Assembly (NCBI GenBank): GCA_964019425.1
Contig: OZ025805.1
Span: 992,001 to 1,056,000, forward strand
Length of the DNA: 64,000 bases
DNA from: Flectonema sp. DT1601
Lineage: Eukaryota
Reading direction: 5' to 3'
Numbering within the stretch: position 1 is the stretch's first letter; every line of letters begins with the position of its first letter. Both the position numbers and the translations under genes were made by a program. The notes beneath the pieces were generated by a model that was given only the letters and a program-made list of their open reading frames with translations, had not been told where the DNA came from and made no database searches. This document shows positions 1-64,000 of the stretch, in pieces.

Positions 1-1
1 G

Positions 2-2440
2 ATTCAATTCCGACTCGCAGAGCAAGAGCTTAAGTTAATTGGAGAGAACTTGATGTTCTCATTTAACCCAGATGGTTGGTTTCATCAGATAGTTATTTAT
101 GAAACAATAAGAATATATCTGGGACTAGAAGTAACACATGTGACAACCCATGAACAGCTGAAAACAATCACAGTAGGTCCAACAGAACAAGAAACTATTG
201 TCATTCCATACATCATAGTGTCACGTAGAGCAGCCTACACACATTACATCGTCTTTATTGATATAAATTCTAAATACAAGGGATTTGATATAATCAATCC
301 AACTCCAGATTGTAATGGGATAGAAGATATCATGACGAAGTATCCGTTGAAGGAATACGAATACCACGTTGTAATGAAAACAACGAAAGATATTCCTCCA
401 ATAGACTTGTCTGCACTGGCAATAACAGAGTCACCAGCAAAGGATAATTCCACAACAAAAACTACAGAAGTGGAAATTAAAAAATTCACGGACGAGGAGG
501 ATGTAACAGATCTTGAGACAATGATTTCGGCAATCGAAAAAGCGGACAAAATGAAGCCCAAATCGACACCGGGAAAAGTCAATAAGATAGAGATAAGGGC
601 CGTATCACCACCAAAGATATGCCAGGATAATATACCGACCCTGTACATATCGCCGATGGTGAAGATACCACCATTACCAGTACTACTATCACCAGTGTTA
701 CCAAGACCATCAATAATTCCAATGACAATACCAATAACGATACCGAAGATAATAAAAATGGAACCTTCGGTAATGCAAAAAATTATATCGCTACCATCAA
801 ATAGTTTTCAGAAGACGCTAGTCACTGTAAATAATGCACTTACGGTAGCCCCACCAGCAATCCCGACATTGATGCCAGCAACGATTTCAAAGGTATCACA
901 ATTGGCACCGCCGACTGTACTTCAAAAGAAGACACAAGTCATTGCAAATGATGAACTCACACAGGTCCCGCCGATAATTCCAACAATGATACCAACACCA
1001 ATTACAAATTTATCACAATCGACACCGTCAATTGTACTTCAAAAGAATACACAAGTCAGTGCGAGTGATGCACTTACACAGGCCCCGCCGATAATTCCAA
1101 CGCTGATGCCAGCAAGGATTTCAAAAATATCACAATTAGCACCGCCGACTGTAATTCAGAAGAAGACACAAGTTATTGCAAATGAGACACCTACAATGGC
1201 CCCACCTGCAATCCCAACGTTGATGCCAGCAACGATCTCAAAGGTATCACAATTGGAACCTCCAACTGTACATCAAAGTGTGATTCAATCTATGAAAACG
1301 ATACAATTACCGATTGTATCACCATTGGATCTGGATCATAATGATGTGGATATGATCGATATGCCGTCACCAGCAACAGTACAACTGGATACGGACACTG
1401 ACATGGTAATGGAAACTATGTCACCAGAGACGCAGGAATCACCGGAGCATAGATATGCTGGCGTAATGACTCCATCCAAAGACAGGATGGAGTCACCACC
1501 AATAACTCCGATTAAGATTAAGACTCCACTGAAAATAAAGACGCCTCTGAAGATCGAAACTCCGACTAAAATAATTCCACAAACCCAACAAGCATGTTGG
1601 GATGGAAAGAACCTCGAATTAATACGAAGTTTGTCAAAAGAAAGACAGTTGGAGAAAATAGTCACCACATACAGACTAAGATCAACTACACCACAAACAG
1701 TAGCCAGGAAGATGGAAACACCACCTACTGTAAGCAGTAAAGCCACGAATTCCGGAACAACAATACCGATTACACCACAAAAGGTATCAAGAGTACTAAC
1801 ATACACAGATACAGAGAATATCGGTAAAACTTGCAAATATTGCAATAAATCCTGGAAGTCATTTATTGACCATATCAATAAATGTGGAATATTCAGAGCA
1901 TCAAAAGAATATCCAACATATGTTGATGAAGATGATAACACTTCATTTACGGTCACTGAATACAAAACGGATCCTCGAAATAGTATTGTAACTGTTACAA
2001 AAGATGAGACAGAAACTCATATGTTATCTATCAAAAAGAATGGCAAGTTGGCAACACAAACGGTCGCTGATGAACCAGAGAGAAGCAGTAACAAGAGACT
2101 GAACTCACAGAGTCCAATGCGAATTGTGAGAATCAAAAAATACCTGAGCAACCGGAAAAGGCTTAAAAATGAGTGTACTGAACATAAGTTGGCACAGAAA
2201 ATGAAACTTAAAGAAGTACAAAAACAGAAATTAGCAAAGGGAAAGGAAAAGAAGAAACTGAAATTGGTAAAAAGACTCAACTCGCAGAGTCCAATGAGAC
2301 CGATGCTCAGAAGAAATACTCGAAAGAAAAGAAGCAAACAAGATGAACATGATTCTTCAGATGATATGAGTATTTCACAGAGATCTTCAACTCCAGATAT
2401 CCCTGATGCTAAGGAACAATTATCAGACTTTGATAATTAA
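2..2440 (+). CDS. Intronless Pro/Thr/Ile-rich protein with 39-aa repeats, CX2CX9HX3C zinc-finger-like motif and basic C-terminus; probably encoded by a mobile element; 5'-partial
   Basis: The frame has no stop from position 2, so it runs off the left edge. It is A-rich and lacks the introns and poly-T tracts of host genes. It contains CKYCNKSWKSFIDHINKC and a duplicated KRLNSQSPMR, and is followed by a structured RNA and a dispersed repeat module. Confidence 0.6.
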   Translation: MQFRLAEQELKLIGENLMFSFNPDGWFHQIVIYETIRIYLGLEVTHVTTHEQLKTITVGPTEQETIVIPYIIVSRRAAYTHYIVFIDINSKYKGFDIINPTPDCNGIEDIMTKYPLKEYEYHVVMKTTKDIPPIDLSALAITESPAKDNSTTKTTEVEIKKFTDEEDVTDLETMISAIEKADKMKPKSTPGKVNKIEIRAVSPPKICQDNIPTLYISPMVKIPPLPVLLSPVLPRPSIIPMTIPITIPKIIKMEPSVMQKIISLPSNSFQKTLVTVNNALTVAPPAIPTLMPATISKVSQLAPPTVLQKKTQVIANDELTQVPPIIPTMIPTPITNLSQSTPSIVLQKNTQVSASDALTQAPPIIPTLMPARISKISQLAPPTVIQKKTQVIANETPTMAPPAIPTLMPATISKVSQLEPPTVHQSVIQSMKTIQLPIVSPLDLDHNDVDMIDMPSPATVQLDTDTDMVMETMSPETQESPEHRYAGVMTPSKDRMESPPITPIKIKTPLKIKTPLKIETPTKIIPQTQQACWDGKNLELIRSLSKERQLEKIVTTYRLRSTTPQTVARKMETPPTVSSKATNSGTTIPITPQKVSRVLTYTDTENIGKTCKYCNKSWKSFIDHINKCGIFRASKEYPTYVDEDDNTSFTVTEYKTDPRNSIVTVTKDETETHMLSIKKNGKLATQTVADEPERSSNKRLNSQSPMRIVRIKKYLSNRKRLKNECTEHKLAQKMKLKEVQKQKLAKGKEKKKLKLVKRLNSQSPMRPMLRRNTRKKRSKQDEHDSSDDMSISQRSSTPDIPDAKEQLSDFDN
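809..1275 (+). repeat. ~4 tandem 117-bp (39-aa) coding repeats
   Basis: Units of the form QKKTQVIAN...PPIIPTLMPA.ISKVSQLAPPTV; ttcaaaag recurs at 921 and 1038. Confidence 0.85.
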
Positions 2441-2542
2441 AAACACTTTCTACATTTATTGTAGAAAAGTGCTCCACTAGTAGTGAGCTACGAACTAGTA
2501 ACAGCAAAAAATATGTTTTTTTTATTTATGAACATGAAACAC

Positions 2543-2678
2543 AAAGTAACTACATTCCAGTCCTGCAAACTGGAATGACTCAGTCTCAACATTTGACTGA
2601 CTTACTTCTACACCATACTGATGAGAGAGAATAGAGGTAAGAGGTATATGGATTACTCTCGAAACCTATAGTTACTTT
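2543..2678 (+). ncRNA. Hammerhead ribozyme, non-circularly permuted, inside a five-helix junction
   Basis: Core CTGATGA 2618-2624 and GAAA 2661-2664. Stem I ccata 2613-2617/tatgg 2647-2651. Stem II gagag 2625-2629/ctctc 2656-2660. Stem III agg 2642-2644/cct 2665-2667. GUA cleavage triplet 2644-2646. Extra helices: 2601-2610/2632-2641, 2553-2561/2569-2577, 2580-2585/2595-2600, 2543-2552/2669-2678. Confidence 0.75.
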
Positions 2679-2699
2679 AATATGCTAAGTTGCGCATCA

Positions 2700-2905
2700 C
2701 CCTTAGTCACTGTATTTAAAACTAATGTTAAATTATCTTTATGTTTTTATGATACAACACAGTTGTAATTTTTACAAAATCGAACATACAACCCCCCTCA
2801 CCCCCTTAGTCACTGTATTTAAAACTAATGTTAAATTATCTTTATGTTTTTATGATACAACACAGTTGTAATTTTTGCAAAATCGAACATACATCCCCCC
2901 CTCAC
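2700..2905 (+). repeat. Near-perfect 103-bp tandem duplication of a dispersed terminal module (TTAGTCACTGT...CCCCCT)
   Basis: ttagtcactgtatttaaaac at 2703 and 2806. Close homolog at 51840-51940; weaker homologs at ~9845-9948 and ~51303-51398. Confidence 0.9.
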
Positions 2906-3178
2906 CTCAGGAGGCATGAGACTTGTTGAAAATGATATTTGTGGCATGCTATCACACATAGTGATAGATGGTATTTTTTTTGGGGAGAGTAACATTTCTC
3001 AGTTTAAATCAGTTCAAAAATGATCGAAATTAAACGTTCTGAAGGAATTCGATTGAGTCTGATGAATTATTTACGATCTGAAATCTCTATGAGAACACGA
3101 TACGACAGTTATGTATCCCCTGCTGTAGTCGGGACAACTTACTTTAATAATTCCTATACCAGTTTAAAATATATAAAC

Positions 3179-5683
3179 ATGTGGCCTACTCTACTAGCGG
3201 TAGTATTGTTGATGAGATTTCACAAAGGGTTATCAAGTTCTGAAGAGAACGCAGAAGTAAAGTTAGGAATGGTCTACTTTGGAGAGATAAGTGATGTTGG
3301 ATGGACATATCAACACAATGATGGAATGATAGCAGCGAGAGAAGCATTGGAACGTAGAGGAATCAGTATTTACAGTGAAGTATACGAGCTTGTTAAACCA
3401 TCACAGAGTATTACACTATTCGAACAACTTGCTTCAAGGAATTTCAGTCTCGTGATTGGAACGAGTTTTAGTTTCAGAAATCAAATTTTTAACGCATCTA
3501 AGTACTATCCAAATACAAATTTCTTACATGTCTCAGGTATCGATTCTGGTGTACCAAACTTCAAGACAGCATTCGGTAAATTATATCAATCACGTTACTT
3601 AGCAGGTATTGCTGCCGGAGGTACTTCTAAGACTGGAAAGATTGGATACGTCGCTTCGATACCAATCCCTGAAGTCATGAGATCGATAAATTCATTCTTC
3701 TTCGGGGCTAGAGAAATAAACCCTAACGTGACATTAATCGTAACATGGGTTAATACATTCTATGATGAATCTCGAGAAGAAGAAGCTGCCCGAAGACTTG
3801 TTCACTTGGGATGTGATGTTGTAGGGTACCACACTGACTCTCGTGCTGTTCCGAGATACATGGCGAGAAGAAAGTTATTTTCAGTTGGATCAAACAGTGA
3901 TATGCGAAGAATCATAGGTGAGTCAATTCTATTAAGTGCTTACTTCAATTGGGGTAAGATCTACGAAGACATGATGTACCAGTCGTACACAAAGACGTTT
4001 TCATTAACATCACCATCTCTGTGGTATGATCATGCTCAGGGAGTAGCTGTGGCATCGATGCCGTCATTTAATGTCCCGAAGATCGTATCGTCTGAAATTG
4101 CATTGCGAAGTCAAAAAATGACTCATACAAGTTTTGATCCTTTTTGTCCAGATGATCGTCCTCCTCCAATTGAGTTCAATACATTGACAGGATGTCCTTC
4201 TGAACTTCAAATCTTAACTGAAATATCAACCATTCCTAACAATGTTAATGTCAAGGATATTGGGGATGTACAGTTCTTTGGAGAACTTTGCCCTCCCGGA
4301 ACAAGATACATCGAAACTATTATCATGGACACCTCAATTTATAATATTACATGCGTACCGTGTCAACCAGGAGAATTTTCATTTTTTGAGGGAGTGGAAG
4401 GTGTTTCTAATTGTAGTAAGTGTCTTCCGGGTACATTTTCAACCGATTCTGAGTCATCTGTGTGTTTGCCTTGCTCTATTGGATTCTATGCACCGACACC
4501 TGGGTTATCACTGTGTCATCCTTGTCCTTCAGACTATACAAACAATATCCCTGGATCTCTAGACTGCCCAATAAAAAACCAATCAAAAGTTCTTATTGGA
4601 GTTTTAGCAGGTGTTTGTTCTGCTTTCTTTATTATTGCATTGATATTCACATGGAGATACACTAGAAATGCTCGTAGAATGGCTCTTCTACATTCAAATA
4701 ATTGCATTGCCGAACGCTGCGCCGAATCCATTGCCGCAATGAGATTGGAAGAAGTTGAATATATAAAAAAGATCCAAAGACCTAATAGAATTCAGTTAGC
4801 ATTTATTACGATAGTTGAAAACCTTATTGAATACAGGAGGTATCTACCTCAGAGTATTGTGGATGGTGCTTCAGATGTTAGTAGTGAGGAAGTTGTTAAG
4901 GAGAACTCTCCGCTAAAACAGGATAATTCTGAACAACAACAACAACAGATAGAAATAGTATCAAGTTTTCACAATGTCTCAACTAAAGGAAGTTGCAAGT
5001 CATTAAAATCACTGAAGTCAGGATCTGCATCCCGAAAAAGCTTTTTTAACGGCCAACTAGCCGCTCAATTAGATCTGGGTGTTCGTAGTAGAAAATCGTC
5101 AATTCTACTTGTTGATTTCTCTCATCCAGTTCGTAGTGGGGTTGCGTCAATATTTGAAGTTTCTGCCTCATTCACAACGGATGTTCTCGCAGCCGTAGCA
5201 GCAATCGAGGGAACGATACTTGAGATGCGTGGAGATGGGTGTCTCTCTGTCTGGAATGCATTTAAGCCTTCACCAAGACATGTTTTCCGAGCCTGCAACT
5301 GTGCGATAAATGTAAACAAAAAACTATCATCTCGAAAATTTGAAAATAGATTCTCGATTATAGTCAGTACGGGAATGGTTGCTGTTGGTCACTTTGGAGA
5401 TTTGCAACGACGAGCTCCATTTGTTTTTGGAGTTCCCGTTGCACAGGGCAGGCGTATGTTGTCGCTGAGTGATAAACTGGGCTGCCATGTTTTCTGCTCT
5501 GAAAAGGTTCATGAGGCCGCAAATTCACAGATATTAATGCGTCCGATCGATGTCATTCAAGATATCGACATGGCCAGCAAGATTTCAATCTTCGAATTGG
5601 TGGACATCAAAGACGAGCTCAGCCTCAACAACGACAGTCAATACTCCGAATACCTGTTTGCTTTTAATAGTGTGTACATTGTA

Positions 5684-5716
<33 letters not shown>

Positions 5717-7003
5717 GAAAAAAGAAAAAAGAATAATAATATCCGAAACAAAAACAAAACAGAATTCGTATCTGGAGATTGTTGTGAGGCTCTCGAACTA
5801 TTAAAAGGTCTTCAAACGGAAGGACATGTCCGCAGACTAGTAACACACTGCGAACAGATTATCGCAACAAACCCTGATCACTACTGGAGGAAGTGGGTTG
5901 GTTGGGATGGAGAGAAAGTGTCATGTGCCGAACCTCGCGAAGTGACTTGTGCAGTAGTATCTCCAAAAAACCGTCGTCAGTCAGAGGCACTTCGCTCAGA
6001 TATCAAGGCTGCGGCAGCAAAAAAAGAAAATTCTGACAGCGATTACAGCACTGAGTCTTCAGCTTCACAACAAATACCTGAACGCTTTGTCGGTATGAAA
6101 AAATTATTCTGTTTTTTTTATAATACTTTACTATTCCTGGTCTTTATAAAACACAATTCTAAAACAGACAGAGAAGGCTGCGGATGGAATGTATCCAATG
6201 TTATGTTAGGAAGTGGTGGTAATGGTGAGGTATGGAAAGGAATGGGTGATGACGGAAGCTTAGTAGCAATGAAGTCAACAAGAATGCCAAAGGAACAACA
6301 ACCAGCTAGAAAGAAAATGATGTCACAATCAACAGATCCTTTGAAAGATCTGTTAGTTGAGGTTAGTATGCTTTCTAAATTAGTTCATGAGAACATCGTA
6401 TCAATTATTTCAACTGCGGTTGTTGGTCATACGGTTATACTTATCATGGAACTTGTACCCGGGGGAAGTCTTATGTCTGTTTTGGATCAATTTGGGACTT
6501 TACACTTCGAACCGCTCCGCAGATACTCTAGAGACATCCTTCGTGGACTTCACTTCCTTCACTCAGAAGGAGTGATTCACAGAGATTTAAAACCTGCTAA
6601 CGTTTTGCTTCTCATTGACGGACAAGCCAAATTAGCCGATTTTGGTGCTGCAGCTGAAATTTCAAAAGGAAGTACTCTTGTTCTCGGTACTCCCCAATAC
6701 ATGGCTCCAGAAGCTTGTAGGGGTGAGGCTGTAAAGAAGTCCGACGTTTGGTCATTCGGTATTGCCTTGCTACAGTTAATAACAGGTAAGATGCCATGGG
6801 GAGATGACGTTCCTACTAATAGTGTGGCATTCACTCGTCAACTGTCAAAGAATGAAGGAATGATGCCTGAAATACCGACTGAGTTAGACAGCTCATATGG
6901 TGGCGTTCAAATCCTTGAAATGATCTCAAAATGTTTAACGAGATCTCCTGATTTGCGTATTGGAGTTGATGCTCTGTTGACGGATGTCGTGTTTTTAAAG
7001 TAG
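3179..7003 (+). CDS. Receptor-type protein: signal peptide, BMP/PnrA-like solute-binding domain, Cys-rich repeats, TM helix, degenerate class III cyclase-like domain, STE/MAP3K-like Ser/Thr kinase. join(3179..5669,5763..6092,6168..7003)
   Basis: BMP-type DVGWTYQH..G and KIGYVASIPIPEV. CxxCxPGxF repeats. TM VLIGVLAGVCSAFFIIALIF. Cyclase-like MRGDG and STGMVAVG. Kinase GSGGNG, HRDLKPAN, DFG, YMAPE. The GT-AG intron 5670-5762 restores frame; 6093-6167 is in frame. Confidence 0.85.
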
Positions 7004-8066
7004 TATTTCTTTTTTTTTTTTTTTGCTCAAAAAAACTTCCAAACAAAAATGTTTGTCTCTTCACCAAGAGACTTACTTAGCATTAATTAGATCACCGTAG
7101 GTTACCAGAATAATCCGAAACAAGATTGAGACTTCCAAGTGAGTCGACCAGATCATACAAACTAAGTTTGCTGACGTTAATCTTTTAGTCACATCGAGTT
7201 CTCTCAGCAGCACTCTCAAATATATATCTCCCTTGTTCTGTTTTTTTTTTTAATTTTTTTATTTTTTTTATATTTTTATCTTACGCATGGTAGTGGTGTG
7301 TGGGTTTCTTCTGAAACGCTCACGTGTCTTTTTTAGCGATGTGCAATCGCTCGTGTGGGTCATCAAATAACCACCCTGAAGCGAGTAGTGTGTTTTGTTT
7401 CTGTTCTGTTCTTTAGTGACATCTTCTTCTGAAGTATTTACCTTTTTGATTGTAAGCCATCGTTTTGAATCGTTGTCAACGATGTTTTTTTTTTTTTTTT
7501 TTTTTCCCCCTTATTCTAGTTTTTCTATCTTATTTTCATTTACACAAAAAAAAAAGTATGAACCCTCAAGAATCCAGTGTGACATTATATACAGTTAGAC
7601 TCGCTTAGCACAGATACGATCTTTTACTTACTTACTGATTCATTGTGTGACACGGCAGTCTGGTCTGTACCGTTGCTTGTTTCAGCTGAGAGTCATTTTT
7701 TATTCTGATATATAATTATTTTTGTGTTGCTCAGTTTTTTGGTAGTACTTACTAACTTCTTTTTTAAAGCATTCAGTAGCCCCTTACTAATGATTAGGAC
7801 AGTTTGCAGGGTAAACAGTCCGGTCCTGTTTTCGAATTTCTTTTTTTTAAGTTGTCTTTTCGTGGTAAAGCGGCATTTGACACATGTGGTTAAAAAAAAT
7901 GATTTTTTATATTCTTCTTTTTTTTCTTTTTTTTTTTTTCCCCTTTTGCGAGATGGTATCGACAGTCACATTACAACTTATGGAACTTATGCAATGTCTT
8001 TATTCTATCATGATCAAAAATTATTTTCACTTTTTTTTTAAAAAAAATCTTCTCAGACAGAACAAG

Positions 8067-9047
8067 ATGGCATCGGGCACCATTTTGTTGTTGTTGGTAC
8101 TGGTGCAGGGTCAACCTCAAAGTGAATGCTTGCCTGTGTCTGGAGATGAACGGTGTACCGTTTGTTATTTTATACAACCACCAACTGACTGCGATAACAT
8201 AACAGTTATTCAGAGTGAACCAGAAGGACGCGTAGTATGCAAGGGTGGAATATGTGAGGGTGCTAAATTTCAATGCACAGGCGACTGTTCTATTCAATGC
8301 TCTGATAAAGACACTTGTAAAGACATATCAATCGAGTGCTCTCCAGGAGCGAAATGTAACCTTCACTGTTCGGGTACGGGTGCTTGTTCTGGGACAGTGG
8401 TAGCCCCTGTTGTTGCAGTTTGTGCTCCTGACGACGCGTGTTCACCAGACTTATTAAAATTAACAGTTGACAGTTCTGATAGTAATTCGTTTCTTATTAT
8501 TATTTTGGTGGTCTTGTCTTGTTTACTTCTCTGTTTTGCTTGTCTTGCATTCTATTTGTGTAAGAGAAAGTCTCCACCACCCCCACCAGCACCAATTGTG
8601 TACTATGCTGCTCCGACAAATTTTAGAAAACAGCTTCCTGAGGAATTGAATTCACCAGAAATTCCACCACCAACAAAAAGATTTATAACTGTACCAACTG
8701 AAGTGAAAGAAGTTAAGGCGGCTGTGGATTGGCATCCAAGTTGTGAATGGAGTGACAATTATTTAATGGGATGCGGTAAACCAGCTCAAGTTATTTCAGA
8801 AGACGTTGATGACGCGACAGTACTCCTAAGATTTAATGATATGGATTCAGAAGCTTGGTATCCTATGGCTCTGTTTAATGAAGATGATTGGAGGGCTCAG
8901 TTCCCTGGTAGTCCCTGGATTTCTAACTCAATAGGAAGGGGATACACTTATCGAATTCAAAAAAGTATTAGGGAATCAGGTGGTAGCAGCTACCCTTTCT
9001 CTAAAGGCTACACTTTGAATGACAAGCCTGATGCTCCTTGGGTATAG
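8067..9047 (+). CDS. Type I membrane protein with Cys-rich ectodomain and Pro-rich cytoplasmic tail
   Basis: Signal MASGTILLLLVLVQG, many Cys, TM FLIIILVVLSCLLLCFACLAFYLC. The upstream ORF extension is poly-T noise. Confidence 0.75.
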   Translation: MASGTILLLLVLVQGQPQSECLPVSGDERCTVCYFIQPPTDCDNITVIQSEPEGRVVCKGGICEGAKFQCTGDCSIQCSDKDTCKDISIECSPGAKCNLHCSGTGACSGTVVAPVVAVCAPDDACSPDLLKLTVDSSDSNSFLIIILVVLSCLLLCFACLAFYLCKRKSPPPPPAPIVYYAAPTNFRKQLPEELNSPEIPPPTKRFITVPTEVKEVKAAVDWHPSCEWSDNYLMGCGKPAQVISEDVDDATVLLRFNDMDSEAWYPMALFNEDDWRAQFPGSPWISNSIGRGYTYRIQKSIRESGGSSYPFSKGYTLNDKPDAPWV

Positions 9048-9318
9048 TAATTATGTAAGTGTTATGTTTTCTTTTTTTTTGTATTGATTATGTTAGTCTT
9101 TGTTACCACCTGTTACAAAGGAAAAAAAAAAGGCTTCTTTTTTTGAAAGGCTTGTGTCTTATTGTTTTTTTTTTTTTTCTTCTTTTTGGTAACTGTTGTT
9201 CTTCTTCTATGACAGTAGAGTTGCCTTCGAGAATGTAGGTCTTATTTTTGTTCAGTGGGTAGAATTTGATTTTTTTTTCTATTTTTTTTTTTTTTTTTTT
9301 TGTTCTTTTTTTTTATTA

Positions 9319-9437
9319 TACCGACGTAGTCGGAGAAGAATCGGATGGAAAGCCGTAATTTCTCATGGTCATGATTTATTTTCCCCGTGTGACAGGATTC
9401 TGTCTGCGTTCAACGAAATATAAGGCTAATCTGAATG
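9319..9437. mobile_element. ~125-bp non-autonomous element (terminal hairpin + subterminal IR), copy 1
   Basis: taccgacgtagtcggagaagaa...gtctgcgttcaacgaaatataaggctaatctgaatg is shared with five other loci. Confidence 0.85.
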
Positions 9438-9600
9438 TATTTAATTCTCTCCCTCGTTCGTTATTATGAAACACTTTTATCCCCCTCCTACTGTCTTGTT
9501 AAAACATTTTAACAAAGAAAAAAAAAACTCATATATATTTGAGTTTTTTGTGGGAAATCAGGATTTTTGAGGTTAGTTATTTTTCCCCCTTTACTATTAT

Positions 9601-9948
9601 TTTTATAAAGATTATTTATTTCTTGACGAGACTATATAGGCGAAACCTACACTCTGCCGTATTACATTATACCCTGGTTTTGGTTTCCCAGGGCTCACGA
9701 TTAATTCAAAACTGAATAACTCGATTCCGTACTGCACTGAATGACAACACGGAAAAAGAGACATGTATGCAAATAAGTTAGAAACATTGATTATAATGTA
9801 GAGCAAGTACGTCAATTGCAGAGTGTTAGCCTGTATTAACATTTTTAGTCACTTGTGTCATGAGTTTTTTTTTTAATTTTATTATTGAGCTTTGATACAA
9901 TACAAGAGATTTATATTCGTATGAACCTAATTAAACAGTCTTCCCCCT
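9601..9948 (+). mobile_element. ~340-bp highly base-paired dispersed element, copy A1
   Basis: Nearly identical to 51061-51398 over the first ~240 bp. Nested long-range stems. Ends in CCCCCT, and ttccccctt also occurs just upstream at ~9583. Confidence 0.8.
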
Positions 9949-10447
9949 TACGTGGGTTCTAACATGATCACAAATGTTAGAATTTTCATTATTTATTATA
10001 ATTTTTTTCGTCCCCATGCCGCCTACCGGAGTAATCCCAGTATGACGTTAAAAAGAAAAAAAAAAAAAAAAAAAAAAGATAATTTCTGAAGAACCAATCC
10101 ATCCTAAGTCTTACTTGGATGATATACTTTTTATGCAAATCGTTGTAGTACTCTCTCTTTAGTTTTTAAATTAGTTTTCTTTTTTTGTTTCGTTTCTTTG
10201 TTAAGTTAGTTTGATAGTCGAATACTTTCTTGTGGTTAAAATAACGTCTCTACTCGCCCTGTGAGACTCTCAAGGTTGAGTTACCGAATAACTGGTTCCC
10301 GCCGTGAGCTTCCCCCAGGAGTTTTAACTTCGTCTCTGACTTAAAAAATAAAAAAAATAAAAAAAGTATTTTTGAGTATCACTTTAGTTTATATGTAACA
10401 TGCGATGGTTATAATATTTTTTTATTTTTAAAAAAAAAAGTTGATTG

Positions 10448-11471
10448 ATGCCCCCCAAAGATGCCGCCAGTCCAGCGATTCCAGCCGTGCCTCGTCCTCA
10501 AACACCAAACGACTTAGCGATCATGAAGACGGAATCATCGCTAAGTTCGATTGCTGTCATTGAATCAAAATGGACACAACGACAACAACTAAAAGGTGAG
10601 CAAAGTGATAAAAACTTCATTCATAGAACAACAATTGAAGTTGGGCTTCAGTTAGCAAACAGAATGTTAGCAGACCTTGAAAGGTCGATTGGAAAAATAC
10701 TGCAAAAACCAGAGCAGACGGAGGAAAAGGGAAAGAAACCTGCAGCGACTAAGGGAACACCCGCAGCAGTTGAGGAACCGCCAATTGCATACAGAGCTTC
10801 TGACGTTAATGATATGACTAATGTTTGTTTTTTTTATAATTTCCTTCTTTTTTTTCTTTTTTCCAGCAAGATTGATTTTTTCAAAAAAAAAAAAAAAAAA
10901 ACAGCTTTTTATGAAATTTTATCAATTCGAAGCCTCTTCGAAGTCAAAAAATTCTAATGCTGCTCAACCCCTGGCGATGTCATTAAAAAAAGAAGCAAAG
11001 AAAGCTGTGGAGGCATATCGAGATGAAGATGAATCACGTCGAGGCATACGAATGAAAACTGTATTAGCTCTCTCTGAAGAACCAATATTAGAAGGAAGAG
11101 CCGACGAAGCTCTGTCACTACCAAAGGGACTAGACAAGACAATATGGCAACAGGTATGTCGTCATTCTGTATCCTACTTAACGACAATGAAATGTCTTCC
11201 AACTTAAATATCAAAACAGATGTTACAACTTCGAAGTAAACGATTACAATTAGTAGAGGCAGCCGATCAACTAGAAAAGGAACTAGTACCGTTAACAACA
11301 AGAAGTGAGGGACTCGTTTCAATGTCTGATGTCACTCAATATGCGCTTAGTGCCACACTTAGAGAAAAAGGTCACTTGACAAATCTTCTACGGGAGCAAG
11401 AAACCAAACGAGTTGAAGAAATAGCAACGTGGAATGAATCTAATATAAAAACTGGAAAGGGAGGAAAGTAG
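10448..11471 (+). CDS. Coiled-coil protein of unknown function (possible weak resemblance to the CFAP43 C-terminal region). join(10448..10822,10905..11153,11220..11471)
   Basis: Three ORF pieces are joined in phase 0 by GTTTGT..ACAG and GTATGT..ACAG introns. Confidence 0.7.
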
Positions 11472-11751
11472 TAAACAATTTCTGTTCACGTTGTAACCTG
11501 GTTTCTGCCAAAGCATCAACACCAGATTGTATAACGAAAGAGTGACGTTTTTTTTTTTTTTTTTTTAGATATTTAGCTCTTCTGAAAAAAAGTAGCTTCG
11601 TTTTTTCTTATTTATTTTCATTATGATTCTTTTTGTTAAAAAATTTGTAGTTAGTGGTCGGTAACAATTGATGAAAGCAAAAAAAAAAAAAAAAAACCCC
11701 CAATATTCATTTATTTATTTATTTATTTATTTTTTTTTTCAGACACAGCAA

Positions 11752-12285
11752 ATGAACGTCGAAGAGCTATCGCTTTTACACAACTGCTCAAACAATGCCA
11801 CAGTGAGGTCTCTTGTTCAGCAATGTGCTGCTTCTGACATCATGATTACACATTGTGGATCAGCTATTGGTGTTGTAAGGCATACCTTCAGAGGCAAGAC
11901 GTGGTTGTTAAGAAAGGCTGTGCTTTTGGGACCCTTATTAGTAATTTATAATAACTTTGATAAAAAGTGTAAGGGATTTGTTATAACACGGGGGGCTTCT
12001 ATGAGAAAAGTCTCTGAAAACGTCTACTGGATAGCAGGTGTGATGTGCACAGTTCCGACTGATAAGTTGAAAGGCTTCGCAATTCAAATTACTTCAAAAG
12101 AATTTCATTTAAAATTAGAACAGACTTCTGTCTCTGTTGACGACGCTTCGAAATATCGTAAAATGCATTCAGATCTCGTGGAGTCATCTCATTTACTGCT
12201 ACATGATAAGAATCTCAAATTAAAAGCAGCGAATGACGAAATTCGAAATATTCAAAACAACGTTGATGAGATGCGACGAACCTAG
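11752..12285 (+). CDS. Small protein with PH-like fold and C-terminal coiled coil
   Basis: ATG follows a TTTCAG acceptor at 11742; the KTWLLRKAVLLGPLLVIY...KCKGFVI pattern is PH-like. Confidence 0.55.
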   Translation: MNVEELSLLHNCSNNATVRSLVQQCAASDIMITHCGSAIGVVRHTFRGKTWLLRKAVLLGPLLVIYNNFDKKCKGFVITRGASMRKVSENVYWIAGVMCTVPTDKLKGFAIQITSKEFHLKLEQTSVSVDDASKYRKMHSDLVESSHLLLHDKNLKLKAANDEIRNIQNNVDEMRRT

Positions 12286-12551
12286 TCCAGCCAAAAAAAA
12301 TATTTTAAATCAGGCCAGTTACATGTCCGTGTTCTTTGTATTGTAATTCCCAACAACGATGGGATTTATTGTTATTTTAGAGTTTTTTTTTTTGTACATT
12401 TCTAAAAGATGGAATCGAAAAAAAAAAAAAAAATTCCTCTTTTCAAAGTCGTAGATTAGAAAGTAGTTAATTTGGTTTAGTTGCTCAAAAAAAGAAAATA
12501 AATTTATCATTCTCACAGACTCTTTTAAAGTAAAAAAAAATAAAAAAAAAA

Positions 12552-14042
12552 ATGCATTTCTCAACGGGAATTGAACTAGCAGCAGCAATTCGCTCTGGTC
12601 AAGCGAAGTCTCGCGAACTACTCGAAATGTTCATTCAGAGAATTGAGAAGCACGATGGTAAAATAAATGCAGTAGTCTGCCGAGACTTTGAAAATGCCAG
12701 AAAGAGAGCAACAGAAGCAGATGAAGCAACAGCAAGAGGTGAGAACTGGGGAGTTCTTCATGGTGTTCCGATGACTATTAAAGAAAATAATGACGTCGCT
12801 GGAATGGATTCTACAATTGGACATCCGGAACGTGCAGGAAAACCTGCGAAATTCAATGCGGTGGTAGCTCAGCGTCTTGTTGATGCCGGGGCGGTGATTT
12901 TTGGAAAAACAAACCTGCCGATTGATTGCAATGATATCCAAACATATAATTCAGTCTACGGAACTACTAACAACCCTTACGACTTGTCTAGATCTCCTGG
13001 TGGTTCCAGTGGAGGATCTGCTGCAGCTTTATCTGCTGGATTCACTCCATTAGAAATCGGAGGTGATATCGGTGGATCAATAAGAACACCATCACACTGC
13101 TGTGGATTGTTCGGTTTAAAACCAACCTTTGATGTTATCTGTCGACTTGGTGGCACACCAACTAATGGAACAAGCGGAGGAGATCCTTCAGGGATTGCAG
13201 GAGGTGATTTAGTAACCAAAGGACCGTTAGCGAGATGCCCTGAAGACCTATCACTCCTTATGGATGTAGTGGCTGGTTCACATGGTACGGAGTCAAGAGG
13301 TTGGACTTTAAACCTGCCAAAGAACCCACCAAAAGAATTAAAAAACTATAAAATAGCTGTCTGGAGTGACGACGCTGTTTCTCCAGTAGACGACGACATT
13401 AAGAAAGCAGTTCAGAAAGTAGTTTCAATTCTTAAAGCAGCAGGTGCTTCAGTAACAGAAGCCAAACCAGACTTCGACAGCAAAGAAATGTTCGAGACTT
13501 ATCTAAGCCTCTTAGCATCAGCTGAGACAATTGGTGAATCAAAAGAAGCAGCAGAACGCCAGAGAAATGAAGCTTCAGAGGCAACCGGAGACTCTGACCT
13601 CACAAAACAAAAGAAGTGGATTGCCCAGTCTCACTATTCATGGTTTAAAACTCACTCTAAGAGAATGTCGATGGGTGTTGCTTGGGAACATTTCTTTAAT
13701 GAATACGATTATGTCATAACACCTGTTGTTAATTCAGTGGCTGTTCCTCATCAACAAGAAACTGTAACGGATATGCCATTTTGGAAAGTAGGAGAACGTG
13801 TAGTAAAAGGTAACAACCTAGACATTCCTTATCACAAACAAGTCTTTTGGGCATCTATTGCAACTGTTTGCTACTTGCCATCATGCAGCTTTCCTGTTTC
13901 AAGAGGTGAAGGCGATATGCCTGTCGGTTTGCAAGTGACTGGACCAAAATACAGCGATCATGATTTGTGTACCTTTGCGAAGGTTCTCAGTGATGCTGGT
14001 GATGCTCAGATGAAGTTTCAACCTCCTAATGATTATAAATAA
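12552..14042 (+). CDS. Amidase-signature family amidase
   Basis: LHGVPMTIKE (catalytic Lys), SPGGSSGGSAAA, GGDIGGSIRTP, MPVGLQVTG; intronless. Confidence 0.95.
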   Translation: MHFSTGIELAAAIRSGQAKSRELLEMFIQRIEKHDGKINAVVCRDFENARKRATEADEATARGENWGVLHGVPMTIKENNDVAGMDSTIGHPERAGKPAKFNAVVAQRLVDAGAVIFGKTNLPIDCNDIQTYNSVYGTTNNPYDLSRSPGGSSGGSAAALSAGFTPLEIGGDIGGSIRTPSHCCGLFGLKPTFDVICRLGGTPTNGTSGGDPSGIAGGDLVTKGPLARCPEDLSLLMDVVAGSHGTESRGWTLNLPKNPPKELKNYKIAVWSDDAVSPVDDDIKKAVQKVVSILKAAGASVTEAKPDFDSKEMFETYLSLLASAETIGESKEAAERQRNEASEATGDSDLTKQKKWIAQSHYSWFKTHSKRMSMGVAWEHFFNEYDYVITPVVNSVAVPHQQETVTDMPFWKVGERVVKGNNLDIPYHKQVFWASIATVCYLPSCSFPVSRGEGDMPVGLQVTGPKYSDHDLCTFAKVLSDAGDAQMKFQPPNDYK

Positions 14043-14312
14043 AGTAATATAGCTTTATCCTTTCTAGCTCTCTCACTGTCTGTGTAGATTAACTGTTTTG
14101 TGTACAAAACAAAACACCCGAGTGTGTTCATGTTATCATTCGTAAGCTCTCAAACACAAGCAAAAAAAGAATTGTGACAGCGTAGTACACAACCCTTTTC
14201 ACACAAACACTTGAATTCCCTAAACGTATCGTCGGTCGAAAACAGATGTAAGAGTTGAATGACTTTATAATTTATCACACATTCCTTAAACAGAGAACAG
14301 TAACAAAGTTAA

Positions 14313-15740
14313 ATGTCAAAGTTTACCTATGACCTCCTAGTGATTGGTGGTGGAAGTGGTGGAGTTAGGGCAGCCAGATGGGCAGCGGGATTGTCAGCAA
14401 AACCAAAGGTCGCTCTGGTAGAACTTCCTTACGGAGCAGAAAAGGGAGGTCTTGGAGGCACCTGCGTCCTACGTGGATGTGTTCCAAAGAAGCTGCTTTG
14501 GTATGGAGGACACTACGGTCATGACATGAGAGATGCAACAGGCTATGGCTGGAACATCCCTGAAGGTCTGTCCCACGACTGGCCAGCTCTAATGGAAAAG
14601 AAGAGAACTGAAATGCTTCGATTAAATGGAATATACGCTGGTCTTCTTGAGAGTGCTGGTGTTGATTTATTAGAAGGTTTCGGATCACTTGAAGACCCCC
14701 ACACAGTAGTAGTCGGAGATGTCAAGTACACTGCCGAAACAATTCTAATCGCAACTGGAGCGACTCCACACCACCTGTCATTTCCAGGATCTGAACACGC
14801 TATTACTTCTGATGAGCTTCTAAATGTGAGCTCAAAACCATCAAAGATGGTTGTCCTTGGAGCAGGATACATTGCATGTGAAATGGCTTGTATCTTAAAG
14901 GGATACGGTACTGAAGTACATGTTGTATACCGGGCACCTCAACCACTTCGTGGATTTGACGAAGACTGTAGAGTGTTCTTAGGTGAACAAATGGCAGCAC
15001 ATGGTCTTATTATGCACCCAGAGCAAACACCTGCTTCCATAAAGAAACAAGATGATGGTAAGTTCACAGTAGTCACGAATAGTAAAGATGGTGAAGTTGA
15101 GACTAAAGATGTTGATGTTGTTTTAATGGCAACTGGAAGAAAACCAAACATTCGAGGTCTCGGATTAGACAAGGCTGGAGTTGAATTGAATGCCGGAGGT
15201 GCTGTAAAGGTAGACGACTACTCACAGACTAATGTTGAAAGTATCTACGCAGTTGGTGATGTCACTGACAGAATGCAACTAACACCGGTGGCTCTTCACG
15301 AGGCTGTTTGTTTTGCTAACACAAAGTACGGTGGTGAAAAACAAAGTCCATGTCACGAGTTAATTGCTTCTGCTGTATTCACAACCCCACCAATGGGAGT
15401 CTGTGGTCTAACAGAAGAACAAGCAATCTCTCAATACAAAGATGTTGACGTTTACACATCAAACTTCAGAACTATGGTCCACACATTATCAGGGTCGTCT
15501 GAGAGATCGTTTATGAAGCTTCTCGTTGATCCAAAGACGACTAAAGTAATTGGTATTCACATTGTTGGAAAAGACGCATCTGAAATTATCCAAGGATTTG
15601 GTGTTGCTCTTAAATGTGGCGCCACAAAGCAACAACTTGACTCGACGATTGGTGTACATCCATCCTCGGCCGAGGAACTGGTAACGATGCGCAAAGCAAC
15701 CCGTACGATAAGAGACGGAAAAGTTCAGGCTAATCTGTAG
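14313..15740 (+). CDS. gor: Glutathione-disulfide reductase (plant/bacterial CVLRGC type)
   Basis: YDLLVIGGGSGG, GGTCVLRGCVPKK, GAGYIA, IGVHPSSAEELVTMR. Confidence 0.92.
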   Translation: MSKFTYDLLVIGGGSGGVRAARWAAGLSAKPKVALVELPYGAEKGGLGGTCVLRGCVPKKLLWYGGHYGHDMRDATGYGWNIPEGLSHDWPALMEKKRTEMLRLNGIYAGLLESAGVDLLEGFGSLEDPHTVVVGDVKYTAETILIATGATPHHLSFPGSEHAITSDELLNVSSKPSKMVVLGAGYIACEMACILKGYGTEVHVVYRAPQPLRGFDEDCRVFLGEQMAAHGLIMHPEQTPASIKKQDDGKFTVVTNSKDGEVETKDVDVVLMATGRKPNIRGLGLDKAGVELNAGGAVKVDDYSQTNVESIYAVGDVTDRMQLTPVALHEAVCFANTKYGGEKQSPCHELIASAVFTTPPMGVCGLTEEQAISQYKDVDVYTSNFRTMVHTLSGSSERSFMKLLVDPKTTKVIGIHIVGKDASEIIQGFGVALKCGATKQQLDSTIGVHPSSAEELVTMRKATRTIRDGKVQANL

Positions 15741-16177
15741 TCATAGTTTTGTTTAATTTTAATTTTTTCATGCACAAGACATCCTTCTAGCTCTCCCACA
15801 GTTATTCTGGATAACAAGTTTTTGTGCATAGCAACCTATTAAAAAAAAAATCTGGATTGTGCAAGTCGCGCGCAAACCTTTTTTTTTTTTAACCCATCAA
15901 GGACATAATGTAAGTACCTTTTTTTACCATGAATTTTACGTTATATTTTGAGCACAGTACGATCAGCTTTTAAAATAAATTTTTAAAAAAAAAAAAAAAG
16001 GGTGCCAAATGCCCAGGCAAAACAGGGCTTTGATTAGTGGTGGCCCCTCCCCCACGAGTTTCCTTTCTATTTTACACGCTGAAAATAAAAAAAATGATTG
16101 GTTAGCGATTCACACAACAGGAGATGTCGTGTCCTGGCCATAAGCGCTGACTTTTGTTAAAAATTTTCTTCTTATTT

Positions 16178-16210
<33 letters not shown>

Positions 16211-17007
16211 TCTCTCCTGTTTTCTTATTGTTGGGATTTGAATTGCCACTAAAGTCATTTTCGGAATACTGATAAACTAGGAAGGGAAAAAAAAAAGAAA
16301 TAAAAAAAAAGAAGAAAAAAAAACAACAACAACAACACGTACAAAAATACTAACTTATCGTTGGCTTACTATACTTCCCATGCGGTTGAAAGATTACGGA
16401 TTGGTTGCTCTTATTCGAAATTTTTTAATTCCTTTTTTTTTTTTTTTTTTATTTTTTTTTATTCTCTCCTTCCTTTCTTTCGTAAAAAAAAAAAAAAAAA
16501 CTAAATTAGTGTTTCTCACCACGAATTTAAGAAAAAAAACGTTTCCTTTTTTTTTTTTTTTTTTATATAAACACAGCGAAGCAGAGATTTCTTTTTACCT
16601 TCAGCTTTTCAAACAAACGACAGTAGCGTTTTTACCACGACTATCTATCGTTTGGCTTGTCTTTTCTACGTATAAAAGCTGAAACTGATACGGTCTGTTT
16701 CCAAAAAAAAAAAAAAAAAAAAATTAACAACAACAACAACAACAACAACACAAATAAAGGAAACTTTTACGACAGTTTCTTCTTTTCCCTTTTTTTTTTT
16801 TTTTTTTAAAAAAATTAAAAAAAAGAAAATTGAACAAACAAAGAGGGCTGCATATTAAATTAAAAGCCTCCAGAAGACTCATTTTGTAATACAGTATTCA
16901 AACGTATGACTAGACTGTGAGGTATACCTCTGGAGAGTCTGTTGATCTCTTTAGTTGTGAGCTCCGATTAAAATTATTTTTTAAAAATTACTTAGAAGTA
17001 TAACAAC

Positions 17008-19088
17008 ATGTCAGGTATGGGAAGAGGTAGAGGACGGGGTGCAAAACCCAAAGAAGATGTTGACAAAGCACCACCACCACGAGGAGGACCACCTCCAGCA
17101 GGAGCCACATCAACAGGACCACCAGCCAGTCTTTTCAAAGCAAGAAATGCAGACACGACAACGTACAACAGAGATGAAATGAAAGACTTATTTCAACCAA
17201 CTCCATGCCCTACGAATGTTCCAAAAGCTGATTTCGTATCTCAGAACACAGTAAAGCCACGATTCGTGTTAGACGAGGAGAAGGCGAAACCATCTGACAA
17301 ATGGGCGACTCCGAGTTGCTTTACAAAACCATCGACAACAGCTGTTGAAGACCACGACTTTTGGAGCGTCCCTGAAGAGAAACCTGTCGAAGTAAAACAA
17401 GAAACGAAAAAGCTTACCAACTTAGAACAAGAGTTAGAAGACACAAAACGTCAAATGGAAGAATACAAAAGGAAAATGGAAGACTTGGAACGTGCCCGCC
17501 TCGAAGAAGTCGAACAAAGCAAAAGAGAAGTCGAACAAGAGCGCAAAAAGATGGAAGAAGAACGTCAGGAAATTGAAAGAATGAAAGCATCGGCAGCACA
17601 AGAACGGCAAAGACAACAGGATGAGCTCCTTGCTTTGGAATCCCAGAGACGGGAAAACGATAAAAAAATAGCTCAAGAACAGCAACTTGTTGACGAAGAA
17701 AACAAACAAAAACGTCTCCAAGAAGAAGCCAATGCAGCAAAACTCGCAGAAAGCAACAAAAAACAGCGGGAAGAGGAGGAACGCCTTGAACAAAGGAAGC
17801 TCGCCGAGGAACGTCGGGAACAAGAAAGGCTCGAAGAAGAACGCAAAGAGCAAGAAAGTATTGACCAGGCAAAGAACCAAAAAGTTGAGAAGGAAAGGAA
17901 GCGTAACGAAGAACGTGAGAAACGCAGAAAGGAAAAGGAAGAGCGAGAGCAAAGACAACGTGAGGCAGCAGAAGAGCGCAAGAAGGAAGAAGAAGAAGAA
18001 GCACAAAGAAAGCTTGAGATGAAGAAGAAGAGAGAAGAAGAACGTCTCAAAGAAAAGAACAGAGTTGAGGCGGAAACAAAGAAGAAGGAGGAACAGCGCG
18101 CTGCAGCTAACCAATCCAAACCTAAAGCAGTTTGGGAAAGCAGCTCCGAAGACGGAATGGACTTTGCTTCTCTACACGCTGGCATGAAGACTGGCAAGCT
18201 TAAAGGAAAGAAAAACATCGTATGTACCCTTCCTATTATTTAATATCCTCATTTAATAAATAAATATCATCACTGTTTCCTTATTAACACCACTACAGTC
18301 TATCCCACCACCGAAACAACTACCTAAGGGTGAAGTCGTAATGCCAAAGAAGGTATGTTGTCATTCTAATCCTTCGATTTATAATTTTATTTGTATCACA
18401 ACAACACTAAATAACATAACAGGTACCAGGAAAAGTTCTCGAGCTAAAGCCAAAGGGAAATGCATCTGCCTGGGGTTCAGTGGCGGCTGTGAAAAAGCCT
18501 CTCAACATGAAGAAGATTCTAGCTGAACAATTAAAGAAGGAAGGAACTGATAAAAATAACGAAGTAGCATCGTATTTAAACCCAGAAAAAACGAAGAAAA
18601 AGAAGCAAAAACACAGACAGAAGATCAACCACGGAAGTGATGACGACGATGATGATGAGACTCCTGTTCAGAAGGAGGAGGAGGTTTTCAAAGTTCCATT
18701 GGGACCTCAAGTCGACACTGAAATCCATCAATGGGCAACAACCACGTTACGTAAATTAGCAGGATCGAAAACAGCCCTCGACATCTCTTCTGTTTGTGAA
18801 GTTCTTTGCTTGGCTGGAACAGCAGAAGAACTACGAACCTGCGCTGCGGATGCTTTGGGACTTATGAAAGGTGCTTCAAGGTTTGTGGAAGACTTGGTTG
18901 AAAAAAGATGGCCAACAGGATCAAAGATTCAGCAGCTAAAGCAATCTGTACAACAGAAAGCTCAACAACAACAAGGTAAGAAATCTCAGGGTAAGGGAAG
19001 AAGAGCGAAAAGTAACTTGAATGGTCTTGTCAATTTCGGAGTTGTAGCTGCTCCTTCATTCAATGCCGGGGAAATAGAAACTGTGTAG
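17008..19088 (+). CDS. GIGYF-like protein: putative eIF4E-binding motif, long charged coiled coil, C-terminal helical domain. join(17008..18219,18299..18352,18423..19088)
   Basis: Both GTATGT..ACAG introns are phase 0 and keep the frame. Motif YNRDEMKDL. The C-terminal HQWATTTL...LDISSV...ALG...ASRFVEDLVEKR pattern resembles GIGYF C-termini. The gene model is firm; the product call is tentative. Confidence 0.6.
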
Positions 19089-19871
19089 GGTCTAATTTTC
19101 ACTCTTCTCCCGTTTTTACGTCTTTTGTTATTTATATGGATTTTTGTTATTTTATGTCAGGGATTTTTTTTTTCTTACTTTTTTTTTTAAACTAACCATT
19201 AAGGGAGGGGGGGGAAAAAAGAAAACAAAGAAAAAGAATTTAAAAAAAAATAATTTTTCCATATGTTGGAATTGCATACTGGCGCTCAGAAGAACTCGTT
19301 CGGTTCTTCAATCTGTTTGAACGACCTCTCATGTTGGTAGTGTCCGATGAAGATTTTTCGATGCTCACACTAGTCTATCCACTCAAAGGGCCTGAGGATC
19401 GTCATATTTCAATTTCTTTTTTTTTTCCTTCTACTTTTTTTTAAAATCAAGAAAAAAGAAACTAACAACAACAACAAAAAAAAAAAAAAAAAAAAAAAAA
19501 GAAACACGAAGTATCAATTAGATAGAGAAGTGGTTGTGTTAGTTATTTTATTAAAAATGTTATGTAATCTTCCTGAAAACTTTCTTCTAACCGCGAAGGA
19601 CATCAGGCAGCTCTCTCATTATGACTACTGATAATTTTCTATCCCACTTTCAGTAGAAAACCAGCTCTGCCGCATTATTAGACAGCAAAACCTTATAAAA
19701 AAGTTCGTGGAATAGGAAAAAAAAAAAAAAAACAAGAAAAATAGAATATCACCGGATTTTGTGGTTTTTTTTTTTTACAATTTTTTTTTCCCCCGTATTT
19801 TTTTTGTTTTTTGTAAATCCTTTGTTTCCCATAAAAAACACAGTTTTAAAAAAAAAAAAAAAAAAAAAAAA

Positions 19872-21396
19872 ATGATGGCGACAGCAAGCAACAGCAGTGA
19901 ATACAAAGACCCGGACGTATCCCAACGAAATGAAGAAGAAATGAACAACAGCGTGGCATCACAAGAGGAGTCTCTCTCTGTGGGGATAGTCCAATTTAGT
20001 AGAGTCTCTCTATTAGATGCTTCAGAGACAAGTGATTGCATAATTACTTTTAATGGAATGGATTTCTATGTTCATACTGCCTTGTTAGCACCTGTTTCAA
20101 TTTATTTTGAGCAATGCTTAACAGGAGAATGGGCTGAAAGCGTCAGTAAACACATCGACGTTGAAATTCTCGGCGCCACAGTACGAGATTTTGAATGGGT
20201 TCTCAGATGTCTTTACGGAGGTCAAAATCTTCAACTGGAAAAAAAACAAATTGAAGGAGTTCTTCGCATCGCATCATATTTTCAACTGGCTCCCTTATCT
20301 GAGAGGGTCCAGGAAATGGTTCTTACTTGTGTTACAACAGGAGCAGAAGTATTAGAATTAAATATAACACACAGAGTTATGCTTAATAAGCTAGCCGACA
20401 CTATTCAACTGAAGGAAAACGACGTACTTTCTCTTCTAAAAGTCGCAACAGAATACTGCGCAGAAGATCTACAACGTCGATGTGGAAAAACTCTCGCTGA
20501 GACGGTTCTAACTAAAGACGCTGAAGTTTCTCAACTTGTTGAACTGCCGGTAGCAACGCTTATTGGTTGTTTTTCTTCTGATAAGATGAGCGGACTTGGT
20601 AACGAAGACGCTCTTCTAGAACTGATTATGAGGATTTGTTCAGTTGCTAGTTTCGACGAAACAACCGAAAGAGAACTTGCTGCCTGTATCAGACTACAGT
20701 ACCTGTCTGTCAACGGTATCGAACTTGCATATAAATGGCCTGTTGTAGACAGAAATAACATGATAAGAGCACTTGCTAAGCAACGAGACCCAGCAGCATT
20801 TCCGGACATTGCTAGAGAATCAGCCAGACAGTTTTATATTGCTTTTAGTCCTGAATTGTCGAAAGGTGTCCTCACATACTTTGAGAACAGCGCCGTTGTT
20901 GTTCACCATTCTAAAGCTCGTGCTGTCGCTGTCGTTGATATCCCTTGTGAAAAAGGTAAAATTGTAAAAGTAACATTCAAATTAGTTAACGACAAAAGAG
21001 GTGATGAAGGAACCTGTTTCGGTACCGTCTCTCGCTACAATGTCGGACCTGCTGACTACCGAGAAGCAGAAGGTCCTTTATGGAGAGCTTACAATGGAGA
21101 GGTCCGTGAGTTAAAAGTAGTAAAGAAAGACATTGCCAAACTTCACCCAAATGACACCGCAACAGTGGTGGTTGACGGAATCACTCGTAAAGTAGAATTC
21201 GTTAAGGATGGTAAGTCACTTGCTGAGAGAGAGATAATGCCAGAGGTACGATGGCCTGTATGTTATTTATAATTCTCTGTCGTCTTCCATTCGTTGTTAA
21301 GTAATTTAATAGAAATCAACAAAACAGATATGTCCTGCTGTTTGGTTTTACGGATGCAATGAGAAAGTCATAGTTCAGAGCTCACTTGTAATATGA
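19872..21396 (+). CDS. BTB/BACK-like protein with SPRY-like C-terminus. join(19872..21257,21328..21396)
   Basis: BTB SDCIITFNGMDFYVHTALLAPVSIYF...WAES; CIRLQYLS; intron GTATGT 21258..AAAACAG 21327. Confidence 0.85.
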
Positions 21397-21699
21397 ATGA
21401 ACTCCCTATATATTCAGATTGTTTCTTTTGTTTTTATGTATCTAACTCACTCTTGCCCTACTCGTATTTAATTTATTATTTTATCTTACTTATCGTCATA
21501 AATATTGACACCTGTCACGTGTTAATCTCCGATTGGAGTTTGATGGATAGCTGATTCACTTTTATTTTGTACTCTACTCAAGTCATTTGTCATTTACGAT
21601 CAGAGTTCCTTCCAACCTCGAAAAACACAAAAACCTTACCTTATTTATATATTCTGCACTTACGGGTGGCCTAACCATTTTGTTTTTTTCTTTTTTTTT

Positions 21700-21832
21700 G
21701 TACCGAAGTAGTCGGAGAAGAAACTATTCAGAGTAAATGTCGTAATTTCTTATATGGGTTATGATTTATTTTCCCCAAATGCGAGAGAGGATTCTTGTCT
21801 GAGTTTCAACGAAATATAAGGCTAATCTGAAT

Positions 21833-21834
<2 letters not shown>
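21700..21834. mobile_element. Hairpin/subterminal-IR element, copy 2
   Basis: Same sequence family as copy 1, flanked by T-runs on both sides. Confidence 0.85.
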
Positions 21835-21874
<40 letters not shown>

Positions 21875-22511
21875 TTAATTTCTCCCCTTTAGTTTTCTTT
21901 CGGTTGTGTAGTACCTCAAACAAAAGTATCAATTTATCCTTTTCCCTTCTCTCAACTAAATAAATTCGGTCTGGTACAGATGAGACCTTAAACTAACTGT
22001 GCTTTCCTTGAAATCCCTTTTAAGCTTGCGAGTAATTGACTTTTTTTTATCTATATATATATTGCTCTGTAATTGGGACTGGTGCGACTCGCAGTCATCA
22101 GTTTTTGATTTCACTAACAAAGTAGTTCCCTTCACTAAGTTAATTATTATTTCATACGAAGACTACGGAACGTTCTTTTTCTTTTCTTTTCCAGAACTTT
22201 TTGTATTTGTTTTCAACTTTACATCAATTCTTGCGTTTGTTACACGAAATTTGATATTTTTTTTTCTTTCCGTCTTTTTTCCCTCTTTAATATTACGTTG
22301 AAAAAAAGAAAATAAAAGTCGTTTTTTTTTTCTATTTTTTCTTTAACTGTATGACTCTTCTCAACAGAGGTAAGGTTATCACCTGTTCCCTCTGTTTGGC
22401 GAGGAGTCTTTTTAATATAATTGTTATCAAAATTATTGGTGTAAATCTTAGTAGGCAGGTAATTGTAGTTATCTCACAGTCCCTCGCAGAGAGAAATCAA
22501 ATAAAAGAAAG

Positions 22512-23609
22512 ATGTCGGCTGTACGGAAACCATATCTGGTTGAGAGAATAATATTGCCGTTCTTGGCACCGTTATTTCTCGTTCAAGTGATCCTAGTCGG
22601 GTTGGTGGTCAATGCTTGGCAATTCTCATGTAAGCTCTTTATATCCGTGTTTAGCTTAAGTGGAGGTCACAAAGCAACATCACCCATGCTTTACCTTTTG
22701 GGATTAAATTTCGTTTGGCTCCTCTCTGGTATGGGGGGATGTACCTTCCGGGTCTTCAGCAACACGACAAGAAAAGAACTTGAGAAGGAAACTAACGCCA
22801 TAATGATCTCTAATCATTGTGGTAGTTTAGATTGGTTAGTCATCGCTTGGATGATGATAAAATTAAAAAAATTGAGAACCCTTCGGAGTATCGCAAAATC
22901 CTCACTCGCACTGATACCCGTAATGGGATGGACTTGGTACTTCGCAGGATTTATATTCCTAAAAAGAAGAATGGCGGAAGATCAAAAATCATTAATTCAA
23001 GGAGCTGACAGACTTCGTGAAGCAAGTCAGCCAGGATTCTTTGGTCGTCTTCCTTTTTGGTTATGTCTGTTTCCTGAAGGGACTCGATCAACCCCATCAA
23101 AACTAAAAGAATCACACGATTATCAAGTAGCTAATAATATAGAACCGATGAAGAATTTATTATATCCAAGAGTTAAGGGTTTCATTGAGTTATGGAAGCT
23201 TTTGGGAAAGGATTCCGAAACACTTGTAGATGTTACTCTGGGATATCCATCAGACATTCCAGCAGTCAATAAAGTTATCACTGGACATGGATCGGAAATT
23301 TGCGTCTTAATGAAGGTGGCTAAACCTGAATCGGTCGGCAAAGACGAATCTGATTACAAGGAATTCTTGATTAACGCTTTCAGGGAAAAAGATGCCGACT
23401 TAAGCTATTACCATAAAAACGGAAAATTCGATTATCCTGAAATTTTTGTTCAGGACACTAGATTTTTAAATGTTTTTACAATGGGTGTTGTGTTCGTATC
23501 ACTTTTCACCACACCATTTATGATGTACTTGGTGTTATCTGCACAAGCTTTAACGATTCAAATTGCTGGATCTCTATACGCCGTTGCCGTTATATTCTTT
23601 TTATTATAA
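22512..23609 (+). CDS. 1-acyl-sn-glycerol-3-phosphate / lysophospholipid acyltransferase (PlsC family)
   Basis: SNHCGSLDW (HX4D), FIFLKR, LFPEGTR, LYPRVKGF; TM segments. Confidence 0.92.
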   Translation: MSAVRKPYLVERIILPFLAPLFLVQVILVGLVVNAWQFSCKLFISVFSLSGGHKATSPMLYLLGLNFVWLLSGMGGCTFRVFSNTTRKELEKETNAIMISNHCGSLDWLVIAWMMIKLKKLRTLRSIAKSSLALIPVMGWTWYFAGFIFLKRRMAEDQKSLIQGADRLREASQPGFFGRLPFWLCLFPEGTRSTPSKLKESHDYQVANNIEPMKNLLYPRVKGFIELWKLLGKDSETLVDVTLGYPSDIPAVNKVITGHGSEICVLMKVAKPESVGKDESDYKEFLINAFREKDADLSYYHKNGKFDYPEIFVQDTRFLNVFTMGVVFVSLFTTPFMMYLVLSAQALTIQIAGSLYAVAVIFFLL

Positions 23610-24509
23610 AACGATCCGAAAACCGTTAATTTTCTTACGAGCAAAAAAACATAAAAGACTAATTGTAGCATAGTACTAGTTCTATTGACTGACATGGAGC
23701 TGATATGACACCAGGTGTATCCCTGTTTCCTTCTCTCCGTTGTAGTCTATGGCATTATTTACCACCAGTCGGTATGCGCTTGAGTCGCTTTTATATAAAA
23801 GAAGCGAGGGCTCAGCTGTGTTACGTCGGTGCTCCTTACTCTTTCAAAATGTTGAAACGAGGAGGAGTTCCAGTTTGCTTAATATTTCCTGTCATGAAAA
23901 AAAAAGAAAAGCATGAAAAAAAAAAAAAAAAAAAAAAAAGTCAATTCTTGTTTTAGTTTTGTTTCCTGTCTTTTCTTTTTTTTTTTTTTTTTTTTAAAAT
24001 TACTGTAATTAATCGAAGACAAAAAAAAAAAAGAAACAAAAAGTGTGAGAATTATTAGTAAGGTGTCGATTGTAAATAATTTGATAATCTAACGAATGAT
24101 CAGAGAGGACTGCAGTCTTTATAAGCTGCTGCACATTTTTGGAAAAAAAACTGTTTCATAGTATAAGTGTTTTTATTAGATGGAAAAAAAAAAAAAAAAA
24201 AAAAAAACAAGATGCCGCAACGCTTAACTTGGCGTTGCATTGATGACCTTGTACAGGTTAGTCATTTTTCTGTTTAGTTTTTTGCTGATTTTTCTTAGTT
24301 TTTTTTTATTTTTTTATTATCAAACGCCTTGATGTCAGAGGCTTGCCACTCCATCAAGTAGCATCCATCGAGCTGCTACAGCATCAATTTTCTAACTAAA
24401 TATTATGTGTTGAATGTGTGAATGTGTTGGGCATCGCATGTGTAATTATTTCATCATGTTGATACGCATCATTACAAGGTTTGTTATGTTTTTTTTTTTT
24501 TTTTTTTTT

Positions 24510-24662
24510 GTACCGACGTAGACGAACCGTCGGGGAAGAAACTATTCAGATTGAAAGCCGTAATTTCTTATGGTCAAAATTCAATTCCCATGCGAAGCCT
24601 GGCGCCACCCAGCACTGTACTTCAGCTGCTTTCAATGAAATATATAAGGCTGATCTGAAGGG
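24510..24662. mobile_element. Hairpin/subterminal-IR element, copy 3 (divergent middle)
   Basis: Ends match the family (gtaccgacgta..., aaatatataaggctgatctgaaggg); the internal segment differs. Confidence 0.8.
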
Positions 24663-25537
24663 TTTTTTTTTTTTTTTTTTTTTTTTTTTCCCTTCCGGTT
24701 TCTTGCACAGACAAAACATCGTGTTCTCACCGTGAACTTTATGTTTTGTAAAAAAAAACCGATTTCTTTTTATCTTTTTTTTTCCTTCTAAATTATTTCT
24801 TTAATCAGTTAATTGTCTAACCGAAGCTAGTGTACTCCACTCCAAGTCTGCGAGTCACAACTCTTTGTTGGATGGGTTTTGTTACTGATTGTCTTCCTCC
24901 CTTTTCTGAACCTGGGTGAGCGATGCGATGCGTTTTTTTTTTTTTTTTTTGGGAAACCTAATTCCGCACAAAGTTTGAAAAAACGGTTTGCAGGTGTCTT
25001 GACTTTGAAATTCGGTTGGAACGACGTGTAAGAGAACAACAGTTCTCTGTAAGGTAACCCAGCTGCACACATACCATTCTTTGCATGCACCTAGTAAAAC
25101 TTCCGGAGGCTGAGAACACTATCAGGCAACTCAACCTGTCTGTGATTTATGGAAACTTTGGGAGTTGAAAATATATTTTAGGTTTTCATACTTTGTGTTG
25201 AAATTCGGAATTTTGAAGAACTTTGCGCGGAATTTCGAGTTTCCCCCCTTTTTCTGATGCTGAGTGCGTATATTTTGTAAAATATTTTTTTTTCCCATCT
25301 TTTTCTTGAAAAAAAAGAAAATTCAAACACAAGACACAAACAACAATTCATTAACGAGATCGCTAACAAATATATACCAACTTGTTGGACTGATATCTGT
25401 GTTGATTGTTTTCATGTGCCTATTTTCGCTAGTTTTTTTTCTCAACATATTTTTGAGCAAGAATGAATTCAGTCCTAACAAAAGGTTTGTATGATGTTTT
25501 TAAAAAAGATTTTTTTTTTTTTTTTTTTTTTTTTGTT

Positions 25538-25630
25538 GTACCGACGTAGTCGGAAAAGAAACCATAGCTGCTAATTCTTGTGGCCATGGTTTATTTTCCC
25601 CTGTGCGACAGGATTCAGTCTGCGTTCAAT
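25538..25630. mobile_element. Hairpin/subterminal-IR element, copy 4 (truncated)
   Basis: gtaccgacgtagtcggaaaagaa...gacaggattcagtctgcgttcaa. Confidence 0.75.
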
Positions 25631-26158
25631 GTTTTCCTAGAAACTAGGGGGGGAAAAAACAAAAAAACAAAAACAAAACAAAACAAAGGGGGTCTTGTCG
25701 TAGCTATATTGTATCACTACCCTCTCAGCGGGTCTCTCTCGCTTAGTCGGGTTTTGATGCAGCTGCATACCTTAACCGATATAATAAAAAAAATAGGAGT
25801 TAGCCCTCTCAAGACGCAGCATTCAGCTGTGCCACACCAGTTCATGTTCTCTCTGTCATATTAAAGTGTAGTGCGCGTGCATGTTGTTTTCTTTTTTAAA
25901 TCGATGATTCAAAATTAGGGAAATCCCTTTTTTTTTCATGTGAATCGCTACAATCTCTTGCAACCCGAGTTAAAAATTTCTTTTAAAACTTTTTTTTTTT
26001 AATCATCCCAGCGATCAATATGTAAGTTGTCAGATTCGTGATATATGACAAAAAAAAAAAAAAAAACCAAAACATAAGAAAGTAATGTAACCAGTATTTG
26101 TTTATTTCCTTCTAACAAGCATCATGTAGTTATGTGTATCGTGTGGTCGATAACATAA

Positions 26159-27307
26159 ATGATTAAAAGACACATACTAGATCATGGAACTGTTAGTCAT
26201 AAGGAACTCTCTGTTGTGAGAGAGATAATTAAAAAATATCAATCACCAATTGAGACTCATGAGAGGAGAGTACAGTTATCAAAAATGTTGAGAGAAGATA
26301 TGAAAACATGGCATCAAACACGATCATTGGGATCCTTGAGTGGTCATCAGTGTTATCAAACTTTATTATTTTTAGGAGACAGGAGAGCTGCAAGTAAATT
26401 ATTCGATCATGCGAGAAGAGAAACTATTCTCACTGAGAAATGGTTCGCAACTCGCATTCAACATTGCGCCAAACGACAGCGTCAGAATTGCTTAAGAAAT
26501 GTTGCTCAGATTAGAAAAGAAATGATTGCTTACTTTGAAAAGAATAACCTTTCTGATACTGCACCTGTCTACATAGCGTTCTTAACGGTGTTTACATTGA
26601 CTAAGAATTATTCTCAGGCAAAAAGACTTTTACTCACGATGACTAAATTAGGAATTAAATTCAATACTAATGTCTACCTGTGCATTATAGAAATGAGTGA
26701 CAACTATAAGGATACACGTGATTTTATTATTTCAAAAACACCAAATGAAACACTCGCAGACTGCAATCCAGCTGTGTACCATTCGTTGTTACGTCGGTTT
26801 GGTTCAACTGATTTCAACACGGCGAGTGAAATCGTTGCGGATATGAAAAAAGATAAATTTCCTATTAAAACAAAAGCGATAAATATTCTGTTGAATGCAT
26901 CTGGTTGTTGTTCTCAGTCTTGGAAGTTATTTCATAAAACTTACGAATACATAAATAATCCAAACACAGAAACCTTAACAATTTATCTAACACACGCATT
27001 GCAGTACATTAGAAGGTCTTCGGTTGAAGACGGAAAAACAATTTACAAGAAAGTCTTATCGGATTTCTATGCGTCCACAGTCACAGTCAATATTACGTCC
27101 ATTGCTCCGTTTGTTCCAATGTCGAGAATCTTCAGTCACTTTCAGCATTACAAAAGACTCAAATCTCTCTACGAGGCTTCTCATACGAGGGGATTGAACC
27201 CGAGCAAGGAATTCCTTCGGATTGTTGTTGTTGGACTACGAAGGGGAGGAATGCTTGAAGCTGCTGAAATGATTGACAAAAATGAGTTGCAGAAGGCGAA
27301 GTTTTAA
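26159..27307 (+). CDS. PPR-like helical repeat protein
   Basis: Repeats such as VYIAFLTVF..AKRLLLTMTKLGIKFNTNVY and VYHSLLRRF..ASEIVADMKKDKFP. Confidence 0.7.
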   Translation: MIKRHILDHGTVSHKELSVVREIIKKYQSPIETHERRVQLSKMLREDMKTWHQTRSLGSLSGHQCYQTLLFLGDRRAASKLFDHARRETILTEKWFATRIQHCAKRQRQNCLRNVAQIRKEMIAYFEKNNLSDTAPVYIAFLTVFTLTKNYSQAKRLLLTMTKLGIKFNTNVYLCIIEMSDNYKDTRDFIISKTPNETLADCNPAVYHSLLRRFGSTDFNTASEIVADMKKDKFPIKTKAINILLNASGCCSQSWKLFHKTYEYINNPNTETLTIYLTHALQYIRRSSVEDGKTIYKKVLSDFYASTVTVNITSIAPFVPMSRIFSHFQHYKRLKSLYEASHTRGLNPSKEFLRIVVVGLRRGGMLEAAEMIDKNELQKAKF

Positions 27308-27443
27308 CACTTCATGTGTTGACCTTACTTGTTGATATCACAGATATGTATCACTGGTGGGGTGTTGTATTTATTGGAATCGTATTATAAAGGTTGTTCT
27401 CATTTTATCATCTTTACCACCCCCCGAAGTAAACTAATCTAAA

Positions 27444-30057
27444 ATGGGTTGCTCTGACAGCAAGCCGGTAAAAAAAGAGAAGAAGCCACCAGCACCAAAG
27501 AAGGTTGAAAAGGAGCCAGAGCCAGAGCCAGAACCGGCGAAGGAAGAACCAAAGCCAAAGCCAGAGCCAGTTCCAGAAGAACCAAAACCGGTGCCCAAGG
27601 TAGAGGAGGCACCCAAGAAAGAGAGGAAGCAGAAGACAGTTCCAACAGATGTTTCAGCACTCCCTCCTGACTCAGTTACCTTCGGATACACTCCATACCA
27701 GGTAAGAAAGCAAACTTACACAGCTGGTTGGGACCCAACTCAGAACAACGATGATGTCAATGAGAAGGATCTCACCAAAGGAAAGGGTCTTTTGTACTTA
27801 CTCGAGACAAAGGACCACAGAAAGTTAGCTCTCTTTAACGCCACTGATGACAAGCAGATGTTGGTGGTCATGAAATTCAGCGTCTCCAAGATGGTTGTCT
27901 CTACCGAGAGCTGTGAGGCTGCCGGATGTGTCCCAGCCACAAAGTTGGACAACGGTGCATTTGAGATCAAGATATACCCTGGACAAACTATTCCTTTTGT
28001 TGAAGGTGAAGGTGAACACAGTTTCAGAGGTGACTTCACTTTGTCATACAAGTGTGACACTGTAGACAGAGCTTACATTGAGAAGAGCCTTACTCCTTCC
28101 CTTGCTGGAAAGATTGAAGCGGTTAAGGAGTTCTACACCCAGGCCGGATTCGATGTGGAAAACATCCCTGCCTCAACTGATGCAAACTACGACCTCACTA
28201 AGATGGAGGAAGTTGCTGCCGCTGTTGCTGAAAAGGGAGGATTCTTTGTCGACTTGTCATTCCCTCCAAATGAGTCTTCTCTGCGCCTTAAGGATACCAA
28301 GGCCTGGATGACTTCAAAGGATTACCTTCCAAAGGAATTGGAGCCAAAACTCTTTGTCGGAAGTGAGGGAGGTAACCCTGCTATTGAAGCTGGTGATATT
28401 GATCAGGGATTACTTCCAAACTGTTGGATCATGGCATCAGTTGCTGCTTTGACTGAATTCGCTGACCAACTTATCGTTCCAATGTTCCGCGATGAAGCTA
28501 AGGACTCTGAAAGTAACGTTTACCACGTCAGACTCGCTGTTAACGGTTGGTACCAGTGGCAAATTGTTGACGGATACCTTCCAGTTCAGCCTGTTAACCA
28601 CCCAGCTGGTCCTTGCTTTGCTAAGAACAAGCAGCAGCCAAATGAACTTTGGGTATCAATTCTGGAAAAGGCCTACGCTAAGGCCCACGGTTCATACCAG
28701 GCACTCTACTGGGGTGACCCAAGAGATGCCCTTCACGACTTAACTGGTTACCCATCCCGTAAAATTGATCTTAAGATGGATGCGGGTACTCTCTTTAAAA
28801 TGCTCCACTACCACGACACTAATGATCATCTTATGTACTTGGCTACTATGGATTCATCGAAGGGTGGGTCTGATAAATGTGAGCAAATGGGTCTCACACT
28901 TGGACACGTTTACACTCTGATTGGAGTCTACGAGTGGGTAAAGTCCAGCGGAGAGAAGATCCACCTTTGCAAGATCAGATGCCCATGGGGTCTTCAGAAA
29001 GAGTGGTTAGGAAGCTTTTCTGACACTGACCCAGTTTGGTATGTTTTAGTTTCTGAATTTCTTATTAAAAGTTTTCTATCATAATTTAATCAACCCGATA
29101 GGATGGAGACCGATGAAGATAGCAAGACCCTTCAGTCTCAGCGTAACGAAACCGGTGACGACGATGGCACTTTCTGGATGGACTTGAAGGTATGTTAGAG
29201 TACAGTTCTTTTTATATATATTCGGAATTCACTCTTTATACTTAAGAAATATTAATAACAAATACAAAACAGGACGTCAGGGAAATGTTTAACAGCTGTG
29301 GTGCTACTTACACCAACTCCAGCTGGTGGTCAAGCAGATTCAAGGTTTGTATTGTTTTTGAAGTATTTAATTATATCTCAAGTAAATAATAATAATAATA
29401 ATAAAATAACAGACTGGTCTTGTTGATTGTGCTCCAAGAAATGTTGTTGAACTGACTCCAACTGAAGACACTGACCTTCTTACTTGGGCAACACAGCACT
29501 ACAGAAGAGGTCTAAGTGAGGATGATGAGAGAGCTCACTGGGCACCAATCCAGATCAGTGTTGTAAGACAAGACAAGAATGACCCAGAGGAATGGGAGAC
29601 TGTCATGAAATCACCTGAGTACTTGTACGCATACAACGTGATCGCTCATGAGTCTGACAAAGACTTTGATGGATACTACACAATGACAAAGGGTGAAACC
29701 TACTACGTCATGGTTGAATGTTGCACTGGAGAGAAGCGTGAGTCATCAAGAAACAAAGACTTAATCTTAGCTTTAATGACTTCAAAGGCTTGTAACATTA
29801 GAATCTTAAAGCCAAACGAGGCCAACATGGCTGATGCCTTAAAATACGAGAATTTGGTTGGACTCAAATTCGATGACGCTGAAGACGTCACCGCAACATG
29901 CCCAGCTCAAGTTAACAAAAGTGATGTTGTGTCTTCCGATGCCCTCACAGACATTTCCCAGCACGCCGTAAAGCCAATCGGTAAGAAGGTTAGTAAGAGA
30001 CGTTCCTTGGTAACCAAAGCGATTGCCATCGCCAAGCTAACCGCAGGTTCAAGTTAA
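27444..30057 (+). CDS. N-acylated calpain-like cysteine peptidase. join(27444..29038,29102..29189,29273..29344,29413..30057)
   Basis: MGC N-terminus; kinetoplastid-type N-terminal beta domain (IKIYPGQTIPFVEG); DIDQGLLPNCW, LEKAYAK, GHVY, RCPWG, DDGTFWM; three frame-preserving GT-AG introns. Confidence 0.9.
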
Positions 30058-31515
30058 ATAACTCCTGAGGCAAAGCCACACCCCTGAAAATTGTTACCTT
30101 AAGTTAATGCCGTAGAGAAGCAATTATTTGGTGGTTATTTGTGATTGCTTTCGACAACCCACCCCATCCTCCTTGAAAAAAAAAAATTATAGAAGAAAAA
30201 CAGAAGTTGAAAAAAAAAAAAAAAAAAAAAAATTATTAGGGATACAAGAACGTTTGATAATTTCGTAGTTATTTGGGCAAGGACGGATAGAAAGAAAAAA
30301 AAAAGAAAACGAAAATACATAACACATCGATCGAAGGAAGGAATAAAAGAAATAAAAAAAACTCCGAACCCCTTTATTATGAATTTTCGAGAAGTCGTTT
30401 ATTCCCTACCACAGTACCTTGTATGAATGGTTGCTTTTTCTTAGCCTTGCTGAGTGATTGTCTTTTGCAAGACGGAGGTGAAAGATAGAAAACAGAGGCA
30501 ATCTTTTTTGGCAAAGAAAAAGAAGAAACAAAAAAAGGTGAAAGCATGGAACGATAAGTGTATCTCCCCGTTTTTTTTTTTTTTCTTTCTTTTTTTTTAC
30601 TTATTGCCCCGTTTTCTTCCCTTCCACAGTCCACTATTTTTCTCCTTGCGCAGAAAAAAATTGTTTTTTTTTTTTTTTTTCCCCTCTCCCTGTTTTCCCC
30701 CGTTTTTTTGAGTGCGATTTCCAACACAAAACGCACGACTCCTGAAGAAGAGGAAGATAGTTTTTTTCTCGGTGGCGAATGCAAAGTGCCTTGACGATGC
30801 GCGGTATTCGTAGTCAGGCATGCAAGAGGTCCGTTTATTAGTTTTTTTTTTTGACAACACATCATCTTCGGATTATAATTACAGTTCACTCTCATCAGAT
30901 AAAATCTATCTGTTCCCTTCTTATTGTCTGTGAAAGTGAATGTTTGTATTTTAGGAGACTGTTTGACTTAAAGTGATGAATTTCTCATCATTTTAATGCA
31001 TTGCATTCGTCGACCTCATGTAGGAAAGAACATCCAACTTTTTTTTCACTCCCCCTCCATGATTGGTGTTTTAGGCAAAACGTGTACGGCAATAGCAAAG
31101 CCTCCCTTTTTTTTTTTTTTCATTTAATTTATTTTTCCCCCCTTTTGGTGTGAATTCTCATGTAATCTTACACGGGTCAACACTAAACCCATTCCTTGTT
31201 TTCGAAATCCTTTTTTTTTTTTTTTTTTTTTTTTTTACTCCCTCAGACCTCCCCCCCCTTCCAATTTGTATCTTTCCGAACGGGAAAAAAAAAACGACAA
31301 GCCAAACGCTTTGTGTACTGGCTAGCGATAAGTGATTGTTCATTTGTGTGTGTATTAAAAGTTTTTATAGATGAGTACCAAAGACTTACATAACATGTTG
31401 GAGGCACTTCTATAACCTGAGGGCAGCACGCCTTTTTTAGAAAAGGGAAAGGGTTAATCTTATTAGTTATGTCTACAGTAGAAAAAAGAGGAATAATAAG
31501 AAAAAAATAAAAAAA

Positions 31516-32382
31516 ATGAACAATCTCCCGAAGGCGTTGGGAGAATACCTTTCTAAAATGAGTGAAGACTTTGAATTTAATTTAAAATTACTTTCTGAGA
31601 GAGATAGAGAGCTTCAAGAGAAGGAAAAGAGAGAACGACTTTTGGTGTCTGAAGTAAAGAAATTGAGAGAACGTCATTCAGAATGCTGCAGGCCGACAGG
31701 CAATTCGGAGGTTGAGCAGCTGCGAGCTGCAAACAAAAAGCTGATGGAAGAGAATGAACACGCAGCTCAAGAACGTGAATCTCTTATTTTAGAACTACAC
31801 GAGGTGGTTGATCTGCGTGGGAAAGTTGACACGATGTGTGCTGAGAATGCGAACCGCCGCCAAGAGAATCTCGACACTGTGACTATTGATATGATTACTA
31901 AATACAGAACAAGAGCTAAGATATACTCTGCGAGGTATAAGGAAAGTCAAGTTGAAGTAAAGCATCTCAAAGAGAAGCTTCATAGTGCATTCAAAGATCT
32001 ACGTGCGGTAACAAAAGCTAAAGATGATCTTCTCATTCTATCAAATAGAACAAAAAGTTTAGTTCAGTCTCAGGTTGAACTTCTTCCACCTGACACGGCT
32101 GAGGCCTGTGTTGCTACGGATCCGACTCCTCTGCCATCTCCACCACCACCTCAGCCTATTCCTCAGGAGGTTACAAGTGTATCTCCACCAAGAGTACGAC
32201 AAAAGATAAAGTCGTCTGATCATCCTCGTTCTACGTTTTCAAATATACTAAAGGGACGGGGGGTTCGAACTGTCAGCAATCCTCGTAAAAAAACAGAACG
32301 AACTACCTCAAAGAAATCAGAATCTAACCAGGCTGTTGTCCGCAAGGGTGCAACAAGCATACGAAACTACAACTACACATAG
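31516..32382 (+). CDS. Coiled-coil protein, unknown function
   Basis: 288-aa ORF with heptad-like E/K/L composition and a Pro-rich linker. Confidence 0.75.
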   Translation: MNNLPKALGEYLSKMSEDFEFNLKLLSERDRELQEKEKRERLLVSEVKKLRERHSECCRPTGNSEVEQLRAANKKLMEENEHAAQERESLILELHEVVDLRGKVDTMCAENANRRQENLDTVTIDMITKYRTRAKIYSARYKESQVEVKHLKEKLHSAFKDLRAVTKAKDDLLILSNRTKSLVQSQVELLPPDTAEACVATDPTPLPSPPPPQPIPQEVTSVSPPRVRQKIKSSDHPRSTFSNILKGRGVRTVSNPRKKTERTTSKKSESNQAVVRKGATSIRNYNYT

Positions 32383-32838
32383 ACAGAAGCAACTAGCAGC
32401 TGCCTTCTTATTAACCACGGAATGCTATTGCATGCAATGTTATGATTTGTGTTTCTGTGTTAAGAATTAAAGTAAACAAACTAAACGTTGTGCTCAGTTT
32501 ACATGAAGTCAAGTTGACATCTGTCATGTGTATTTGCCTGTTGTCAATTATTTGTTTAATCCCTAAGTGTCCTTTGGTAGGAGCGTAGATCACGTACTCT
32601 ATATTTATTATTATTGTTAGTTAGATTTTGTACTCTAGTTATTTTTTTTTTTTTTTTTTGTAAATTACATTTTTGCGTTATTTTTATTTATTTATTTTTT
32701 TTTTTTTTGACACAATAAAAATACACATCTCTTTATTCAGGAAAAAAAAAAAAAAAAAAAAAAAACTCTGTTGCTACGAGTACCAGACTATCACTAACAC
32801 ATTATCAAATTGTTGCGTTTTTTTTTGATCATTTTCAC

Positions 32839-34278
32839 ATGTCCGCCTCCATTCACAATAGCTCTGAGTTACTCCACTTGTTGGAGAAATTTAAAGTAGT
32901 CCTCGATCCCTTCGACTCGGAAGTAATCGGCAGAGTTGCAAAGGAACTTACAGATGGAAATATGAAAGATGAAATGCTATGTGATTGGGCAGCAGCACTT
33001 AATTTAATATCGTATAAATACAGAAGTGAGTTGGAAGTTGGTGATTATGGAAGACGAATTAATCTATTACAAGAAACTGCAATGAGCCAAAAGGAAATAT
33101 CTGTCGAAATCTTCGTAAAAGTTTGGACTGATGGAGGTAAATGCTCTCACCTAACAACAATATCAGCGAACATTCCACGGTCAAGTTTACAGATTCATCA
33201 GCCTTACAGAGATACCTTAGAACTTAAAAACTTAAGGGGATCGAACCTTTCACCTGGACATACTGTTGTGCAATTACGCTGTGCGATGCATGGTCACTGG
33301 GTAGCAATATGTGATGCCCATGACCTGTCGTCATTTATTCTACATTCACAGCTATATGGATTAAGCCCACAACTGACTGCTGATGTAGTTCCATCGGCCT
33401 CCATTAGTGACCCAAATCCACGTCTTCAATGTGGTAAAGGACTCCTTAAAGCGTCAAGTATTCGTACACGTAGGCAGTTAGTATCTTTTTATGAGTCTCA
33501 AAATCCTATTTCTGCATTATGCGATGGAGGTATTTTCACTAATTCAGCTCCTACAACAACTACTACTCTACCTAATTACCGAAGTCAAGTATATGATGCG
33601 AGTTGTGTTCCGATTGTGAGATGCCGAAAACGAATAAAGTCTGAACACAACAACACGTTGGGTGAGATCTTCAGAGGAACAATTAAACAGTTTTGTGACG
33701 CAGGAGCTGCAGCACCACTGGAATACGTATTCGATGCTGAATTAGATCAACGAGATGACATAGATGGTGAAGTTATTGAGTCTAATTATAAAGACACAGA
33801 CTTAAACTCTGACGATGATGATAATAACGAATTAGAACTCAAAGTTGGTATACCACATGACTCAGGACCATTCGTTACAGCAATAGCCCCTGATGGTAGT
33901 GGAAGGTTTACAGTTAGGATACCCCCTGATGCTATTCCTGGTGGTGACATCACTCACACTGTTCCAATTCCTGTTAATAGAGTCTGTCGTACATTTGATC
34001 CTCGCCCTGCAGACTTTTCAGCAACTGAAGGAACGTATAATTGGGGAATCGTGACTGCTACTTATTCGGAAGTTCCGAACAAACTCAAACGTGTTCCTTC
34101 TGCTGCTGTGAAAGGAAAGGCTACGCCGACCCCGTGGACTCTTAATGGTGTTAGTTTACGACTTCGACAGGGAGCTTTAAAGAGACCTCCTGACATTTTT
34201 GAATTTGAATTAGCTAATGGATCATTTACATTTCCGGGAAAGAAAGTTCCACAAGTTAATCAGAAGCTTGCAGCTTGA
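32839..34278 (+). CDS. Hypothetical protein
   Basis: 479-aa uninterrupted ORF, co-oriented with neighbours, normal composition; no family recognised. Confidence 0.75.
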   Translation: MSASIHNSSELLHLLEKFKVVLDPFDSEVIGRVAKELTDGNMKDEMLCDWAAALNLISYKYRSELEVGDYGRRINLLQETAMSQKEISVEIFVKVWTDGGKCSHLTTISANIPRSSLQIHQPYRDTLELKNLRGSNLSPGHTVVQLRCAMHGHWVAICDAHDLSSFILHSQLYGLSPQLTADVVPSASISDPNPRLQCGKGLLKASSIRTRRQLVSFYESQNPISALCDGGIFTNSAPTTTTTLPNYRSQVYDASCVPIVRCRKRIKSEHNNTLGEIFRGTIKQFCDAGAAAPLEYVFDAELDQRDDIDGEVIESNYKDTDLNSDDDDNNELELKVGIPHDSGPFVTAIAPDGSGRFTVRIPPDAIPGGDITHTVPIPVNRVCRTFDPRPADFSATEGTYNWGIVTATYSEVPNKLKRVPSAAVKGKATPTPWTLNGVSLRLRQGALKRPPDIFEFELANGSFTFPGKKVPQVNQKLAA

Positions 34279-34391
34279 TGCACTTTTTTTTTTGTTAAAA
34301 CTTTTTTTCTTTTATTGTTTTTTTTCAATTACATTATATTCTTCCACTCCAGACAAAAAAAAAAAATACTTTTTTCGTTAAAAAAATATAA

Positions 34392-34655
34392 ATGAGGCGA
34401 TGGGTTCAGAACCAATTCTCTGAATTATCACCCACAGACAAAGCTTCAGTTATATTTAACCTAATGCAGTCACCAAGTGGGAAAGACTTTGATGAAACGA
34501 CAGACAGTAATGGAAATAATACCTGGAAGTTTCCTCTCGATGATGACCTTTTACAGCAAGCTTGTATGTTTATAAAAGAACGTTCTCCTAATGTACCACC
34601 ATTGCCTGATGATGCTAACGAAGGAGTTAAAAGATTAAAAATAGATGCGATGTAA
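34392..34655 (+). CDS. Small protein, possibly ET/NET-domain-like
   Basis: 87 aa with A-rich start context; a helix-loop-W/F-LDDDLL pattern and a KRLK tail. Confidence 0.55.
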   Translation: MRRWVQNQFSELSPTDKASVIFNLMQSPSGKDFDETTDSNGNNTWKFPLDDDLLQQACMFIKERSPNVPPLPDDANEGVKRLKIDAM

Positions 34656-34770
34656 ACTCTGAGATTGTTGTTGTTGTTATTATGCGTATTTTCTTTTGTA
34701 TAACAGTTGTGGGGATGAGTTGTTATTTATTAATTATTTTCACATGATCTCTATAAGTTAACATAATAAG

Positions 34771-35244
34771 ATGTTGTCTTTGGTAGTACTTTATCACATC
34801 TCTCAATCTTCTTCAAGTTCTGATTCTGACATTGGAGTTCAAGGATGGTCAGAGGAGTTAATTATCTGGATTGGTGTCATAGTCCTCTCTCTTTGTGGAT
34901 GTGTTCTTTGCTCGAAATTTATAAATTGGAGAAAACAAAAAAGACTTCGAAAAGGACAACTTTACGCTGATGACGCAAAGCTACTTGAACTTGGAGAGCA
35001 AGTGAAATCAGTGCCGTCGGCTGCGAGGTTTGATGAAGTAGATAATGGTACTGACGAGCAAAAAGAAAACAACAATTCCGAAGATATTCCCAACAGCGAT
35101 ACTCCGGCATACGATCCTATTCGACTTGTTCCTGATGATGTTATTCCTGAATCACTTCCGATTGAGGGCTTATACGATCTTGTCTCAGCTCGTGGGTATC
35201 GTAGCGCAGCATCATCTCCGAGTCGGATCAGACTTATTCAGTGA
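34771..35244 (+). CDS. Small single-pass membrane protein
   Basis: TM LIIWIGVIVLSLCGCVLC followed by basic RKQKRLRK. Confidence 0.65.
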   Translation: MLSLVVLYHISQSSSSSDSDIGVQGWSEELIIWIGVIVLSLCGCVLCSKFINWRKQKRLRKGQLYADDAKLLELGEQVKSVPSAARFDEVDNGTDEQKENNNSEDIPNSDTPAYDPIRLVPDDVIPESLPIEGLYDLVSARGYRSAASSPSRIRLIQ

Positions 35245-35937
35245 AGTCTGGTGTTTTTTTTTCTTTTTCTTTGTTCTTAGTTTTTAATACTCTTGTTCTT
35301 CTTATATATTATTGAGGCTGGCTGCTTTGCCTTCCATTTAGAGATGAAATTGTTTTGATCTTGTGGAGAAATTCAGTTCTGTTTTTTTTTTTTTAAACCA
35401 ATTATCAATATAGACAGGGACGGCTCTTTTTTTTTAAAATTATTGCTGTAGCTGCCTGACTTTCCTTCCTTACTGCTGTTAGTGACGATTATTTATCACA
35501 CTTGTAAAGTAGTTGTGTCCTTCTGTTTAAATAAATCTGAGAATCTTAACTTATTCAGATTTTTCTTTTTTTTTTTCCCGTCTCTCTTTATCTTTGTTCT
35601 TTGTTCTTATGGCTCTCCTTTCAACCGCTGCTGGTTCTGACGGAGCTAAAAAGTTATAAAAATATTTTATACAATAACGTAATTAGTTCTTCCTCCCTCT
35701 TTTCTTTTTATCATCTCTCCATATAAACACTTCGTTAGGTGTCTAAATTATTGATCTGTAGACTGATATTTTGTTGATGATGTTGTCATCAGACGAGTGT
35801 ACACAATAAATTTCCGTCCATGTTTTTTTTTGTTTGGTCTCGGTTATCGTTGTTTTAACAAACATATGTTTTTTTTTTTTTTTTTTGAAACAACACTTGT
35901 TTAACTTTTATTGCTTCTTCAGTTTAATTAAAAAAAC

Positions 35938-36688
35938 ATGTCTGCCCTTCACGACAAGCTCTCCAAGAGACGTAAGTTCGTCGCCGATGGAGTCTTCTAC
36001 TGTGAGTTGAACGAGTACCTCAGAAGAGAACTTGCTGAGGATGGTTTCTCTGGAGTTGAGGTTTGTTTTCTTATTTTTATTACGATGTGGATTCTTTTTT
36101 TTTTTTTTTTGTTATTTTATTTACACAATCCAATGTCCAATAACTAACTAACAGGTAAGAGTAACCCCACAACGTACTGAGATCATCATCAAGGCCACTC
36201 GCTCAAAGGACGTTCTCGGAGAGGGAGGTCGTCGTATCAGAGAATTGACTTCAGTTGTTCAGAAGAGATTCGGATTCCCAGAAGGAGGAGTTGAATTGTA
36301 CGCTGAGCGTGTCATGAACAGAGGTCTGTCTGCCATTGCTCAGACTGAGTCTTTGAGATACAAACTTGTTGGAGGACTTCCAGTCCGTCGTGCATGCTAC
36401 GGAGTTATGAAGTTCGTAATGGAATCCCAGGCTAAGGGTATTGAGATCGTCGTTGCTGGTAAGATCAGAGGACAGAGAGCAAAGGCCATGAAGTTCAAGG
36501 ACGGATACATGAAGTGGTCTGGAGACGTCCCAAGAGACTTCGTGTCTGAGTGCACCAGACACATCTACATGAGACAGGGAGTTCTTGGTCTTAAGGTTAA
36601 GATTATGCTTGACTGGGACCCTAAGGGAGAGAAGGGACCAACTAAGCCACAACCTGATGTCGTCACCGTCTACAACCCAAAGGAGTAA
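35938..36688 (+). CDS. RPS3: 40S ribosomal protein S3 (uS3). join(35938..36060,36155..36688)
   Basis: [62 protein letters not shown]. Confidence 0.98.
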
Positions 36689-36933
36689 ACTGGTGCGACT
36701 GTTGTTGATTTTGGATGTGTTTTTTTATTAAGCATTTGAATTTTATTGTCAGCCAAAAAAATGGAAAAAAAAAAAAAAAAAAAAAGAAAATATGTGCTAA
36801 GCCCTCATAACAACATCAGCACCCTCACAAATAATTCCTTTCAATCAGCCAACACACACGCAAGAGAGCATTTCTTAAAAAAAAGTTAATTTATTAATTG
36901 TAATAACGTTATTATTTCAAGGGTCGTCATAAT

Positions 36934-38204
36934 ATGAGCATCGTTCGGAGCATGCTTGCGGGTGTTTCCCGAGTTGGTCCTCTGCAAGCACAACGAAGAT
37001 TTAAGAAAGGAGAATCTAAGGGAATGTCAAAGACAAGTACGAAGGGAACTGGAGTGAATAACACCGTTATGGAAATACCGAAGTGGTCTTATGATTTGAG
37101 AATGCAAATTAGAAGTGATGAATGGAAGAGAAGGGCTCTTCGAAATCATCACCCAGAAGTGTGGCTTAAGAATGTTAATTGGGTAGAATCGCTAGAGTCT
37201 TTTACAGTAGATCCTGAGTATCATTGGGAATATTACAAACAAGCTCATAGACAGTTTCTTTACAACCATCCAGAAGACTACACTAACTTCATTGATGAAG
37301 TCTTAGAACACGTTGAGCTCCGTCCTGAGTTGTGGGTTCCTCGAGTTCTCAGAGTTTTTCAAGATTTAAAAACACGTTATGGAGTCTCACAAAGACAATA
37401 CACTTCCTTAATTCAAATTTATGGCAAGGCTAGGTTCTTATCAAAAGCTGAGGAAGCGTTCAAAGAGATTGGAAAAAACAAGCTTCCTTACAACAAAGAC
37501 AACTATCTTGCTATGTGCAGAGCATACATATTATGTCGAGCTCAAATAACTGAAGAAACAGCTGCTGCAAACTGCAAGAAGCTATACAATGAAGCTCTCG
37601 TAAAGGGAATAATTATGCCTGAATACGTAACTGGATTGTCTTTTAATAGATTCTATAAACAACTTAAGGAAATTGGATCTGAATTAGATCACAAAGAACG
37701 CAAAGCATTAAAGAAAGAAGACAAGTGTGGACTTCATTTGAAAATGTGGGATAACAAGACCCTCTATCACAATATAAAGTATGTTAAGTTTTATACTCTT
37801 TTTTTTTTTTTTTTTTTTAATTGTGAGAAGCAAATAAATAAACACAACCAACACTCACGCAGACCAAAACCAAGAACACCGAGAGAGTGGCTGTTCTTTG
37901 GGCATCCTCTCAACCGAGTCCAGGCAACTGAAATTGACTACAAAGGAGTCAAGAAAGGAGAACCATATTACCATCAGTCGTGGGAGAAGTACGGATACCC
38001 AAATCAGGTTTGTTCTTTAGATTTTGTTGAATGTTATTTCAAAACTACCTTCACATCAACACTCCAACACTTCAACAGGTTCGATGGATAGAACGCTGGC
38101 GTCAATTCAGAAAGGATGGTCATTGGAAGGAATGGGACGCTCAGAAAGACTTTTGGAGCAAACAAGAAACAGTCGCCCCCGGAATGGAGGCAGCCAGCAA
38201 CTAA
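36934..38204 (+). CDS. Probable mitochondrial PPR-containing protein. join(36934..37778,37863..38007,38079..38204)
   Basis: Arg/Ser-rich presequence MSIVRSMLAGVSRV..QRRF; PPR-like QYTSLIQIYGKARFLSKAEEAFKEI; two GT-AG introns. Confidence 0.75.
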
Positions 38205-38595
38205 AAAAGTTTCAAAATCTTTCTGATTTTGCTTCTAATGTACAGATGTTGTACATCCACGACCAGGTTGTTGTATTGTGTTAATGATTGGTAAGCCATC
38301 GATCTAATGCGACTCATATCCAGCAACTCAAATCAAGTGAGTAGCGTAGTCTCTCAAAGACTACTAATCTCCTGATGATGTCAGGACAGCGGTAACAGTG
38401 TGGTTTTGAATTTTTCGTAAGGCTGTCATATTTGAATTATTTATTTAACAGGAAGCCATCTGCAGGGAGTTTGAAGAATAAACGGAGACGGTTTTATTGT
38501 AAGTTGTGATTGTTTTTTTTTATTTATTTATTATTTTAATGCTTTTTAATTTTTTCTCTACAAACACAGCCTCCCTGACAATTCAGCATGCAGTG

Positions 38596-41500
38596 ATGTC
38601 ATTCTGCTGCGGAGGCAGCGAACTACCGATCGAGGATGAGATAGAAAAGTATAGAGAAGTCAGCGCATACGTTACAAGAGAGCCTAATGTATTGTACTCT
38701 GTTCATAAAGACCCTCCAAATCCAGATTTACAGGTGTGGGGAGCTTTTGCCGTAGCATCGTTATATTTTGGTACATTTATTGAATATATCGACATCTTAA
38801 TCGGTTTTGAAGTAGGTAAGACTCCAACTTCCCAGATGTGGGGAGGAAATTCCGAAAAAACCAAAACATTTCTTCGACAAACATCTCTCTTAAGCAGATC
38901 ACTTGATCGCTTCAGTCAAACATGTCTGAGGCCTTTTATGGTTAAGGTCGTTGGACCAATTATAAAAACAATGCTGACACTACCACCTCTTCCTGACTTA
39001 GGAGACACTGACAGCACTGGCAGAGAAGAAATTGTAAAAGTAGTAAACATGTTTATTACGTCACTAAGAGATAATTTAAACTCCTGTCCTCCAATGCTAA
39101 GAAGAATCTGTCTAAGGATCAGCAATGCAGCAAAGATGTGTCAGGGGAATGCTTCTCATATGGTATCATCATTCATTATGTTGAGATGCCTCACACCATC
39201 AATTGCTGTACCAGAACGATATGGTTTAATTGAGGCTATGGGTATTTCTGAAAGTCAATTGTCAGTATCACGTAATAATCTGTTATTAGTTTCAAAAGTG
39301 TTGCAAAAACTTGCAAACGGAACTCGATACGGAGCTGAATTCGCTTCCATCAACGAAGCCTTTGACGAGTTATCACCTCGATTTCAATCAGCTATTATGT
39401 CTTATGCTAGTGAGCCTGCTTCTACAAAGGGAGCGTATGCACCTCCATCGAGTCTTGCTTTGGAAGAAGTAATTGAAACATGTACAGGATTACATAAAGA
39501 TCTTCACCGGTCATATTCGATGTTTCACAGATCATTGTGTCATCTGACTCCGTTAATTGATGGTCACGCAATAGTTCAAAAGATGTTGTCGTTGTTGCCG
39601 GTTGCTCCTCCTCATTTGGCATTCGCATTGGCACCGACTCAGAAGCTAAACGACGACGGAGTTCAAGAAACTGATATCGATGTTCAATACAATCAATCAC
39701 TACAAGACGCTCATCATCCATTAGAAGACCTCGCTGTTAAATTAACTTCAGTTATGCGAACTCGTTGCTTTAGAGTTTGTGGTATGAATAAAGATCGCTG
39801 CTCTGTTCTTCAAATCATCTCTCACCGTATCCCTACGGACCCTTCTATGCAACACGCTCTTCAGTTGTATTTTATAAAATTGTATGTTTTGCTTTGTTTT
39901 GTTTAGTTAAATAACTAATTGTTCTGTAGTGACCCCACTCATTTCTTTAATGGCATAGATTGCTTGGACGACATCGTAATATTATACTTCCTGATGAACT
40001 TTATTAATCCTTGAAATCCGACTTCTGAGTGAGGATAACCTTAACATGACTAACTATTACTGATAAACATGTGTTCTCTTGTTGTTGTCGTCATCTTGTT
40101 GGGGTTGTGTTGTTCTTGTCAGCTGTTCTTTATTGCCTTCACTCACTACCTGATGAACTTTATTAATCCTTGAAATCCGACTTCTGAGTGAGGATAACCT
40201 AAACATGACTAACTATTACTGATAAACATGTGTTCTCTTGTTGTTGTCATTATCTTGTTGGGGTTGTGTTGTTCTTGTCAGCTGTTCTTTATTACCTTCA
40301 CTCGCTACCTGATGAACTTTATTAATCCTTGAAATCCGACTTCTGAGTGAGGATAACCTTAACATGACTAACTATTACTGATAAACATGTGTTCTCTTGT
40401 TGTTGTCATTATCTTGTTGTGGTTGTGTTGTTCTTGTCAGCTGTTCTTTATTACCTTCACTCACTACCTGATGAACTTTATTAATCCTTGAAATCCGACT
40501 TCTGAGTGAGGATAACCTTAACATGACTAACTATTACTGATAAACATGTGTTCTCTTGTTGTTGTCGTCATCTTGTTGGGGTTGTGTTGTTCTTGTCAGC
40601 TGTTCTTTATTGCCTTCACTCACTACCTGATGAACTTTATTAATCCTTGAAATCCGACTTCTGAGTGAGGATAACCTAAACATGACTAACTATTACTGAT
40701 AAACATGTGTTCTCTTGTTGTTGTCATTATCTTGTTGGGGTTGTGTTGTTCTTGTCAGCTGTTCTTTATTACCTTCACTCGCTACCTGATGAACTTTATT
40801 AATCCTTGAAATCCGACTTCTGAGTGAGGATAACCTTAACATGACTAACTATTACTGATAAACATGTGTTCTCTTGTTGTTGTCATTATCTTGTTGTGGT
40901 TGTGTTGTTCTTGTCAGCTGTTCTTTATTACCTTCACTCGCTACCTGATGAACTTTATTAATCCTTGAAATCCGACTTCTGAGTGAGGATAACCTAAACA
41001 TGACTAACTATTACTGATAAACATGTGTTCTCTTGTTGTTGTCATTATCTTGTTGGGGTTGTGTTGTTCTTGTCAGCTGTTCTTTATTACCTTCACTCGC
41101 TACCTGATGAACTTTATTAATCCTTGAAATCCGACTTCTGAGTGAGGATAACCTTAACATGACTAACTATTACTGATAAACATGTGTTCTCTTGTTGTTG
41201 TCATTATCTTGTTGTGGTTGTGTTGTTCTTGTCAGCTGTTCTTTATTACCTTCACTCGCTACCTGATGAACTTTATTAATCCTTGAAATCCGACTTCTGA
41301 GTGAGGATAACCTAAACATGACTAACTATTACTGATAAACATGTGTTCTCTTGTTGTTGTCGTCATCTTGTTGGGGTTGTGTTGTTCTTGTCAGCTGTTC
41401 TTTATTACCTTCACTCGCTACCTGATGAACTTTATTAATCCTTGAAATCCGACTTCTGAGTGAGGATAACCTTAACATGACTAACTATTACTGATAAACA

Positions 41501-43086
41501 TGTGTTCTCTTGTTGTTGTCGTCATCTTGTTGGGGTTGTGTTGTTCTTGTCAGCTGTTCTTTATTGCCTTCACTCGCTACCTGATGAACTTTATTAATCC
41601 TTGAAATCCGACTTCTGAGTGAGGATAACCTTAACATGACTAACTATTACTGATAAACATGTGTTCTCTTGTTGTTGTCATTATCTTGTTGGGGTTGTGT
41701 TGTTCTTGTCAGCTGTTCTTTATTGCCTTCACTCGCTACCTGATGAACTTTATTAATCCTTGAAATCCGACTTCTGAGTGAGGATAACCTTAACATGACT
41801 AACTATTACTGATAAACATGTGTTCTCTTGTTGTTGTCGTCATCTTGTTGGGGTTGTGTTGTTCTTGTCAGCTGTTCTTTATTGCCTTCACTCGCTACCT
41901 GATGAACTTTATTAATCCTTGAAATCCGACTTCTGAGTGAGGATAACCTTAACATGACTAACTATTACTGATAAACATGTGTTCTCTTGTTGTTTTGTCA
42001 CTGTCGGCTTTTGTTTTGTTAAGAATTAGAAAATATAAAAAATAACAAAACCACAGGATGGATGGGATCGTGTGTTATCCTTATTATATTACAATGTTGG
42101 TTGAAACACAACTGGGAAACTCAGCAGCTCGTTCGGTTTTTGGATGGTTGCGGAAAACCTTTGATACCGTATGTGAAATATCTTATTAATTTCAAAACAA
42201 CAACGACAACTAACTCAACTCAACAATAAAATAACAGGCACTCACAGCAAAGTATAAGAAGAACTTGAAGGGATTGTACTTTTTAAATCCACCTCTTTGG
42301 GTGAAAGGATTACTACAAGTCTTTCAACCCTTAGTATTAAATAGAGTTATTAGAAAGATAAGTTATGCTGCATCTGTTCCTTCTCTACTTGAAGAGCTTA
42401 GCATGGATGCTAAAAGGTTCCCTGTTTCTCCTTCAATTGCAGATGACTGTGGTGCTGTTAAGATTCAACCATCGATGGGGATTGCTTTGAGTGAAGTTAT
42501 GATTCGGCCTATTCAAGTAGATATGGATTACCCTTCTCTTCCTTATCAATGTATTAATTGGATTAAGATGCATGGACTGGCACTAAATGGAATATTCAGC
42601 ATGGAAGATATTAAAGTAATACCCGAGAGTAATAGTGTTCAACAAGACTTATCGAGTATAGGTTTGCATTCAACAGCTCATCTTCTTGTTCAGTTTATCG
42701 CTGCTATCCCTGGAGGGTTATTAGGACCTCAAGTGATGGAATTACTATCAGCAGCAGCTGACTTACATGTGGCACCTGAAGATTTGGAACAGTATGAAGA
42801 AATGAATAGACTTCCTGCTTCTGAACGAATCTTATCTTCTCTAAGTAGGCTTCCACAGGTTAATTTAGCACTGACTCAAGAGTTCTTTTCATTACTTCAT
42901 TTGGTTGCTATAAACTCTGCGTCTAATCATATGACAATATCAAAGCTGACTTCTTTATTAACATCGAAAGTGTTTTGTAACACGGCTGTTTCTATTCCAT
43001 CTGACTCCGAGAAATCAATTACTAAATTCTTAATATCACAACCTGCAGAGTTTTGGACAGAGGTATGGAAATTGCAAAACGGATAG
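38596..43086 (+). CDS. RasGAP + CRAL-TRIO/BCH + RhoGAP-like multidomain protein. join(38596..39881,42057..42168,42238..43086)
   Basis: RasGAP FLRQTSLLSR, FIMLRCLTPSI, SKVLQKLAN. Splicing rebuilds YFIKLMDGIV..FGWLRK..KYKKNLKGLYFLNP (BCH-like). RhoGAP-like LPQVN..NHMTISKL. Confidence 0.85.
39990..41993 (+). repeat. Intronic tandem array, 159-bp unit, ~12.6 copies, each with box C/D-like motifs
   Basis: ctgatgaact starts at 39991, 40150, 40309 ... 41740, 41899 (13 starts, exact 159-bp period). The array lies inside the 2175-nt intron 39882-42056. Confidence 0.97.
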
Positions 43087-43201
43087 TATCTCTGCTGTGT
43101 CTCATCGCTGTCATCACATTCCGCCACAAACTGTCTCCAGCAGTCATTTGACATGTTTTTGAAGAAGAAAAAAAAAAAAAAAAAAAAACTCGAAAGGAAA
43201 A

Positions 43202-43306
43202 CCATTCGGATTAGCCTTATTTCTTTGAATGCAGATAGAATCCTGTCTCACAGGAGATGCATAAGAAATATATCGGCTTTTCAATCTGAATGGTTTCTTC
43301 TCCAAC

Positions 43307-43308
<2 letters not shown>
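43202..43308. mobile_element. Hairpin/subterminal-IR element, copy 5 (opposite orientation, hairpin decayed)
   Basis: ccattcggattagccttat...gcagatagaatcctgtc...ggcttttcaatctgaatggtttcttctcc is the reverse complement of the family consensus. Confidence 0.8.
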
Positions 43309-43344
<36 letters not shown>

Positions 43345-44318
43345 GAATGAGATGTTTTTTTTGTGCGTTAACTTGCACACGGTAAACCAATTTACGAAAC
43401 CTCACAACATAAAAGAGGGGAGGAAAAAAATGATAAAAAACCAATGTGTGTATTCCACTGTGGCGTGATGACTATTACTTCTTTGGAGTTTGGATGAACT
43501 TCAGGTGCAAAGGAGTGTTTGTTGCCTTGTTACTTGTTTCTTCTTTCTCTATTTATTTCTTTTTTTTTTTTTATATCTAAACGTTAGTAGTTCGTTGTGA
43601 TTCTGTTTGTTTTTGACCTGTTTTTTTTTCTTTTTTTTTTTCTTTTCTTAATGTGTTTAGCCGTAGCAACGTACATTTAGTACTCCGTGTGGTTGCGTTA
43701 ACGAGGTGTTTGTTGCCATATTACGTAGTCTTATTAATATCGTTGTTTTTTTTTTTTAATTAAACAGTCCCTTATGTATTCTGTTGGCTGGGTGGCGCTT
43801 AAGTAGCAAAGCGATAACAGAAAGGAGACATCAATGAGACCCTCTTTGTATTTCTATATCGTACTTTGAATGTAGCCAAGCAAATGGTTCCACGTAAGAA
43901 AATATATCTACCTGGGGTGGATTATTCTAAAAAAAACCTTTTCTTTATTTTTCTATTTTTTGTTGTTGTGCGTGGTCGGTACTAATGATCTGAACGAACA
44001 TAAATGTGAAAAATCAGTAGTGAGAAATTGCTTGACGAACAGAAAGTTAAGTTTAAAAAAGAAGAAAGGAGAAAAAAAAAAAAAAAGGCACGTTTTATCT
44101 TTCCAATCCTTTAATATTATGATATATGTGCACTCGCTTGGACAGCCAGTTCAACAGGTTATGTGTTTTTACTAGTGTAACGAGATTTATGATTTATCCA
44201 TTAACAAGAAATACACAACTATGTTGGCGTTTCGAGGTGTTTTTTTTTGTAATCATTCTTGTTAGGTCCCCTCTCACTTTTATTTTTATTAATGCAACAG
44301 GTTTGGTCATAAAAAAAT

Positions 44319-44906
44319 ATGAAGGCAGCTCGTCAACGACTTGTCCGTGCACTACAATCAGAATTGCGGGATAACAGCATCCAACGTGATTCAACGCGGA
44401 GAATCGAACTGGAGCATGAAGGATGGGAAATCAAACAGGAACAAAATACAACAACATTTAAAAGAGGATGGGTAGACATATCTACAAGAACATCACAAGC
44501 GGCAGAGTTTCCTGTTGGATTAGTGGAACCTGGGGAGATGCAAGTTCGTCGATTTGACATTAAAATACAACCTTCTGGTAAGGAAAAAACAATGATTATA
44601 AAGGTTGTAGTTCCCACAGCATCTTCACTCAAGAAAGTTCCAACGGAAACTACCGTCGTACAGGACGTTCTAATAATTCCAAATTCGGAATTAAATAATA
44701 AACAATATCAACCATTTATTGAATGGAAGCACAAGTTTTCTGAGCAACTAATACTCTCAGAAATGCAAAGACTGGGTGTGAATGATAATTTTTTGTTTCA
44801 AGCAGAAGCGGTTGCCGCTGACCATGAAGAAGGTGGCTACAGAGACTGGTTATCAGGATGTATGAATGTGATTGACAATGGCAAGAAAAGCACCTCAACT
44901 ATCTAA
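44319..44906 (+). CDS. MAM33/p32-like mitochondrial protein (divergent)
   Basis: LVRALQSEL N-terminal helix; C-terminal RLGVNDNF...DHEEGGYRDWL pattern. Confidence 0.55.
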   Translation: MKAARQRLVRALQSELRDNSIQRDSTRRIELEHEGWEIKQEQNTTTFKRGWVDISTRTSQAAEFPVGLVEPGEMQVRRFDIKIQPSGKEKTMIIKVVVPTASSLKKVPTETTVVQDVLIIPNSELNNKQYQPFIEWKHKFSEQLILSEMQRLGVNDNFLFQAEAVAADHEEGGYRDWLSGCMNVIDNGKKSTSTI

Positions 44907-44998
44907 TTTATAAAAGACATTGCGAAATAAGAGACCCTGTATTGGCATTCAGACCAATTTTAGTATATATTTTTACAACACAGGATGAAGTTGGAATC

Positions 44999-46414
44999 AT
45001 GCTAATAAAGAGCCCTCTATTGTGGTTGATAATCCATATTGCTTCCCTCTCTCTGTGTTGGTATCGCAGTGAAGGTGAATTGAAAGGGGAACGTCTTGCA
45101 GAGGATGAATTTTTAGCGTCACAACAGCTACGAGTTATGCAAAACGGAACAATAAAACAAACATTCACAGATATTGATCATAAACAGAGGTTACTGAGAT
45201 TCATAATGCCATTTGAGTTTATAACAACTTCATTTGGGATGTACATCACACATAATACGAGTGAAATCCAAATGATATATTGGAGAGACCCAACCTCAAA
45301 TGAGATCATTGTGAGCGGGATTGTCAGGAAAGAATCTGGCAGCACCCATCCTGCGTGGCCCATCAAAATTAGTTGGATTCAAAGGCATGAACAGCCCACT
45401 CTAGAAAAGGGATTCATTAACAGCTGTGTGTTAGTAATCACATTTTGTTTATTGTCTTTACTGTCGAGATCAAGGCAGTGTTTTTATGAATACAATCGCA
45501 ATCACATATCAAAGCAAACAGATGTCAGTTTGCATCTTCATGAAGCATTCACAACACCAAAGTACAACACATATTATTGCTGGATAATTCCAACATTGTC
45601 GATTGGGTGTCACCTGGCAATTACGATACCAATCGTTTGTCTTTTTCCTGACTACAGACAAAGTCTATATTCCTTACTTGTGTTCCCCTGTAGTTATGTT
45701 GTTACGTATTTCAATAATGGTCCTCAAAATGGGAAAACAAAATCAAGACAACAATTCGTACCATTGATCGCAACATTTCTCATTCTAATACTAGCAACTT
45801 GTGAGCAAGTAGTAAGTCTTCCCATTGCTGTTTTAATCGTCGGAGGTATTTTGCTTGGGCATATGGTGGAATGGCCTGTTGAGAGTCTTCGTTCAGACAT
45901 TGCCTACAGCTACAATGTCAACATATTTTCTCGTAATCTCCCTCTTCTGGGGGGAAAGATTAATTGCATGTTAACTGTTGTTGTTATTGTTTGCATTATC
46001 TTATTGAGAGTTGGAAGCAATGATGACCTGCTACTCTTTGCACTGAAGAGTGAATCTTATTACAATATGAGATTTATTTTCCTTGCTCTGCTTTTTATCC
46101 TTACTGTTGTAGTTGTTTGTGTTTCTTGGACACTTATCGCTATTCATCTTAGCCTCAAAGAAAATTTCAAATGGCATGAAAAAGTACTTTTTGCGCCAGC
46201 TGCCATATCCATTGCCACTTTTGTTTCTTTCTGTTCTGTTCCGGAGGTTTATTTAATTGTTCCTTATACTGCTCTGTTTCGAGCTATGGGTATTGCGATT
46301 GTTGTCTTCTTCAGCTGCTATTTCATCACATTCGTGTCTTGCTACTTCGCACTTATCTCTTATGTTGATGTACTATACCAACATAAGGGGCGAGATTCTA
46401 CCGTGAGCTGTTAG
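44999..46414 (+). CDS. Multi-pass membrane protein, divergent TM9SF/EMP70-like
   Basis: Signal peptide, lumenal domain and ~9 hydrophobic segments; ENFKWH..LFAPA resembles the TM9SF EDYxWWW motif. Confidence 0.6.
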   Translation: MLIKSPLLWLIIHIASLSLCWYRSEGELKGERLAEDEFLASQQLRVMQNGTIKQTFTDIDHKQRLLRFIMPFEFITTSFGMYITHNTSEIQMIYWRDPTSNEIIVSGIVRKESGSTHPAWPIKISWIQRHEQPTLEKGFINSCVLVITFCLLSLLSRSRQCFYEYNRNHISKQTDVSLHLHEAFTTPKYNTYYCWIIPTLSIGCHLAITIPIVCLFPDYRQSLYSLLVFPCSYVVTYFNNGPQNGKTKSRQQFVPLIATFLILILATCEQVVSLPIAVLIVGGILLGHMVEWPVESLRSDIAYSYNVNIFSRNLPLLGGKINCMLTVVVIVCIILLRVGSNDDLLLFALKSESYYNMRFIFLALLFILTVVVVCVSWTLIAIHLSLKENFKWHEKVLFAPAAISIATFVSFCSVPEVYLIVPYTALFRAMGIAIVVFFSCYFITFVSCYFALISYVDVLYQHKGRDSTVSC

Positions 46415-46736
46415 CTGAGAGAACGATGAAAAAAGAAAAGTTTTAATAGATGGTTTCGTGATTCCTTGTCATCATTTTCCAGGCGTCTAATTTTTCTTGC
46501 CTGCTCCATTCAAGAACATACGCTGTTCAACATCTATTTGGTTTCTTTTTTAAATTTTATAACTTATTTAATTCTTTCAGCAGTGGGGCCATGGTTTCAA
46601 AAGCATTGGTTTCGCAGCATCAAAAAGGATCAGAACTGCTTTCCATTCATCAGGGCAGCAAAAGCCTCCACCACAGCAATATGTTCAACCTCTTCAACCT
46701 GTTGTACCTCACCTTCCACATGTTACAAACCCAGTG

Positions 46737-47375
46737 ATGATTCCACAACAGCAACCACAACAGCCTGTTGAGATGGAGAAGAATGGACAGGGACAACCTT
46801 GTAAGGTAGTACTTCTTAAGAATGTCCCTTTGACTGTTGACTTAGCAATGCTCACACAAGTATTAGATCAATATGTTGGTCAGTTTGGTGCGAAGGTTTG
46901 TAAACTCTTTCCAATGTGGGACACAGGAATGGCCTTCGCTGAATTGACAAAAACTATAAACCTCTCTCTTCACAAACTGCAACTTCAAGATGACTGGGTC
47001 GACTTGCAGGTTGCTAAAATTAGAAAGGTGAATGGAACTCCAATGTCTAACATCTTACAGGTTAGATTTATTACTTTGACTCCCGAGAGAGATATTTCTA
47101 CCACTGCGACCGCGCACATGCTCATCAAAAGGTTGTAGGACTTGGTAATGTTCGACTAACCTAACAGCAGAAGGGGCTAAAGTTCTGGCATCACAATTAG
47201 GTACTTCTTGGGAGTCAGCTATTATTCCTCCAGCCTCCGTTCGATCAACAAAACACCTGCGAAGAAAGTATGCTCAGCTCTCGTTACAGCAGATAATGAA
47301 CCTTGTCTAAACTCGGCAAACAATCTTGCTAAAGATAAATATGTGAAGAAAAGACAATGGTTGCGGCAAGATTAG
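46737..47375 (+). CDS. RRM-like protein, 5' end uncertain. join(46737..47131,47201..47375)
   Basis: KVVLLKNVP (RNP2-like) and TGMAFAEL (RNP1-like). Intron 47132-47200 restores an open frame. The frame is also open upstream to ~46584. Confidence 0.5.
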
Positions 47376-47391
47376 ATAACAATGGAAAGAA

Positions 47392-47497
47392 AAAAAGGTG
47401 ATACTTTCTCGATTAATGCGTGTCATCCTTGCGCAGGGACCATGCTAATCTTCTCTGTATCGATCCAATTTTAACGGATGTCCCATTGCTGGGCTCC
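47392..47497 (-). ncRNA. U6: U6 snRNA, copy 1
   Basis: Minus strand reads GGAGCCCAGCAATGGGACATCC...GATACAGAGAAGATTAGCATGGTCCCTGCGCAAGGATGACACGCA...TTTTT (ACAGAGA box, AGC triad, ISL, T-run terminator). Confidence 0.97.
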
Positions 47498-47564
47498 GAA
47501 TAACAGACTAGTGACCACCAAGCAGATCCGAAGATTGGGTCCGACAAAAAAAATGACCCGGACC

Positions 47565-47575
47565 GGAATCGAACT
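47565..47575 (-). promoter_or_regulatory. B-box-like Pol III element upstream of U6 copy 1
   Basis: AGTTCGATTCC at -68 to -78 on the U6 strand, retained in both copies. Confidence 0.6.
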
Positions 47576-47918
47576 GGACGGTTTCTCTTTGGCTTAGAAT
47601 AAATTTTCAATGGGGATTTTTTTTTGCATTTAACAAGTATTGTAGGAACGAAAAAGAATGTTGGCAGCAAACGTAAGCCTCCTTTAGCTTTATCAGTTTA
47701 AGTCTTCACGGTTTCGTGCACAAACAAATTACACTCGTCGCTTCCTGACTCTTTCTTTTTTGTTCTTTGTTTTGTCTTTCTTTTTTGCTTTCTTTTGACT
47801 TAAGTCTTGGGGAGGAGGCCTAACTAATTCCCTATTTTACCCAACTGTTTAGTGTTAAAATTATAAAATATGTATAACTTATTTAATTCTTTTCAGCGGT
47901 GGGGACAGGGCCCAAAAA

Positions 47919-49728
47919 ATGATGGCTCGCCAGCAGCAAGGCGGATTATGGTGGAAGATCGCAACAGTTCTCGCTGTGTTGGGTTCGTTTCTAGTATGTG
48001 ATTTATAGTGGAAGTTTCCGAGTCAACAGCGTCCTAAAATGCTTTAAAACAGATTGGAGCACTGGCATACAACTTAGGGTCAATTCACCAGGGAAGCAAA
48101 AACCAGCAAATCGCTGAGTCAGAAACCATGATTAATAATGTATGTTTAGCAATTGTATTAAACTATTTGGAAAAAAAGGTGATACTTTCTCGATTAATGC
48201 GTGTCATCCTTGCGCAGGGACCATGCTAATCTTCTCTGTATCGATCCAATTTTAACGGATGTCCCATTGCTGGGCTCCGAATAACAGACTAGTGACCACC
48301 AAGCAGATCCGAAGATTGGGCCCGACAAAAAAAATGACCCGGGTCGGAATCGAACTGGACAGTTTTATTTACCTAAAACCTGGCTGACTACTCACAAGGA
48401 AAACTTCTCATAAAATATAAAAAACAGGTATTGCGAAAGAAGATGGACATGTGCAATGATCAACTAAAGAGCAAAGTTGACAATGAGAGATGGATTCAAG
48501 AATTGCAAGAAGAGGAAAAGTTAATATCTGCGGAGACAACAATCCTAACTGAAACACTGGATTACCACCGCGATGCGACTGAAAGCTGTGAGTTTGAGAT
48601 AACTGCAAAACAAGAAGATCGTCATGTAATCTCAGATCAGCAAGTACTAATTAACAAACTTGAATTCGAGAACACGATGATGGAATTGAATTTCAACAGT
48701 GTGTTTTGTTTCTATTTACAGTCTCTTGTTCAACCTTGGCTCTGGTTCCCGTGTGAAACTTCTTCTCTAGAAGGAAAGTCTTGTTTAGCTTTATGCTGAC
48801 ACAAAGCAGGAACATGTTAGAAATAATTCTCTCTTATCTGTTTCTCTTTCTCCTTTTCCAACCATCTATTTATAAATTAAAACAGACGTCACGACAAAGA
48901 AATCCGATACTCGTGCTATGCATCGATTGTTTATCAGAGCAATCAGACTTGAGAACGAACTCCTCAGAAGGGAATCGAAGAAGAAGGCGGCTGAAGAAGC
49001 AGCTCTTCAGACAGCAGAGCAAGAACGTGAAGACAGGAGAAAACGTCTTCAAGAAGAGGATAAGGGACTTGGCGAAGTTGACGACCACACCGAAAATGAA
49101 AAACTCTCCAATCTTCAGAAGTCTCTCAACAGTTTAAAGGCTTCTGATATCGATAGGAATTCTGAAAAACAGGTTTGTAAATTACTTTATTTTAATGATA
49201 GTAAGGCACTGTAGAAAGGACGGGTGTATTATTTCTCACCAAACACAGTTCGAGGATGAAGACCCAGATGAATGGAGAGACGAAGCTCCCCCACCAAGCC
49301 GCAAGAGCAGTGAGAAAACAGAAGAAGTTCAGGCTGGGGAAGAAGAACCACCAAAACGTAAACCAAGGAGAAGGAAAAAGAAACCTGCTGGTGAAGAAGT
49401 TGAGGTGGTTGCAGAAGAAGCACCAAAGAGGAGGAGAAAGAAACCTGTTAGTGAAGAAGTTGAGGCCGTTGAGGAAGAAGCACCAAAGAGAAGGAGAAAG
49501 AAACCTGTTAGTGAAGATGAGACGGTTGAAGAAGAAGCACCAAAGCGCAGAAAGCGTCGCAGACGTCAGGAGCCTCAAGGAGAGGAGGAAGCTCCGCCCC
49601 CACGTCGCAGGCGCGCAGTCCCGGCTGAAGATGCCGAGGAGCCTCGTCGTCCTAAAACCGAATCAACTAATGAAGAGGGCGAAGATGCCCCTCGCCCTAG
49701 ACGTCGCCGTCGCAAAAAGGAAGAGTAA
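47919..49728 (+). CDS. Type II membrane coiled-coil protein with acidic/basic repeat tail; hosts U6 in intron 2. join(47919..47993,48053..48139,48428..48698,48886..49172,49249..49728)
   Basis: Four GT-AG introns, all frame-consistent. N-terminal [23 protein letters not shown], then coiled coil, then [12 protein letters not shown] repeats. Confidence 0.8.
48173..48278 (-). ncRNA. U6: U6 snRNA, copy 2 (antisense within intron 48140-48427)
   Basis: Identical to copy 1, offset by 781 bp. Confidence 0.97.
48346..48356 (-). promoter_or_regulatory. B-box-like Pol III element upstream of U6 copy 2
   Basis: AGTTCGATTCC at the same spacing as in copy 1. Confidence 0.6.
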
Positions 49729-50366
49729 TCGGAATTACTTCTCTGCATCATCGCTTCAGAGCAGTTGGTCAAGCAATTGCCTCCCTCAACAACAGGCCGA
49801 AATAGCAAATGCTGACATTGTAAGCTGCTGATCTGAGACGTCTGTTGCTGTCCTGAGAAGTACACGCACTGCGATCATCTCCATGAGATCTCATTAGGGA
49901 ACTAAAGAATAAATAAGACACAAAAAAAGAAAAAAAAAAAAAAGCAAAGAAAGCAAAGAAAAGAAAAGAACGAAGGATGCAAGGAAAAAAAAAGAATTAA
50001 CATGAGATTCAACAGAAATTGCATTACCCTGCGACATTACGCACGGCAATATTCATCTCTGCGTGCTGCCTTCAGTTTATGGTTACAGCTCACTAGTAGG
50101 AATGTGGTTTCAGAAGGGATTCCACCCAAAAGTAAAGATTTTCTGTTAGCTGGAGGCACACCTTTCCTCCATTCTTAGTATTGGATATTAATCAGAGGTA
50201 TTAAAAAAGTGTAGATTTCTTTTATTCTAAATTTCAGGTTTACTTTTCTTTTGTGACTACAATTTTGTACAGCTTCGCAAACAATGGTATCCTTTTATTG
50301 GGAAAAGTATATTAACATCATCCAAAGAGAATTACTGTTCTACCCCCCCGCAAAGTTCTCTTACAA

Positions 50367-50972
50367 ATGTGTCTTAAGGAAACCATCCCCGAGGAAAGAG
50401 CACAGCAAAACCACTACCGCAGAGTACCAGACGAGGTCCTGAGATCTATTGAAATAGAGTTGACAGAACAACACATTCCGGATTACAATCCGTTCAAATT
50501 TGCAGCCTGGAAGCCGTTTAGTAGAAAAGGTGAAGTGTGTGCAGTAAATGAGAACTTAAAAGTTGGTTCCCAGTCAGGTCTTCTTGATGAGCTTCACAAG
50601 GTAATAGTCACGTGTGATAATTCTCCTTTAGCACCAATTCTGTTGGACAAAATTGCTGAAGACAAGGCTTCCCACTACGTATGCCCTGTTCGTGATAGTC
50701 GTGAGAGAATGCTTCCTTTTGTGATTCTAAAGTCAGTAAGAGCTCTTGAAGAAGCCCGTCGTCTAGGCAAACACGTCTACATTCACTGTGTTGCAGGTGT
50801 CAATAGGTCTGCAGCAGCTGCTGTTGCTGTTCTGATGATCGCTTACAGAATGAACATGGGCCAAGCATTTAACGAAGTGGCCAGTGCCTGCGGACCCATT
50901 CTGAACAACCATTTCTTCAGAGCGGAGTTGCAACAACTTGAGAATGTTCTCAAAATGAAAAGTATGATCTAA
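50367..50972 (+). CDS. Dual-specificity protein phosphatase
   Basis: VYIHCVAGVNRSAAAAVAVLM active-site motif, PVRD acid loop, ILNNHFFRAEL. Confidence 0.9.
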   Translation: MCLKETIPEERAQQNHYRRVPDEVLRSIEIELTEQHIPDYNPFKFAAWKPFSRKGEVCAVNENLKVGSQSGLLDELHKVIVTCDNSPLAPILLDKIAEDKASHYVCPVRDSRERMLPFVILKSVRALEEARRLGKHVYIHCVAGVNRSAAAAVAVLMIAYRMNMGQAFNEVASACGPILNNHFFRAELQQLENVLKMKSMI

Positions 50973-51060
50973 AAAAATAAAAAAGATAAAGACAACTTGA
51001 AAAGTCAAGAACGTCCCCCCCCGACTAGCTTTTTTTATAAGAAATGTTCATTTTTATTTT

Positions 51061-51398
51061 TTTTATAAAGATTGTTTATTTCTTGACGAGACTATATAGG
51101 CGAAACCTACACTCTGCCGTATTACATTATACCCTGGTTTTGGTTTCCCAGGGCTCACGATTAATTCAAAACTGAATAACTCGATTCCGTACTGCACTGA
51201 ATGACAACACGGAAAAAGAGACATGTATGCAAATAAGTTAGAAACATTGATTATAATGTAGAGCAAGTACGTCATTTGCAGAGTGTTAGCCTGTATTAAC
51301 ATTTAGTTACTGTCATGAGTTTATTAATTTTATTATTGAGTTCTGATGCAATACAGAGATTTATATTCGTATGAACCTAATCAAACAGTCTGCCCCCT
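51061..51398 (+). mobile_element. ~340-bp structured dispersed element, copy A2
   Basis: Matches 9601-9948. Confidence 0.8.
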
Positions 51399-51569
51399 GC
51401 TAATCCGCGTGGTGTCCCCCTCTCCCTGTGCAAATCTTTTCGTATCGTATCAAGTTTCTCCCTGTGTGGATATTTATGTTCGCCTCTTTTTTAATTTTGG
51501 AGCGGCATGATCGAAAGCAATCTTTCTTTTCCCTCTTTATTTCCAATCCCGTCGACGGGAAGTTTAATT

Positions 51570-51940
51570 GTAGTGACTAGCCAGGCAGGGCATTTTGATT
51601 TACATTAGACAGCTAGGCAAGTGGCGCTCAACTATGTTCACGTGGCCTCCAGTGGTATTATTTATTTATTTGCAGTCATTTACTACGCTGCCGCTGACAG
51701 TCAAGATTGTCGGAGAAATTGTTGTTCCTTTTGAGCTTGAAAATACAGTATCAAATTACCCCCAGCTAAGTTAGAAACATTTAATATAATGTAAAGTATT
51801 TACTTCAATCGCAGAGTGTATACTACACTAACATTACCTTTAGTCACTGTATCTCAGAACTAATGTTAAATTATCGTTATGTTGTTTATGATACAATACA
51901 TTTGTATTTTACGTACAAACTCGAACAGTTAGCCCCCCTC
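51570..51940 (+). mobile_element. Diverged relative (B) of the structured CCCCCT-ended element
   Basis: Shares aagttagaaacatt..tataatgta..gcagagtgt with A and the 100-bp terminal module with 2703-2905. agtgacta 51572-51579 pairs with tagtcact 51841-51848. Confidence 0.6.
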
Positions 51941-53044
51941 CAGCATTTCTTTCTCTGATAGTTTATTTAAAGCATGCGATTTTGTGTGGACAGAATCCAG
52001 TTATAATGATTCATGTCTAATTTGTTGCGTGTTAACCCTTGATTTATTTATCCAAGTCCCCCCATATCTGTTCCAGCGTCCTTAATAGGTGTTGAAGGAC
52101 ATATTACCTCACTGCGTGCAGAGAGATAGTGAGTGATGACAATTTTCGTTGTAACGATGTTATGGGAATTTCCCCCATATCCCTTCTTTGATTAACAACT
52201 ACAAATATTCTTCAGTCAAGTACTTTGATATTAATTTTGTTTTTAATACCTAAAGTTGTTACTGTTTTTACATTGTCAAAGTTTCACCCCCATATCCCGA
52301 TTTTAATTGTAAATTGATTTTTTTTGTGAATAGCACAATCATTACGACTCATCCTTTGTTCAGAAGCTTCGAAAGGTTGATGAGCCAGTCAGTATCAAAA
52401 TATTCGTTCTACGATGTCTGAGTTTTTGATTATGGACAGCACTTTCAGATGAGATGATCGAGTTAGCTCGTTTCTACTTTTCGAAGGTATTTCATAATTA
52501 GTATCTCTCTATAGTAAATGCAATGCTGTTGTCCGTGATGATGTCTTCTCACGGCTCACGGTTGATTGTTTTTTTTTTGTTTTTTTTGTTTCATAACCGT
52601 CATTGATACAACTGCATCAGTGTTTTTCATTCCCAACCCAGTGTGCGCTTAGAGGTCTCTGGCACATGCACACGCACTAATCTTCCGAAGTTGGTGTTGT
52701 CAAGTCTTCTGCTTCTGGTGGCTGAGTTACAAGTCAACTTCGTCATTACCGTTCATTTACCCTTTTCCTCTCTTCGCGATAGCTTCATCTATTAGCAAAC
52801 TTTGACCGACCTTCGGTTTTAAGTTAACTAAGTTCTCACCTTTTACACTTTCTTCCTCGTTTTACACTAAAAAAAATCCTTAAAGCAAGACATTTTCTTG
52901 TTTTTCCTAAATTTCCTATTGTTGTTGTGGTGTAGTTTTTGTGTCTATTTTTCTTTTCAGCAGGTAAAATCATATCCAACTATATCTGTGATGGTTCTCG
53001 GTCTTTTTCCTACGCAATCGTTCAATTCTACAAACAGGATTCAT

Positions 53045-55003
53045 ATGGACTACGACATCATAAATGGGATTTCGACTTTTTTTCAAATATATGATGATTC
53101 AAAAAAAAATCACATAGATCAAATTATTGAAGAAGGTGGGCAAGACGCAGAAGTAATTACTGCTGAGCTGGAAGAGATGTACGGAACGAGATTCTTTAGA
53201 GTTAGAAAACGACTGATTGAGATTGTCTCAGTATTTGAACACACCGAAGACGTTGATAGCATGCTGTTGGCAAACCCGAAAAATGAAGATCAAGTGCTTG
53301 AGAATCTTCTTTCTAACTATGGGGACCCATTAACAGAATACGAAGAATATTTATTGTTCTTCCAACTGTACTGTCCGCATGCAACACAATTGCTTCCTCA
53401 GCAGCTACAACGCTATGCCTCTCGCCTGCCTGATTACAGAATCTCACTCGAAAAGAAATTCGGAACTTCATACTTCTCTGCCTTGGCAGAACTTCAGCAA
53501 ACCTCCAACCTCCGTCCTAAAACACTAAGAGGGATTCTGCAAGCAGCAATTGAGGGTAATGTCTCACTAAGAGATGTAGTTGATGAACATCAAAAGGGTT
53601 TAGCAGGACCATGTAAGGAAAAGCAACCCGACTACGCAAAAACAACAGAGTCTTGGTCTTTGAAACTTACTAGTTTATTTGAGATCTACGCCCCTTCAAA
53701 GCTTCAAAGCATTCCTTATTTGCTGGAGAAGTACTCTGGTCGCGAGCGCGATCTGTGGCGACTTCTTGTAATGAAGTACGGACCTGATCCAGCTTGGGTA
53801 AAGAGAGTAAAACATTATTTACTAATAAACAAGATTGACACAGGCGGAACAGCCGCTGAGCTACTACTTGAGAATGCAGGCGCAGAAAGGGCAGCATTAC
53901 AAAAACTTTTCAGACATCACGGTGTTGACTATGAAGGAAGAGACAAGTCACTGGTTGAGGCTTCATTCCGTGAACCTCCTGCATCAAAAATCCATAAACT
54001 ATGCTATGAATTTGAAGTACCAGTTCCTAAATTCACTTCAGAGGATGCGAACTCTACTTACATCAATCTTGTCCAAGCTCACGGAGTGACACGCTACATT
54101 GCCGAACCACGTAATAAAGATTTTGAGCACCGCGTGGTCAACATTTATGCTTATTATGCTCCCGAGAAGCTGTCAAACATCGCAAAAATATTAGCAAAGT
54201 ATCGTGGGGTAGAGGAACAGCTCATAACTGCTTTGACTGACAAGTATGGTTCCGAACCTTACCCATGCTGGTCTGGAAAACGAGACATTTACAAACAGCG
54301 GTTAACAGCTTTGTATGAAAAGGTTGTGCGAGAGAATGAGTCAATGGACGACAAGCATGTTGATAAGTTGCTTCAGAAATACACGGGGAAGGAAGAAGAA
54401 TTGATAGGCGCAATTCTTAAGAAATATGGGGATCAGCCTTCTGAGTCGTCTGTTATAAACCTCAGGAGATACTACCTTGAATATGAGCCTGAGAATTACC
54501 ACCAAATGTCAACAGAGCTTCGTAAACATGTAGGAAATGAATATGTCCTGGCCCAGAGAATGTACGAAAAGCATGGCAGGCTTTGCGGATTGGTGAATTA
54601 CAGAGGATTGAGAATTCTTGATGACGAGAAGGAAACAGGTGATGTCGCTCTCCTCCTCAATACAAAGGAGAGAATCACCAGATGGAGAGAAGAAGACAAT
54701 GAACGTTCTTCTCGCAGTGGCATAATTCGCAATTTCTTTGAACTTCGTCTACACTTAACAGTGGCGCTGATTACTCAAACAGCCCACAGAACTCTTTTGC
54801 GTTCTCGTTACAAGTTTTGGCTCAAGACACATTACTCCAAATGTGGGAAAGCTCTGCCTGGTGCAGACGGACAATCAAACTGCAGTAGTCACCTTTACCA
54901 AAAGATGACTGCAAATCGCTACAGCACCATGGCTGCGATGCGAGCCTCAAAGTCGATGAATCAAAAGAAAACCAGAAAACGAAGGGGAAGCATGGCAGCA
55001 TAA
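53045..55003 (+). CDS. Protein built of repeated ~45-aa helical modules (Y.PEKL..I..LL.KY.G.EE.L...L..KYG)
   Basis: The module recurs ~8-9 times; the ORF extension upstream of MDYDII looks non-coding. Confidence 0.8.
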   Translation: MDYDIINGISTFFQIYDDSKKNHIDQIIEEGGQDAEVITAELEEMYGTRFFRVRKRLIEIVSVFEHTEDVDSMLLANPKNEDQVLENLLSNYGDPLTEYEEYLLFFQLYCPHATQLLPQQLQRYASRLPDYRISLEKKFGTSYFSALAELQQTSNLRPKTLRGILQAAIEGNVSLRDVVDEHQKGLAGPCKEKQPDYAKTTESWSLKLTSLFEIYAPSKLQSIPYLLEKYSGRERDLWRLLVMKYGPDPAWVKRVKHYLLINKIDTGGTAAELLLENAGAERAALQKLFRHHGVDYEGRDKSLVEASFREPPASKIHKLCYEFEVPVPKFTSEDANSTYINLVQAHGVTRYIAEPRNKDFEHRVVNIYAYYAPEKLSNIAKILAKYRGVEEQLITALTDKYGSEPYPCWSGKRDIYKQRLTALYEKVVRENESMDDKHVDKLLQKYTGKEEELIGAILKKYGDQPSESSVINLRRYYLEYEPENYHQMSTELRKHVGNEYVLAQRMYEKHGRLCGLVNYRGLRILDDEKETGDVALLLNTKERITRWREEDNERSSRSGIIRNFFELRLHLTVALITQTAHRTLLRSRYKFWLKTHYSKCGKALPGADGQSNCSSHLYQKMTANRYSTMAAMRASKSMNQKKTRKRRGSMAA

Positions 55004-55119
55004 CACTGTTCTTTGTTCTGTACCATTTTTGTATCTGTAGATTCTTTTTTTATTTTGTTATTTGAAGCTGTCAAAACTGTTCCTTTTTTTAACCAGGAAA
55101 AAAAGCAGATGTATAAAAT

Positions 55120-55192
55120 TGCTCCGGGCGGGGTTTGAACCCGCGACCCCAGGCTCATAAGACCTGTGCCCTAACCACTAGGCCACCGGAGC
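55120..55192 (-). tRNA. tRNA-Ile(UAU), intronless
   Basis: GCTCCGGTGGCCTAGTGGTTAGGGCA-CAGGT-CTTATGA-GCCTG-GGGTC-GCGGG-TTCAAAC-CCCGC-CCGGAGCA folds as a full cloverleaf with anticodon TAT. Confidence 0.95.
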
Positions 55193-55319
55193 CTCCTTTT
55201 TCCCCGATTTTATTTATTTATTTATTACCCGATTTTTACCCGATTTTTTCATTTCTTGTGTTCCCTATTGGTTACCCTTTTTTTTTTTTTTTGGTTACTT
55301 GTCGGTGCTTCCAGACTCT

Positions 55320-58300
55320 TTTCTTTAAATGTCTGAGCGTTTGCCAATATGACCCTGACGCACTAATGTCGGATCATACACCTATCTTAGCGGACTTCGA
55401 TATCACGACTTTCTCAAACTTTAGCAACTCACCACCACACCGCAAATGGCTCCTCAATCAGTTCCAAGATGCACACTGGACAGCCTTTTCTGATACATTG
55501 GAATCACACACAACACGACTATTAAAGATAAAATCCTTGAAGAAACTCTCAAACAACTTTGTCCATACGGTAGAAAAAGTAGCAATCGCCAAGCTACCCA
55601 ACAAGTGGTGCAAGCCTCGACACAAGGGAAGGGAACGTATCCTAGCTCCTCTATCCCCCAGCCAAGTAGCCTCCCAAGGTTGTGATAAGGGCTTCTCGTG
55701 GACCTACAGAAAAATACGGGAACTCAGGGGTGATAAGACGGCACTTCCAACACCACGAGCTCCAATGACGTCGCTTATAAGCCGTTTCTTCCCAAGCGGC
55801 TCTGACAGTACTAGGCCAGAAGCTCCAAAGGTAAAACCTGGTGACTATGAAACTCCGGAGTGTAGTCCTTTCTCGCAGGAAGAAGCCCGGGCTGTGTTCA
55901 GTTCCCTCAAGAGAACAAACAGTGCAGGACCGGACTCCATCTCGAATAACATGCTTCTACATCTGGGACCGCAAATGATTTTGGTACTCCTTCGTATAGC
56001 CAACTGGTCTCTAAGACGAGGTATCCTCCCCGAGTGTTTCAAAAAGGCAAACGTCATTCCTTTTCTCAAAGGCAATGGAAAAGACCCCTCAGAACCTTCT
56101 TCGTACCGCCCTATTTCAATGACTTCTATTGTTGCAAAATTCATTGAAGCTCTTATCCTTCGCCGATTGGAACACCTATTGGAGGGGAGCTTAGACCCCA
56201 ATCAGTCAGGCTTTGTTCCTGGCAGAACTACGGATGAAAATATTGCGATCTTGGCTAACGCTGCGTCGGAAACCAGACAAGACTTCGAAAAATGTGGCGT
56301 ATTACTCTTCTTTGATATCTCCGGAGCTTTCGACAACGTAAGCCATCGTATATTAGTAGAAAGACTTATCCCGCTGTTGCCCAAACCATATGTACGATGG
56401 TTAGTGGACTTCCTTTCGAACCGTTCAGCGCGGCTTCTTTATGGAAAAACATACTCGAAGAATATTGGTTGTAATAAGGGGGTACCGCAGGGTAGTATTC
56501 TGGGACCTCTCCTTTTCAGGCTGTACGTCGACACACTCCCGCAGTCTGTCACGAAAGCAGACATTAAACTGCTCTACGCTGATGACCTCTCAGTATTTGT
56601 GAGCAGCAATAAGATTGGAGACCTTGAAACCAAGGCCAATGAAGCGATTGGACAGGTAGAAAGCTGGCTCTCTGACTCGAACATGAGTTTGTCGCAGGCC
56701 AAGACCGAATTCCTGGCGATCGGCACTCGATTTGACTCCGGCAAGGGTCTCTGCAGATTCCCTAGGCTGTACCTACCATCAACGAAAAGACTAGAATCCT
56801 TCTCCCAACCGTCGCTCTTGTTGGACAAATTAGACGAAGGTCCTGGCGCTCAGTTAAATTTGGAAAGTGGTCCCGTCTTTCCCTTGACAATGAATGGGAG
56901 AGACGTATCAACTCGAACCGATTTTCGCAGCAGGGTTGGCAAGAAGAAGCTTGACATTTTTACAGCAATACCTATTCGCCGTGTTGAACATGCTCGCTAC
57001 CTGGGTGTGCTGATTGACGATAGACTGACATTCGAACCCCAGCTGAATAAGGTGACTAGCACTATGAAACGGGGAATTGGTCTCTTGAAGATGATCTCAT
57101 CTTTCGAAATTAAAACTGAAGTGCTAAGGCAACTTGTTAACGGCCTTGTACTAGCGAGAGCTTACCACGGACTTGCAGCATATGCACCCTATCTCCGCCG
57201 AGACTCATGGAAACGCGTAGAAACCATACACAGGAAGCTCATGCTTAAGCTAACTGGTTGCTCTTCATCAGCTTCGGTCCAAGCTGTTTCAGTAGAATCC
57301 GACATCCTACCATTCAAACAACACCTGGCTAAATCCATGGCTCTCATCTACGAACGTTACCAACGATACGCAGAGAATGCTCCGACCTGGAGTCTTTTCA
57401 ATGGAGAGGGGGAGGAAGGACGTTGGGAATCCTCAGCAACCCACTTCTCGAAATGCTTCCCGACGCCCAGTGTCAAGTCCAGATTCTACCTGCCTCACCA
57501 TCAGGCTCCTTGGGAACCTCCTCCAAACGTCACGGTTCTGCCTTCAAGGGACTTTCGTAAGTCATCAGACACAGAGCACAACCTAAATTATGCCCTTGCA
57601 TCAATCGAATCCTTGCCACCTGCGATTGCACGTGTTTATACAGATGCTTCTTACTTTGAGGACAAAGATGGGTGTTACCACTGTGGGAACGCTGCGGTCT
57701 TGGTTTTCCGAAATAAATGTTACACGAAGCTACAGCGCTATAACCCCTCTCTGATGATTTACAACGCAGAACAGAGGGCTTTGATCTCGGCTCTGGATAT
57801 CGTCCGCGATAATTCGCCACAACTACCGAACGGCAGGATACACATCATATCCGACAGCCAGTCATCGCTGAGTAGCTTGGCCAAGGGGTACCTCTGCCAG
57901 CATTCGCGCACCAACCACGAGATTCTCAGCCAGATTTCCACCCTGAATCGCCCGTTTACGATGCAGTTTGTACCTTCTCATTGTGGTGTTATTGGAAATG
58001 AGTTAGCTGATAGCCTGGCTTCCAAAGCTGCGTCATCTGAGATACCGCTCACGGAGGTTCCCTTTGACTACCGAATGGCTCAATGTTCAATTGTGAACCA
58101 AGTCAGAAAAGCATGGCTTCGCTCCCGAGATACGCGACACGTCCACAACTTGGCAACATCGTCTGGTAGGGTACAGAAGTTCCATCAGGACCTTTTAAGA
58201 AGTGACGAGATTATTATAGCCCGAGTGAGAACGGGTCATCACGAACTGGTAAAGCTCCCTGCCTTGGGTCTTACTGACTGTCGATTCTGTAATCACACCG

Positions 58301-58821
58301 ACACAGACGCACATCACCTTCTCTCGAGATGTAATGGCGCGAGGATCATAGTGCAGCAATTCTTCCCGGACATCCCGCAATGCGATGACCCGACAAATGA
58401 CGGACAACACCACCATACGTTCTTTGCCACAGAGAATCAGCCGAAACTAGCTGCAATGCTGAAGGACCTGGAGAGCTACCTGCAGAGCTTTCCGCTGCGT
58501 GCGGCCCTGCCGAGACAGTGGTTATTGAGGCATCTTGTTAAATTCTCTAACCTTCCGAAACTCACTTCTCGAGATAAGCTCGAAGTCTTACAAGCCATCG
58601 ATAATGCCTACAATCACACGGTGATCGAGGAAATACACAATTTTCTGTGGACAGTTGAGCTTTTCTGCTATAATGGTATAGAAAAGACTCAATTTACTGA
58701 TCTGCTCAATAAGATCCACTACGCCAACTATGAGCGGATAGAACGGAAGTGGTTCGACTACAAGGTGCGAGGTCCTCCGACTCGGAGTTACATAGATATA
58801 CTATTCAAAATTAATCCCTGA
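55320..58821 (+). mobile_element. 5'-truncated non-LTR retrotransposon (Ingi/I-group-like): APE remnant, RT, RNase H, CCHC zinc finger
   Basis: SDHTPI (end of APE). RT motifs AGPDSI, SYRPISMTS, QSGF, FFDISGAFD, GVPQGSILGP, LYADD, YLGV. RNase H YTDAS, AEQRA, SDSQS, VPSHCGVIGNELAD. Zinc finger CRFC..HHLLSRC. No internal stops. The left boundary is approximate. Confidence 0.95.
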
Positions 58822-58947
58822 AATCATCAACTGTGTTTACTGAGTTATTAAATTCATCTATTTTATTTTATGTTATCTTATATTATTTTATTTTGTTTTA
58901 TTTTTTCATCATAATATCAAGTTTATTTAGTGTTTCAGATTAGAACT

Positions 58948-58984
<37 letters not shown>

Positions 58985-58985
<1 letters not shown>

Positions 58986-59219
58986 TTTACTTAATTGCGT
59001 GGTTTCCTGCTAGTATACCGGACAAGGTGGAAGCAAAGTGTTTCTAGGTCTCCTGATCTAGTATGCCCTGTGCTGATACTAACAAAATAATCCCCCGGGA
59101 TTAGGTTCTTCCTACTGCCGCAGTATTGGGGACCCTCAGAAGAGCCACCCGGTACTCTTTGAGTGTCTACCTAACCGATACTCGGTGGTCTGATGGACTT
59201 GCTAACTAACTAACTAACT
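58985..59219. repeat. Hairpin-rich segment ending in (CTAA)4; probable LINE 3' end, or a separate poly(A)-tailed insert on the minus strand
   Basis: tcaga-agag-ccacc/ggtggtctga stem, followed by ctaactaactaactaac; a 36-nt T-run at 58949-58984 lies on the other side. Confidence 0.5.
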
Positions 59220-59772
59220 CTTTGTTTTTGTTCTTTTCACTTCTATGTTTGTCTTTCTTTTATACTTAAACAGGTAGGCCACTTGAGGACGTCAGAAATC
59301 TCGCCCTCAGAAATGAAAAAAACAGTGCACTCGAGAGAATATTGATAAAGAGAATACCTATTTTGTTTCGTCATTTTGTTCTTCTTGAGCATTACTCTCT
59401 GAAATCCTTTCCAGCCCAAGCCTGAATCCGAAAGGAATTGTGGTGCATAACGGACCAATTCCTTTTCTAGAGCAGAATCTAATCAATTAAACATCAAGTT
59501 GCGAAGATTCTCTGAACCTTAATTCTGAGTAAGTGATGAGATCCAGTCCATCTAATTATTCTAATTTTTGATGGCAAGCATGAAGGGTAAAGAGCAGTCC
59601 TCAAAGTCTCAGCATGACGCGCTTAACAAAAGGCTTCGCACTCAGCACCTTCGAGCATCCTGCTAAGTTCGAATGGAAGGTCCAAGCTACATTTCCTTGC
59701 TTAGACGAATGGAAACTTCAGTGCGTTTCTTGTATCCCTCAACACACTTTCCCTCCCTCCAGTTTTTAGCAC

Positions 59773-62700
59773 ATGTCAGTCGAACTTGAGGACCTTTTCC
59801 CACCGGACTCCGGGACTGCATCGAGGCTGCAAACCTTCTCATGCGGGGGTACAGAGTTGCTTCCAGCTTTGTCGACGAATAGAGTTACTGAATTGCTGAA
59901 TGTGAAGAGGAAAAGAGTTAACTATTCTGTGAATAAAACCGCATTGAGGTCACTTGTCAAGGCTAAGGGAATCCGCTCAACTAACAGCAGAGGCACATCT
60001 GTTTTGGAAGATGTAATGCGGAGGACCAGATATCAAAGAGAGAATTGTCTTCAAACATCATTACTACAACGAGCCATGGAGCCGGGAGTGCAACTACTAC
60101 ATGTTTTTGAGAGAATCAGCACAGCAGACTCTGTCTCGTTGGCTGCGATTGTTGCTAGTCATCCATCGCTGACAAGCATCGACTTGGGAGCAAATATTCT
60201 AACCCCTGCAGCTGTTAAAACACTGAAGCAATCGATTGAACAGAACACTAGAATAGTAAACGTACAAGTATGTAGTTGTGCCCCACACAGGATGCTGGAG
60301 TTGTCAGCCAGTGCAGTTGGTAACTGTAAAACGAATGAACGGAAACGTCGGATTACAGATTGTCGAACTCGAGCACGGATTCTTCGAACGATACGGCAGG
60401 TTGAGGTTGAGCAATGTGCCTTACTTCTGATAGAAGAGAAAACTCAACGGAAGAAAGTATTTAATTATCAATTAATTCAAAGAACGGAAGTAGAACGTCT
60501 CCAAGCTACTTCACATAAGAGAATAAGATATCAAGAGATTCTTGAAACAATGAGAAACTTAAAATGGAAACAACGACAGCAATTGGAAGAGGAGGAAACC
60601 CAATTCAGGGAAGCAGCATTCACAGATTTTCATATAGCTGGGTTAGGATTATTTCCCCATCGTGAGTCTGCCTTTAGACTGATACTCTCAGCTGAGGAAA
60701 CAATCATGCGAACCACACTACGAACATCTGAAAAGATGGATTGGGCCCTTGCGAGAAGGCGACAAAAACAACGAACGGAGTCAGAACAGGACCAACGCAA
60801 CCTACTGGCAACACAAGAGAGCAATGTTAGAACCAATCTCATAGGTACACAGGATTACTCTCTCAGAACATTATACGAACTCGAATTGGCAGCTCGTACA
60901 ATCTCTCTTACAGAAGAAGCAAAGCGAATTGCTGAGGAAGAAGCTGAAGCACAACGACAGCGAAATGCGGAAATTCAGGCCCAACGAGAAGCTGAATGGA
61001 AGCGAGAACGAGAACGCATAGAGCAGGCACGACTTGAAGAACTCAGAGCCAAAGAACGCGTTAAGTTTATTCGCAAGGAGGACGACGTCCGTAAAATAGT
61101 TCTGAAGAGACGAGACATTGAGATGGCTCAACTACAAGAATTGTTTTCAACAGACAAATCGATAGTTCTAAAATGGCAGGAGGTACAAGACAATGAACAA
61201 GCCCTTCGCCGAGCCGTGCAAGAGATTAAAATAAGCACGAAACTAGTCCCAATTATTACTGAGGGAGAAGCGATATTTAATCTCGAGACATTTGGTGCTT
61301 TCTTTATAAATTCAAGTAGCGGAGAAGTACAGATTGCGGATCGTATTGTTTTTGAAACAGACCTCAGCGAGCCATTCGACTTTCCTCGATCAATACAAAA
61401 AGCCGAAACACATCTTAATGCGAGTTTTAAGCAAGCCGACAGCGCCTTCCAAGCAGCGACGGAAGCGCTGAAAAATTCACAGCAGGAGGCAACTATTCGT
61501 ATAAAACAGACATTTCCGAATTTTGTATTCACCTATAGACTTTGTGGTACCTTGAAATTACCAAACCATCATGAAATAAGAAGAATACTATGCAATCCAA
61601 CAGGTGGGATACTCACATGTAGTATGTATGATGTTGGTATAAATCCATCTGTTGTAGAGAAAGTGTACTTAACACCAGAAGTTATTGCGAATGAAAATCT
61701 TAGTTGTGACGTTGATGAGGATGGAACGTTAACTATAAACTTGGCTGATGGATGCTATGATGCTAATGCTATAACAACAATCGTTAATGCAATATGCTAC
61801 TCTTGTACTGCAGAAGACTTTAATACTCCTTTTGAAAGAAAATTTGTGATATCAGCGTATTTTAAGTTTAGAGAATTCAACGTTTTCGGACTTGCACCTG
61901 ATGAGTTATTTTTAACATTACAAAATCCAATATGCATCTCTACAACCGTAGCCATGGCAGTCCTACCTCCTTATATTAAACAGAAGACAGGTACTACTAA
62001 CAAACTTCATTACGCTGATGGACTGGATTCTGAAGGTAGATCACTTTGTAGTAATTTTAACTTTTTGAATCCTCCGTTGATCTCTCAAGACTTTGATGGT
62101 CTTCAGTTTTATGATAGCGGTTTCTTTGAAGAGGGGACACTAATAACACTGTCGTTTACGATGGGGGGGGTTCCGGAAGATTTATATTTTATGAAAACTT
62201 CAAGTGTTTATGAAGAAGATCGGGTAGAGATTCTACGAGCACCTGACAGCCCAGCAGGTGGCCCTGCTGTAGGCATTACATTAGACAACAGAGTTGTGAT
62301 GAATGTTATCGAGGGAAATCTTTTTAGTACGAGGGAGCCACCACCGAGTAGCTTTGGTGTGTTTTCTTTTTTTTTTTTTGTACCGACGTAGTCGGAGAAG
62401 AAACTATTCAGATTGAAAACCGTAATTTCTTATGGTCATGATTTATTTTCCCCGTGCGACAGGATTATGTCTGCGTTCAACGAAATATAAGGTTAATCTG
62501 AATGGTTTTTTACCTGCGAACTCATTTCTGTGGAAAGAGAAGTAATGACAACAACAACAACAACAACAACAGCGAAGGGAGTTGGATTCTTAGGTTTACG
62601 TCTCAAAGTAGTGACACCGTTAACGTCTGAGGCAACAACTAAAATACTGTCTCGTATTCGATATTATAATAACTTTTTAAGACCTGTTGAAGAATTAAAA

Positions 62701-64000
62701 CGTTTAGAAGTATCTGTCAAAGACGACAGAGGATTCGTGTGTTCTGTTAATGTAAACCTCACAGTCATTGGAAAGAACAATCCAACGACTATATCGATAC
62801 CAACACCAAAGACGTATTTCAGACTTGTAACTCCTCCGTCTATCGAAGAGTCTCTCGTAGAGCTGTATGCTCCACCGATTAGTGCTAGACAGGTACCGAT
62901 ATTTCCAACAGTTTGTATTAATGATCCAGACACTGATAGGATCTTTGGGGGTGAGATCAGAGTAAGATTATTATCAGGTGTCTGTCGAGGTGATATTCTA
63001 CAAATCTACTCTTCTGGTTCTACGAAAATAGGAATCCGAACTCCTGAAGGAGAGGAATTATATTACGGTGACAAGCTATTTGGGTATCTCACCAAGCAAG
63101 GGACGCTTATTACTGCAGAAAAACGATGGCAATCAACATTGTCTGTTGGTAAAGGGAGACCTAAGAGAAGTTCTTTCGCACGTAAATCATTCAGACGAAC
63201 TACCAGTGCGGCAGCTGATGAAGAGCTGAATGAACTAATTATAAAATTAGATAACACTGGTAATGTAACACTTAATGGGATTCAATCGATACTGAGATCA
63301 GTTCATTACAATAGTACAAATCAATATCCTCAAGAAGGCATCAGAACTATTGAAGTGTTAGTTAATCTAGGACCAGGACTACCTGAAGATGCAGCGTCTT
63401 CGGAGATTGAGTCTTTAGCAAAACAAACTCCTGTTGAATTTGATCATTTATCAGCTAAATCAGAATTAAGAATTACTCCTTCACTGTTTGAATTAGTTCA
63501 TCAACCAGCAGCTGACATACGAGAAGGAGGTTCACCAGTTCGGATTGCTGTTTTTGAAGTGTCTGACACAAACACTTCTGGTATTGAAAACTTCTCAGGA
63601 GGATACATCCGTTGCTCAATTGTAAGTGGAAATACTGAAGATGACTTACTGGGATTAAAAGCAAAAGATTCCGATCTTCGATTGGTTCGCAAAAATGACA
63701 ACACCACAGACCTATTCGCTGGTGAGACTAAACAGATTGCTACAGCAACATTAACACCATCGAAAGTCACAATAAAATTTTCAAAACGAGTGCAAATAAC
63801 TCGAAAAGAAGTTTCTCAGATGCTGAAGTCTCTAACGTACTGCAAACTTGGAAACGAGGCTGGCGGCATATCAAAAGTAATTTTAATTTCTCTTAATGAT
63901 GGTAACAGTTCCAGCTCTCACATTCCTATTTGTTTAACTGTGGCTAAGAATGTTGGTTTGACGGAGATTGTTCTTGTGGGTAACAGACTCAAGTATGTGT
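59773..64000 (+). CDS. Large protein (LRR-like segment, long coiled coil, repeated beta-rich modules), 3'-partial. join(59773..62356,62573..>64000)
   Basis: SLTSIDLGANILT is LRR-like. Intron GTGTGT 62357..CAACAG 62572 restores a frame that appears open to the window end. Recurring GG.I...L.....Y modules. Confidence 0.8.
62380..62505. mobile_element. Hairpin/subterminal-IR element, copy 6 (intronic, best preserved)
   Basis: ccgac-gta-gtcgg hairpin. aaactattcagattga 62401-62416 vs ttaatctgaatggttt 62493-62508 is a 14/16 inverted match. Confidence 0.9.

What the first reader, a model, noticed from the sequence alone, without database searches (positions are those of the whole stretch)
2543..2678. 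Hammerhead ribozyme with a scrambled (non-circular) strand order in a five-helix junction
Seen: every hammerhead core element is present with canonical identity (CUGAUGA, G10.1-C11.1, GAAA, C15.2-G16.2, GUA cleavage triplet, 5-bp stems I and II). However, the cleaved strand AGG-UA-UAUGG (2642-2651) lies between the two halves of stem II. Established: types I/II/III are circular permutations (A-B-C, B-C-A, C-A-B), whereas this order is A-C-B, which standard descriptors would miss. Seen: the connecting linker forms a 10-bp helix (2601-2610/2632-2641, one G-U), two more hairpins abut it, and a perfect 10-bp stem (2543-2552/2669-2678) closes the unit. Nearly every base is explained, which argues against chance. 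Inference: a kissing-loop or dimeric self-cleaving RNA that cuts after A2646 and processes the element's transcript. Non-circular hammerhead permutations have been reported as rare; I do not know of one in a euglenozoan element.
Basis: partly seen in the sequence, partly recalled or inferred. Interest (0 to 1): 0.92.

Follow-up and report, generated by a model that had tools for sequence, protein, structure and literature searches.

The report
Scrambled hammerhead ribozyme ends Penelope-like elements
The tail of a jumping gene in this protist carries a predicted self-cutting RNA whose parts come in a rare scrambled order, published from only two soil sequences; the same order can be read at the tail of all eight published roundworm relatives, a group reported to lack the usual self-cutting RNA.

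Summary
Every core base, stems I-III and four scaffold helices are present; a generic descriptor finds this one site in the window and none in 300 shuffles. The order is not new: it is type CSG of Eckert et al. 2023, published from two unique soil-metagenome sequences that cut slowly in vitro. The setting is new. The RNA lies 206 nt after the stop codon of an ORF whose relatives encode N-terminal GIY-YIG, CxC, reverse transcriptase and a protease-like domain, i.e. a Chlamys-type Penelope-like element, in a likely euglenozoan. Naiad/Chlamys elements were reported to lack canonical hammerheads, yet by eye 8 of 8 nematode Naiad consensus sequences in Craig et al. 2021 end in a complete type-CSG fold. 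Relatives in public runs conserve the unit (1 change in 136 nt against 17 in 229 flanking, one contig). Cutting is untested, stems I-III show no covariation within this family, and one RNA contig spans the site uncut. The scan earlier noted one type-CSG copy in another genome, and differently wired hammerheads in animal Naiads. Eight paper searches found no CSG-retroelement link.

The parts
2..2440 (+). C-terminal 812 codons of the single long ORF of a Chlamys-type Penelope-like retroelement: protease-like domain (aa 1-130, Josephin-like by eye), proline-rich repeats, CxxC-x9-H-x3-C motif at aa 611, basic tail. RT and endonuclease would lie upstream of the window.
   Evidence: colinear with P0037 to the last residue, 40-42% identity in the end blocks; 41% to P0073, which holds GIY-YIG and RT
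2543..2678 (+). Five-way junction closed by helix 2543-2552/2669-2678, holding the ribozyme and two accessory hairpins
   Evidence: conserved in relatives
2553..2577 (+). Accessory hairpin, 9 bp
   Evidence: a relative's contig end shows 2 compensatory changes and 2 broken pairs of 9, another a C-G to U-G change
2580..2600 (+). Accessory hairpin, 6 bp
   Evidence: in a relative 3 of 4 listed changes fall in the loop and one turns G-C into G-U
2601..2641 (+). [quoted passage not shown]
   Evidence: same element as in published type CSG
2613..2629 (+). Block C: stem I 5' strand, CUGAUGA, stem II 5' strand
2642..2651 (+). Block S: stem III 3' strand, GUA triplet with predicted cut between 2646 and 2647, stem I 3' strand
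   Evidence: cut position by analogy with PMC10085705
2652..2655 (+). 4-nt linker AUUA from stem I to stem II
   Evidence: similar A/U-rich 3-5 nt linkers in published CSG and nematode Naiads
2656..2667 (+). Block G: stem II 3' strand, GAAA, stem III 5' strand
2700..2797 (+). 3'-terminal segment of the element, ending in a C run
   Evidence: relatives diverge into different flanks at 2797-2799
2803..2900 (+). Tandem second copy of the 3'-terminal segment (98% identical, period 103), resembling a partial tandem
   Evidence: a 130-nt tandem of the same end is seen in run X1
51832..51938 (+). Dispersed copy of the 3'-terminal segment from a sister family (83%), ending at the same C run, with no ribozyme upstream

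Best explanation
This is a type-CSG (non-circularly permuted) hammerhead fold in the 3' untranslated tail of a Chlamys-type Penelope-like retroelement, predicted to cut its own RNA after A2646 and likely used to cut the element's RNA out of longer transcripts. Shown in the sequence: the core, the stems and the position between stop codon and 3' end. Inferred fold: the nested helices form first; the loop of the linking helix and the loop closed by stem III then pair as stems I and II within one molecule, and the covalent links hold stems I and II together in place of the usual loop-loop contact. The outer helix and two hairpins likely insulate the fold and support a stem III of only 3 pairs. 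Inferred role: in a partial-tandem insertion, a cut in each terminal repeat would release one unit-length RNA with 5'-OH and cyclic-phosphate ends that could be circularised and reverse transcribed, as proposed for other Penelope-like elements (PMC4209133). In a host whose long ORFs all run on one strand, this would also free the element from read-through transcripts.
For: Core and stems complete, 0 of 300 shuffles. Same connectivity as CSG-1 and CSG-2, which cut at the predicted site at 0.004 and 0.026 per min. ORF family is a multi-copy RT element: members on many long contigs; P0073 has GIY-YIG-like motifs at 309-396 without CCHH, CxC at 607, DKT at 724, RYIDD at 1019 and an A-B spacing of 86 aa against 82-83 in Naiad-like hits and 64 in a canonical-type hit; the best outside RT hits carry N-terminal GIY-YIG. 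One contig of run X2 has 1 substitution in 2543-2678 and 17 in the 229 flanking bases (p = 0.004; non-coding listed changes only, p = 0.014). A relative in run X1 adds U after A9, a variant that the published CSG descriptor allows. 8 of 8 nematode Naiad consensus sequences carry a full CSG fold near the 3' end with unrelated stem sequences (read by eye).
Against: No cleavage data. Stems I-III are invariant in the few relatives seen, so this family gives no covariation for them; 0 changes in 67 core bases against 18 in 298 is p = 0.054. A contig from an RNA library spans the predicted cut site unbroken (X2), so uncut or re-joined RNA, or DNA carry-over, exists. One contig end shows an extra A before the core that may shift stem I (X2 record 10, 12 loose letters). 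The window's own subfamily was traced only as far upstream as the protease cysteine (P0022, P0023); RT and endonuclease come from sister subfamilies at about 41% identity. The GIY-YIG Pfam match is weak (E 0.014, below the cut-off). No short copy seen begins at 2647. No published Chlamys record that I read has a CSG fold.
Confidence: 0.75

Rival explanations
1. The fold is a real type-CSG hammerhead but works as a dimer or in trans: the C-block loop of one RNA pairs with the stem III loop of another copy, as tandem repeats allow for minimal hammerheads of other Penelope-like elements.
For: Both halves are loop-loop contacts that two molecules could make; stem III joins the linking helix with no spacer, a feature the discoverers found hard to fit to the crystal structure; minimal PLE hammerheads are thought to act as dimers.
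Against: CSG-1 and CSG-2 cut as single constructs during transcription; the local tandem repeat does not include the ribozyme; stem III forms with probability above 0.9 in the monomer; zero-base spacers also occur in Pristionchus and Ascaris Naiads.
Confidence: 0.08
2. The ribozyme cuts, but is a passenger or a brake: it limits the element's RNA or protects neighbouring host genes from read-through, and retrotransposition does not need it.
For: Craig et al. raise that hammerheads may simply parasitise PLEs; published CSG rates are slow; other Naiad/Chlamys families carry other wirings or type I.
Against: Retention in 8 of 8 nematode Naiad families and purifying selection here suggest a benefit to the element; the position matches other PLE hammerheads.
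Confidence: 0.12
3. The structure is conserved for another purpose (RT or endonuclease binding, 3'-end signal) and no longer cuts, or the core match is chance within a structured UTR.
For: An RNA-library contig spans the site; weak nested pairs compete inside both loops.
Against: All catalytic bases are canonical and unchanged in relatives; 0 of 300 shuffles; 0 of 248 pattern-matched control loci pass the pairing filter.
Confidence: 0.05

Closest known systems
Type-CSG hammerhead ribozymes CSG-1 and CSG-2 (Eckert et al. 2023, PMC10085705; main text parts 1-6 of 8 and 15 of 28 supplement hits for 'CSG' read)
   Same: [quoted passage not shown]
   Different: Published examples: 5 sequences, 2 unique, soil metagenome DNA, no known host or element, GUC site, stems 6/6 bp, 8-bp linking helix, 2-nt spacer to stem III. 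Here: nuclear retroelement of a likely euglenozoan, GUA site, stems 5/5 bp, 10-bp linking helix with 2-nt linkers, no spacer, and a five-way junction around it.
Naiad/Chlamys Penelope-like elements (Craig et al. 2021, PMC8557442; abstract, sections 6 and 9, passages, supplement parts 1 and 13-16 of 59 and search hits read), closest in layout Chlamys-1_cBra
   Same: N-terminal GIY-YIG without CCHH, CxC, DK motif, finger insertion in RT, C-terminal protease-like domain plus a C/H motif, C-run at the 3' end, short tandem 3' copies.
   Different: Reported to lack canonical hammerheads (two type-I exceptions); known from green algae, spike mosses and slime moulds, not Euglenozoa (0 hits for 'euglen'). 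The record before Chlamys-2_cBra shows no CSG core in its last ~630 nt.
Type-I hammerheads in pseudo-LTRs of other PLEs (Cervera and de la Pena 2014, PMC4209133; passages read)
   Same: Hammerhead in the 3' terminal repeat; proposed role in cutting and circularising the element RNA.
   Different: Type-I circular permutation, often minimal and dimeric; here a doubly pseudoknotted order with a stable stem III.

Membership tests
Hammerhead ribozyme | CUGANGA, GAAA, G10.1-C11.1, U16.1-A15.1, NUH site | tested here: met
Hammerhead ribozyme | Stems I, II and III abutting the core | tested here: met
   5, 5 and 3+1 pairs
Hammerhead ribozyme | Site-specific self-cleavage | not testable with these tools
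   only contigs were available; one RNA-library contig spans the site
Hammerhead types I, II, III | Circularly permuted block order | tested here: not met
   order is C-S-G; Rfam no hit
Type-CSG hammerhead | Block order C, S, G | tested here: met
Type-CSG hammerhead | [quoted passage not shown] | tested here: met
   10 bp and 4 nt
Type-CSG hammerhead | Covariation in stems I-III | tested here: inconclusive
   stems invariant in the few relatives; different sequences with the same pairing only across unrelated Naiad families, by eye
Naiad/Chlamys PLE | PLE-type RT with finger insertion, CxC and DK motifs | tested here: met
   in sister subfamilies P0037, P0044, P0073; this part lies outside the window
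Naiad/Chlamys PLE | N-terminal GIY-YIG endonuclease | tested here: inconclusive
   motif present by eye in P0067 and P0073, Pfam E 0.047 and 0.014, below cut-off
Chlamys rather than Naiad | Endonuclease lacks CCHH and the CX2-5CxxC finger; DK without fixed A | tested here: met
   no cysteine in P0073 residues 1-530; DKT; no tree with labelled references was built
Chlamys-1_cBra type | C-terminal Josephin-like domain | tested here: inconclusive
   Cys, GWF and His motifs by eye; no Pfam or PDB sequence hit; model pLDDT 43, only non-significant papain-fold rows including PcJOS at E 0.2
PLE insertion structure | 5' pseudo-LTR that repeats the ribozyme upstream of the ORF | not testable with these tools
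   the 5' end lies outside the window and no genome is held

The most novel reading that the evidence does not exclude
Type CSG is not a two-sequence curiosity but a standard ribozyme of the Naiad/Chlamys retroelement clade, used by nematode Naiads and by a euglenozoan Chlamys family whose RTs share only about a quarter of their residues with Naiad-like RTs. The reported lack of hammerheads in this clade would then be a search artefact, the two soil sequences would be tails of such elements, and this clade would be a place where hammerheads are repeatedly rewired.
Probability: 0.6. Interest if true: 0.78.

Novelty: new variant of a known kind. Interest (0 to 1): 0.66.

Why it matters
It gives a biological home to a ribozyme permutation whose discoverers called its support modest and knew no host. 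It bears on an open point in Penelope biology: the most abundant clade was said to thrive without canonical hammerheads, which had been used to doubt that the ribozyme matters. At least nine more natural CSG designs (this one and eight nematode ones) become testable in a tube, with varied helix lengths that would show how the knotted order fits the known core. It also extends Chlamys-type elements to a likely euglenozoan.

Tried and rejected
No genome is held, so copies could not be collected. Rfam: no hammerhead hit. Family-specific pattern in viral contigs: 0. These patterns are narrow, so this does not show absence. L154 is a duplicated type-I minimal hammerhead, not CSG. RT search of viral contigs: none. 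Structure prediction of the protease-like domain failed (pLDDT 32 and 43) and the fold search was not significant. The protein atlas and the wide fold search did not complete. The 159-bp array at 39990-41975 matches CUGAUGA but has no hammerhead stems. The minus strand folds but has no CSG core. A Dualen-like non-LTR element was considered because of the protease-like domain and dropped on the RT type. That the three runs match mostly the 3' end is not counted as evidence, since 5'-truncated copies would give the same. The runs share only 7-10% of words with the query and were not used to name a habitat. The Naiad sequences were checked by eye only, with no shuffle control or covariance model.

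Full report
Observation. Block C (CCAUA, CUGAUGA, GAGAG) spans 2613-2629, block S (AGG, UA, UAUGG) 2642-2651 and block G (CUCUC, GAAA, CCU) 2656-2667. Stems I and II have five Watson-Crick pairs each and stem III three plus the U-A pair. A 10-bp helix encloses block C, and with two hairpins and a 10-bp outer helix forms a five-way junction with three unpaired bases. A generic descriptor for this order found 1 site in the window and 0 in 300 dinucleotide shuffles. The nested helices, including stem III, have pair probabilities of 0.79-1.0; stems I and II cross them and are pseudoknots. Rfam has no hammerhead hit.

What kind of ribozyme. Eckert et al. 2023 (PMC10085705; main text parts 1-6 of 8; 15 of 28 supplement hits) split the hammerhead into blocks C, G and S. 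The order here is their type CSG. They found 5 sequences, 2 unique, in soil metagenome DNA; both cut at the predicted site at 0.004 and 0.026 per minute. [quoted passage not shown] So the wiring is known and validated, but rare and without a known host.

What it belongs to. The ORF ending at 2440 has no Pfam match. Its relatives are many proteins on long contigs of one source collection. Following them upstream gave P0030, P0037 and P0073. The window protein is colinear with P0037 to the last residue and 41% identical to P0073 over its first 189 residues. P0073 has a GIY-YIG-like segment at 309-396 with no cysteines (weak Pfam match), then CxC, DKT, an RT with a finger insertion (motif spacing 86 residues, against 82-83 in three Naiad-like hits and 64 in one canonical-type hit), and a protease-like domain. 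The best outside RT hits, at 22-25% identity, include proteins with N-terminal GIY-YIG. These are the features that Craig et al. 2021 (PMC8557442; abstract, sections 6 and 9, passages) give for Chlamys elements, and the C-terminal layout recalls Chlamys-1_cBra. The Josephin label is by eye and was not confirmed. The RT and endonuclease of the window's own subfamily were not seen. The element ends in a C run at 2792-2797, 151 nt after the predicted cut: a tandem copy, a dispersed copy at 51832-51938 and contigs in two runs end or turn at the same place. The host is likely a euglenozoan: 20 of 20 ORFs of 300 aa or more lie on one strand, a calpain carries DUF1935 (its restriction to this group is recalled), and a reductase ranks trypanothione reductases just below one glutathione reductase.

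Evidence from relatives. Three public runs hold parts of the tail. One contig of run X2 covers 2381-2745 with 18 substitutions; 1 falls in 2543-2678, and it keeps a pair as U-G (p = 0.004); two A's are added at the junction base 2668. The 67-base core has 0 changes (p = 0.054 alone). A contig of run X1 has three loop changes, one G-C to G-U change, four unlisted changes near its 5' end and a U added after A9. A contig end in X2 shows two compensatory changes and two broken pairs in the 9-bp hairpin. Against: stems I-III do not vary, so they give no covariation; the X2 contig comes from an RNA library and spans the cut site; and one contig end has an extra A before the core. These are single low-depth contigs.

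The wider pattern. Craig et al. report that Naiads and most Chlamys lack canonical hammerheads, and mark eight Naiads whose core halves lie 35-50 nt apart; here they lie 36 nt apart. I read the 3' ends of the nematode records in their File S5 by eye. All 8 of 8 fit type CSG. Linking helix; stems I/II/III; site: Ppac and Parc 11; 6/5/11; GUC. Nbra1 11; 5/5/9; GUC. Nbra2 13; 5/5/5; GUC. Nbra3 9; 5/4/5; GUC. Hcon 14; 6/5/9; GUC. Hpol 16; 5/5/8; GUU. Asuum 11; 6/5/5+5; GUC, with U after A9. Three of these were labelled half core, one core, four not at all. Two chelicerate records read in full at the end (Lpol, Ptep) do not fit; two other Naiad hits have GAAA before the CUGAUGA; two hits near the end of the Chlamys file read as type I with a long loop II; the record before Chlamys-2_cBra has no core in its last 630 nt. 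The remaining 44 of 54 Naiad ends and most Chlamys ends were seen only through motif searches that miss matches across line breaks. None of this was run through a program.

How it likely works. Shown: the parts and their position. Inferred: the nested scaffold folds first and leaves two loops that pair as stems I and II in one molecule; the linking helix and the 4-nt linker tie the ends of stems I and II together; the RNA is cut after A2646. Inferred further, following the model of Cervera and de la Pena (PMC4209133, passages): cuts in the two terminal repeats release a unit-length RNA that can be closed into a circle and copied into partial tandems. I put this at 0.75, a passenger or brake role at 0.12, a dimer at 0.08 and a non-cutting structure at 0.05.

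Novelty. The ribozyme meets every testable feature of type CSG; the retroelement setting, the host group and the five-way scaffold are new as far as I could find. Searches: hammerhead with non-circular permutation, Penelope-like with Chlamys, Naiad and hammerhead, type-CSG (only the 2023 paper), Naiad with ribozyme and permuted since 2022, Penelope-like with diplonemid, hammerhead with Euglenozoa, hammerhead with nematode and Naiad, non-circularly permuted with retrotransposon since 2023. Most were seen as listings only. The 2026 retrozyme preprint (10.64898/2026.07.22.740005, part 1 of 5) searched type I only in the part read; PMC13725137 cites the 2023 paper in its reference list. Subscription journals are not covered. 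Earlier notes of this scan describe one type-CSG copy in another genome and other rewired hammerheads in animal Naiads; they gave the lead to Naiads and are not evidence.

Noticed in passing
window 39990-41975: 13 copies of a 159-bp tandem unit with UGAUGA, CUGA, UGAGGA and CUGA boxes; looks like an array of one box C/D snoRNA.
   Followed up: no
window 55117-58821 (and ORF 52871-55003): 1234-aa ORF with RT and RNase H, likely a non-LTR retrotransposon; the Ingi-like label is recalled, not tested.
   Followed up: no
window 51740-51938: Sister-family copy of the element's 3' end whose upstream letters match a contig end in run X3 rather than the ribozyme region; may be a ribozyme-less derivative.
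   Followed up: partly
run X3 record 13, window 2458: A contig joins 3'-terminal-type sequence to position 2458, upstream of the ribozyme; could be a tandem or circle junction of a short ribozyme-bearing unit. One contig, depth 2.
   Followed up: no
window 3008-7003: BMP-family ligand-binding domain, cysteine-rich repeats and a downstream protein kinase ORF in a receptor-like arrangement.
   Followed up: no
L154:80-200: Type-I minimal hammerhead with a tandem duplication of its GAAA half, mimicking the CSG pattern.
   Followed up: partly
PMC8557442 File S6, near part 51: Two records near the end of the Chlamys file carry what reads as a type-I hammerhead with a very long loop II, which the paper's text does not list among its exceptions (by eye).
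   Followed up: no
window 2444-2489: Two small hairpins just after the stop codon (2447-2467 and 2470-2489), not studied.
   Followed up: no
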